Positions 1 through 64,000 of a stretch of DNA of 64,000 nt are shown piece after piece. A program made the position numbers and the translations under genes. Position 1 is the stretch's first letter. Each line of letters opens with the position of its first letter. Source of the DNA: Callorhinchus milii (taxonomy: Eukaryota). The stretch lies in NCBI RefSeq assembly GCF_018977255.1, contig NW_024704742.1, forward strand, positions 70,992,001-71,056,000. Direction: 5' to 3'. The notes beneath the pieces are model-generated. The model did not search any database. It had not been told where the DNA came from and saw only the letters and a program-made list of their open reading frames with translations.

Positions 1-937
1 AGGGGATTAGACCGGGTGGCTTATTTGAAGAGAAATGCTAGCACAAATGTGATAGATTAAATGGCTAGTTTCTGTTCCGGAACATTCTATAGATTTGCGA
101 GTTAGACAGTTGGGTCAACCTTTACTGTTGTGTCTGTCTGGGAGGGAGGGAGCAAGGGTCAATTGAACAGTGAGGAATTTATACCATATGACTCAGCCCC
201 ACAGCAAGTGTGACAAAGCCACTTGTCTCCTCACGGCGTCATTTCTAATCTGACAAGAATATTTTTTTTGACCAACGTTTTGACGAACACGGCTCCTTTA
301 AGAACTAAACGTGGCTCAGGTCATTGAGAAGAAGAAAGAAATTTGGCGTTTTAATAGCGCCTCGGGAAATGTGGAATGACTGTGTATTTTGTTGTCAAAT
401 GTGGCAGCCAGTTTGCGCACAGCAATGTCCCACAAACAGTCGTAGATTGAAAATGACCAATTTTATTATTGTTTTTGGTTTTGGAGGGATTATTATTAGG
501 CTCTGTGTGGAGTAAGGAAACTTGCCCAAGGTTTCGCCCTCTGCCTGGAATTGAACTCAGGTCTCTCACTTGCAAAGCGAGTGCTCTAACCACTGAGCCA
601 CAGGACTCCACTTACAAACAGCCATGGAGTGAATGACCAATTTTATGTGGGGGATTGTTGGCCAGGACACCGGGAGAGAGAAACTCACTTCTCTTTTCCA
701 ATAGCACTGCGGGATCTTTAATATCCACCTGAACAGTACTCAGGTGGGAGCTCATTTTAATGTCTCACATGAAGAATGGTGCCTCTGTGCCCTACATGTG
801 GGCGCTTACTGTGCACATACACTCTCTTCCCACTTTTAAAATCCATTTGAAGACCTCCCTCTGATTGTGTTTTTGGTCATCCCTCCCACCACCCCCTTCA
901 GACATCACCCCACAGTTTGCCTCTCGATCAGAGGTGG

Positions 938-1389
938 TGTCAGCTTGGCACAGTGGTAACACTCTCGCCTCTGAGTCGGAAAATTGTGCATTAAAACCCT
1001 CATGTCAGGACTTGGAATCACGTAGTCTAAGATGACACTCCGTGCTGGGTGGCTGCAGTACTGGGGGGATGTTTGTTTTTACGACATCATTCAGATGAGA
1101 TGTTAAACCAAGGTCCCGTCCACCTGTTCAGGTGGACGTTAAAGATCCCATGGCACTTTCGAAAAGAGCAGGGAGTCTCTCTCTTCCAGTGTTCTGGCCA
1201 AGAATCCTCTAAATAAAATTGGTCACTCACTCCATGACTGTTTGTGGGACACTGCTGTGTCCAATTGGCTGCCGTGTTTCACTGACAAAAACACAATCAA
1301 TCTGCTTTACAACATATACTGTGAAGTGTTTGAGATGTTTCAATGATGTGATAAGGAGCTGTACCAAATCCAAGGATTATTATTATTAT
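938..1389 (+). mobile_element. Deu-domain SINE, SacSINE1/AmnSINE-like (representative; others near 3855-4255 -, 4960-5383 +, 6520-6895 -, 13160-13540 +, 62845-63270 +)
   Basis: tRNA-like head, central gatgagatgttaaaccaaggtcc...ttaaagatcccatggcact...ctggccaa block recognisable as the Deu domain, and an L2-type tail with (TTA)n. Confidence 0.75.
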
Positions 1390-2220
1390 GGATGTGGGTT
1401 CAAGTTCCCTATCTGGATTTTGAGCTCGCAATCTAGGTTGACAGTCCAGTGCAGTACTGGGGAGAGCAATGCATTTTCAGAGATGCCATTTTTCTAATGA
1501 GACCTTACACCGAGCTACCATCAGTGCCTGTTCAAGTGGACGTTTATGATCCCACTGCATCGATGCTGAGATAGTTCAAATGATTGATCAAATGCAAGGA
1601 TTATTATTATTAAAGGGTTGGTCCTGTCGCACAGTGGGACTCTCTCCAGAGGGGATCGTCCTGGCTATAAATCTCTTTAAGTTGCTGTGTTGTCAGGTTC
1701 GGACTCCACTACCGCTCTGTGCACTGAGGCGAGAGCCATTTGCAGCCCATTTACCCACCGATAAGATCTGCCCAGCGGCCAGGAGTCTGTGATCTGTGGA
1801 GTCAGCCTGTAACCAGGAGCTGAGAGCCTGTGTGGGGAGGAGGCGAGGGGGGAGGCAGGGGCTGGAGAGGAGATGGAAATGAGGAGAGACAGGGGAATGG
1901 GAATGTGGAGAGAACGGGAAATGGGAATGGTGAGAGGAGACAGGAATAGGGAGAGGAAATTGGAATGGGGAGAGAGAGGAGACGGGAATGGGGAGCTCAA
2001 TGCTGCGATCAGGGGCATCGTCGGCCCCAGCCATTATTCCGAAGCCAGAGAGATGTTCTGATGATGTGTATTGGAAGGGAATGTGCACTCTCTCACTGGA
2101 GGGATGCATCCTGTTTACATAATTTCGGAAAGCATTAGGTGCAGGTTTGCAAGAGCCAAGGCTTGGTGTGTTCGGGTAACTGCTGGAGTCTAACCTACTA
2201 AAACTACATAGCTTGCCTTG

Positions 2221-2988
2221 GCACCACCTTGTTCGACCCTCAACTGTCCTTTCTCCCCCACATCCATGCCATGACCCAGTCTGACTTCCCCCACCTCCGC
2301 AACATTGCCTGGCTCCGCCACTGCCTCATCCCTCAGGCCACTGAAACCCTCATACATGCCTTCATTACAACCAGGCTCGACTATACCAATGCTCTGCTTG
2401 TTGGCCTTCCCAACTCTTCCCTCCATAAACTGCAGATCATCCAGAACTCTGCAGCATGTGTCCTCTCTCACACCAGGCTCCTTAACCCCATCACACCCAC
2501 CCTTGCCCGGCTCCACTGTCTCCCCATCCCTCAGAGGATCAAGTTCAAAATTCTCATCCTCACCTTCAAGGCCCTCCATGGCCTTGCCCCCTCCTACCTC
2601 TGTAACATGCTAACCCCTTATCAACCTGTCCGCTGACTCTGCTTGGCAGGCTCCGGCCTGCTCAATGTCCCCCGCCCAGCCCACCCCACCATCGGTGGTC
2701 AGGCCTTCAGCCTCTTTGCCGCCACCCTCTGGAACTCCATCCTACATTCCCTTCACCTTGCTCGCTCCCTTGCCTCCTTCAAGGCAACCTTCAAGACAAG
2801 ACCCTCCTCTTCAACCATGCCTTCGGCCACTCTCCTACTGACACCCTTCCTGCCCTCTACACTCCCTGATCCCCAAACCTCCCACCCGCACCCCCTGTTC
2901 AGGTAATCACTAATCCCTGACTGTTCAGTGCTTTGGGACATGCTCCCGACATGAAATGCGCTTTACAAATGTAATTTTGCATTGTATT
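2221..2988 (+). mobile_element. 5'-truncated L2 fragment
   Basis: FDPQLSF...RLDYTNALL...QNSAA...LH(C)LP...KILILTFKALHGLAPSYL, followed by the L2 3' tail. Confidence 0.85.
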
Positions 2989-3366
2989 ATATCGCTGTCT
3001 GGCAAGCTTTCTCGTTGCTTGTCTAGCCAGGACCACCCAACCCATTAAGGGTATGGTTTGCAGGGTTAACAGGAGCTGAGTGGGAGGATTCCCTGCCCCC
3101 AGTGACTGGTCTGTCCTTCCAGGTCCTTCCAATGAGCCAGGCTGGGCTGAGCTGTCATCAGCAGTGCCCTGGAATACTGCGGACCCACCTGGCTCAGGAA
3201 CTGGACTAGAGACTGTCACAGACAGCTGGCTTAATTCTGACATTCTGTTGCCAAACATGTCACCTTGGAGCCAGTTCAGCCAAGGAGACCCCGCTTACCT
3301 CTCACTAAGGAGGTAAGCAAGGAGATAGTTAAAGAGAGTGAGGGGTTTTTAGGAGGGAAAATTGCA

Positions 3367-3693
3367 TTATAATAATAATAATAATAATAATCCTTGCATT
3401 TGATATAGCGCTTTTCACGTCGGGAGGACGTCCCAAAGCGCTTCACAGAACACACTGTAAAGTGAATTGACTGTATATTTGTGGGCGAACGCGGCAGCCA
3501 ATTGCGCACAGCAATGTCCCACAAACAGTCGTAGATTAAAAATGACCAATTATTATTGTTTTTGGTTTTTGGAGGGATTATTATTAGGCGTGTGGAGTAA
3601 GGAAACTTGCCCAAGGTTTCGCCCTCTGCCTGGAATTGAACTCAGGTCTCTCACTTGCAAAGCGAGTGCTCTAACCACTGAGCTACAGGACTC
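3367..3693 (-). mobile_element. Young short-subfamily SINE
   Basis: Near-identical to the reverse complement of 43431-43753. A 3'-incomplete copy lies at about 370-610. Confidence 0.88.
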
Positions 3694-4309
3694 ATGCATT
3701 GCATGAAACTGCAGTACTCCCCCAGCACTGCAGCGTCAGCCTAGATTCTGAGCTCAAAATCACTTCTGAAATATTTCACTAACACAGATTTGTGGAATGT
3801 TTGTCATATTGGAGAATATTTCAGAGTCAAAGGCAGAAGGCAAATAGGTAGGCTATAATAATAATAATAATTCTTCCATTTGATGTTGCGCCTTATCACG
3901 TTGTTGACACATCTCAAAGTGCTTCACAGAATATACTGTAGTGGCTGTGTATTTTGTGGAAAAAAGCTGCAGCCAATTGTTCACAGCAGTGATCCACAAA
4001 CAGCCAATTTTATTTGGGGGATTGTTAGCCAGGACACACGGAGAGAGAAACTCTCTTCTCTTTTTGAACAGTGCCATGGGATCTTTAACATCCATGCGAA
4101 CAAGCAGATGGGACCTCGGCTTAAAGTCTGATCCGAATAACTGCACCTCCGATTAGGGCTGCATTGGAGTGTCAGCTTGTGATTCCAAGTTCTGAAGTGG
4201 AGCTTGAACCCACAACGTGACTCAAAGGCGAGAGTGCTACCACTGAGCCAGGCGGACACACAAACAACATTCAGAGGCTTTTGACAGATGGCAAAAATCA
4301 AAGGGATTT

Positions 4310-4535
4310 TGAGAGAGGGTGCATAGAGAAGGATTCAAAGAGAGAGAGACAGAGAGATTGAGAGACTGAGAGAAAGGGCGAGATGGAGAGAAAGAGAGTG
4401 GAAAGAGATACTGAAAGAGACTGAGTGGGAGACAGAGAGAGAAAGGAAGAGACTGAGACTGGGAGAGAGGGGATTCAGAGAGAGAGAGAGAGAGATTCAA
4501 AACAACAGAGAGAGAGAGGTAGAGTGAGAGAGATA
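4310..4535. repeat. GA-rich low-complexity tract
   Basis: Degenerate (GA)n. Confidence 0.85.
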
Positions 4536-7494
4536 ATACTTGCATGTTATGAAATGAGGATGTAGCTGTGCTTGTTGAGATAAGGAGGCAGAGAGTGTGG
4601 TGGAGAGACAGGCTGACCCAATGCAGGATTCTTTCCTGCCATTTAACTCTAAAAGGAAGATGTTTTCGCAAGCATTGAATCCAGTTTGTATTTTATGTGA
4701 TGTCCAATTATCAGATGGAACTTAAAGATCCCACAGTGCTATTTGAAAAGAGAAGAGTTTCTCTCCCAAAGTGTCCTAGCCAATAATCCTTGCAAATAAA
4801 ATTGGTCATTTACTTCATTGCTGTTTGTAGGGCGTTGCTATGTGCAAATTGCCAGCCTTATTCATCTAAGGCACTTCACAGTAAATCCTTGAAACATCTT
4901 AATAAGAGGCCAAATCAATGATTATTAATTAGCTGCACGCATTTTCTATGGTCCACATGTGTCAGCCTGGCTCTCGCCTCTGAGTTAGAAGGTTGTGGTT
5001 TAAAATTCCACATGGGGTCTTGGAATCACAGTCTAAGCTGACACTCAAATGCAGCACTGTGTTGCATTGTCGGAGATGCTGTTCTTCGGATGAGACGTTA
5101 AACTGAGGTCGCTTCTGCCTGTTCAGGTGGACGTTAAAAGTGTCACTGCACTATCGAAAAGAGAAGGGAGTTTTTCTCTCCTGGTGTCCTGGCCAACATC
5201 CCCCAAATAGAATTGGTTACTCACTCCGTGGCTGTTTGTGAGACATTGCTGTGTGCAAACTAGCTGCCATGTTCTGCCATAAAATATACAGTAAATCCAC
5301 TTTACATTATATCCTGTGAAGTACTTAGAGATGTCTTGACGATGTGATAAGGTCCAATGTCAAATGCGAGGATTATTATTATTTGTTCTGGTCAGCCAGA
5401 TATCTGACACATGGAGAAACCCATCACCGTGCTTAAGACTCTCCAAACCTAACCACTGAGAATTTCCTTCACACGTGTTCAGTTTCCCTGTGTCTGGAAT
5501 GGAATATGCACTCTCTCCCGAAGGGAGACAGCGTGCTCACATAATTCAAGAAAGGATAGGCACAGGTTGGCAAGAGCCAAGTCTCGGGGACCCAAGAGTG
5601 TGTGTTGGAAACATACACTGTTGTTTAACCAGCTATTACCATTGACAAGCTTTTTGTCTTGCTCCTCCCTACCTCTGCAACCTATTGAAACTTCACCAAC
5701 CTGTCCACTCCCTCCGCACGGTGGGTACAGACAGGCCTGCTCCATGTCCCCCGCCCTGCCTGCTCCACCATCGGCAGTCGGGCCTTCAGGCTTTCTGCCC
5801 TCACCCTCTAGAACTGTAACCCAGAGCCCCTCTACCTCACGTTCTTCCTTGCTTCCTTCAAGGCCTGTCTCAAGACCTTCCTTTTCTACCATGCCTTTGG
5901 TTATCATCCCTCCTTCACCCTCCCTGATCTCCACCCCTCTCTGATTCCCAAACCCCAGCTCTGGTGCAAACCCCTCATTGTCAAGTGCCTTGTGTGGTCC
6001 TCCTGACGTGAAAGGTGCGATATAAATGCAAGTTGTTGCTATTGTTGTGACCCATGCTGTCTATAAAGTCTGGGTGATGTTCTCCTGCCTGTAAGTGCAA
6101 GTTGTTGCCCTGCAGGGGGCTGAGAGGAGAGCCATGGTGAACATCTCTCTGCTAAAAGCTGTAATACGTTATACACACTTGTTTTCTAACTTGGATTTTT
6201 ATTATTATTAATACTAATAATCCTACTATCTGTTAACAACAACTTGTATTTATATAGCGTCCCTCATGCAGGGTAGCGTCCCAGAGCACTTGACAGTGGC
6301 GGAGCATGACACCGAGCCAGGGGCAGGTGGAGGTGACCGTAGTTGCGGTCGAAGAGAAAGGTCGTCACGTGTAACCTGAAGATGGGGAAGGAGGGAGGCA
6401 AGGCGGAGGGATTGAGAAAGAGTTTTCCAGAGTTTCGGGGCCTAGTGGCTGAAAGGGGGGTCACCGATGGTAGAATGGAAGGCACAAGGGACAAGCAGTG
6501 CCTCTCAGGTCAAAAGGACGTTTCAAAGCCCTTCACAGAATTTTACTGTAAAGTGTAGTGACTGTGTATTTTGTAGGCAAACACAGCAGCCAATTTGTGC
6601 ACAGCAATGTCCCACAAACAGCTGTGAAATGATTTTACCTGAGGGCCAGGACACCAGAAGAAAGAAATTCCCTTCTCTTTTCCAATTGTGCTGCAGGATC
6701 TTTAACATCCACCTGAACAGGCACATGGTTCCTCAGTTTAACATCTCATCTGAAGGTCAGGAGCTCTGACAAGGCAATGGTCACCCCAGCGCTGTATTGT
6801 AGTGTCAGCCTGGAGTGCAAGCTCAAAGTCCCAATGTGGGGCTTGAACTCACAACTTTCTGACTCAGAGACGAGAGTGCTACCGACTGAGAGAGGCTTCA
6901 TCAAAGCTTGTCACAGGGACTGCTATTATCTGTAATGTACACAGAATGCAGACATGAGGGAGAAGGGAATGGAGAGGTATGGGATAGGGGGTGAGGAGCG
7001 TTGGAGGCTTATGTGAAGTATGTAAACCAGCACGGACTAGTTGGGTCAAATGGCCTGTTTCTGTGCTGTAATGTTCTATGTTAATTCTATGTATTGCTCT
7101 CTATAATATATGCAGGGGCTGCTATTCTCTACCTTGCCCTCTCCTTCCGCTTGTTTAGAGCACGACTTAAGACCTTCCTCACCCTCCACCCGACTTGGTG
7201 TCAGGCTCCTCCACTGTTAAGCGCTCTAGAATACTGCCCCGTGTGGAGGGCGCTGTGTAAATCACGTTGTTGATGTTACACACAACCCCGTTTACTCTTA
7301 ACCATGTGAGATCAATAGATATTTGTTCAGTAAGGGTATCAAGGGATATGGGTCAAACGCGTGCAATTAGAGTTGAGGTACAGATCAGCCGTGTTCTTAT
7401 AGAAGAGCAGAACAGGATCCAGGGGCTGAATGGCCTCCTCCTGTTCCTATGTTCTTATGTTCCCCCTCACGCTGACCGTTTCTGCTCTTAACAG

Positions 7495-7672
7495 GAGTGC
7501 AAGCCCAGGGCCTCAGATTTCCGGACATATGTGGAGAACCGGACACGACATTCAGATGATCTGAGCCGGAAGCAGATCCGGGTTTACCAGCTGTACAGCC
7601 GGACCAGTGGCAAGCACGTCCAGGTGCTGGGCCAGCGCATCAGTGCCAACGGCGAGGATGGGGGCCAGTATG
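7495..7672 (+). CDS. fgf24: FGF8/17/18/24-subfamily ligand, probably FGF24: first visible coding exon ([59 protein letters not shown])
   Basis: Acceptor ttaacag| and donor G|gtgag; 178 bp, phase 0 to 1. The [11 protein letters not shown] motif is diagnostic of the FGF8 subfamily, and DDLSRKQ and ANGEDGG resemble teleost Fgf24. The signal-peptide exons were not found and are probably upstream of the window. Confidence 0.85.
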
Positions 7673-10405
7673 GTGAGAGGACGGGCTCGTGGGGGAATGG
7701 TGGGAGGAGCTGGAAACAACTGACAATTTTTGTTATTCTTGTTGAGTAAGGATATCAAGGGATATGGGGCAAAGGCCGGTATATGGAGTTGAGATATAGA
7801 TCAGCCATGATCTAACAGAATGGTGGAGTAGGCTCGAGGGGCGAATGGCCTGCTCCTATTCTTGTGTTCCTAAAATGTCATGCACTCGCCTCTCAAGCGA
7901 GAGAACCCGGGTTTGGTCCTCAATCCATGACTGTATGTGGGACACTGCTGTGTGCAATTGGCTGCCGCGTTTTGCCCACAAAATACAGTTAATCCACTTT
8001 ACAATATATTCTGTTAAGCGCTCTGAGGTGTCTCGACAACGTGATGAAGTGCTGTATAATAATAATTCTTGCATTTGATATAGCGCCTTATCATACCGAA
8101 ACCTTTTCAAACCCCCAAATAAAATGGGTCACTCACTTCATGGCTGTTTATGGGATGCTGCTGTGTGCAAATCTGCTTCCGCATTTGCCTGGAAAATACA
8201 CTACACTTCATAGTAAAATCATGTGAAGCGCTTTGAGATGCCTCAATGATGTGATAAGGTGCAAATGCAAGGATTATTACTGTTGTTATGAATTCCCTCA
8301 AATGATTTCTGATCCGTGGCTTTTCAGTTCCATATTGTCCTTTGGGAAAAGAGATTTTTCCCTGTCTCAGCCCTAACCCGAATAGTATATGAGGCTGCGG
8401 GATCATTAGATTGAAAGAGAAAAAGGGAGATAGAGGAAACTTCTGATAAGATGCTATCTCTATATTCTGGCATCACTGTAAAGTCAGAGGTAGTCTCCAT
8501 CTCTTAAATACTATTTCCTTTTAATCTTCCGGCCTCTGTGATCTTCGCGTCTGATGTGATGCAAGGAACCAAGCTGCCTCCATGTGCGTTTCCCCTTTAA
8601 GGCTCCTGATCGCAAGCTGGTGACTACGTTAATTTATCACCAGCAACCTGGAACCAAGTCCTGTTATGTAGTGGTTATACACTCGCCTTGCAAATGAGAG
8701 GACCTGGGTTTGATTCCCAGGCAGGGCGAAACCTTAGGCAAGTTTCCTTAATCCACACGCCTGTGTTTACCCAGCAGTAAGTAAAAACCTGGTTGTTAGT
8801 CGATTGGCAGATTGCCTTTCCGGGGTTAATAATCCTTCCAAAAAAAATCAATCTAAGACATTCCTATGCACAATTGGCTGCCATATTTCGCCCACAAAAC
8901 ACCCAGTCAATCCACTTTACAGTATAATCTGTGAAGCTTTGAAACATCTTAACTACATGATAAGGCGCCATATCAAATGGAAGGTTTATTATTATTATTA
9001 CTCTTTAACATTCCATAGCCATGAAACCTCCTCTTTAACAGTAAATGACTATAGAATCATCCATCCCTTTAACAGTACATACACATCTTTAATGATAAAG
9101 GTCACCCTCCCCTCTAATAATATTGACCCATAGAATCACCTTTGCCTTCAGCAATAAATGGCTAGAGAATTGCCCTTTCCCTTAACCATAGAATCGCCTG
9201 CCCCTTGAATAATAAAGCCCACCCTCCCCTTCAATAATATTGCTCCATAGAATTGCCCTCCCCTTCAACAATAAAAGGTTGTAGAGTGAAGGAGCCGAAG
9301 AGAGTGCAATAATATCCTCGACATTATTTTTTTTAACACACATGAGGCACCTCATCCTGCCTTTAACATCTTTGAACACCATGAGACGCTACTCCATGTG
9401 AAGAGCGTAATAGAGATATAAGGGATTTCTCTATAAGAGCACTCTATAAATGCAAGTTGTTGTTCTGAAAGCCTGTATACGCCACATCCACAGCTTTGCC
9501 TTTTTCTACACTCTGAGTTATTTCATCAAAGCATGCTGTTAGATTTGCCTTTAACAAATCTATACGGGTCTCATTTTTTTGGTCATCTGGGTGTCTGACA
9601 CAAGTGGAAACTCATCACTGTGTTCAACAGTCTCCAAATCAAACTGAGAATTCTACTTAGGCCACGTACACATGAAAATGTCATGTTGTAATTTACTTGA
9701 ACAGAGGTGAACGGACAGTAGCAACCATCCAGTCTTCATATCCAAGAACAGTGGATAATTTTAGCAATCAATCCCTATATATCACCTTTCCCTTTAAGTG
9801 GGTCTTGCTCCCCACTGGAGTTCTCTATTCTAATCCCATTTCCTGCTCTTTCCTCAGACCCTCTTGAAAATTTCTTTACAGTCTTTGCTTCAATAGCGAC
9901 TTATGGTGAAGGATTCCATGTTATCAGATAACTATTTGAATGATAAAACATTTCTAACCTCCCCTTTAACTTTTCCAGTGACAAAGCACATAGTATCCTT
10001 TCAACGTTTCAAAGGCTGTTACTGGATCTCTGTTCCATTCAAAATGTTCGCCTTCAAAACACCAGTCACTACACTTTACAGTGTATCCCGTGAAACACTT
10101 TGAGACATTAAAAATCCTGTGGCACTATTGGAAAAGAGAAGGGAGTTTCTCTTTCCCGGTATCCTGGCCAACAATCATGGCTGTTTACTGATGTGCGCAA
10201 ATTGGCTGCCAGATTTGTCTCCAAACACAGTCATTAAAATTGAGAGAATGAATCACTTTGAGACGTTTTCCTGATGTCGACCCTAGAACGATTCTATGGA
10301 TCCAGCTTTAATAGCCACTTGTGGGAATGAACTCTAACAAGCCTCTGAATGAAGTTCCTTCTGTCCTACCTGAAATAACCTGCACTTTTACCATTGGCTC
10401 AAAGA

Positions 10406-10800
10406 CCCAAATTTCCACCAAGGCTTGCCTGCCAGACCATTTTGTCGTGTGGAAATTGTGGAAAATCTTCTATCTCAATCTGTGAGCCAGATTGCCAGGA
10501 ACCAGGTTCCCACAGTCTCTCTGCCTTGCCCCCTCCCTTGCCTTGTTGAAGGCCTGTCTTAAGACCCTCCCTTTCGACCATGCCTTTGGTCACCCATCTA
10601 CCTCTAACCTGCACCTCTCCTGATCCCAACCCCCTGCTCGATTCCAAATCCTTGACTGTTTCACGCCCTGGAACATTGTTTTGATGTGAAAGATGCTATA
10701 CAAATGTAACTTGTTGTTGTTGTTCCAAATTGAGACTAAATTTCATCGTAAATCTGAAAATGAAATGGTTTCACAGGCTAAGACCAGGTGGAATTTTGGG
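10406..10800. mobile_element. Possible MITE split by an L2 tail (about 10500-10722)
   Basis: Terminal inverted repeats cccaaatttccacc / ggtggaattttggg (13 of 14 complementary). The right end recurs at 20825-20843. Confidence 0.45.
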
Positions 10801-11615
10801 GCATCTGGTGTCCTTTCTTGCGAATTAGCAGGGCTCGCCCTGGTGTGTGTTGATTCAGCGTATAGTTTGTGTTAGCTTTGTAATGTTTACAACTAATGAA
10901 CCACCCAGTCATATAGCTCGTTCAGGGGTCAGCCAATGCTTAGTGTGGCTCACACAGTTTCCTTAAAGGGACATGTATTACAGTTGCTGGAACTGACACG
11001 CTGAATAATAATAAATAATAATAACAATCCTTGCATTTGATATAGCGCTTTTCAAGTCTTCTAGACATCTCAAAGTGCTTCATAGAATATATTGTAAAGT
11101 GAATTGACTGTATATTTGTGGCCGAAACACGGCAGTCAATTGCACACAGTAGTGTCCCACAAACCGTCGTGGATTGCATGACCAAATTATTTTTTTTGAG
11201 GGATTATTATCCCCAGAAAAGTGATCCGCCAATCAACTAACAACCGAGTTTCTACTTACTGCTAGGTAAACAGAGGTGTGTGGAGTAAGGAAACTTACCC
11301 AACATTTCGCCCTGCCTGGAATAGAACCCAGGTCTTTCGCTTGCATGGCGAATGCTCTAACCACTGAGCTACAGGACTTCATGATGGGGTGATTCTTCCC
11401 TGAGGGATCCAAAGCTGTGGGACAACAACTCAACAACTTGCATTTATATAGCGCCCTTCAAGACGAGGGGGTGGGGGGGTGGAGCAGAATCTCTGAGCGC
11501 TTAACAGTGTTCCGTCATCCTTACACCTGTTTGTGCGCTGCCCCTTCCTGGGCTAACCTCACCACCGCGGTCACTGTAACACTCAGTCCACATCAACTCC
11601 CTCTCCTCAATCCAG

Positions 11616-11722
11616 CTCTGCTTGTGGTGGAAACGGACACGTTCGGGAGTCACGTGCGGATCAAAGGGAAGGAAACGGGACATTACATCTGCATGAACAA
11701 GCGAGGCAAGATCCTGGGAAAG
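11616..11722 (+). CDS. fgf24: fgf24 internal exon ([36 protein letters not shown])
   Basis: tccag| acceptor and AAG|gtaaag donor; 107 bp, the conserved size of this exon in FGF8-subfamily genes. Phases join both neighbouring exons in frame. Confidence 0.87.
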
Positions 11723-11877
11723 GTAAAGAATGCTAGAAAATTTCACATTGTATGGATGTCTTCAATTGTTTCACAATACATCATTCACTTCATGGCAATT
11801 CGTGGGATGTTGACTGTGAGCAAATTGGCTGCTGCATTTGCCCACAAATACAGTAAACTCCTGATAACTCGTCCCAA

Positions 11878-12680
11878 CAAACAACAACAAATTACATTTA
11901 AATAGTGCCTTTCACATCAGGATGACGTCCCAAGGTGCTGGACAGTGAAGGGTTTGCACCTGAGCTGGGGGTTGAGATCAGGAGTGGTGGAGGGTAGGAG
12001 GGGTGGGAGGATGACTGAAGGCATGGTTGAAGAGAAAGTCTTGAGAAGGGTCTTGAAGGAGGCAAGAGGGTGGTGGGGGTGGGGGTGGGGGCTGGGGGAG
12101 CAAGGCAGAGGACTCCGGGATGGAGTTCCAGAAAGTGGGGGCAGAAAGGCTGAATATCCAACCATCATTGGTGGAGCGGGCAGAGTGGGGGGCATGGACT
12201 AGGCCAGTGCCCCCAAGCGAGCGGAGGGACTGGACAGGTTGGTATGGTATTAGTAGGTCACAGAGCTAGAGAACAGGAAGACCATGGAGGGTTTTAAAGG
12301 TGAGGACAAGGACCTTGAACTCTAACCTCTGGGGGATAAGGAGCTAGTGAAGCAGTGCAAGGGTGGGGGTGATAGGATCGGGAGAGGACATGAGCTGCAA
12401 TGTTCTGGATGATCTGCAGTTTGTAGAGGGAAAAGTTGGGAAGTCAGGCAAGCAGGGAGTTGGAGTGGTTGAGCATGGACGTAATGAAAGCATGGATGAA
12501 AATCTCGGCAGCCTGAAGGGAGAGGCAGTGACTGAGCCGAGCGATGTTGCAGAGGTGGGGGCGGCAGAGCTGGTCAAGGCACGGATGTGAGATAGAAAGG
12601 AAATTGAGGGTCAAATAAGACACTAAGGTTCCGTACTGGCTCAGTAGCGAGTAATCAGGAGCGGCAAGTTAGGTGAATGC
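11878..12680 (-). mobile_element. 5'-truncated L2 fragment in the last fgf24 intron
   Basis: (CAA)n tail, 3' stem-loop and decayed ORF2 C-terminus. Confidence 0.8.
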
Positions 12681-14324
12681 ATAAGTACATTAAAAAATGA
12701 GGCCGGGATATTGACAGCATGATGACTTAATTGGTAGTGACAAAGTAAGCCAGGGTTGAGTTATCAGGGGTTCACTATACAGTCACTACACTTCACAATA
12801 AATTTTGTGAAGCGCTTTGAGATGTTTATCTGATGCAGGTGCTGTATCAAATGTAGGATTATTATTTTAATAGAGATAAACAGAGAGGTGGGGAATTTGG
12901 GGGTGTTCCAAAGCAATGATCTGGGACAAAAACAACATGCATTGCCCATGTTGGACACAGCATATATAACATGGAGATTTCTCAATGCTCTTCATAGAGC
13001 TTTCTGCAAAGTGAAGTCATTCTATTTGTTGGCAAATATGGCACAACAATATCCCACAAACAGCCATGAAGTTAGTATCCATTTTTATCTGGAGGAATGT
13101 TGGCCAGTACACCTGGAGAGAATTCTTTCTCTTCTCCGTTGGGTGTTCATATCTGCCAATCAGCCTGGCTCGGTTAGTAATACTCTCAGCTCTGAGTCAG
13201 AGGGATTCTGAGCTCACAGTCTAGACTGACACTGCAATACAGTGCTGGGGGAAGTGTTGCATGGTTAGAGGTGACGTCCTTCAGATGAGATATTAAAACG
13301 AGGTTCAGGTGGATGTTAAAGATCCTGCAGTATTATTCGAAAAGAGAAGGGAATTTCTCTCTCCCAGGCTCCTGGCAAACAATCCCCCAGAAAAAATTGG
13401 CTGTTTATTACTGTGGACAAATTGGCTACCATGTTCATCTACAAATCCACAGTAACTAACTACACTTTGCAGTAAAAACTTCTGCTTTGAGATGAGCTCC
13501 TAAACTGAAAGGCGCTGTATCAAAAGCAAGGATTATATTAATTACATTTATTATTATGAATTAATGATAAATTGCATTCAATCCCCTCCGTAACCTGGCC
13601 CCACCCTACCTGTCTGATGTCCTGCAACACTTCCGACCTGGGCACTCCCTTCTCTCAGAGGGCATGCCCCATGAGTGGGCCAGCTATTCTGCTCCCATTC
13701 TGTGAAACTGCATCCGAGAGTCCCTCCGACTCACCCTTCGCTCCCTCCCTCCCCACATTGAAAGCCTGCCTCAAGACTTACCACTTTGGCCTCACATTGG
13801 ATCATTTTGCTCCCCCGCCCTCAGCTTCTTCAACCCCCTCCAGGAGTATCTTAGCACCTAATATTTTTCAGATTTGGGTAATCAGGATGTGTCCCTCCAG
13901 GGAGAGAGTGCGCATTCCATTCCAACAATCTATGTCCGGAATTTCCATGTGGAAGTGGGATGCATAAAATTCTCAGTTTGGTTTGGAGACTCTTACACAT
14001 GTGGTGATGGGTTTCTGCAAGTTTCAGACACCTGGCTGACCCCCAAAAAATTCAGTCCCCTCCCTTTCAAGTCATGTAAAGTTCTTTCCTATGGATGTAA
14101 AAAACATTAGATGTAAATATAAATTGCACGTCATAATTCTCATAATAGTGTTGGAGGCCACAAGAATAATAATCCGTACATTTGATATAGCGCCTTATCA
14201 CATTATTGAGGCATCTCAAAGTACTTCAAAGAATATACTGTATATTCTGTGGGTGAAACGCAGCAGCCAATTGCACACAGCAGTCGTGGATTGAGTGGCC
14301 AAATTTTTTTATTTTTTATTTTTT

Positions 14325-14381
14325 TATTCATTCATTCATTCATTCATTCAGTTATTTAGTTAGTTAGTTAGTTAGTTAGTT
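14325..14381. repeat. Compound (ATTC)n(AGTT)n microsatellite inside a SINE
   Basis: Directly visible. Confidence 0.85.
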
Positions 14382-14514
14382 GGAGGGATTATTAACCCCA
14401 GAAAGTGATCCAGCAATCAACTAATAACTGGGTTCTTACATGTCAATGTCACATGTCACACTCCCTCAATGACTGACGCTGTATTTTGTTCCCTCCCCCA
14501 CCCCTCATCCTCAG

Positions 14515-14781
14515 CTGAACGGGAAGAACCGGGAGTGCGTGTTCGTGGAGGAAGTGCTAGAGAACAACTACACGGCTCTGGTGTCGGCCAAGTATAAAGG
14601 CTGGTACCTAGGTTTCACCAGGAAGGGACGGCCGCGGAAGGGCTCAAAGACCCAGCAGAATCAACGGGAGGTCCATTTCATGAAAAGACTCCCCAAGGAC
14701 AAGGGAGACCATCACAGACCTTTCAAATACACCACTGTCACAAAGAGGACTAAGAGAGGACGTCACCACCGGGACAGCTAG
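14515..14781 (+). CDS. fgf24: fgf24 last coding exon ([58 protein letters not shown]...RDS*)
   Basis: cctcag| acceptor after a pyrimidine tract, ending in TAG. Carries the ENNYTA and HFMKR motifs. [18 protein letters not shown] and EVHF favour FGF24 over FGF18 (LMSAKYSGWYVGF, KGPKT, DVHF). The three exons total 552 bp = 183 aa plus stop. Confidence 0.87.
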
Positions 14782-15155
14782 GATTCCTGCTTCTTCCCTC
14801 TCCCAGGCCTGCCCCGACTCAGGCCTATGCCTGGAGCCACGTTTTTTTAAGTGAACGGAACGAAACCGAAGATACTTTATTTTTCTACTCATTGCGAAAG
14901 GAACTCTGAATACGGCTGATATATATTTAAAAAGGGAATTGGGGTGTGTGTGCCTGTGCGAGTGGGTGTGCATGTAGGTTATTTATAAGGCGATATCTCT
15001 TTTGGCTTCTTCAATAGGGATGGGGCTGCTCAATGCTCTTGTGAAGCCTGATCCCGTGTGGGGACTTGTATTATTATTATTATTGTCTTCTGAGTCAGTG
15101 TTGGCCTTGTTGTTCCTGTCTCCCTCGCAGTAGGGATAAGAAAGGGAGGGGGGTC

Positions 15156-15161
15156 AATAAA
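15156..15161 (+). terminator. Candidate poly(A) signal for fgf24
   Basis: First AATAAA I found after the stop codon, about 375 nt downstream. Usage cannot be shown from sequence alone. Confidence 0.35.
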
Positions 15162-18100
15162 AGACCCGCCAGCTACACCCACTAGCTCCTGCTCATTCCA
15201 GTCTTTCTCCCGAGAAGATCACTTGATCAGGACTTATCATTCCAAACAATCATGAAAGTGTCAATTCTTTCAAATGCAAATTGGATAGATTTAGGAAATA
15301 ATATTTTAGGATACAGTATATGAGTTCAGGACATGACACTCGCATGCAACTGTCAGGGTGGTGGAAGGTGAACTTGGTCTTCTTTTGTCTAGCAAATGCT
15401 TTGTTCCATGGAACACTTCTACCACCGATGGACGCCATTCATGCATCGTGTCTGTACTGGTGCTCACTCCCCCACTGGAGCTCTCTACTCTAATCCCATT
15501 CCCTGCTCTCTCACAACCTTTAATATCATTGTTTCCAGGAGTAAGTATCCAAATCCCTTTTAAATGCTGTTAAGGATGTGGCTTCAGCAGAGGTTGGTGG
15601 TGAAGTGATTGACAGGTTTACCAAAGCACGGTGGGAAAGACGTCTTCTCTTTGATTTCCCAGAGATGTCTTCACCTGTGGCCCTCTGCTTATTGACTGGC
15701 CAATGAGTGGAAATAGTCTCTCTGGATTTCCCTTCGCATCGATGCATTAGCCTTACACATCAAACCTTTAATTGCTCCAAGACGCTACCTTGTGTGAAAA
15801 TCACTATGTAAATGCAAGTTACTCTTGGCGGCTGTTCGAAACCTGCTCGGTTTAGACACAACGTCATGCGAATGATGGGATGGTGGAAGGTGAACTGAAT
15901 GGACCTTGGTCACACAGGTTCGGTCACACAAATTCTTATGCTCTTATGTTCTTAAGAGAAGAGCTCAGAAGAGAGACAAGTTCAAAATGTATAAAGAATC
16001 CATAAAAACAGTGTTTTTCATAGTTAGTTACATCAGAAACTTTCAACTATTATTGTTTTTTTACATTAAAGAGATGAACATTACAGTATGTTTGGGGTGA
16101 AGTCATGGTGGAGACAGAACCTGCCTCATTTAGCTTGCGGATTTGTTTATTGTGACGTCCTGTCTGACAGAATTTATTCTGTTTGTGAGTGAAGCTTGCT
16201 TCAATCAGTAATAATATCCCTAAAATAATAATTCTTGCATTTGATATAGCGCCTTAACACATCGTTGAAACATCTCAAAGCACATCATAGGATATATTGT
16301 AAAGTGGATTGACTGTGTGTTTTGTGGGCGAAATGCAGCAGGCAGTTGTACACAGCAGTGTCCCACAAACAGTCATAGATAGAATGGCCAAATTATTATA
16401 ATTTTTTTAAGGGATTATTACCCCTGGAAAGAGATCTGCCAATGGACTAACAACCAGTTCCTACTTACTGTTATGTAGACAGAGGCATGTGAAGTAAGGA
16501 CATTTGTATAATGTTTTACCCCGCCCAGAGTTTGACAACTACTACGCTTTGGGACTCGACGAAGAGAGAGTGTCTCTCTCTCTCTTACACTTCTGAAACA
16601 GAAGGTTGTGGGTTTGAGCCTCATGTTTGGAACTTTGTACTGCTTGGAGGGCATGGGTACGAGTATGTTGGAGGCACCTCCTTTGGGTGAGATGTTAAAC
16701 CAAGCGGGGGCACGTCTCCTCTTGGTGAATATTAAACATCCCGCAGCTGCTGAAAAAGTGAAGGGAGTTTCTGCCAATGTCCTGGTCGACAATCCTCCAG
16801 ATACAAATTGGACATTTGACTTCGTGGCCGTTTAAGCGACAAATTGGATGTATTGTTTACCCACAAACACAGTCACTCCACTTGTCAGTTATGACGTGGG
16901 CTGGCCTGAGGAGAGAGCTTCAAATTGTGATGAAGTGTTCTCAGTGACAGGGTGGGATTCTGGGGCATCCATGCCAGTGCCTCGCCCCCCACCCCACCCT
17001 CCCCTTTTCCTTCCCCCCGATACACACTGTCCTACCTAATCACAGTGCAGGCTGATGCTCGAGTGCTGGGGGTGTCGGGTTGGGGGTGTATGATCAGAGG
17101 TGCGGAGGTCATTACACTTCAACAAATGCATGAAGTGCCATGAGAGATAATACAACAACAACTTGCATTTATATAGGGCCTTTCATGCGGGGTAGCATCC
17201 CGGAGTGCTTCACAATGGCGGAGTCTGACACTGAGCCAACGGTAGAGGCAGTGGGAGGTGACCGTAAGCACGATCAAAAAGGAAGGTCTTTAGGTGGGAT
17301 TTGAAGGTGAGGAGGGAGGGGACAAGATGGAGGGATTGAGGGTAAGAGTTCCAGAGATTTAGGATATAGTGAGAAGTTATTGACATTTTACGTGAAGATT
17401 ATTGTTATTGTTAATCATATTTGACTCAAAAAACAACTTTACGAGAGTCATAAAAATCAGTGCATTGTAAAGACAGCCCTTCTTACATTGTTCTTTTCAT
17501 TCTCTTGTTTGGCCATTTCCATCTTACTCCACACAATCCCCCAACATCTCAGGTTTTACGCAGTTTAACAACACATGTTACACAGTTTAACGCGACATGA
17601 ATTGTTTTTCCCCTACCTGTGTCTCCAGGTTAACAACAACAACAAATTACATTTGTAGAGCACCTTTCACATCGGGAAGATGTCCCCAAGGCTCTGGACA
17701 GTCAGGGATTTGAGCCCGAGCAGGGGGTTGGGATCAGAGTGGGGGGAAAGATGACCAAAGGCAAGGTCAAAGAGGATGGTCTTGAGCTTGATCTTGAAGG
17801 AGGGAAAGGGCTACAGGATGGAGTTCTAGAGGGTGGGGGCCAGATAAACTGAAAACCTGACCACAGGTAGTGGGGCAGGCTGGTGCCCACTGAGCGGAAG
17901 AAGCAGGAAGGTAAAGTTTGCGGAGGTTGTTGCATATTGCTTTAATGACTTAATTGGCAATTGGACATTGACAATGAGAAGCAAGCAAATATGAAAGTAT
18001 TCTGGGAAAGTGACTGGGCAAATTGGAAGAGTGTGTAAGTGTAAGGTTTTAATAAAGGAACTAGTGAATCTAAATTGTGTTTTGGATTTACACACATTGC

Positions 18101-21100
18101 AGAGGCCGCAGAGGTAGGGTGGGGCAAGACCATGGAGGTATTTAAAGTGAGGACGAGGATTTTGAACTCTATCCTCTAGGGGAGGGGGAGCCTGTGGAGC
18201 TGGGTGAGGATAGGCGTGATAGGCTCATGGGGCCTAGGGCAAGAAATGGCACAAGCTACAGATTCTGAATGCTCTGCAGCTTGTGGAGGAGTTAGGAGTC
18301 AGGCAAGCAGAGAGTTGGTGTAGTCAATATGGACGTAATGAATGTGTGGAACGGGGGAATTTTTTTGTGGCTCAGTCTCAGGTGCGGGGATGCTAGAAGG
18401 ATTGGCCTTGAGTACGCACCCCCCCCCACCCAGATCCTTCCCCGACCCCTTAGAGGATGGTGGGGAGGGAGAAGAGACGTCTCTTTAACCTTTCAGTCTT
18501 TGTGTCCTCAATGCTTCTGTGTCAGGATGAGTCGGACAATTCAGGATTGGCTGGATGTCACAATAATAATAATCCTTACATCATCAGACGTATCAAAGCT
18601 CTTCTTAGGATTTACTGTAAAGTTAATTGTATATTTTGTGGATGAAATGTCCTACACACAGTGAATGGCTAATTTTTTTTATCTGGGGAATCTGGGGAAC
18701 GACATGATAAGGTGCAAATGCAAGGATTATTATTAATTGTGGACAACTTGGTCTTAACTTGGAAGGTGCTGTGCATTCATGACTGCAGGTTCCGTATCGA
18801 GACAGATTGTGAAACTTTGCCACTACTTTGCGTCGCCCTAAATTTAAGACAAAAATGGGAGCAAACACCAGATGGGGTTTGGGCCTCAAGTCTTGGGAAT
18901 ATCCGACCTTGTAACACTTCCCTGGAGACACGGAATGCGATAATGTTCTGACAATGCGCACATTCCTTCAAAGGCTATGTCCGTCAATTCCTCCCAACCT
19001 TCCTGCCAACCCCCCCCCACCGCCCGCCCGCCTGCCCCCCACCCCCCCCACCTCCGTCCCCTCAATTAAGAGAGCCGCATATTTTCAGTGCACTGTTCCG
19101 GAACTTTCTTTAACTCTTTTGTGTTTGGGACCTGAGTTAAGTCACTGGTCCCTGGTCTCCGCACGGACACTAATGAGACGCAGCGAGGGGCATAATTCGA
19201 GGGTTGTCACCAGAAGACAAAAAGGGGAGGGGGGAGGTTAGAAGTTCTTTTACACACACACACACACACACGCAGAGGGTGGTTTAAATGTGGAACTCTT
19301 CGCTGCTGTTGAATGAGAGTCCGTAGCAGCATTTCAAAGAGAATTGGATAAACTAAAAGGAAGTCATATTGAATATTACAGGGAAAGAGAATTGGATTAG
19401 AGTAGAGAGCTCCAGTGGGGGAGCAAGCACCACAGACATGATGGGGAGAGAGCAGGGAATGGGTTTTGTCTTCCTGCACTTTGGCACCTTTTTCAGAAAT
19501 TGTGGTTCCCCACCCTCCTCATTTTCCTCATAGCACCCATTTATAGAATTAATCCCATTTCTGCAGCTTTTCCCAATTTCTTTTTCACTTTCCCATTCAC
19601 AGCCATGAAGTGAATCAGCCATTCTGAGGGATTGACCAGGACGCTGGTTTTCCCCATCCCTTGCCTCCTTCAAGGCCGGTCTCAAGACCTTTCTTTTCAA
19701 CTGTGGGTTTGGTCATCTTCCCTCCTTCATCCCCCTTGCCCTCCATCTCTCTATGATCCCAACCCACAGCTCGGGTGCAAACCCCTCATTGTCCAGCCCC
19801 TTGGGACATTCTCCCTACGTGAAAGGCGCTGTATAAATATATGTTGTTATTGTTTCCATTTCCTTTTTAAACATCTTGATTCTGCCTCTAAGGCCTTCCC
19901 TGGGTCTCCTCTCTCACCCCACTGTGTGTGACCAGACTCCTACCAGGGAGCTCAGCTCTGACTTTAAAATGAAAAGCCTCATAAAATCCCCCAGTTATTT
20001 TCTCTTTTTCCCCTCATGTCCTGTTATAGTAATTAATATTGCGCCTTATCCCATCTTTGAGACTATTATCATCTCAATACTTCACTGAATTTACAATAAA
20101 GTGTAGTGACTGTATATATTGTGAGTGTAACACGGCAGCCAATTTGCGCACAGCAACATCACACAAACAGCCATGCAAGCGAATGAGTGATTTTATCTGA
20201 GGGATTGTCAGCTAGGACACTGGGAGAGAGAAACTCCCTTCTCTTTTCCGGAAGGATCTTTAACATCCACTGAACAGGCACAGACTGGTTTAACATCTCA
20301 TTGGAAGGATAATAATAATCTAATAATAATCCTTGCATTGGATATAGCACCTTTTCACTTCATTGAGACGTCTCAAAGCGCTTCACAGAATATACTGTAG
20401 AGTGAATTGACTATATTTTGTGGGTGAAATGCGCCAGCCATCGCGCACAACAGTGTCTCATAAACAGACGTGGATTGGTTGACCCAATTTTTTTTGCAGG
20501 GATTATTATCCCTGGAAATCGATCCACCAAACGACTAACAATTTACTTCCTACTTATTGCTAGGCAAACAGAGGCGTATGGAGTAAGGAAACTTGCCTAA
20601 GCTTTTGCCATGCACGGGAATCGAACCCAGGTACTCTCGCTTGTGAGGCAGCGCACTAAATACTAGGCTCCACGACTCCAATCTCCTGTAAGATTGTGCA
20701 AAATCGTGGAAAATTCCTAATTTCAGGTTTAATTCAGGGGCCGATGCTCTGCAGCTCGTAAAAATTAAAGGCCGGATTGTACACTTCTGCATGCTCTTAA
20801 AACTGAAGGCAAGGTAGTCCCACAGCTAAGACCAGGTGGAATTCCATGCCTTTAAAAAGAACAAAGACAGATAAGAAATGCTTGGTTTTAACCCGTGTTG
20901 CGAGGGGGCTGATTCGGGGAAGCGGAATGCCTGGGTGTAATGACTGTGTAGTGACTGTGAATGGGAAGGGAATGGGAACAGAGGGAGAGGCATTGTTATG
21001 GCCTCTCGCTGGGAGCTTGAGATGTCTCAGGTCTGTCAGGACCTGTCATTGTCCTTTAGGTTTCAGGCACTTTCGCCCCACCTCCTTCGCTGTCTCTCTC

Positions 21101-21784
21101 TCTCTGACACTCGCTCTTGTTTTCTCTCTCCCCCTCCCAACCCCCACTCCTCACTTGTGTCTTTTAATTAACAAAATACGCAGCTCACTGTGAGACGATC
21201 GCTCCTCACTTTCTCACCAGCTTTTTTTCCCCAAACAATTGCTGTCGGCATTTCCCAGCGCTGTCGGAGCAATGCGCAACCGGCTCGACTGAACAAACCC
21301 TGGCCTGAATACCAAAGGCTTTGCAGTCTTAAATGTAATTTTGTTGTTTAATTCCAATTTCCATGTCTTCCATCCCCCACCCCCATCTCCTGCTACAATT
21401 CTTTCAAAATAACTTGCATTTTTATATAATATCTGGTCACGCTTTAAAACGCTTTTTTATAATAATATGAATAGACTTACCTAGCATTTATCCAGTGCCT
21501 TTCACATTATAATATAATAACGCTTTTCGGGTGTAATAATCCCTTTCAAATAGATAAATAAATAATAATTTGGTCACGCAATCCATGACTGTTTGTGGGA
21601 CACTGCTGTGCGCAATTGGCTGCTGCATTTCACCCACAAAATATAGTCAGTTCACTTTACAGTATATCCTCTGAAGTGCTTTGAGATGTCTTAACAATGT
21701 GTTAAGGCGCTTTACCAAATGCAAGGATTATTATTATTCATAAACATCTCGAAGCGCTTTGCAAAACACAATTGAGTGTAAGCT

Positions 21785-22095
21785 TCAATTATGTGGAGAG
21801 ACGAGAGAAGTTGTGATTGTTCTCCATAGAGCAGAGAAGGTTAAGGGGAGATTTAATAAAGGTGTTCAATGTTATGAGGGATTTTGCTAGGATAACTAAG
21901 GAAGAACTGTTTCCTCTGGCGGGTGGGTCGGTAACCAGAGGACACAGCTTTAAGATAATTGACAAAAGAACCAGACTGGAGAGAAGGAGAATTGTTTTAT
22001 GCAGCGAGTTATTATGATCTGGAATGTACTGCCTGAAAGGGTGGTTGAAGCAGATTCAATAATAGCTTTCAAAAGGAAATCCGATTTATACTCAA
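21785..22095 (+). mobile_element. CR1 LINE ORF2 C-terminal fragment (3' UTR continues at about 25340-25450)
   Basis: FSIEQRRLRGDLIKVF...LFP...TRGH motif typical of the CR1 ORF2 end. Confidence 0.8.
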
Positions 22096-25000
22096 AACAA
22101 CAACAACTTGCACTTATATAGCACCCTCCCCGCTGGGTATCACCTCAGAGCGCTTAACAGTGGCAGAGCCTGACTCCAAGCTGGGATGGGGTGCGGGGGA
22201 GGTGGCTGTAAGCACGGTCAAAAAGCAAGGTGTTCAGGCAGGACTTGAAAAAGGGGAGAGATGGTCCAAGGCGGAGGGATTGAGGGAGAGTTTTCCAGAG
22301 TTTCGGGGTGTAGTGGCTGAAAGCGCGACCTCCAATGGTGGAGCAGACGGTGCAAGGGACAAGCAGGAGGCCGGTGCCAGTCGAGCAGAGGCACTGAGTA
22401 GTGGATTGGGGAGTGAGGAGGTTGGAGAGGTTGGGAGCTGCCAGAGAATGAATGGTTTTGAACACAAGTGTGAGGATCTTGAAGACGATCTGTTCGGTGA
22501 TGGGGAGCCAGTGGAGCCTGGCCAGAACTGGTGAGATGTGGGTACAGAGTTTGGTCCGGGTCAGTATGTGGGCAGCAGAGTTCTGAATGAGCTGGATTTT
22601 TTTGAATAGTGGAGCTGGGGAGACCGGCGAGGAGTGCATTTCAGTAATCCAGGTGGGAGGTGACAAACGTATGCACGAGTATGTATGTTTGGCTGCATTT
22701 GGGGTAAGGTACAGTCGGAGGCAGCCAGTGTGGGGGAGGAAGGACAGCTGGGGGTCGAACTGGATGCCTAGATTGCGCACTGGGTCGGTGAATTTGAGGG
22801 AGAGCCCAGGGAGGTTGAGGAGTTCAGATCCGCAGGAGTGAAGACGTTGACAGGAGCCAAGGAGTATGGCTTCTGTCTTGTCCAAATTCAGCTGCAGGAA
22901 GTTTCCACTCATCCAGGCCCTGATGTCTGTCAGACAAGCTGATAGAACATCGACGGACATGGAGTTGGTACTGGAGGAAGCAATGCAGATTTGTGTGTCA
23001 TCCACATACATGTGAAAGTTTACCCCATGTCTGTGGATGACATTGCCCAGAGGGAGCATGTAGATGAGGAAAAGAAGAGGGTCAAGGATGGAGCCCTGGG
23101 GTACCCCGCAGGTGACTGGGCGGAGGCAGAAGGAGAAACCATTTGCTGAGATGAAATAGAGGCGGTTGGTTAAGTAGAACTCGAACCATGTGAGTGCAGT
23201 CCCACTAAAGCGGATAAGGGAGGAGAGGCGGTGGAGGAGGATGGCACGGTTGACTATGTCGAATGCGGCAGAGAGATCCAGGAGGACGAGGAGGTAGAGG
23301 GAGCCTGGTCATAGACAGAGAGGACGTAGTTTGTGTCTTTGACAAGCGCTGTCTCTGTGATTGTGGGTAGGGCAAAAACCAGACTGCAGGGGCTCGAGGA
23401 GGGAGTGGAGGGAGAGATGTGACCGAAATTGATCTACAACAATGCGTCCAGGACTTTGGCATGGAAGGGTAGGTTGGAGATGGGACGATAGTGTGTGAGA
23501 TTAGAGGAATCGAGGGTGGGTTTTTTGAGGAGGGGTGTGATGACAGCGGTTTTCAGTGGGAGTGGAACAGAGCCTGAGGAGAAAGACTGGTTGACCGTGT
23601 CAGCCAGCAAGGAGGAGAGGAGGGGGAATTGAGTGACCAGCAGCTGGGTGAGTCTAGGCCTCTTTGCACTTGGCATTTGATGTGAAGATAGAGGGAGATT
23701 GAGGGAATTAACGGAGGAGGTGATGGATGGTGGAAAACAGTGTCTTTGGGTTGTTTTTGGCCTCCAGGATGACTTTGGAGTAAAAGTCAGTTTTGGCCTA
23801 TGAAAGAGAGAGGCGGTAGGTGCAGAGGTGCTGGAGCCACAGCTGGCGGTGAATTGTGAGGCCGTATTTCTGCCATCTGTGCTCGAGCATCCGGGTTTGC
23901 ATTTTGAGTGAGCGGAGATGACTGTTGTATCAGGGGGAGTGGGTGGGTTTCGAAAAACCCCTGGACTTCAGGGGAGCCAGGGAATTGAAGGTTGTGGAGA
24001 GACGGTCATTCAGCAGCTTGATGGCTAGAGGGAGAGGACGTCCGAGGAAGAGAGGGCATTTGTGAAGTATTCAGGTGGAAGCTTTTCCCAAGGGCTGAAA
24101 AAAATGGTGAAGGTTTGGAAGAGGGGAGCAGGAAGTGGGAGGAGAGGAAGATGAGGAAGTGGTCCAAGATGGCCATATCCATGATTGATAGGTCAGAAAT
24201 ATCAAGGCCATGTCTGATGAAGAGGTCAAGGGGGTGGCCGGTTGTGGGTCAGTGAGTTGATGTGGAGAGTGAGGTTTAGGGAGGAGAGGAGGGCAGTCAA
24301 ACCTGAGGAGGTGGTGCAAGGGGAGTTAAGGTGGAGATTGAAATCACCCATTATGAGCAGCTGTCCAGTGCAGAGGGACAGAGATGAGAGATGAAAGTGA
24401 GGAAGGAGCCAGGAGGTTTGGGGGGGGAGGGGGGAGGAGGCGGTAAACTAGGAGGATTTTGAGGTAGAGAGAAGAGGGATGGTAGAGAGTGAGGTGCTCA
24501 AAGGAGGAGAAACAGCCAGAGGAATAGAAGTATAGACCAAGGGAAGTTTGGGAGATGAGGGACAGCTCGCCGCCATGTTGGTTGGGGTGGGGGCTGTGGT
24601 GAAAAGTGTAGCCAGGTGGGGAGGCTTCAATGAGGGGGACGGGGTCACCGGAGGAGAGCCAGGTTTCTGTAAATGCAAGAATATCAATATGCTCATCCAG
24701 GATAAGGTCATGGATAGTAAGGGCTTTGTTGGAGAGGGAGCAGATATTTTGGAGGGAAATGCGGATAGGTCTGCTGGTGGGGAATGATGGAGAAGGGAGT
24801 GGTATAGGGAGGATTTAGGGTCGTGGAGGAGAAATCCCATGGAGTTTGAGAATGGGGGAGAGTTGGAGAGGGTAAAGATGAGGGAGGGGAAAGGGGTGTT
24901 TGCCTTTTGGAGGCGGTTGGTGCAGAGAGAGTGAGTGATGGGATAGTTGGGGTGGCTGCTCTGGGACATCCAATGCTGGGCCTGGCAGAGGATGCCCAGG

Positions 25001-25335
25001 CTGGAGCAGAGGGAGGTAATGGTAGAGTTCATGAGAGAGAGAAGGCGAGTAGAGTGGTGGGAGAGCAGGACAGAAAGGGAATAGCAGAGTGTGGGGGTTA
25101 GGAGCAGGAACATTTTCAGAGGGAGCAGCTCAGGTCGGGGCAGCAGCCAAAATGCACACGCATTGACCGGGAGCGAACGATCAGCCCGTGGGCTACAGGA
25201 GACAGCGCAGGTGTAGGTTAGAAGGGATGGCAATCATGGCTTAGGTGCAAGAGACAAGGAGGGAATGGAGGGAGGACAAGATAGCAGAAGGACAGCAAAA
25301 TTTATACTCTACTTACCCTGGAGGATTTGAACATT
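22096..25335 (-). mobile_element. Older near-full-length L2 LINE nested in a CR1 3' end
   Basis: RT remnants (MYVDDTQ, LHWLP, YRPISNLP), endonuclease remnants (FTETWL, MGDFN) and a (TTG)n tail. CR1 sequence stops at about 22095 and resumes at about 25340. Confidence 0.85.
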
Positions 25336-28300
25336 TCTAAAGAAAAAAAATTGCAAGGCTACTGGGAAAGAGCAGGGGAGTGAGACTAGTTGGATAGCTC
25401 TTTCAAAAGGCTGGCATGGCCTCCTTCACTGCTATAGGATTCTGACTTTATGAAAGCTGAACAATGTTCTGGAAACAAACAGGGGGCAGATACTCTGGGC
25501 TAATGACATCCTGCAAATCCTGGGGCAAGGAGCAGGTGTTTCATTTGAGTTTTTGCAAGTGAATTAGGACTGGGGGAAGCAGTGGGGTGTTGTAAAGCGG
25601 TATAAAGGGAGAGAAAGCCTCCACATTTCTTTGAAATAACAATAGCAGAGCAGCCCCTTTATTACCGCCTGAATCACAATTTTTCCATAATTCTGCTCCA
25701 ATGTTGGAGGTGCCATCTTTCAGTTGAGACGTTAAACTGTCTGTGCCTGTTCAGGTGGACTATTCAATAAGAGAAGGACGTTTCTCCTGGTGTCCCGGCC
25801 AACAATCTCCAGCAGATAATATTGCTCATTGATTAAATAGCTTAATGGACTATGTGCAAACTGATTGTTGTGCTTACCTACAAATACACAGTCACTACAT
25901 TTTCCAACAAAATCTGTGAAGGACTTTGAGACATCTCAATGATGGTGTGCAGAGGATGCCCAGGCTGGGCATTTTGCCCAGGTTGCCACATTTTGCTTAC
26001 AAAATACACAATCAATCCACTTTATAATATCCACTTTATAATATATTCTGAAGCGCTCTGAAACAGCTCAATGATGTGATAAGATGATATATCAAATGCA
26101 AGGAATATTATAATGCATTGTGCATAGGAACATTGGAATTGCTAGATGAAAAAGACCAAGGTCCATCTAGTTCGTCTTCTGCCATCCTGGTAGTTGCATG
26201 CTACAATAATGGTAACAAAGTGCAAGGATTATTATTATTATTATTATTCAAGGTGAAGTGTTTGAGATGGTTTGACATTATAAACACTGTGTAAACTTCA
26301 AGGACTGTTGTACAGGAACATCCAGGGTAATTGAAGAACATCAGGGTTCAACTGGTCGATTCCCAAAGAAAACCATAATTTAACAAATAAGTAAATAAAT
26401 AATCCCACACAACTATCATACCCTTCAATGGACATTTTCACCAAATATCTATCTGTTTCACGCTTGAATTTGTTAACACATCAACAACAAATTACCTTTA
26501 CAAATGCCTTTCACATTGGGAAGACATCCCAAGGCACTGGACAGTCAGGGCTTTGGATCTAAGATGGGGTTGGTATCAGGAGGGGTGGAGGGCAGGAAGG
26601 GTAGGGGTAGGAGAGTGACCAAAGGCATGGTCAAACAGGAGGGTCTTGAGATGGGCCTTGAAAGTGGCAAGAGAGGGAGCGAGGTGAAGGGAATGTGGAA
26701 TGGAGTTCCAAAGGGTGGGGGCAGAGAGGCTGAAGGCCAGGTTGCCAATAGTGGGGACATGGCAGGCCGGGCAGGGGATATGGAACAGGCTGAAGCCCAC
26801 TGATACACAATATACAAGTGAACACAATCTCAATGTCAATAACACAATCATTATGCATTGACTCTCAGGATTGTGCGTTTCACAGAATCACCACAATGTG
26901 CCATCATTAAATCGGAACTAAAATTAATCCACTGGGAGATGGGAGCCAGTGGGGCCTGGAGTGGGCAGTGAGTGGAGTGAGGATGCGGGTGGAGGAGCTT
27001 TGGATGAGTTGGAGCTCTTGGACGATGGAGCTGGGGAGACCAGTGAGGAATTGGTTAGAGAGGACTAAGTGGTGGATAACACAGGCTAATGAATGGGTGA
27101 GTCATGATCCATAAAGATGGACATCCCACCACCATCAAATTTTCAACCACAAAGGATGATAAAGGTCATCATTAATCATAGTAATAATTGTCACAATTGT
27201 GCGTCTATTCTGGTTTCAGTTGGGTGCTGTCTTATTATGTTCATCCTCATCATCACTTTTAAAGCCTTCCACGGTCTTGATCTTCCCTACCTCTATGACC
27301 TACTAAAACGTTACCAATCTGTCCACTCCCTCTGCTCGACGGGCACTGATCTGCTCCATTTCCCCTGTTCTGCCTGCTTCACCATCAGTAGTCGTGCCTC
27401 CGACGTTATGTCTCCACCCTCTGGAACTCCATCCCAGAGCCTTTCCGCTTCCCCCCTCCCCCAACGCCTCCTTCAAGGTTAGTCTCAAGAACTTCCTCTG
27501 ACTGTGCCTTCGGCCACATTCCACCCCATCTCCCTACCCACCAACCCTCTTGATTTCAACCATGGGTGAGAACTCCTCACTGTCCAGTACCTTGGGATGT
27601 CCTCCCACCGTGAAAGGTGTTATATAAATGTAATTTGTTGTTGTTCAGATGTTGCTATTCATTTCAGCTGCACCCAATATTGAGTCCAAGCAGCTTTCCA
27701 GGAGTGAGTTGCGCAAAACTGAACAAAGTTACGGTCTGACCAATGATCTGTACAAACTTACCATTAGAGTAACATCGTGTAGCATAGTAGTTAAAGCACT
27801 CATCTCACAAGCGGGGCAAAACCTTAGGCAAGTTTCCTTACTCCACATGTCTCTGTTTGACTAGTAGTAAGTAGGAACCTGGTTGTTAGATTGGGGGATC
27901 ACTTTCTGGGGATAATAATCGCTTCAAAACAAACAAACAAACAAATAAATAGACACACACACACACATAAATAGAAATTTGATCACTCAATCCATTCAAG
28001 TGCCACATTTTGTGCACAAAATATATAGTCAATCCATTTACAATATATTCTGCAAAGCACTTGAGACATTTCAACGATGTGATAAGGTGCTATATCAAAT
28101 GTAATGATTATTATTATTGCTTTGTTTTTGTACTCTGTGCCTCTTGTATAAAACCCAGAATACTGTTAGCTTTGTGTCTGTTCTTGTGCTGCTACTGTTT
28201 CATTTCTGAAAGTATTGTCTGAGTTCAGCTTCTTGGTATTTTACACCTCAGTATCAACAGGAAGAACAACACCAAACCTTAGCAAGAATTTACTTTCATC

Positions 28301-28639
28301 AAACTATTACAGAAATATATTGAAAAGAAAAGAAGCAAAAAATTAAGCTGACTCCGACAATGCAGTGCTCCCCAGTCATGTACTGGAGCTTAAAGTCCTG
28401 ACGTGGGTTCGAACCCACAACCTTCTGACTCAGAGGTGAGAGTGGGACTGATTAACTCAGGCTGCATATTATAATGAGCCGTTACATATTCAATAAAAAT
28501 GTCCTTTAGTTATTCACTCATTGACTATAATAAATGTTTCCTCTTCAGCTTTTCAATAAATGTCAAAATTTTGAACACCTTTGTCCAATTAAATTATAGA
28601 ATCATGGAATCTAACAGCACCGAAGGAGGCCATTCGGCC

Positions 28640-28872
28640 CAACAACTGTTCCCCAACTATCATTAACCATCACCAACTGTCACTAGCTGTCACTGTCATC
28701 AACTGTCCTCCAACTGTCACCAACTGTCACCAATTGTCACCAACTATCACCAACTGTCACCAACTATCACCAACTGTCACTAACTATCACCAACTGTCAT
28801 TAACTATCACCAACTGTCATTAACTATCACCAACTGTAACCAACTATCACCAACTGTCACTAACTATCACCA
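28640..28872. repeat. 10-bp minisatellite (caactRtcac)n, continuing at 29819-29865
   Basis: Directly visible tandem units. Confidence 0.9.
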
Positions 28873-29818
28873 ACAACACAACAACAACAACAAGATTCCA
28901 TTTATAGAGCGCCTTTCACGTCAGGAGGACGTCCCAAGGCGCTGTACAGTTGGGTCAGGACCCGAGCATTGGGGAAATGGTCAGGGTGAGGGGAGGGAAG
29001 GGAGGGAGCGAGGAGGGAAATGGTCAGGGTGAGGGGAGGGAAGGGAGGGAGCGAGGAGGGGGAAATGGTCAGGGTGAGGGGAGGGAAGGGAGGGAGTGAG
29101 GAGGGGGGAAATGGTCAGGGTGAGGGGAGGGAAGGGAGGGAGCGAGGAGGGGGTAGAGAGTCGAGAGGGGAGCTGAAGGCTCGGTCAAAGAGAAAGGTCT
29201 TGAGACCGGCCTTGAAGGAGGAAAGGGAGGAGCCAATGCGAAGGCACTGGGGGATAGAGTTCCAGAGCCTCGGGGCTGAGAGGCTGAAGGCCCGGCCACC
29301 GATGGTAGGGCGGTTGGGGCGGGGGATGTGGAGCAGACCGGAGCCACAGGGACGGGGTACGGGCAGGTAGGTAGGGGGATAGTAGGTCAGAGAGGTAGGA
29401 GGGAGCGAGGCCGTGAATGGCCTTGTAGGTGAGGATGAGGATCTTGAATTCGATCCTCTGGGGGATGGGGAGCCAGTGGAGGGGAGCGAGGGTGGGAGTG
29501 ATATGGTCGCGGTGTCTGGTGCGGGACAGTACATGAGCTGCAGAGTTCTGAATGACCTGCAGTGTGGAGGGAGGTGGCGGGAAGGCCGGCGAGGAGAGAG
29601 TTCCCATAGTCCAGCCTTGAGGTGATAAAGGCGTGGACCAGAGTTTCAGCCGCGTGAGGGGTGAGGTAGTGCCGTAGTCTGGCCATGTTCCGGAGGTGAT
29701 GGAAGGCGGTGCCAGTTGTGGCGCGGATATGAGGGAGAAAGGACAGCTCAGAACCCCGAGGTTCCTGATGGCTTTGAGAGGTGGAGAGTGCAGCCTTGGA
29801 TGCTGATGCTGTCAGCGC
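28873..29818 (-). mobile_element. Young 5'-truncated L2, near-identical to the 3' part of the 40103-42949 element
   Basis: Long stretches match 40103-40915 almost base for base. Inserted into a 10-bp minisatellite. Confidence 0.88.
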
Positions 29819-31189
29819 CAACTGTCATTAACTATCACCAACTGTCACCAATTGTCACCAACTGTTAAGGGGCTCAATGGCCTCCTCCTGTTCCTATGTT
29901 CCCTTAGTATTTGATCTGATTCTTCACTACACTCCCCACACCCCCCAAAGGGCCACTCAAGTGCTGTGCCATAATGGGAGAGCGGGAGGGTGGGTATTCT
30001 GGAAGAATGAGAGCAACTGGGTCGAAGGGGCTTCTTCACCTGATCCTCTCTCTCTCGTAATCTGGTATTTTTTCCTTGTTGTGCTTGTCAGTCGGCGGTG
30101 TAGCAAAGATAATGCACACTCCATTCCAGGGCACAAAATACAGTGTTTCTGCTTTGATGTGACTCTCTCGAGTATCAGCTATCTTTGTTTTCATTCCATT
30201 CATATCTCGCCCCTTCTCTGCAGGTAATAATTACAACGCTTTTGTGTCAGACCTCACGGGGTTTTGCTCTCACCTCTGGGTTAGAAGCCGTTAGGTCAGG
30301 AACTCTGAGCTTGTGATCTATACTGACGATCCAGTGCAATGCGGGGGGGGCGGGGGGCGACGCTGCATTGCCAGAGGTGCTATCCTTCGGATGACACGTT
30401 AAACTGAGTCTGTTTACTCAGGAGGGAAAGTTAAAATACCCACAACATTATTGGAAAATGGGGAGTATTGGCAGATTGCTTTCTGGAGGTAATAATTCCT
30501 TGAAAAAACTAATAATTTGTTCACTCAATCAACGGCTGTTTGTGGGTCTCCGCTGTGCCCAATTGGCTGCTGAATTTTGCCCAATTAACTTTCCAGTATA
30601 TTCTGTGAAGCGCTTTGAGATGTCTTGACAATGTGATAAGGCACTATATCAAATACAAAGATTATTATTATTATAGCCAACAATCCCCCACGATCCGCCA
30701 ATCAACTAACAATCGAGTTTCTAATTACTGCTGAGTACATGGAAGCGTGTGGAGTAAGGAAACTTGCCTAAAGTTTTGCCTCGCTCGGGAATCGAAACTG
30801 TTCCTCTCACTTGCGAAGCGAGTGCGCTAACCAATACGCTACAGGACTCCAATCGAATGGAAATAACTATTGTATTGCATTCCTTCTGGCCAGGCACAGA
30901 CATAACTATTGCTGCGTTACTCCACAGAAACATACTGGAGCAGAAAAGAAGGAGTTTGAGAAACTAGATAGATGACAATTTTTCCCTCTGGTAACATCCA
31001 AGGCAAGGGGACAAAGAAGTCAGATTAAAGGTATTTATTAATAATCTAACAATCCTCATATTTCATACAATGTCACTAACTTTGAAAGGTGATTGTGTAG
31101 TAGTAGGTGAAATGTGGCAGCCAATTTGTGTAGAGCAAGGTATAGGTGCCATTTCAGTACTGTTAAATGCTTTGGATGTCCTCCAGATA

Positions 31190-31700
31190 TGAGTCTTGAG
31201 TGCAGATATCTCAACGGGGACTTTATAGAGGTGTGTAAAATTTTAAATGGGATTAAAAAAGTAAACCCCAAAAATAATATTTTAGGAAGCACCAAGGCAG
31301 TAGAATAAGAGGACACAGGTTTAAAGTTGTAAAGCGACAGTTTCAGGACAGATACCAGGAAATATTTCTTTACCCAGAGGGTAATTAACGACTGGAACTG
31401 GGTTACCAGGAAAGGTGTTGAGGCCAGGACCCGGGGATTCATTTAAAAAGGAGTTTGATGCTGTGATGGGAAGATGCAGGGAGGGTGTTCTGGAAGGATA
31501 TTAATAATAATCGTTGCATTTGATATCGCGGCGCATCACGTCTCAAAGCACTTTGCAGAATATACTATAAAATTAACTGACTGTATATTTTGTGGGCAAA
31601 ACGCAGCAGACTTTTACGCATAGCGATTGATGATAGGACCAGATTGATGGGCCAAAGGGCCTTTTTCATCTGAACCGATCGTGTGATTAAAGCATTCTAG
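31190..31700 (+). mobile_element. CR1 3' fragment interrupted by a SINE tail
   Basis: GDFIEVCKIL motif, ttctttacccagagggta segment and a CR1-type 3' UTR. Confidence 0.65.
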
Positions 31701-32299
31701 GATGTCATCCTACATGAAGGGCGCAGGTACAAGTGCAAGTTTTTGTTGTTTTTTGTGGAAAAGTCTTGAATTTCAATTCAGTTTTTAATTTGGAAACTGG
31801 TCTCTTTATCTAAGAAGAAAGGAAAACTGGCCAGGCATCCAAATTAAAGTCTGGATTAAAGAGGTAACAATTGGGCTATCTGTGGGCTGTGTGAAGAACT
31901 TTGAGACATCCTGCACATCTGAAAGGCAACAACAACAACTTGTGTTTCTAGTGCCCCTCACACAAGGTAGAGTCCCAGAGCCTTTGACACTGGCGAAGCA
32001 CAATGCCGATAAATGATAAAGGCTCCAGATAAATGTAAACTGTGGATGCTGCAAATTGTCGGTGTTTTCTTAAAGACAAAATAACTGCCCTGAAAGGTGA
32101 GGTGATTAAAACAGTGAATGGTATTTCTGCATCACAGGAGTCCAGGATAAGATGATGCATATTATACGCAGGTTAATAGAATCATAGAATGTTGTAGCAC
32201 TGAAGGAAGCCAATCGGCCCAACACTGCCAGTGTCAGCTCTCTGAAAGCGTTCACCATTCAGTCCCACTCCCTTGCCCTTTCCATATAATCTTCAAGAC

Positions 32300-32970
32300 A
32301 TGGAGAGAGAAAATGTGACAAAGAGAGAGATTGAGAGAGAATGGAGAGCTAGAGGGGGAAAGAGAGAAAGAAAGAGAAAAAGAGAGGTGCAATATGTAAG
32401 AGAGACAGAGAGAGCAAGAGAGACAGGGAGAGAGATGAGAGAGAGGGATAAATGGAAAGAGAGAGCTAGGGGAAATAAGAGAGTGAGAGATGCAGGGAGA
32501 TAGAGTGTGGTGGTGGAAGCGGGGTGGGGGTCGGTAAGTGAGAAAGAGGAGAAAGGCAAACAGTAAGAGAGAGGCAGAGAGAAAGAGATAGAGGGGGAAA
32601 GGGAGACAAAGAGAAGAGGGAGAGAGATGGAGCAAAACAGAGGGAGAGAAAGATAGAGAGAGAGAAAGGAGAGACAGACAGAGAAAGGGAGAGAGATTCA
32701 GTAAAGGAGAAAGATGGAGAGAAAGAAACACTGGAAGAAAAGGAAGGAGACACAGATCAAAACAGAAAGGAAAGACTTCCTTCAAGACTAGGCTTGAAGG
32801 AAAAAAGAAAGAATGAAAGAATAAAACTGTGGGAGAGAGAGAAAGGAAGGACGGACAGAACGAAGGAAGCAAGGATGGAAGGAGAAAGCAAAAAAAGAAA
32901 GAACGAAAGAAAGAAAAAAGAAAGAGTGAGAGTTAGGGAGGGAGGTAGCAAGAGAAAGAGAGAAAAAGGG
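32300..32970. repeat. Long polypurine GA-rich low-complexity tract
   Basis: Degenerate (GA)n/(GAAA)n. It accounts for several spurious ORFs. Confidence 0.88.
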
Positions 32971-34999
32971 GTCTGAAAGCAGCTTGCGGCCACAACCTCT
33001 AACACTATCATATCAAGTCCTGTCAAACAGGAGCCTCCCCCGCTGGGCCTACAATAACTTTGCTGCAAAGGATTTTAATTGCTGTCCCTCCTTTGTGCGT
33101 GGGGGGCATCGGAGGGTGAATAATCACAGTAATGGGAGCATTATGAGCTTCACCCATTGCAGACAGTCAGGGTCACGAGGTTGGACAATGCGAATATTCA
33201 GCTACTTAGCTCCCTTTGCAAGTTTCCCGCAAACATGTTTATCCAACAGCAATTAAGAGCTGCCCCATTGCAGCGCTGAATAGGTTTGATGCATGTATCT
33301 GGCCAAGAGGTTGACGTGGCGCTCAGTGGGAACAGCCTTTCTCTTGTGTGTTACGCAGTGGCGGAGGACGGTGGGGGGGTGGTGGTAAGGACGTGGGGAG
33401 AGGAGTGTCCCACAGACACAATGCTTCCCAGGGGTTTGTGTCTTCTCTTTGCCGCCCACCCCACCCCCACCCCCCATCAGCACAGTGGAGTGATGTTAAA
33501 GATCCCATGGCACTGTTGAAAAAAAGAAGGGAGTTTCTCACAGTGCCATGGGTGACAATCCCCCAGGTAAAATACTTCATGGCTGTTCATGGGACATTGC
33601 CTTGTGCAAATTGGCTGCTGTGTTTGCCTACAAAATATACAGCCACTACACTATACAGTATATCCTGTGAAGTGCTTTGAGACATGAAAAGTGCAACTGT
33701 AGGGATTATTATATTAGAATTATTATTAAGCTTCTTTATTAGGAGGGGATTAACTCATCGGTAATCACTTCGAATTAAGGTGTCTAATTTGTAATATTTC
33801 TTGAAATAGATATTTTCATAAGAAATATGCAATGATTGTGTTTATGCGCGTTTAAGCCTTCTTCTGTACTGTAAATTTCTATGGTTGTATGGTTACCATT
33901 CTGGTCAATTCACAGGAACTCGAGTTGATAATAATAATAATAATCCTTGCATTTGATAGGACCATATCACATCAAAATGTCTCAAAGCGCTTCCCAACAT
34001 TTCTGTGAATGTTTTGTACACCCAATTTGTGCACAGCAACGTATCACAAACAACTATGAAGTGAATGACCAATTTTATTTGGAGGATTGTTGGCCTGGAC
34101 AGTGGGAGAAACTCTCTTTTATTTTTGAATAGAGTCATGGGAGTTTTAACATCCCCTCGGCTTAACGTCTTGTCTGAGGGATAACACCTCTGAAAAATAT
34201 CCTCCACTGCACTGAACCAGTCTTCAATCGGCATTTGTGGCAAAGCAATGCATGATTTAATAATCCTCTCCATTTCTTCCAACCTCCCCTTTAATTCTTC
34301 CAGTGACAATCGGTAACTAATGGCCCCTTGTCACCAACCAGCAAGAATAATCATTCAATATCTATGTTCCAGAACCTTTCAGAAGTTTTGAAGATCTCTA
34401 TTAGATCCCCCCTTTTAACCTTCCCCTGTCCCAGTGGAAACATTCCTCAGCCGCGGAAGACACTACAAGCCTGTTATCGGTGTGTTAGATCTCAGGCTGG
34501 TGGTCACCTGGCTGAAAAATTCCAAGACAATGGGATGGAATTTTATGTTTGGAGACTGGGCAGAGACCACAAGCCTGTGTCCAAATCAGGGGCCACCGAT
34601 ATACAAGCATCCTGGGCACTGATAACATGGGTGTTTTAGCAACATAGGGGATGGGAGGCTGCAGGCTGCCCAAAGGATTTGCCTGTAGATAATAATAATG
34701 ATAACATTAATAATCCTTGCATTCGATATATCACCTTATGACATCGTTGAGACTCCTCAAAGAGCTTCACAGAATATATTGTAAAGTGGATTGACTGTGT
34801 AATTGTGACCAAAACGCGGTAGCCAATGTGGATTAAGTGACCATATTTTTTATGAGGGTTTATTACCCCCGGAAAGCGATTTGCCAATTGACTAACAACC
34901 GGGTTCCTAATTATTGCTGGGTAAACATGGGTATGTGGAGTAAGGAAACTTGACTAAGATTTTGCCTCATATTTGTATACATTCATATTAGTTCTGCTG

Positions 35000-35120
35000 T
35001 CAGAAAGAAAGGAAAATGAAAAGAAGGAAGGAAGGAAGGAAAGAAGGAAGGAAGAAAGGAAGGAAGGAAAGATGGAAAGATGGAAAAAGAAAGAAAGGAA
35101 GGAAGGAATGAAGGAACAGC
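35000..35120. repeat. (GGAA)n-type microsatellite
   Basis: Directly visible. Confidence 0.85.
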
Positions 35121-36434
35121 ATAGGGAAAGCTTTATTCTTCATGTATCTGCAGTATCTGACCTGGGAATCTGGATGGGACAGTTTAGAGGGCAATATTCT
35201 CTGTTTCTAAGCTGTTCTGTAGTTGGGATGTCATTCTGATGTGAAAGGCGCTATTTAATTGTAATTTGTTGTTGTTGTTCTGTGAGTTTTGGATAAGACA
35301 GTGAATGTTGGAATAGAGCAGGGATTCTTTCTACTTGACTCATGCTAACCCTGTAAGCCAAAGTGCTAATGGTAGTCCTGGTCTTAGCTGGATAAGCAGT
35401 GGTAAGCTTGGGACATTTTATCTGGTTCAACCCCAGCAGTTATCTGACTGGACATTGTCAGACACCTGGCTGATCAAAAGAAACAGCGAGTGCTAGGTAG
35501 ACAGTGCAGAGGGAACTTTACCCTGTCTCTAGCCTGGGACATCACTACGTGGGATAGCTGAACGGACAGTGTAGAGGGAGCTTTACCCTCTATCTCACCC
35601 TCCCACCTTCACACCCCTCGACCCCCAACCCCCAGCTCAGGTGCAAATCCTTGACTGTCCTGTGCCATTGGGACCCCCTCCCAATGTTTCAGTGCTCCAG
35701 GACTCTGCCATGGGTGAAGCGTGCTATATAAATACAAGTTGTTGTTGTTGAAAGATGCTATATAAATGCAATTTGTTGTTGTAGTGTGTAACCTGGGAGT
35801 GCTGGATGGACAGTTTAGAGGAAGCTTTACCCTGTATCTGTCTAACCCAGGTTATAATTGACCTGACCTGGGAGGGAACAAAGATGATCCATTTATTGAG
35901 CAACAGTATAGAACTCTGCTCACGTGTTTTATATTTGCCTGATTGTATTTGAACGGCTAAAGATTAACCTGAGATGTATTTTGAGGAGACGGGAAGCAAG
36001 GAATGTGAGACAAAGTGTATTCATTCCCCAAGCGAGCAGCATCTGTGGTGTGTGGAGTGTGTGAGGGCCCTATCTGATGAGCTGCGACCCTATCTGATGC
36101 ACTTCAAAGCTAGATAGTCAGCAGCCTAATTGAAGATATCCTTTGAAATCCCTAATAGAAGTGTGCTGATAGGACCTGGCACAGCCCTGAAAATACGGAG
36201 CCACCTGCACTTCCCAATGCCTGAAGGCCTGGGACTGCAGAACCTTGTGACTGAGAGAAAACCGACAGACAAGCAACAAATTAATCTACCTAGAGTATTC
36301 TTAGAGGTCTCAATATCATAGAAGGTGGATGTTGTACCGAACGTCTCACCATCCGTGTCCATTATACAGAAAGACTCACCATCAGTGTACATTATAAAGA
36401 GAGTATCATCATCAGTAACAATTATATATAGAGT

Positions 36435-36810
36435 GGAGTCCCGTAGTGAAGCGGTTAGAGTGCTCGCTTAGCAAACGAGAGGATACGGGTTTGATTCCTG
36501 GGCAGGGCAAAACCAAATTTCCTTATTCCACAGGCATCTGTTTAGTAGCAACCTAGCTGTAAGTAGAAATCCGATTGTTAGTCGATTGGCAGACCGCTTT
36601 CCGGGGGTAATATTTTCTTCCCCCCAAAAATAATAATAATTTAGTCACTCAATACAACTGTTTGTGGGATACTGCTGTGCGCAATTGGCTGCCGCGTTCC
36701 GTCCACAAAATATACAGTTAATTCACTTTACAGCATATTCTGTGAAGCGCTTTGAGACGTCTCAACAACGTGATAAGCTGCTGTATCAAATGCAAGGATT
36801 ATTATTATTG
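36435..36810 (+). mobile_element. Long-subfamily tRNA-headed SINE (representative; others near 8660-9000, 11005-11380, 20320-20680, 27770-28120, 37785-38145, 44340-44670, 61275-61640, 61812-62110)
   Basis: Same head and tail as the short subfamily, plus an extra central segment (ctgtttacc..agcagtaagtaggaacc..gttgttagtcgattggc). Confidence 0.8.
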
Positions 36811-38159
36811 TTAGAGACTCACTATTACTGTTCCTCACATTGAGTTTCACCATTAGTGTCCCTTAGATACTGATGTATCTGTGCCCCTGAGGGTGTGTAA
36901 GCATGAATCTCTATGAAGAACCACAGATGTGTACAACACATTACGGAAGTCATTCAGCCCATTTCTTTGTGTCAGTATTTGCTATTCACCCTAATTGCAA
37001 TTCCCTGTACCCTCTAATATCCTTCCTCTGCAGGTGCCTGTCAAATTCTTTTTCAAATGCTCCAGTGGCTAGAGAGGTTAGGACCCTTCCCATTGAGAGC
37101 CCACAAAATACACAGTCACTACACTTTACAGTATATTCTGTGAAGCACTTTGAGACGTCTCAACGATGTGATAAAGTGCTATGTCAAATGGAAGGATTAT
37201 TATTATCTGTGCTCATGCATCTGAGTGAGCTTGTATCTGTGTGTATGCAACAACAAATTGCATTTGTGTATCTGTGTGTGAGTCCAAGTGTGAACATGTG
37301 TCTGTGTGATGCGTGCGTCCGAGTGTGAGCGATCACTTTTGTGCACCTCGGTGGGTGCCTTAAAGAACACACAGGCACAAAGATTAAAGGTGCTGCCTGC
37401 ATGCTGAGGGAAGATGAAAAGACACAAAGAGGCTGAGGTTTCCGACAGAAGCACCTATGATTGACGAACCGAGGATATGGGATCCTTTCATCTGTCTTCA
37501 AAGATGCGTCATGTGCAGAGAGCGAAAAGGGGGGAAGAAACCTGTTTAGACAGCAATAAGACAGCAAACCTTCAAAGCCATTGTTATCGGCAACCACTCG
37601 TTACACAGTATTTAGATATTTATGTTGAGTAATTTTGTCATTTTTTTTTCCCCGCTTTTCAGCTGGTCCTTTGATCCGCAGTTGCACTGATCAGAGTTGA
37701 GGCAGTAAATGGCTAGAGATTAGCTGCACGAGAGCTATTAGTGAACGTGTACACAGCGTCAACTGTACAGCAATAATCCTGTCATAATAATAATCCTTGC
37801 AATTGATATAGTGCCTTTAACGTCGTTGAGACGTCTCAAAATGCTTCACAAAATATACTGTAAAGTGAATTGACTGTGTATTTTGTGGGCAAAACGCAGC
37901 AGCCAATTGGCACAGCAGTGTCCCACAAACAGTTGAGGATTGAGTGAACAAGTATTTCTTTAAGGGATTATCACCCCCGGAAAGCGATCTGCCAATCGAC
38001 TGACAATCGAGTTCCTACTTACTCCTCGGTAAACAGAGACGTGTGAAGTAAGGAAACTTGCCTAAGATTTCGCACTGCTCGGGAATCGAACCTGGGTCCT
38101 CTGGCTTGCGAGGCGAGTGCTCTAACCAATACACTACAGGACTCCATAATTTAATTTGA

Positions 38160-39360
38160 TACAACACCACCAAAATTACATTAGTGTAGCACCTTTCACG
38201 TTGGGAGGACATCCCAAGGCACTGGAGAGTCAGTGTTTTGGACCCGAGTTGGGGGTCGGGATCAGGGAGGGTGGAGGGCAGGGGGGGAAGCAGGGTGTTC
38301 GAAAGCATGGTCGAAGAGGAGGGTCTTGAGATGGGTCTTGAAGGAGTCAAGGGACGGGGTGAAGCGGAGGGACTGCGGGATGGAGTTCCAGAGGGTGGGA
38401 AAGGGAAGGCAGGGGATTTGAAGCAGGCTGGAGCCCGCTGAGTGGAGGGAGTGTGTAGGATGGTAGGATGTTAGGAGGTCGCAGAAGTAGGGAGGAGCAA
38501 GACCATGGAGGGCTTTGAAGGTGAGGACCAGGATCTTTCAGCGGCATGAGGTGTGAACAGTGGCAGAGCCGGGAAATGTTGCGGAGGTGAGGGAAGGCAG
38601 AGCGGGTCATGGCATGGATGTGGGGTAGAAAGGATAGTTGAGGGTCAAACAAGACCCCAAGGTTCCGGATTGGCTTAGTGAGGTAGAGTGTGCAACCATG
38701 GATGGTGATGCTGTCAGCACCTGAGGTGAGGAGGCGCTAATGGGAGCCAGTCAGGAGGCCCTCGGTCTGTTGACATTCAACAGAAGAAAGTTCATTCTCA
38801 TCCAGGACTTGATGTCTGACAGACATTCTGTCAGGACAGCAGTGGTCCTGGAGTCAAGGGTGGAGGCAGAGAGATAGAGTTGGATGTCATCCGCATATAT
38901 GTGGAAGTTGACCCCATGTCTGCGGATGATGTCACCAAGAGGGAGCAGATAGATATTGAGGAGGGTACCAAGGACAGATCCCTGAGGAATGCTGTACGAG
39001 ACGGTGCGGGGGCTAGAGGAGAAACTGTTTGTGGAGATGAAGTGGAGGCAGTGTGAGTGGTATGATTTGAACCAGTCAAGGACAGAGCCGTGATGGTTGC
39101 GGTGAGAGAGGTGGTGGGTGAGGATTGAGTGGTTGATGGTATCGAGGGCAGCAGAGAGGTCAAGGAGGACGAGGAGGCAGAGGGAGCCCTGATCACAGAT
39201 GGACAGAATGTCATTTGTCACTTTGTCCGAGGCTGTTCCTGTGCTGTGGGCGGCATGGAAACCCGATTGGAGGGGTTCGTGAAGGGAGTGGCAGGAGAGG
39301 AAGGAGTGAAGCTGGGAAGCAACAACTCATTCCAGGACCTTGGAGAGGAAAGGGAGATAC
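38160..39360 (-). mobile_element. L2 fragment with internal deletions
   Basis: LLDLSAALDT, PQGSVLG and YADDIQLY motifs plus the 3' tail. Confidence 0.82.
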
Positions 39361-39595
39361 AGTGCCTATAACCTCAAAACCTCTCAAAGTGCTTCACAGA
39401 GAATTGGCATCAAGTGTAATTTTTCTGACAGAAACATAGAAATCTGCAGTGCAGAAAGAGGCCATCTGATTCAAGTCTGCATCAGCTTTCAGAGCAAGGT
39501 GTTCATTCAATCCCACCGCCCTGCCTTATCCCCGTACACCTTCAAGCTTCTATCTTTCACATACCAGTTTACTGTGCTTCCCTCTTAAAGCTCAC

Positions 39596-39862
39596 AATAA
39601 TAATAATAATAATAATCCTTGCATTTGATATAGCGCTTTTCACGTCAGGAGGACGTCCCAAAGCGCTTCACAGAACACACTGTAAAGTGAATTGACTGTA
39701 TATTTGTGGGCGAACGCGGCAGCCAATTGCGCACAGCAATGTCCCACAAACAGTCGTAGATTGAAAATGACCAATTTAATTATTGTTTTTGGTTTTTTGG
39801 AGGGATTATTATTAGGCGTGTAGAGTAAGGAAACTTGCCCAAGGTTTCGCCCTGCCTGGAAT
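39596..39862 (-). mobile_element. Young short-subfamily SINE, 5'-truncated
   Basis: Same tail and body; the head ends within the B-box region. Confidence 0.85.
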
Positions 39863-40102
39863 GGACTCTGCCTCTACCACCTTATTTGATAGGGCATTCC
39901 TCGTCCCGACAAAGCTCTGTGTGAAACAAAAATCCCCTTTCGCTCTTCTTGTGAGTAATTGTGCCCTCTAGTCACTGACTCTCCAACCACTGGAAATAGC
40001 TTCTCCCAATTTAAGCTATTAGGAGGGGTAAAACCCCTCATTATTTTGTACGGTATCATTTTGACAGCCACATCGAATCTTTGAGGTCCACCTGAACAGA
40101 TA

Positions 40103-42949
40103 CAACAACAACAAGATTCCATTTATAGAGCGCCTTCACGTCGGGAGGATGTCCCAAGGCGCTGTACAGTTGGGTCGGGACCCAAGCAGGGGGGAAATGG
40201 TCAGGGTGAGGGGAGGGAAGGGAGGGAGCGAGGAGGGGGTAGAGAGTCGAGAGGGGAGCTGAAGGCTCGGTCAAAGAGAAAGGTCTTGAGACCGGCCTTG
40301 AAGGAGGAAAGGGAGGAAGCGGCGAAGGCACTGGGGGATGGAGTTCCAGAGCCTCAGGGCTGAGAGGCTGAAGGCCCGGCCACCGATGGTAGGGTGGTTG
40401 GGAGGGGAATGTGGAGCAGACTGGAGCCAGAGGAACGGAAGGTACGGGCAGGTAGGTAGGGGGATAGTAGGTCAGAGAGGTAGGAGGGAGCAAGGCTGTG
40501 AATGGCCTTGTAGGTGAGGATGAGGATCTTGAATTCGATCCTCTGGGGGATGGGGAGCCAGTGGAGGCGAGCGAGGGTGGGAGTGATGTGGTCGCGAAGC
40601 CTGGTGCGGGACAGTACACGAGCTGCAGAGTTCTGAATGACCTGCAGCTTGTGGAGGGAGGTGGCGGGAAGGCCGGCGAGGAGAGAGTTCCCATAGTCCA
40701 GCCTTGAGGTGATAAAAGTGTGGACCAGAGTTTCAGCACCGTGAGGGGTGAGGTAGTGCCGTAGTCTGGCGATATTCCGGAGGTGATGGAAGGCGGTGCC
40801 AGTTGTGGCGCGGATATGAGGGAGAAAGGACAGCTCAGGGTCGAACAGAACACCGAGGTTCCTGATGGCTTTGAGAGGTGGAGAGTGCAGCCTTGGATGC
40901 TGATGCTGTCAGCGCCTGAGGTGCGGAGGCGCTGACGTGAGCCAATCAGGAGGGCCTCAGTTTTATGCACGTTGAGCTGAAGAAAGTTGTCTCTCGTCCA
41001 GGACTCGATGTCGGACAGGCAGCTGTCAGGACATCGGTGGTCGTGGAGTTGAGGGTAGAGGAGGAAAGGTAGAGTTGGGTGTCATCCGCATACATGTGGA
41101 AGTTAACCCCATGTCTGCGGATGATGTCACCAAGGGGGAGCATATAGAGGGTGAAGAGGAGGGGACCGAGGACAGAGGCCTGAGGGACACCGCACGAGAC
41201 AGTGCGGGGTGGAGGAAAAGCCATTCGTGGTAACAAAGTGAAGACGGTGGGAGAGGTACGACCTAAACCACTCAAGGACAGGGCCTTGAAGGTTGAGGTG
41301 GGAGGACAAGCGGTGGAGGAGGATAGCATGGTCGACCGTATCGAATGCTGCCGATAGGTCGAGGAGGACGAGGAGGCAGAGGGAGCCCTGGTCACAGATG
41401 GTCAGGATGTCATTGGTGACCTTGACCAGGGCAGTTTCTGTGCTATGGGCAGCACGGAAACCCGACTGAAGGGGTTCGAATAATGAATGGGTGGAGAGGA
41501 AAGAGCGCAGCTGGGAGGCGACAACTCGTTCCAGGACCTTGGACAGGAAGGGGAGGTTGGAGATGGGCCGGTAGCTTGATAGCTGCGACGCATCAAGGGA
41601 GGGTTTTTTCAAGGTGGGAGTGATGGTGGCAGTTTTTAAGGGAATGGGAACAGAGCCAGAGGAGAGGGACAGGTTGACGATGTCTGTGATATGTGGGGCA
41701 AGGAGGTGGAGCTGGGAGATAAGGAGTGGAGTGGGGATGGGGTCAAGGGAGCAGGTGGTGGGTTTCAGGGATAGGATGAGTTTGGTGACAGAGGGTGGGG
41801 AAACGGGTACGAAGTGTGTAGGGGAGGATGGGTAGGAGTCGGAGTGTGGGAGGGAGGGGGTGGGGGGTGGTGGATGTTGGAGGGGAAGTGACCGCGGAGC
41901 GAATTCCCTTGATTTTGGATTCAAGGAAATCCAGCATCTCCTCGCAGTGAAGGTTGGAGGAGATGACCTGCGCGGGGTGGTGGGGGGGACGGAGGAGTCG
42001 GGATGTGGTAGAAAACAGTAGCCTGGGGTTGTTCTTCGCCTCCAGGATTATCCTGGAGTAGAAGGACGACTTGGCCGAGGCTAGAGTGGAGCGGTAGATT
42101 TTGAGGAGGTCCAGCCAGATTTGTCGGTGGACCGTTAGGCCAGATTTGACGCAGGTGCGTTCAGCGGCCCACACCTGGCTTTTCAGTGAGCGGAGGTGGG
42201 TGGTGAACCAAGGGGAGGAGCGAGAGTAGGAGACAGTACGGGAGGTGATGGGGGCAAGAGTATCGAGTGTGGAGGAGAGGGTGTTGTGGAGGAGGGTGAG
42301 AGGAGAGGAGGGGTCAGTGAGGGTTGAAGGCCAGAGGGAGAGGAGTTCAGAGGACTCCAAGGCAGCGGTTAGGGATTGTGGGGGTAACTTCTTCCAGGGG
42401 CAGTAGAAGATGGTGGTGGGTCTGGTGGAGGTGGGGAGGGGGGTGGAGGTGGTGAAGGCGATGAAGTGGTGGTCGGAGACGGCCTTGTCGGTGATAGTGA
42501 CATCCAAGACACTGAGGCCTTGTTTCAGAGGGAGCGGACGTTTTGTAGTCCGATGTGGAGGGAGTGGTTGACAGAAGGGTGTGTGGGAGGGGGGTCCAGG
42601 TTGTGAAGTAGGGGTGGGGGAATGGGGATAAGGGAGGAGAGGTTGGGTCCCCGGGTCTGTGTCCGGGTTGGCTGGCGAGTGTGGTGGGGAATGGGGCAGT
42701 CGGTGTGACTGCTGCTGGACAGCCAACGCCGATGCCACAGTGAGCGCGGCGGAGGATTCCCAGGCTGGACAGAGGGAGGTTGTGGGAGGGTCAAGTGGGG
42801 ATAGAAGGCGAGAGGGACGGAGAGAGAGGAGGACAGAGCGGGAGAGATGCAGAGGGGGGAGGGTTTGGGGGTAGAGAGGAGGGAGGGGGTGAGGGTCAAA
42901 GCGGCAGCCATAGTGCGCACGCGGGGACCGGGAGCGAGCGGTCAGGTAG
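40103..42949 (-). mobile_element. Young L2-clade LINE, frameshifted, with internal deletion of the endonuclease core
   Basis: RT motifs [30 protein letters not shown], GVPQxSVLGP and YADDTQLY across ORF-track frames. 3' stem-loop and (TTG)n tail. Flanked by an acagata duplication (40096-40102 and 42950-42956) inside an older Deu-type SINE. Confidence 0.9.
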
Positions 42950-43430
42950 ACAGATAGACAGGAGCTGAGTTTTAACGGCTGATCTGAAGGACAGCACCTT
43001 TGTCACTGCAATGCTGCTCCAGTCAGCACTGCACTGGTGAATGTCAGTCTGGATAGTGGGGCTCCAATCCATAATCTTCTGACTCACAGGCAAGAAAGCA
43101 ACCGACAGAGTGGAGCACAGGAAATATGAATGAACTTGTAACCAGAACAATCTGTATCAAAAGCACGCAATAAAAAAAGTGCAGTTAGATTCTGTTCAGC
43201 AACAAAAACAACTTAAGTAGCGCCTTCACACAAGGCAGCGTCTCAGAGCATACCATGGTACACAGGGTAGTGTTTCAGAGTGGTTATTATATACAGTTAG
43301 ATTTGCTACAATACCTAGATTAGAAAGTTGAAATGTCTCAAAGTGGTGTCAAGGAATTGCTTTCAAGAGTAGTGACTGTGTATTGTGGGCAGCCAATTTG
43401 CACAGAGCAGGGTCCCACAAACAGCCATGA

Positions 43431-43753
43431 GGAGTCCTGTAGCTCAGTGGTTAGAGCACTCGCTTTGCAAGTGAGAGACCTGAGTTCAATTCCAGGCAGG
43501 GCGAAACCTTGGGCAAGTTTCCTTACTCCACACGCCTAATAATAATCCCTCCAAAACCAAAAACAATAATTAATTGGTCATTTTCAATCTACGACTGTTT
43601 GTGGGACATTGCTGTGCGCAATTGGCTGCCGCGTTCGCCCACAAATATACAGTCAATTCACTTTGCAGTATGTTCTGTGAAGCGCTTTGGGACGTCCTCC
43701 CGACGTGAAAAGCGCTATATCAAATGCAAGGATTATTATTATTATTATTATTA
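43431..43753 (+). mobile_element. Young tRNA-Ala(TGC)-headed SINE, short subfamily, full length
   Basis: A box TAGCTCAGTGG, B box GTTCAATTCC and anticodon arm CTCGC-TTTGCAA-GTGAG. CORE-like ccttgggcaagtttcctt, L2-type stem-loop and (TTA)n tail. Confidence 0.9.
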
Positions 43754-43798
43754 TGAAGTGGGTGACTATACTATCTGGAGGATTGTCGGACAGGATAA

Positions 43799-44103
43799 AA
43801 TAATAATAATAATAATCCTTGCATTTGATATAGCGCTTTTCACATCTTCTCGACATCTCAAAGCGCTTCACAGAATAGACTGTAAAGTGAATTGACTGTA
43901 TAGTTGTGGGCGAAACACAGCAGCCAATTGCGCACAGCAGTGAGTGTCCCACAAACAGTCGTGGATTGAAAATGACCAATTTATTGTTGCTTTTTTTGAA
44001 GGGATTATTATTAGTCGTGTGGAGTAAGGAAACTTGCCCAAGGTTTCACCCTGCCTGGAATTGAACCAAGGCGAGTGCTCTAATCACTGAGCTACAGGAC
44101 TCC
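43799..44103 (-). mobile_element. Short-subfamily SINE, inverted relative to its neighbour
   Basis: Reverse complement of the same family, with a small head deletion. Confidence 0.85.
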
Positions 44104-46297
44104 ACGGGAGAATACCAGGGAGAAACTACCTTCTTTTTTCCGATAGTGTTGCGGGACCTTTAACATTGACCTGAACAGTAACAAACAGGACCCCAGTTTC
44201 AGCATCTTAACAATAACAATTTACACTTGTACAGTGCCTTTCACATTGGGAGGTCGTTCAAAGTGTTTCGCATGGATCATCTGAATGTTAGATTCACCTA
44301 CAATGCTGAACTCCCTCCAGTGTCAGTCTGGACATTGATAATAATAATTCTTGCATTTGTTTTAGCATCTTATCATATTGTTGAGACATCTCAAAGGGCT
44401 TCACAGTATATATTGTAAAGTGGAGTGACTATGTATTCTGTGGGCAAAGCACGGCAGCCAATTGCGCACAGCAGTGTCCCACAGTCGTGGATTGAGTGAC
44501 CACATTTTTTTAAAGGAATTATTACCCCCAGAAAGGGATCTGCCAATTGACTATCAACCATATTCCAACTTACTGCTAGGTAAACAGAGGAGTGTGGATT
44601 AAGGAAACTTGCCTAAGGTTTCTCCCTGCCCGGGGAATTAAACTTGGGTCCTCTTCACGCTACAGTACTCCAACGTCATAGGGATCAAACCCATAATCTT
44701 CTGACCCAGAGTAGTATTATACAATAAACACAGAATGTTTCAAAGTCAGAACAAGGATTCACCACCTAATGAAAAATAATTGTGTAAAGAAAATCCAACA
44801 TCGAACAGTTGCACCTACCCCACCAACATGTTCAGTGATTCCTTATTCTCTTGTAATGACTGATCTGGATTTTCCCACTAGGTGGTGGTATAACCATATG
44901 TGATGGAATTGAACAGAACTGTCAAAGATCTTCTCAATTTTTGTACCCGTCAATGCCTCCAGATAAGAGTAAGAGCTCATTTGAAACTCAGAGACTTGTC
45001 AACCCATCAGGCTAACAGGCAACTCACTATCTTATACTTGTCCCCACTGGTTACAACAGGCTCCCCAGGGATAGTTGGCTGCAGAGTTCTAGATTACCCG
45101 GAACTTCCGTATAGACGGTGGAACTATAGAGACTGACCGGAGTGCATTTTGAAAGTCTAGTCGGGGAGGGCGGGGGTGTAACAAAGGGGTATTTGAGAGT
45201 TTTGGTGGCATTCGGTGTGAGATAGGGGAGCAGATGATGTGGCAAAACATCAACTTGCATTTACGTAGCATCCTTTACGCGGGGTAATGTCTCAGAGCAC
45301 TTGTTTTGATACCGAGATAGAAAGGGAGGAGGTGACTGAAGGCACGGTCAAAGTCTTCAGGTGTGATTTGAAAAAGGGGCCAAAGGGGGGCAAGACGGAG
45401 GGACTAAGGCAAGGTGTTCCAGAGATGAAGGAAGGAAAGAAAGACAAGCAGGCAAACTGGTGCTGTCTACACAAGTTCATTTTTCGTTCATTAAATGTTG
45501 CATTGTGGGGGCTAGTATACCATGTTATCCACACCCCACCCTCCCCATCCCAAATTGCTGGTGAATTTGCTCCAGTCTCTTCACTAGAATTTCTTTACAC
45601 ACAGGAGGAATGTACAGCTGGAACAAAATTATAGGAAGCACAGAAGGCAGGGAGTGATTTAAAAAAGATTGATCTGTAATAGGAAGATGATAGGGTTCGC
45701 GCAGCCACCGATGGTGGAGCGGATGGGACAAGGGATGAGCAGGAGGCCAGTGCCAGCTGAGCAGAGGCAGCGGATAGTGGAGTGGGGAGAAATGCAACAG
45801 TTTGTTAGTCCATACTAAGGTCTCCACTAACAGGCATGAAGTGAATGACCGATTTATCTGTTGGATTGTTAGCCAGGACACTGGGAGAGGCCCCCTGCAT
45901 TCTTTTCCAATAGTGTTGTAGGATCTTTGACGTCCACCTGAACAGGCAGATATGACATTACAGGCAGATATACATAATTAACATGCATCTTCAAAAAGAT
46001 TGAAGTTGGTTAGCACCTCATTCAAGTGTTGTTTAGTAATCCAACTCCATGGCTAAATTGGGGCTTTCTTCACTGGAGCAGAGATGGCGATAACAGGGTA
46101 AATAGGGGAATAACTGTTCCCTTTAGTTGGGAAAGTAGTGACAACAGGACATAGTCCCTGGATTGCTTCACTAAGAGGGTTGTGAACCATAAGAGGCTCT
46201 TGGGGTTTGGTTTCAAAGAGGACCTGGATGAGAACCTGAACAGTGAAATGATTAAGGGATGTGGAATAGAAAAAAGTGGTGAAAATTTCTGTTGTTT

Positions 46298-46638
46298 ATA
46301 ATAATCCTTGCATTTGATATAATAATAATAATCCTTGCATTTGATATAGCGCTTTTCACGTCGGGAGGACATCCCAAAGCGCTTCACAGAACACACTGTA
46401 AAGTGAATTGACTGTATATTTGTGGGCGAACGCGGCAGCCAATTGCGCACAGCAATGTCCCACAAACAGTCGTAGATTGAAAATGACCAATTTATTATTG
46501 TTTTTGGTTTTGGAGGGATTATTATTAGGCTCTGTGTGGAGTAAGGAAACTTGCCCAAGGTTTTGCCCTCTGCCTGGCATTGAACTCAGGTCTCTCACTT
46601 GCAAAGCGAGTGCTCTAACCACTGAGCTACAGGACTCC
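46298..46638 (-). mobile_element. Young short-subfamily SINE with a duplicated tail segment
   Basis: ataataatccttgcatttgatat occurs twice in tandem at the 3' end. Confidence 0.87.
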
Positions 46639-47799
46639 ACAGTATATGCTTTTGAAGGTCAAGTAATAATTTTCAGAATGATAGATACCCTGTATGAGAC
46701 GGGTATATATAGCACCTTATCATGTCTGCGCGACGTCTCAAAGTGCTTCACAGAATACACTGTAAAGTGAATTGAATTGAAGTGAACTTTGTGGGCAAAA
46801 GGCTGCAGCCAATTGCGCACAGCAGCGTCCCACAAACAGTCATGGATTGAGTGACCAAATTATTATTATTTTTTCGGCCATACACAGCACTGGCCATATT
46901 GTCTGGGTTGGGGGGGGGGGGAAGACAGAGACGGTGCAGTAGATTTATCTATCTTTCCTTGACAACAGACAAACACACTAACAGAGTTATCAGCACTGGC
47001 CAAGGCCCTTTGAACATCAGCCGGGATTTAGAGTGCTATTGTTGTGTGTTTGGTTGTTAAAGGCTCTTGAGACACTGCCCTGCATGAAGGGTGCTATATA
47101 AATGTAAGCTGTCATTATTATTAGTTACACAGAATCACTTTCAAACTTCTTCACTGCTTTGCTCCTTCCTACCTCTGTGACCTGCTAACACCATACTGAC
47201 CTGTCCACTCAGCAGACTCTGGCCTGTTCCATGTCACCTGCCCAGCCCACCCCACTATCGGCGGTCTGACCTTCAGGCTCTCTGTCCATATCCTTTGGAA
47301 CTCCATGCCAGTCCCTCCGCCTCGCCCCCTCCCTTGCTTCCTTCAATGCCATCTCAAGACCCTCCTCTTCGACCATATGTTCGGTCACCCTATTCCCACC
47401 TTACCTGCCCTCTACCTCTCCTGATCCCAACTCCCAGCTTGGTGCAAATCCTTGACTGTCCAGCACCTTGGATGTCCTTCCGATGTGAAAGGCACTATAC
47501 AAATGTAATTTGTTGTTGTTATTGCACATACATATGGGTGACAATTATGTGTCAGCTTGGCTGTTAGCACTCTCGTGTGTGAGAAGGTTGTGGGTTTAAA
47601 GTCTCTGTATCAGGACTTGAGCTCACAGTCCAGGGCCACACTCGTGGGTGTTCTGAGAGAGAGTGCTGCATTGTTGGGCGAGTCCTTCAGACCAGGCATC
47701 AAATCAAAATGCTAACCTTGTTTGTGCAAAACAAAACTCAACAGTAATTATGTATAAAGAGTTTTGACAACATTGATGTAGAAAAAAGTTTTCATTGTT

Positions 47800-47805
47800 T
47801 TTATT
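47800..47805 (-). terminator. Candidate poly(A) signal of the antisense transcript
   Basis: Minus-strand AATAAA followed downstream by a GT/T-rich tract (gttgagttttgttttg), in repeat-free sequence. Confidence 0.45.
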
Positions 47806-48081
47806 ATACAGTAGAAACCATTATATTCACAATTTGATTATCAGAGCTCCAACACAGAAGTGAACGGGACATGTGATCCTGGCACGTGCACAGGGTTACA
47901 GGGTTTTGATATATCCTTTAACATGACTGTAAACAGACTGTTTATATTCACTGATCTGTTAGGGATAGGTTAGAGACTTGTAGAGCCATAGAGAAGGACT
48001 AGCACATTGTGGGTGCACTTCACTGTCCTTGTCAAGAATCAAACCTGACATGGGTGGGGAGGTGAAATCATACTGAAATCT

Positions 48082-49009
48082 TTAGGATGTCCTTTCAAAG
48101 ATCTTTGCAACCAGTGGATTCATCTCAAGTAAAGACTTTTCGCCTTTCAGAACACTTAATTCGTTCAGGGAGGATGTTCTGTAAACCTTGAAATGAAAAG
48201 TTGAGAGTGGGTTTATAGAGCACGCAAAATTGCAGACACATGAGCGTGGAATAAAATAAAAAGTTATATCGAGTGCAAGACAGATTAAAAATGTCCCCTG
48301 TATTATTTTCCTCCATCTCAAACAAACTTTGAGATGTCTCATGCAAGTATTTTTATTATTATTCATAAACTGTTTATAGACTTTTTCGGAGCGGCTTTGG
48401 ATGCCAGATACTTTGCCATCCATCTCAGTTGCTACACTCGCAGTCTCTTTTGCTTTCCCCGTGACCTCTTTTGCCATTTCTTTTCCAAGTCCTTGAAGGC
48501 AAACAGCCTTTGAATGGGAAAAAGTTTTGCGGGGGTTTACATTTTTTTTTCGAATTAGACTCCTGCCCAAAGCAATTTGAAAAATGATATCATTTTTAAT
48601 ATACAATGTGTTAGTCGATTGGTGATAATAATTATTTTGTTAAACAATCCAATAACTGTCGCCCACAACTCCACCCAAACCCACCCAATCTGACCACTTG
48701 GCTCAGTGCCCAGACTGGGGCACCTTCCCCCAGCCCTCCCGGCCACGGCGGCGACGTGATGACGCAGCGCGCACGAATTGACGCCGACAAGATGGCGAAC
48801 GCTATGCGGCTCCGCAATCAGCTGCAGTCGGTGTACAAACTGGACCCGCTGCGCAACGAGGTGAGCACGAGTCACCGGGAAGGAGGGACGCGGGCAATGG
48901 GGAGGGGGGTGAAGAGGATGTGGTGGCGAGGGGGCTGGAGCCGCGGCCGGTTGGGGAAACTCGCGGTGTCGATGTGACTGACTTACGCCGCTGGTTGGCG
49001 ACCGGCCAT
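48082..49009 (-). CDS. Putative small spliced antisense ORF (exons 49009-48987, 48562-48412, 48186-48082; 92 aa, no recognised family)
   Basis: aagATGg start, GC|gtaagt donor, gggcag| and ttttcatttcaag| acceptors, all phases compatible, TAA stop and downstream AATAAA. The second donor (AAA|gtatct) is weak and I recognise no homology. Confidence 0.4.
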
Positions 49010-49200
49010 CTTCTCTCTTACCTGTACGGCACTGGGAGTGCGCACTTGCACGCTTCGCGGATACGCATGCGCGGACTTGAGTGGCTGTATGGCACTGAGC
49101 ATGCGTAGAAGTGTGCCCACGACAATCGGCATAAGCCGTGGTTGGGGCGCCTGATTGGTACTGGGCATGCGCAGAGAGGACTGCACGGCATTTAACTTGT
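48610..49200. promoter_or_regulatory. CpG-island promoter region of pcgf1, apparently bidirectional or overlapping
   Basis: Strong local CpG enrichment. CCAAT boxes near 48617, 48649 and 48684, and on the minus strand at 49154-49158. CRE-like gacgtgatgacgca near 48753. YY1-like aagatggc on both strands (48789 +, about 49012 -). NRF1-like gcatgcg motifs at 49064-49072, 49099-49106 and 49165-49173. Confidence 0.75.
48792..48860 (+). CDS. pcgf1: Polycomb group RING finger 1, coding exon 1 (MANAMRLRNQLQSVYKLDPLRNE)
   Basis: aagATGg start context and GAG|gtgagc donor. AMRLRNQLQSVYKxDPLRNE is the PCGF1-specific N-terminus. Lies in a CpG-rich island. Confidence 0.93.
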
Positions 49201-49329
49201 GAGGCGGCAGACAAACCTGTCCATCTGTCTGTCAGGAGGTGTCAGTGATAATAATACTTAGCATTTAGTATAGCATCTTATCAGGTTTTTGAGATGGCAT
49301 AAAGCGTTTCACATGATGTACAAATGAGC

Positions 49330-52300
49330 AAAGAGCCTGAGGAGGGAACTGAGTGAGGTGGAACAGAGTGAGAATTCTGTTAAGGAATTTGGTGAGAGTG
49401 GGAATTAGGTGCAGAGGGGGAAAGAGGTGCATAATTATAAAGTATATAAGGTATGTTATAATAACATAAAACATGTCTGGGAATATGGCGGGGCAGCTGA
49501 AACAGGTTGCATGCACGATGTGTGCTATGTGGAAACTCCAGGATGCTTTGTGTGCCCTGGACAGACATATGCAGGAAGTGCCTCCGGCTGCTCGAGCTTG
49601 ATTGAATGTGTCAGGAGGTGGTCACCCCACAGCCACAGAAGGCATGGTAGGAAGAGGGGACGGGCAGTGCAGAAATCCCCTGAGAGTGTGGCACTCACAA
49701 ACCGGTTCTCTGCACTGAATACCAGTCGGGGTGATGACACCTCTTGGGAGGGGAGTCAGAAGCAAATGGATGCACAGGGGGACACAGGAAAGAGTGTCAG
49801 TGCAAATTGTCATTGGGGACACAATGGTGAAAGGAGTAGACAGGCAGTTCACAACCAAAATGTGACTCTCGCATGATATGTTGCCTCCCTGGTGCCAGGG
49901 TTGAAGACATCACAGAATGGGTGCAAAACACTCTACAGGGGGAAGGGGAACATCGAGAAGTTGTGGTCCATGTTGGGATCCATGATGTAGGGAAAAAAAG
50001 GGCTGATTTCCTAAAGGGAGAGTGTCAGAAGTTAGGGAAAAGGCTGAAGAGTAGGACCTCAAAGGTGGTGATCTCTGTATTACCCCCAGTGCCTTGTACA
50101 AGTGAGTATCAAAACAGCAGGATGAAACACATGAATGCATGGCTGGAGAATTGGTACGTAAAGTAGGGCTTCAGGTTCCTGGGTCATTGGGACCAGTTCT
50201 GGGCAGATGGGACCTGTACCTGATGCACCTGAATAGGGCTGAGACCAATGTCATCACAGGGAGGTTAACCAGTTCTGTGGGGAAGGGTTTAAACTAATTT
50301 TGAAGGGGGGAAGGGAATCAGGATGCAGCATTAGAGAGGACAAACAAGTTCCATAGAGGGCTGGGAGAGACGAATAGCAATGTAATAAGGAGTAATCCAG
50401 AAAAAGGAGGGATTAGACAGGGGAGAAATGCAGAACAGACTAAGTCGGTCTTGGAGTGCATGTGCATAAATGCACGGAGTGTGATAAATAGATTGGTGAG
50501 CTGCAAACTCAAGTTGCCACGTGGGGTTATGATGCAGTTGCAATAACAGAGACCTGGCTCAAACAAGGGCAGGAATGGGAACTGAATATTTCTGGCTACA
50601 GTGTATTCAGGAGGGATAGGGAAGGAAAAAAAAAGGAGGGGGGTTGGCAATATTGATTAAAGACACAATTACGGCCCTGGAAAGGCACGAAACAGAATCT
50701 GTTTGGTTAGAGCTAAGGAGCAGAAAAGAAGCTGTTACTCAGTTAGGTGTATACTATAGCCCACAAAATAGTGGGGAGGAGATAGACAAGCAGATCTGCA
50801 AGCAGATTTCAGAAAGATGCAAAATCAATAGGGTAGCGATAATGGGGGACAATTATCCTAACAGACTGGCAAAATAACAATGTGAGGGGGAAGGATTCCT
50901 GAAATTTGTGCAGGATAACTTTCTGGACCAGTATGTTTCCAGCCCAACGAGGAAGGAGGCAGTGCTGGATCTAATTCTGGGGAGTGAAATGGGGTAAGTG
51001 GAGCAGGTTTCATTAGGAGAGCATCTGGACAACAGTGATCACATCATCATTAGGTTTAGAGTACTTATGGAAAGGGACAAGGAACTATCAAAGGTGAAGA
51101 TATTTAACTGGAGGAGGGCTAATTTCAGTGAGGGACCAAGCCAAGGTGGACTGGAAAGAAAACTTGGTAGGTAAAACAACTAACGAGCGATGGCAAGCCT
51201 TCAAGGAGGAGCTAGTTCGGAGACACAACAAATGCATTCCCACAAAGGGGAAAGGTAGGGCATCCAAAAATCCCTGGATAAATAAGGAATTGGGATTAAA
51301 ATAAATCAGAAAAAGGAGGCTTATGATAAATGTCAGGTCCAAAATACAGAAGATAATCAAATAGAATATAGAAAGTTCAGAGGAGAACTGAAAAAGGAAA
51401 TAAGAGGGGCAAAGATATTGTATGAGAAAAGATTAGCAGGTAACATAAAAGGGAACCCTAAGGTATTTTATAAGTGTATCAAGAATAAAAACTTAGTCAA
51501 AGGTAGGGGTGGGTCCAATTAGGGACCAAAGAGGAAACCTTCTCGTGGAGGCAGAGGGCATGGCTGACGTACTGAATGAGTCTTTGCATCTGTCTTCACA
51601 AAAGAGGATGCAGCCAATGCTACAGTATTGGAGGAGAGGGTAGAGAAATTGTATAAAATGAGAATAAACGGAGAGGAGGTACTGTAATAATAATTCTTGC
51701 ATTTGATATAGCGCTTTTCACATCTTCTCGATGTCTCAAAGTGCTTCACAGAATAGACTGTAAAGTGAATTGACTGTGTATTTGTGGACGAAACGCGGCA
51801 GCCAATTGCGCACAGCAATGTCCCACAAACAGTCATGGATTGAAAATGACCAATTTATTATTGTTTTGTTTTGGAGGGATTATTATAAGTCGTGTGGGTT
51901 AGGAAACTTGCCCAAGGTTTCACCCTGCCTGGAATTCAACCCAGGTGTCTCGCTTGCAAGGCGAGTGCTCTAACCACTGAGCTACAGGACTCCAATAGTA
52001 GAAGGATTGTCAGTATTTAAGGTAGATAAGTCACCCAGTCCGGACGGGATGCATCCTAGGTTACTGAGGGAAGGGTGGAAATAATGGAAGCTCTGACCAC
52101 AATCGTTCAACCCTCCTTGGACACCGGGATGGTGCCAGAGGACTGGAGGGTTGCAAATGTTACTCCCCTGTACAAAAAGAGGTAGAAGAATAAACCCAGG
52201 AACTACAGGTCAGTCAGCCTAACATCAGTAGGGGGGAAACTTCTAATAATAATAATAATAACTTCTAGACTATAAACCGGGACAAAATACATTTTCACTT

Positions 52301-53200
52301 AGAAAAACATGAGTTAATAAAGGACAGCCAACATGGATTTGTTAAAGGCAAATCGTGTCTTAACAAACCTGATAAGAGTTTTTTGATGAAGTAACGGAGA
52401 GGGTGGATGAAGGTAGTGCAGTTGATGTCATTTATATGGATTTTCAAAAGACATTTGATAAAGTGCCACATAAGAGACTTAAACAAAATAGAAGCCCAGG
52501 GTATTAAAGGGACAGTGGCAGCGGATACAGAACTGGCTGTGAGACAGAAAGCAGAGTGGTGGTGAATGGTTGTTTTTCACTGCAGGAAGTGTGCAGTGGT
52601 GTCCCCCCAGGGGTCAGTATTGGGAATACTGCTGTTTTTAATCTATGTAAATGACCTGGACTTGGGTGTAGGGAGTACAATTTCCAAGTTTGCCGATGAT
52701 ACTAAGCTAGGAGAAGTAGCAAACAGTGAGGAGGATAGTAGCAGACTGCAGGAGGACATAGACAGACTGGTAAAATGGGCAGAGACGTGGCAGATGAAGT
52801 TTAATGTGGAGAAATGCGAAGTGATGCATTTTGAGAGGAAGAATGAGGAGAGGCAATATAAGCTGATGGTACAATCTTAAAGGGGGTGAAGGAACGGAGA
52901 GACCTGGGGGTTCATATCAGTAAATCTTTGAAGGTGGCAGGACAGGGAGATAAAGCTGTTAAAAAAGCATACGGGACACTAAGCTTTATAAATAGGGGCA
53001 GAGAATACAAAAGTCAGGAAGTTATGATGAACCTTTATATAAAACACTGGTTAGGCCTCAGCGAGAGACTGTGTTCAGTTCTGAGCACTACACTTTAGGA
53101 AGGATGTCAGGGCATTGGAGAGGGTGCAAAGGAGATTTTCCAGGATGGTACCAGGAATGAGGGACTTCAGTTATCAGGAGAGGTGAGAGAAGCTGGGATT
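49330..53200 (+). mobile_element. Decayed CR1 LINE with ORF1 and ORF2, filling most of pcgf1 intron 1
   Basis: ORF1 start near 49485 with a CxxC motif, and an esterase-like block (CCLPGARVEDI...VVVHVG). ORF2 endonuclease motifs (INARS, ITETWL) and RT motifs (PQGSVLG, FADDTKL). Many stops and frameshifts. Interrupted by a SINE at about 51686-51993. Confidence 0.88.
51686..51993 (-). mobile_element. Short-subfamily SINE inserted in the CR1
   Basis: Family sequence interrupting CR1 ORF2. Confidence 0.85.
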
Positions 53201-53262
53201 ATTATTTGTTATTTTTGCGTAATGACCTTAGGTTTAGGCCCTGTAGGTATTCAACTCGCTGA

Positions 53263-53529
<267 letters not shown>

Positions 53530-56500
53530 TGAGGAATAGACCATTCGACCAACAAAGCTCTTTCCCACTAGTTCATTAATTGGAACCAGCCTTTTGGTAA
53601 CTCAGCCTTGCAATGCATCCTCTGCCCTACCACCATCTTTCCGATTCTATGCCCTTGATCTCAGGAACTCACTCCCTCGACCCGTCCATTTCAGCCCCAC
53701 CCGCCCCGTCTTTAAGTCCACCTTAAAAACTACCCCTTTGATTCTGCCGATGGTCACTTCCCCCCCCTCTCCCTCTCTCCTCCTGCCTACTTGGCCTCTG
53801 TCTTTGCCGCTGTCAATTGCTCGGACAGTATTCTACGTAAAGGGTGCTGCATAAAAGTTATTGTTAACACTCATTTGTAGATTCAACTGCATCAAATATA
53901 CCCCCAAGATTGATGGTTCATTTCAAATATTTACTTCTTGTGTAAAGGTTTTTCCTGACATTCTGATCCTCTCCTCCGATCTAACAATAACAATTTAGAC
54001 TTGAGAGGCCAGTCAACTCTTGCCATTTCTGCGTCCATAACTAAATAATAATTCTTACATTAGATTCAGTGGTCTTTCGTGTTAGGAAGATGTCTTAAAG
54101 CGCTTCCAGGATTTGCTGAAAAGTGTAGTGGCTGTGTATTTTGTAGGTAAACACTACAGCCAATTTGTGCAAAGCAAATGTCCCACAGACAGCCAGGAAT
54201 TGATCCAACCTTCCTGCTCTTTCCCCAAACCCCTGTGGTACTGCTGCTGTTATCTTTTGAAGGATCCTGTTCACCCAATCTCATTGGCCATTTGCATGTT
54301 TGTATTGTGTCCCCTTTGACATTGTCCCTTTATTTTACTCTTTCCACCCTTCACCTCCCTCCTCCATTGCATGGCTGTCAGGGCAATGCAGATAGCTTTC
54401 CTCCATACTCTCACAACGTTCTGCTGAGAGGTGAGACAAGGCGGCTTGTGTGAGCCATTCTCCCTCCCTTCCTCTTCTTCCTTTTGAAGTGCATCTGGCT
54501 TTTACCTTGAAGGTAAATGGAGTCAAACAGTCATTCATCTTGTAATTTAAACCAAAGTGTTGCATAGAAACACAGAAAGTTTTTGTGGTGTAAGAGTCAG
54601 CCGTTCAGCACATTGTGTCTGCACCAGAGTCGAGCTCTGCAGGCGCTTGGCTTCCCACTGATTCTGGCAAGTGTGCTTCTTTGGCTGTAGTTTCAGCAGA
54701 CCCACCCCTGGCTGTGTGAACCACGATACTTTCCTTCTATCACTGAGGACTGGAGTGCACACCCGCTGTTTCTGTCACTCCCAGTTATCAAAATGCACTT
54801 TGATTTTTACATGCGTTCAGAAGAATTCACAATGCATGTCCCCAGTGTACCCTAGATGGTTTACAAACTACATTCACACTAAATCAATTACTGCCATCTC
54901 CATACGCGAACCTTGAAAGCCTCCTGCAGTAAATGCCGCTGATGTAGTTATGGCTCAGAACTAAGCAAATACATTGTGAAATCTTGATGCAATTTGGCAC
55001 TTTACCCTCTTCTGTATTTTGTGTTGGAAATGGATGATGCTGGCAGAGCTGCAAGGGTGATGTATAATCATTGGGCTCTGGCCTGCAAACTATACAAATA
55101 AGGCGTTGAGGCATCTCAAAGCTCTTGCTTCACAGGATTTTACTGTGAAGTGTAGTTACTGTGCATTTTGGAGTGAATGCAGCAGCCGCTTTTGCGCACC
55201 AAAATATGTCCCATCTGTCTGTTTGGGTGGACATAAAAAATGCCATGACAATGGTGGAAAAGAAAAGGGCGTTCTCCCATTGTCCTGGCCAGCAATCCCC
55301 CTGGATAATGATAATAATCCTTGCATTTAATATAGCACCTTATCACGTTGTTGAGATGTGTCAAAGGGCATCACTGGATATATTGTAAAGTGGATTGACT
55401 GTTTATTTTCTGGGCAAAAGCGACAAGACAATTGCGCACAGCAGTGTCCCACAAACAGTTGTGGATTGAGTGACTTAAATTTTTTTTTGAGTAATTATTA
55501 TCCTTGGAAAGCGATTTGCCAATTGGCTAACAACCGGGTTCCTACTTACTGCAAGGTAAATAGTGGAGCATGGAGTAAAGAAAACTGCCGAAGGATTTGT
55601 CCCGCCTGGGAATCGAACCTGGGTCCTTTCGCTTGTGGGGATAAATTAATCAGGCTGTTTATGGATCTTGCTGTATGAAAATGAGCTGTCGTGTTTGCCT
55701 GCAAGCAAACTGTCACTACACGTGAAGCTCTGCGAGATTTTTGTTCAGTATTGTAGGCGCTACATCAAATACAATATTATTGACATTTATCATTGTCCCA
55801 CTAACTGAAAGATAGCCAGATGACCTGGATCTGTGACTCTCCCATTGCTACTGAGACGTTTTATTTGATCTATTGTATTGAACTGTTGACGGAGGCGATA
55901 CTGTAGTACTGTACGAAGTATGCACATATCTTGGCTATGGTAACACTCAGTTCCCAGTAACACCCACCAGATGGTATCATTTCCCCAGAAATGGTTAAGG
56001 GTTCAGTCAAAGTTTTCAAAATGACTTGGGATTTAAAATGTGGGAATGGCTGGATTAAGCTGAATTGGTGATAAAAACGCAAAGAAAACATCCGTTTTTC
56101 AGTCATTCTTAAAAGAAACTTACAGAAAAACGGCATCAAAACAGGGATTATTTATAATAATTAAAATAAAAATCCACGCATTGTTGAAGACAAAGTGCTT
56201 CACAGAATATATTGTAAAATGGATTGACTGTATTTTGTGGGCGAACCACAAGAACCATTTCATGCACAATTGTCCCACAAGCAGTCGTGGATTGTGTGAC
56301 CAATTTAATTTAGGAATTTGTCAAGTTTTGCACGCTCTGAAATGCTAAGAAAGTAGAATAAATCTAGACCGGAGTAGAACGTCCTATTTTCCCTTTATGC
56401 CTCCCTCCGTCCCTGCCTTTAAAGCCTGCCTTGAGACCTTCAGTTTCAACTGTGCTGTTGGTCCCAGTCACTTTGACTCGCCCCCCTCCCTTGCCTCCTT

Positions 56501-56944
56501 CAAACCCAATCTCTAACCCTCCTCTTCGATTGCACCTTTGGTCACCCTCCTACCCCCCACCTTCCCTGCCCTCCCCCCGTCCTGATCCCAACCCCTGCTC
56601 AGGTCCAAATCTGACTGTCCAAGGGGCTTGGGACGTCCTCCCGACATAAAAGACACTGTACACATGTAATTTGTTGTTGTTGTCACCCTCTTCAGCATCC
56701 CGGTCAGCTGTTTAAAATGCTTTGAGGTGTCGTTCAGGCTCACTGTACAAATATATAAATTGCTGTTTTTGAAATAATTTTCTAAATGTCTGTTAAAAGG
56801 TAGTATTAATCTGCACCTTGCAGTAGTATTAATATGCAACTTACATTCAGTCTCTCCTCTCTCCCCCCCCCCCCCAATAAGGAGAATAAACAAATCACAG
56901 TGTTAAATTTCAGGAGAGTGAGTGAATCTCTCGTTCCATTGCAG

Positions 56945-57097
56945 TCTGTAAGAGCTGCATAGTGAAGTATCTGCAGACCAGCAAATACTGTCCGATGTGC
57001 AACATCAAAATCCACGAGACACAGCCCCTGCTCAACCTGAAGCTGGACAGGGTGATGCAGGATATCGTCTACAAGCTCGTCCCAGGCCTGCAGGAGA
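56945..57097 (+). CDS. pcgf1: pcgf1 exon 3 ([51 protein letters not shown])
   Basis: ttgcag| acceptor and A|gtaagt donor; 153 bp; completes the RING finger; near-identical to vertebrate PCGF1. Confidence 0.95.
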
Positions 57098-57506
57098 GTA
57101 AGTCCATCTGCCTAACCCATAGCAGCCTCATGTCACAGTCAAACGATATCAACCGCACGCGCTGCCCGCACATCACAGGCTCCTGTACTGCACCCTCTGG
57201 TTCTACCTTACAGTAGAGAACCCAATACTTGCACTGATCACACTAGCCTCAATCTTGACAACAATAATAATAATCTTTGCATCCTTCCAAACTCAGCAAA
57301 AACGGGATTAGTTGCATTGTTTCATTGTGTGTGGACGGTGGGAATGGAGAGGGGGGGGAAGGACTGACAGATTTAGGTGCTGCTTTGGTAACATTAAGTC
57401 ACTGCGCTTCGAAGTAATTGATTGTGGAAAGCACGGTGAGGTGTTTACACTGTGTAATCTAAGGATTAATTTTTGATTTAACTGGGGATTGTGTTCCTTT
57501 TCACAG

Positions 57507-57578
57507 GTGAAGAGAAGCGGATTCGAGAGTTTTATCATTCTCGGGGGCTGGACAGAGTCGTCCAACCAGTAAATGAAG
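57507..57578 (+). CDS. pcgf1: pcgf1 exon 4 (SEEKRIREFYHSRGLDRVVQPVNE)
   Basis: ttcacag| acceptor and G|gtatga donor; 72 bp, in frame. Confidence 0.93.
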
Positions 57579-57814
57579 GTATGAAAGCTTCAGCTTTCCT
57601 CCTGTTATCGGAGTTGGTCAGTATTCAGCAAACCTGCAGCACAATACAGTGTAGGAACATAAAGCCATCTAGTCCACCTTCAACCATCCTGGTTATTTCA
57701 TGATGCAGTAATAGAGATGTTGATAACAATTCTGTATGGATTCCTCTACAACAGAGCGAAAAACATTCAGCACCTTGCACTGGAGTGTCAGCCTGGATTG
57801 CAATTTACCAACCA

Positions 57815-58375
57815 GTGACTATCCTCCTTTCGGGTGAGGTATTACTGGGTGGCTGAACTAGCTCCAACGTGACTGGAATGTCGGAATTGAGTCCACCCTC
57901 TGTCATGGTCTCTGGTCAGGTTCCTGAGCCTGGTGGGTCTGCAGTATTCCAGGGCACAGCCCGGCTTATTGACAGGACTTGGCAGGGCAGCCCAGTCACT
58001 GGGACAGTCACTCAGCTTCTGATAACCCTGCAAACTAAGGCCCTAACGGTAAGGGTGGTCCTAGCTGGACAAACAGTGGAAAAGCTTGTCAGGGTGCAAT
58101 ATCAATGACAAGCTTTGCAGTTTTAGCTGGTTAGACTCTTTCAGAACCCCACTGCACACTGAGGTAGCCAAGTCTTGGCTCTCATCAATTTGCGCCTAAT
58201 ACTCCAGAATTGGGTGAGCAGGATATGTCCCTCAAGGGAGAGAGTGCACATTCCATTCCAGACATAGGGAAAATTTACATATGCAGAACTGTGTCTGGTT
58301 TGGATACTCCTAAGCACGGTGATGGGTTTCCGTGTGTGTCGGTCACCCGGTTGACCAAAGCAAAGCCTGAATACC
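57815..58375 (+). repeat. Unclassified hairpin-rich interspersed repeat, most complete copy
   Basis: Homologous segments at 2045-2220 plus 2989-3320 (-), 5385-5655 (-), 9575-9660 (-), 13850-14050 (+), and 63290-63427 plus 63743-63900 (+). Confidence 0.75.
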
Positions 58376-58559
58376 AAGTCCTCAATGTGGACCCTCAAGA
58401 GTTTGGAGCCCCAAATTAGTCTTAGCCTCTGAAACTGTTTTGTCTTATAACTTCAAAAAGTACAGAATTATACAGAATTCTTAAATTTTACCCTTTAATT
58501 TGGAATCTGTTTCTCTGCTCCCTCCACCGCACCCAAATTGGCGAATGAACTGACCAATA

Positions 58560-59210
58560 TATCCATACCCACTCCACCTCGCTGAGCCAGTCCGGAAACT
58601 TGGTGTCTTGTTTGACCCTCAACTGTCCTTTCTACCACACATCCATGTCATGATACACTCTGCCTTCCCCCACCTCCGCAATATCACCCAGCTCCACCAC
58701 TGTCTTACACCACAGGCCGCCAAAACCCTCATCCACACACTTATTACGTCTAGACTCAACTATGCCAACTCCCTGCTTGTCGGCCTTCCCAATTCTTCCT
58801 TGCACAAGCTTCAGATCATCCAGAACTCTGCAGCTCATGTCCTCTCCCACACCAGGCTCCATGATCCTATCACCTCCATCCTCACCCAGCTCCACTGGCT
58901 CTCTATCCCCCAGAGGATAGAGTTCAAAATCCTCGCCTGCGAAGCCCTCCATGGCCGTACCCCTTCCTACCTCTGTGACTGCTAATGCCATATCAACCCG
59001 TCCACTCCTTCCATTCAGCGTGCTCCGGCCTGCTCCATGTCACCTGCCTGGCCTGCCCCATCATCTGCGGTCAGGCCTTCATCCTCTGGGATTCCATTCA
59101 CAGACCCTTCCCCCACCCATCCTGATGCCAACTCACAGCTCAGGTCCAAATCCCTAACTGTCCTCCTGACGTGAAAGGCGTTATACAAATGTAATATGTT
59201 GTTATTGTAT
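58560..59210 (+). mobile_element. 5'-truncated L2 in pcgf1 intron 4
   Basis: FDPQLSF...RLNYANSLL...LHWL motif and 3' tail. Confidence 0.82.
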
Positions 59211-59292
59211 ATGTAGTGTGTTAATGGTTCAATTATTATTCATAATTTCAATTCTTTTTTTATCCCACCCATTTTCCCTTCACTCCCCCCAG

Positions 59293-59398
59293 CTCTGACG
59301 CCGGATCTCGCCAGTTCACCCTACACTACTTTTGATCACTCCAAAGCTCACTACTACCGGTTTGACGAGCAGGTCTCTCTCTGTCTAGAAAGGCACGG
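59293..59398 (+). CDS. pcgf1: pcgf1 exon 5 (ALTPDLASSPYTTFDHSKAHYYRFDEQVSLCLERH)
   Basis: Long pyrimidine tract with ccccag| acceptor and GG|gtgagt donor; 106 bp. FDHSKAHYYRxDEQ and LCLER match PCGF1 at the start of the RAWUL region. Not in the ORF track; translated by hand. Confidence 0.92.
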
Positions 59399-62300
59399 GT
59401 GAGTCTCTTTCTTCGGTTAAAGCAAAACTTAAAGATGTTGGGGGAGGAATCTCCCACTGGCCAGCCAGACAGTAACCAGAGAGCATCAGATTCCAGATTA
59501 TCAGAAAATATGAAGGGAGAGGTTAGTTTTTTTTTATATATGTAGAATACATTCAATAAAATGTATTTATATAGTGTGTTTCATGTCAGAACGACATCTT
59601 GAGGTGCTGGGCAGTCAAGTTTGTACCCGAGCTGGAGGTTGGATTGGGGGGAAGATGACCGAAGGCACACGTGCACATACACACACATAGCTATAGGAAG
59701 TCATAAGAGCCTCTCCACCTGTCTTGAAATCCTGCCTTAGAAATGTACCTCCTTTACCCCACCAATGGTCACCTCACCCTTCCTCTGCATCTGACCCCTT
59801 TGTGAAACGCTCCCAGATGAAAGGCTGTTGTTATTGGTTGTTTGATCGTTCACTTCACGGCTGGTTGCAGCGACATTGCTGTGCACAAATTGGCTGCAAT
59901 GTTTTGCCTACGAATACAGTCACTGTGAAGTGCTTTGATACGTCCTCCTGAAGTGAAATGCTCTGTATCAAATGTAAGGATTGTTATACTCATTCTTCAT
60001 TTCTCCTCATCCCATCATTGTTGATGGAGCTTCAATCGCTCTGCTCTCGGGAACTTTCTCTCAAATTCCCTACCTTCAAAAATCTTGCTGATCAGCATTC
60101 TCTTTGAGGTGTAGTTTGTGGAGTCCTGTAGCATCCTGGTTAGCACGCTCACCTTGCAAGTGAGAGGACCCAGGTTCGATTCCTGGGCAGAGCGAAACCT
60201 TAGGCAAGTTTCCTTTACAATATATTCTGTCTTGGGGACGTCTCAACGACACGATAAGGCCATATACCAAATATTATATTGTAGATGTACATCCTACATA
60301 AAAAGGCACTACATAAGTGTAAGGTATTGTGATGCAGTGTGCCGGTGGGGGGCTGGGTGAGAGAAGGCAGGAGATGTGACAGTTTGCTAGCACTGCAGTT
60401 GTGGTGTGTATACAGCACGGGCAAACAACTCTCTCCCACTGCCAAGCCTGTACATCTGAAAAAGGGTTTGGCTCAGCTGGGCGAATGTTAATTTCAAGTG
60501 TGACGGACAAGGTGAAGAGAGGTTCACAGCGCAATTTAGTCAGTGTGTATTTGATCGGAGCGAAGCTGTGACCCCTCTTACGCTGTTATTGAGAGAGCTG
60601 TGGCACGGTGTGACAATTACTTTTATTGTCCCCAGAGGTGGTGTGTGGAGGTGGGGGGGTAGTATAGTGGAAAGGAGAGGGAGGAGAGCCAAGAAGGTGG
60701 TTGGAATTGTACTGTGCAGAAGGTAGAGAGAAACATGTTCAATCAATACACCAGAGAGAGAAATGAAAATTCCTATTGACTGACTAGTCCAGCGTCCAGA
60801 TTCATCACTCAATCTGCTGGATTTACAGCAGCTGCCAGGCATTTCAGGGGGAGGGAGGGATGGAGAGGTCGATACTAATTCTGAAGCAATTAGTTTTGGA
60901 TCTGTCGCTCTGTTCACTCGCTCGGCCTCTTGTACAGAGCTGCCGTAAACTTCTGAAACCACTCACTTGCAGGGATTGCAGTGGGTTGATCGAGTTTTAC
61001 CGGCGATGGGTTTTCCATTTGTATAGCACTCTCCGGGTGCAGAAGGTGTCTCAAATCACTCCGTACAGCTGACTGGGAGCTGGAGTCGGCTGTGTGGGGG
61101 GTGTGGGCGGGGAGAGAAAGAGATTGTAATGTGACTGCGAAACCGTGGTTGAAAAGATTTTGAAGGTGGGGATGGGGACAGGGGATGGTAGTGTTGGGAA
61201 TCTGGGATGGAGGTCCTTAGTGCAAAGAACAAAATGGCTGAAAGCTCGCCCGATGATGGGGTGGGATATCGATAATCCTTAATAATCCTTGCATTTGATA
61301 TAGCTCCTTATCATGTCTGCAAGACATCTCAAAGCACTTCATAGAATATACTGTAAATTGAATTGACTGTATTTTGTGGGAGAAACACAGCAGTCAAATT
61401 ACGCACAGCAGCGTCCCACAAACAATCGTGGATTGAGTGACCACATTTGTTTTTAAAAGGGATTATTACCCCCAGAAAGCAATCCGTCAATCGACTAATA
61501 AATGGGTTCCTACTTACTGCTAGGTAAACAGAGGCGTAGAGAGTAAGAAAACTTGACTATGGTTTTGCACTAGCAGGAAATTGAACCAGGTCCTCTCGGG
61601 TGCTAGGCGTATGCTCTAACCAGTAAGCTACAGGACTTCAAGGGATAAGATGGGGAAGTGCAGCAAACTCATAATTTGCTGAGCGTCTGGAATGCTAGGG
61701 CATTTAGGGTCACAGTGGGTCTCCACTTCTTTCCAAGCCTTCTCTAAAGATTAGAAGTGAGATCAGACTATTTTTTCACATAGGTGAGGATGAAGAGCCC
61801 ACTGACCCCACAATAATAATCCTTGCATTTGATATAGTGCCTTATCACGCCATTGAGATGTCTCAAAGCACTTCATAGAATATATTGTAAAGTGGATTGA
61901 TTATATTTTGTGGGCGAAACGCAGCAGCGAATGGCACACAGCAGTGTCTCACAAACAGTCATGGTTTGAGTGACAATTTTTTTTTGAGTGATTATTATCC
62001 GCAGAAAGCGATCCACCAAACAACTAACACTGTAACTTGCCTAAGGTTTCGCCCTGCCTGGGAATCGAACTCTGGTCCTCTCGCTTGTGAGGCAAGTGCT
62101 CTATCCACAAGGCAGTAAAGGCAGAATGAATTAAAAAGAAGATAAGTGTTTGAGAAGTGAGTTTAAGGGATGTGAGAAAAAGCAGGGAAATAGGATTAAA
62201 AGATCTGCCACGATCTAATAAATTGGTGGAACAGGTTTACGGGCTGAATGGCTTCCTCCTGTTTCTTTGTTGACAAAGAAGCAGCCAAGTATGAGGGATT

Positions 62301-63427
62301 AGTAAGAGTAGGGGGTAAGGGAATACTCCGCACCAAATCTCATCAGCAATATCGGGTTAACACTTCCATAGGAAGTAATGGGAATTGATGTGAGCTGTGT
62401 TGTATGTATGGAATCCTATAACCTGGTTCTGCCTGGCATCCTGTTGGAGATTTGCTGCTGGTAAGAAGTGCTTCATGCAGGCGAAAGTTTTTTTTTTTGC
62501 AGCAGAAAAAAAAACAATTGGAGGGTCACCGCGGTCTGATCGCGAGGACGTGCTTGGAGTTTGTCTCAGAGAATTTGTGTTATAACCGCTTGTTTGCACG
62601 GAAGCATATTCAGAACGGGATCACTCAATCCACGTCTGTTTGTGGGACACTGCTGTGCGCAACTGGTTGCCATGTTTCGCCCACAAAATCTAGTCAATTC
62701 ACTGTACAATATATTCTGTGAAGCGCTTTGAGACGTCTTGACAACATGAGAAGGCGCTGTATCAAATATAAGGATTATTTTTAGATTATCCATTTGACGC
62801 AACTTCCGTGATCTTCAAGTGGAGATCTGAAGTGGAAACTGTGTGTCAGCCGGCCTTAGTTGGTCGTACTCTTGCCTCTAAGTCAAAAGGTTGGACTTTC
62901 AATCTCCAGAGCTTAGAACTTGTATAATCTAGGCTGACACTCCAATACAATCCTTGGCGTTGCTTTGCATTGTTGGATGAGACGTTAAACTGGGGTCCAA
63001 GTGCTTGTTCAGGTGGGCTTCAAAGATCTCATTGCACTATTTGAATAAAGAAGGGAGTTTCTCTCTCCCAGGGTCCTGGATAACAATCCCCCGAATAAAA
63101 TTGGTCACCCACTCCGTGGCTGTTTGTGGAACATTGCTGTGCGCAAGTTGGCTTCCATGTCCAGAGGCAGAGTTTGTGGTCACTACACTTTGCAGTGTAT
63201 TCTGTGAAGCACTTTGAGACATCCTCCCAACGTGAAGGGTTCTCTGTCAAATGCAAGACGTACTGTTATACTTGCATTATTGGAGGTACTATCCTTCGGG
63301 GTGAGATATGCTCCCAAGATTCCTTTTAACCTGCAAACCAAAGCTTTAATGGGTCTGGTGGTCCTAGCTGGACAACTAGTGGGAAAGCTTGCCATACAGC
63401 ACTCTCAATGGCAAGCTATGTGGTTTT

Positions 63428-63742
63428 AATAATAATAATAATCCTTGCATTTGATATAGCGCTTTTCACGTCGGGAGGACGTCCCAAAGCGCTTCACAGA
63501 ATATACTGTAAAGTGAATTGACTGTATATTTGTGGGCGAACGCGGCAGCCAATTGCGCACAGCAATGTCCCACAAACAGTCGTAGATTGAAAATGACCAA
63601 TTAATTATTGTTTTGGTTTTGGAGGGATTATTATCAGGTGTGTGGAGTAAGGAAACTTGCCCAAGGTTTCGCCCTGCCTGGAATTGAACTCAGGTCTCTC
63701 GCTTGCAAAGCGAGTGCTCTAACCACTGAGCTACAGGACTCC
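63428..63742 (-). mobile_element. Young short-subfamily SINE inserted in the unclassified repeat
   Basis: Full-length copy with gtttta on both sides, a probable target-site duplication. Confidence 0.88.
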
Positions 63743-64000
63743 ACGTTTTAGATGGTTAGACTCCAGCAGTGACCCCAACGTACACTCTGGGGTCCTCCAA
63801 TTCTTGGCTCTGGGCAATCTGCACCTAATACTGTCCAGAATTGGATAAGCAGGGTGCGTCCCGCCAGGGTGAGAGTGCGCATTCCATTCCTAACACCAGG
63901 AAATTATATTAATAATCTTTGGATTTCATATAGCGCCTCAAAGCGCTTCACAGAATATATTGTAAAGTAGATTGATTGTGTATTTTGGGTGAAATGGGCC

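Follow-up and report, generated by a model that had tools for sequence, protein, structure and literature searches.

The window, a stretch of 64,000 nucleotides of the Callorhinchus milii (elephant shark) genome, carries the 5′ end of pcgf1 on its plus strand. Exon 1 of this gene spans positions 48774..48861 (ATG at 48792, donor after 48861), and a downstream exon that matches PCGF1 chains identifies the gene. In all four sequencing runs whose contigs were examined (see below) the longer contig matches up to 48861 and then continues with other sequence; the 5′ ends of these contigs lie at 48774, 48774, 48823 and 48780. The exon is embedded in a CpG island (48600..49300, CpG observed/expected 0.83–1.04), which holds both the pcgf1 start and a candidate antisense start. 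Between position 44,000 and 50 kb past the right end of the window this is the only strong CpG island.

The initial annotation had proposed an antisense three-exon gene on the minus strand, whose first intron would contain pcgf1 exon 1. A candidate downstream-antisense promoter is suggested by motifs within pcgf1 intron 1 (49065..49171, minus strand), namely a CCAAT box, which is indeed present on the minus strand at 49158–49154, and three GCATGCG elements, which we take to be sites for NF-Y and NRF1, respectively. The three GCATGCG elements exist, but on the plus strand (49065, 49099 and 49165) and not on the minus strand as claimed; one of them can also be read on the minus strand (49070), and none of the three is a full GCGCATGCGC. 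All further letters named for the minus strand were recovered: AAGATGG with its ATG at 49009, the donors CAG/GTAAGA at 49021 and GGC/GTAAGT at 48986, the acceptors ending at 48563 and 48187, a 151-nt purine-rich exon between them (48562–48412, 63% purine) followed by a donor at 48411 that is as weak as stated (AAA/GTATCT), the TAA ending at 48082 and the AATAAA at 47805 (47800..47805). A second minus-strand AATAAA is found at 48357, inside the putative intron 2. Among the 67 GT sites of the region, scored with an approximate matrix, CAG/GTAAGA (49016..49024, minus strand; the intron would begin at 49021) is the strongest candidate donor with 7.4, while 48986 scores 0.8 and 48411 scores −0.7 (rank 12). 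TGG/GTGGGT at 48684 takes rank 4. The best donor is located upstream of the ATG at 49009.

Joined as proposed, the signals do give 92 codons plus a stop from 23, 151 and 105 nt, with a putative coding exon 1 at 48987..49009 and a putative exon 2 at 48412..48562 (both minus strand). The putative intron 2 of 225 nt is also stop-free in frame, as had been noticed, so that the whole frame extends over 185 codons from stop to stop. When two sets of 200 shuffled sequences of the region were treated with equally lenient rules, 8 and 12 of them yielded a three-exon model of at least 90 aa, as did 5 of 180 real tiles (1.4 kb each) from the window; the joined ORF alone is therefore unremarkable. An open frame of 185 codons is rarer and appeared in 1 of 1000 shuffles, with about 70 such tiles per window.

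Most of this frame can be traced to another gene. Positions 48037..48510 (minus strand) match spliced prelid1a in a blastn search (E 2e-86, 358 of 482 columns identical); the match begins at the exon 4/5 junction, passes the stop and extends over about 290 nt of 3′ UTR. The parent gene lies on the same contig and strand, 5.6 Mb from the copy, has an intact ORF over four exons that carry PRELI, and matches Callorhinchus milii PRELID1a with 100% identity in the last exon. Searches with this last exon gave 55 hits among 138 candidates, the named ones being nearly all PRELID1, and nothing in the PDB. In the copy, the frame at 48480–48364 matches PRELID1 residues 180–216 (52% over 40 aa). From about 48510 downwards, over most of its length, the putative exon 2 consists of the decayed C-terminus of PRELID1, part of which still keeps the original reading frame; this ancestry explains the purine-rich, protein-like look of the exon. 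The former PRELID1 stop region and UTR make up the putative intron 2 as well as the coding portion of exon 3. The 5′ exons are absent, 1-nt and 4-nt insertions interrupt the coding part, the PRELID1 frame is broken after about 20 residues, and a 45-nt SINE tail was inserted just before the old stop (48332..48376, plus strand; the AATAAA at 48357 belongs to it). A SINE-tail remnant in intron 2 had already been suspected, and a three-way alignment shows the insertion as a gap in the parent. About 11% substitutions have accumulated on the branch of the copy. Judged by its significant homology to a functional parent together with these disabling changes, the stretch 48510–48037 is a pseudogene fragment of PRELID1. 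An assignment of the paralogous hits to a transposon was rejected, since exon structure and protein match identify prelid1a. Likewise, 40 matches initially taken for copies of exon 2 turned out to be the SINE tail at 49298–49248.

The fragment is probably a retrocopy of prelid1a. A 10-bp direct repeat, AAAACTTTTT, is found at 48519..48528 and, 8 nt after the AATAAA, at 47783..47792 (both minus strand). It occurs only these two times in the window on both strands and is a candidate target-site duplication. Flanks sharing 10 nt were seen in 26 of 5000 random pairs and 6 of 446 AT-rich pairs, figures that apply to a repeat found post hoc, and none of 195 other stretches following an AATAAA shared 10 nt with the left flank. 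The likeness of the 47805 context to the parent's signal was equalled by 5 of 194 control AATAAA sites. The proximal AATAAA of the parent lies 348 nt after its stop, and the signal at 47805 was possibly inherited from it. Between the two ends, about 190 nt of the terminal exon (47850..48036, minus strand) have no parent match and gave only a self match in the genome search; a broad local alignment revealed no significant 3′ likeness beyond 48037 (136 of 2000 shuffles and 50 of 566 tiles were as good), and the UTR family profile gave no additional match from 48120 to 47520.

It is rather unlikely that the copy came from the prelid1a locus through duplication at the DNA level or through break repair. 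Such an origin would agree with the position of the parent on the same contig and strand and with a copy that starts almost exactly at the acceptor of the last exon, crosses no exon–exon junction and lacks a clear poly(A) tract at its 3′ end. On the other hand, no trace of the parental intron was found upstream despite 86% identity just downstream: 272 of 1000 shuffles matched the intron end as well as 48600–48502 did, and 528 of 1000 did so for exon 4. The 10-bp repeat, which brackets the copy from its 5′ flank to past the parent-like AATAAA, and the existence of further 5′-truncated copies of the same UTR also speak against it. This alternative concerns the origin of the copy only and is otherwise compatible with a non-coding antisense RNA.

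We then asked whether the frame bears signs of a protein. No homologue of the unspliced 159-aa frame containing exons 2 and 3 was found among 5.8 billion proteins of 30–279 aa (searched as 87–279 and 30–86 aa) or among 1.84 billion cluster representatives. A Pfam search of the frame gave sub-threshold matches only (Ykof, E 0.064; ATAD4, E 0.13), which were dismissed as chance in view of the PRELID1 origin. The PRELI domain (PF04707) had no match in the frame, and none of its 15 genome matches fell in the window. The dN/dS check asked for by the initial annotation did not favour a coding gene: 17 non-synonymous and 5 synonymous changes on the window lineage give a combined omega of 0.89 (exon 3, 7 and 3, omega 0.75; putative intron 2, 10 and 2, omega 1.1), an estimate that rests on 22 changes, has low power and is compatible with weak or recent selection. 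Changes in exon 3 are distributed as 3, 4 and 8 over the codon positions, with third positions slightly enriched, and non-triplet indels separate the three copies of the alignment within the exon 3 frame. Gap-free identity to the parent is 106/122 in the old coding part, 84/101 in the exon 3 coding sequence and 119/137 in the supposed intron. Because the supposed exons are no more parent-like than the supposed intron, we see no constraint on the frame. Inheritance from PRELID1 accounts for the 185-codon open frame in part only. Thus, the proposed micro-gene resolves into a decayed PRELID1 last exon and 3′ UTR lacking a homologue and codon constraint, the 92-aa protein is most likely a mirage assembled from pseudogene remnants, and the fallback of a lncRNA is the better reading.

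Fourteen sequencing runs share part of the stretch; none is recorded as RNA, but ten, from three studies, are presumed to be RNA. Assembled contigs, which carry no strand, start or level, were examined for four of the ten. The runs behave as RNA, because in all four the pcgf1 contigs depart from the genomic sequence at the donor of exon 1, and silent stretches have zero depth. Contigs of runs X2, X4 and X6, which represent three studies, stop exactly at 48186 without unaligned letters. The contig of X1 corresponds to 47794–48071; it stops at 48071 instead of 48186, and its other end lies 6 nt past the AATAAA at 47805. Contig depth over the terminal exon is 12–31. The acceptor had been named beforehand and is one of 16 AG positions in 315 nt. 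A 30-mer shared with the parent does not explain the contig break, because the longest exact match is 20 nt; the AG context of the acceptor is also present in the UTR of the parent. These contig ends hint weakly at a minus-strand RNA that is spliced and polyadenylated, with a last exon of about 400 nt (48186–47790, minus strand), whose acceptor would be a cryptic site in the old prelid1 3′ UTR.

The contigs thus support the last acceptor and the 3′ end of the transcript proposed earlier, but not its junctions, none of which was bridged in the four runs among the matches listed. Exon 2 (48412–48562), intron 2 and 48928–49001 had zero depth in all four runs among the matches listed, in contigs that drop minor isoforms and short dead ends. 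Exon 2 is not hidden by a display filter, since the index shares of the runs (0.23, 0.22, 0.17, 0.13) fit the aligned pieces alone (0.27, 0.24, 0.18, 0.16) better than the pieces with exon 2 (0.34, 0.31, 0.26, 0.23). In one of the four runs a strandless contig of depth 3.2 covers 49003–49175. The 5′ exons of the RNA are not seen in the contigs, so that its overlap with pcgf1 exon 1 is putative. Direct splicing from 49021 or 48986 to 48186 would leave short frames only, of 22 or 14 codons counted from the closest ATGs.

We consider it likely that the locus gives rise to a non-coding antisense RNA from the pcgf1 CpG island, built on the probable prelid1a retrocopy. According to this model, a prelid1a fragment made up of the last coding exon and the adjoining part of the 3′ UTR was copied, probably as a 5′-truncated reverse transcript of a short-UTR mRNA, to a site that lies on the strand opposite to pcgf1, about 260 bp before its start. 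The copy has decayed as a pseudogene by the insertions, SINE tail and substitutions described above. The pcgf1 island, of the unmethylated type, presumably drives minus-strand transcription too, and its motifs point to the CCAAT/GCATGCG cluster in intron 1 as the most likely source. A short first exon would end at the strong donor 49021 and may be spliced, as the contig ends weakly hint, to the cryptic acceptor at 48186, with polyadenylation after 47805. Donor, acceptor and poly(A) signal together could stabilise an otherwise short-lived antisense transcription, the product being a non-coding RNA. Such an RNA would resemble both a convergent-promoter (downstream antisense) RNA and a retrocopy that uses the promoter of a neighbour. 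Among the publications listed by the literature searches, none deals with this locus or with copies of prelid1 in C. milii.

Both components have precedents. Convergent promoters at this spacing are common in human cells, with 2–2,301 bp (median 413 bp) between the starts at CpG islands, according to the part of PMC11735407 consulted here. The candidate start at pcgf1 resembles the downstream antisense RNAs described there in lying about 250–400 bp past the host start within the same CpG island; those RNAs are known from human cell lines, whereas the pcgf1 antisense start is a candidate and its RNA is seemingly stabilised by a pseudogene-derived terminal exon. Retrocopies lying head-to-head within less than 2 kb of a gene, gain of 5′ exons and intronization have been documented (PMC4772013, in excerpt). 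Retrocopies of the human HTR7P1/HEBP1 type, which use the bidirectional CpG-island promoter of a neighbour, share with the present case a parent fragment within 2 kb in opposite orientation, a CpG island, a 5′ exon that is probably new and a splice site that arose within parental sequence (same excerpt). At pcgf1, however, the last exon and UTR alone were copied, the coding remnant is not part of the expressed exon, the antisense RNA may begin beyond the host start (convergent instead of head-to-head), and the status as a retrocopy is probable. PRELID1 (PF04707) and its pseudogenes, such as human PRELID1P6 (PMC8249232, in part), are related by sequence source, the chimaera copy being derived from the C-terminal tail and 3′ UTR of C. 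milii prelid1a; it is an independent copy, lacks the PRELI domain and has lost the frame. Human LBX2-AS1 is likewise a lncRNA of the PCGF1/LBX2 neighbourhood that is antisense to PCGF1; it sits where LBX2 begins, close to the 3′ end of PCGF1. The elephant shark RNA lies in a similar neighbourhood but at the pcgf1 5′ end and consists of PRELID1 sequence, and no homology between the two is expected.

The exon at 48186–47790 could instead terminate an ordinary divergent (head-to-head) lncRNA that starts a short way upstream of pcgf1, around 48750–48690, and does not overlap pcgf1 exon 1. Divergent transcription is the default at CpG-island promoters, the donor at 48684 would be usable, and very short first exons could explain why contigs stop at the acceptor. 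We regard this as unlikely, since intron 1 contains the motif cluster and, at 49021, a much stronger donor; the low-depth contig of a single run is found there as well. The classes of transcription at such promoters are set out in PMC11735407 (in the part available).

A regulatory role of the RNA, which might damp pcgf1 by transcriptional interference or act as a decoy for regulators of prelid1a, is quite unlikely. Convergent overlap would be geometrically allowed with a start in intron 1, the RNA is sense to prelid1a and includes about 150 nt of 83%-identical UTR, 64 of the 378 7-mers in the last exon are also present in the UTR of the parent, and a role has been reported for a human PRELID1 pseudogene RNA (PMC8249232, in part). 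The copy shows no sequence constraint, however, and convergent promoters in human cells tend to be positively co-regulated rather than mutually repressive (PMC11735407, same part).

It is highly improbable that the exon ends a longer minus-strand transcript starting beyond 49500, inside or past pcgf1 or as read-through from an lbx-type gene about 45 kb off, and spanning the entire pcgf1 5′ end. Upstream partners outside the examined stretch would share only 30 letters with it at the assembly k of 31 (PMC12424806, in part) and could escape notice, and an lbx-type homeobox gene does lie on the minus strand (L048, about 9260–9400), but the 65 kb to the right hold no other strong CpG island, apart from a weak one near the homeobox gene, and at least ten presumed-RNA runs from three studies, the low-share ones partly examined, would fit a housekeeping promoter better than a homeobox gene.

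A three-exon gene for the 92-aa (or an alternative 56-aa) microprotein is just as hard to maintain. Given the homology it would be a young chimera of new 5′ codons, about 20 PRELID1-tail residues in the old frame and translated former UTR, that is, a gene at birth from a retrocopy caught by a convergent intron 1 promoter, with the parental poly(A) signal and new splice sites. Its frame would have stayed open despite several indels that compensate one another and a SINE insertion in frame, a combination we hold to be very improbable as a whole. All of its signals exist and join without a stop in between, the stop being in the last exon; contig ends agree with the last acceptor and with the 3′ end, and the unspliced frame is open across several indels and the 45-nt insertion. 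Against this stand the lack of any homologue or annotated product of 30–279 aa, an omega of about 0.75–1.1, the low rank of the exon 2 donor, a best donor whose use would remove the ATG at 49009, the assembly of such models in 5 of 180 real tiles, and the PRELID1 ancestry of exon 2.

The main value of the analysis is a correction, by which a plausible orphan microprotein resolves to a pseudogene remnant. The non-coding antisense RNA, if real, would be a non-mammalian case of CpG-island antisense transcription that becomes a stable spliced RNA through a gene fragment lending its splice acceptor and perhaps its poly(A) signal. The elephant shark genome is among the slowest-evolving vertebrate genomes.

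Besides the copy at pcgf1, the 3′ UTR of prelid1a itself deserves mention. It ends in a retroposon tail, and many 5′-truncated copies have that tail too. No clear target-site repeats were found around 15 of these UTR copies. A short-parent-branch test of the distal UTR, which used the 13 of 16 aligned copies with enough overlap, gave the parent the shortest branch in 16 of the 58 triples, with medians of 0.103 and 0.111, and did not separate mRNA retrocopies from a repeat family. The shared tail suggests a route by which mRNAs may be mobilised by LINEs that otherwise recognise their own 3′ ends only, and this side finding may outweigh the main result.

On the minus strand, window 48510-48037 carries a decayed fragment of prelid1a, the C. 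milii PRELID1a gene, and this fragment accounts for most of the three-exon micro-gene proposed in the initial annotation (its exon and intron labels are kept here in quotation marks). A DNA search of the genome revealed two further places resembling window 48501-48052. One of them, on the same contig at a distance of 5.6 Mb, is the final exon of a gene with PRELI in its upstream exons; four exons of this parent gene splice into an intact frame, and the last exon shows 100% identity to the C. milii sequence named 'PRELI domain containing 1a'. The match between the window and the spliced parent begins at the exon 4/5 junction, passes the stop and takes in about 290 nt of 3′ UTR (358 of 482 columns, E = 2e-86), and a 4-nt insertion near 48424 shifts the frame of the copy. 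The peptide of 'exon 2' (48562-48412) matches PRELID1 residues 180-216 (52% over 40 aa). The SINE-tail remnant noted in 'intron 2', between donor 48411 and acceptor 48187, is a 45-nt SINE tail just before the old PRELID1 stop. Given the extent of the match, the frame shift and the SINE tail, 'exon 2' is mostly PRELID1 tail, and according to the layout of the match the former stop region and UTR make up both 'intron 2' and the coding stretch of 'exon 3' (from 48186 to the TAA at 48082). The UTR of the parent also has the acceptor seen at 48187, where it is silent as far as known. The window copy is to be classed as a PRELID1 pseudogene fragment. The SINE tail also carries a second AATAAA (48352-48357, minus strand), at which unspliced or exon-2-terminal RNAs could be terminated prematurely.

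The unspliced 159-aa frame containing exons 2 and 3 (P0001) was used as protein query. Among proteins of 87-279 aa it yielded eight candidates, none at E ≤ 1, and no match was obtained among proteins of 30-86 aa or among 1.84 billion representatives. All Pfam matches stayed below threshold, and the copy is not a PRELI protein. Gap-free identity to the parent is similar throughout, at 106/122 for the former coding stretch, 119/137 for 'intron 2' and 84/101 for 'exon 3'. With changes in the window lineage polarised by a third copy, exon 3 shows seven non-synonymous and three synonymous changes (omega 0.75), and 'intron 2' read in the same frame ten and two (omega 1.1). By codon position the exon 3 changes number 3, 4 and 8; as the counts are small and third positions slightly enriched, weak or recent selection on the frame is conceivable. 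The pseudogene origin, the decay and the absence of homologues in these searches are shown by the data, and with no homologue and no coding constraint at these few changes, the predicted 92-aa protein is not supported; its sequence is a PRELID1 remnant.

Nevertheless, the signals on which the protein was built are real. Promoter motifs, splice sites, TAA and AATAAA are all found at the positions given for them, and the pieces of 23, 151 and 105 nt join into 92 codons plus stop. Assembling such a model is not rare: under equally lenient rules, a three-exon ORF of at least 90 aa followed by AATAAA arose in 8/200 and 12/200 shuffles and in 5 of 180 real window tiles. 'Intron 2' is stop-free, as had been noted, within an open frame of 185 codons (48082-48639, minus strand), which appeared in 1 of 1000 shuffles and is locally rarer than the joined model; per whole window it is a ~7% event. 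The frame is AT-rich and stays open despite non-triplet indels and the 45-nt insertion. It is explained in part only by the parent's UTR, whose corresponding frames are already open over 39 and 76 codons.

Part of the stretch is present in ten runs, guessed to be RNA, of three studies; DNA-like runs contain 0.80-0.94 of its words. In all four runs compared (X1, X2, X4, X6) the pcgf1 contigs part from the genome sequence at the donor of exon 1 and silent stretches have no cover, thus the runs behave as RNA. In X2, X4 and X6, from three studies, contigs end exactly at 48186 with no unaligned letters, in line with the acceptor (48187/48186) of the postulated terminal exon, but no contig bridges a splice joint. 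Since the longest exact match between copy and prelid1a is 20 nt, the break is not due to a shared 30-mer. Assemblers of this type end contigs at branches and trim away short dead ends; stops at 48186 would fit at least two short upstream partners. Logan contigs derive from a k=31 graph after simplification by Minia3 (PMC12424806). The X1 contig covers 47794-48071 and ends 6 nt beyond the AATAAA at 47805. The minus-strand AG and AATAAA suggest that the terminal exon lies on the minus strand. These data give a weak hint of a spliced, polyadenylated minus-strand RNA with a last exon from 48186 to about 47790, and such an RNA is probably real. At 47935, X1 and X4, not X2, carry A>G (plus strand), most likely an allele as the change is T>C on the presumed RNA strand.

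The RNA would start at the pcgf1 CpG island (48600-49300), which contains pcgf1 exon 1 (48774-48861, plus strand; an exon further downstream matches PCGF1 chains). If a non-coding RNA is indeed made, a start in pcgf1 intron 1 appears fairly likely. Ranking the 67 minus-strand GT sites in 48190-49400 with an approximate matrix placed 49021 first (score 7.4); 48986 scored 0.8 and 48411 ranked 12th. Donor 49021 sits between the CCAAT and GCATGCG cluster, which it follows closely, and the proposed ATG (49009). From the nearest ATGs, direct splicing to 48186 gives 22 codons from 49021 and 14 from 48986, while for an RNA starting far enough upstream to include them, ATGs at 49102-49191 would open frames of 45-83 codons. 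A divergent start using donor 48684 is possible, as is a distant start. A single 174-nt X1 contig (depth 3.2) at 49003-49175 spans the candidate antisense promoter and first exon and could be pcgf1 pre-mRNA. A further SINE-tail remnant (49248-49298, minus strand) lies just upstream of this candidate promoter.

A strong donor, the cryptic acceptor and the poly(A) signal would stabilise the RNA, which presumably makes no protein and has no function. It would resemble downstream antisense RNAs and retrocopies that use the bidirectional promoter of a neighbour and acquire 5′ exons or splice sites within themselves; for the head-to-head arrangement, 11 cases in human and 12 in mouse are reported (PMC4772013). 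Convergent promoters in human cells are described at CpG islands with a median of 413 bp between starts, and as co-regulated more often than mutually interfering (PMC11735407). The suggested interference with pcgf1 expression is possible but not the default. Literature searches returned nothing on this locus among their best-ranked matches.

The copy was quite probably retroposed from a short-UTR mRNA of prelid1a. Two post hoc hints point this way: the copy is flanked by a 10-bp direct repeat that has no other occurrence in the window (48528 to 47783; 26 of 5000 random pairs were as good), and the window AATAAA resembles the parent's proximal signal (5/194 controls as good). However, a broad alignment of 48040-47600, seeking likeness to the parent, was not significant, and copy and parent share contig and strand, as a DNA duplicate might. 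No exon junction is crossed, the 99 nt upstream matching neither exon 4 nor the intron end. The copy is only probably a processed pseudogene.

The last exon and 3′ UTR of prelid1a (L004 1340-2370, G000:C1:65.431-65.432 Mb) have copies elsewhere (L005, L007-L025). About 900 nt past the stop, the UTR closes with the 3′ half of a common SINE, at whose end stands ATTAAA. When 901 nt of last exon and UTR were searched against the genome, 22 places matched, the query locus and the window among them; of the remaining 20, 16 come within 20 nt of the tail end and break off 35 to 734 nt upstream (5′-truncated), and four are internal pieces. The dispersed copies end in the SINE tail and have diverged from a common source by about 0.1 substitutions per site. 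The longest (L003/L005) lies antisense near an exon (L003 2190-2245, plus strand) whose motif looks like that of a WWE-domain PARP. Stringent-type LINEs are reported to require the 3′ end of their own RNA, and C. milii is listed with a SINE/CR1 pair (PMC3747384); CR1 is described as probably restricting the hitchhiking of mRNAs (PMC5470649). An mRNA bearing such a tail may therefore be copied. We lean towards mRNA copies mobilised via the retroposon tail; the rival reading is a repeat family that itself forms the prelid1a UTR. The poly(A) signal of mouse Prelid1 is also described inside a transposable element, L2 (PMC4352877).

Further pcgf1 exons (RING part, RAWUL part) lie on the plus strand at window 53383-53485 and 56945-57100 and at L046 3503-3592 and 5134-5238. 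Convergent with pcgf1, an Lbx-type homeobox exon lies about 29 kb right of the window (L048 ~9260-9400, minus strand); since human LBX2 is co-oriented with PCGF1, an inversion may separate the two lineages. An FGF exon (window 11615-11728, plus strand; PF00167) presumably belongs to fgf24, by synteny with pcgf1 and lbx2. Three near-identical loci at 4.35, 4.37 and 4.42 Mb of contig G000:C16 (L034, L035, L036) apparently form a tandem segmental repeat.
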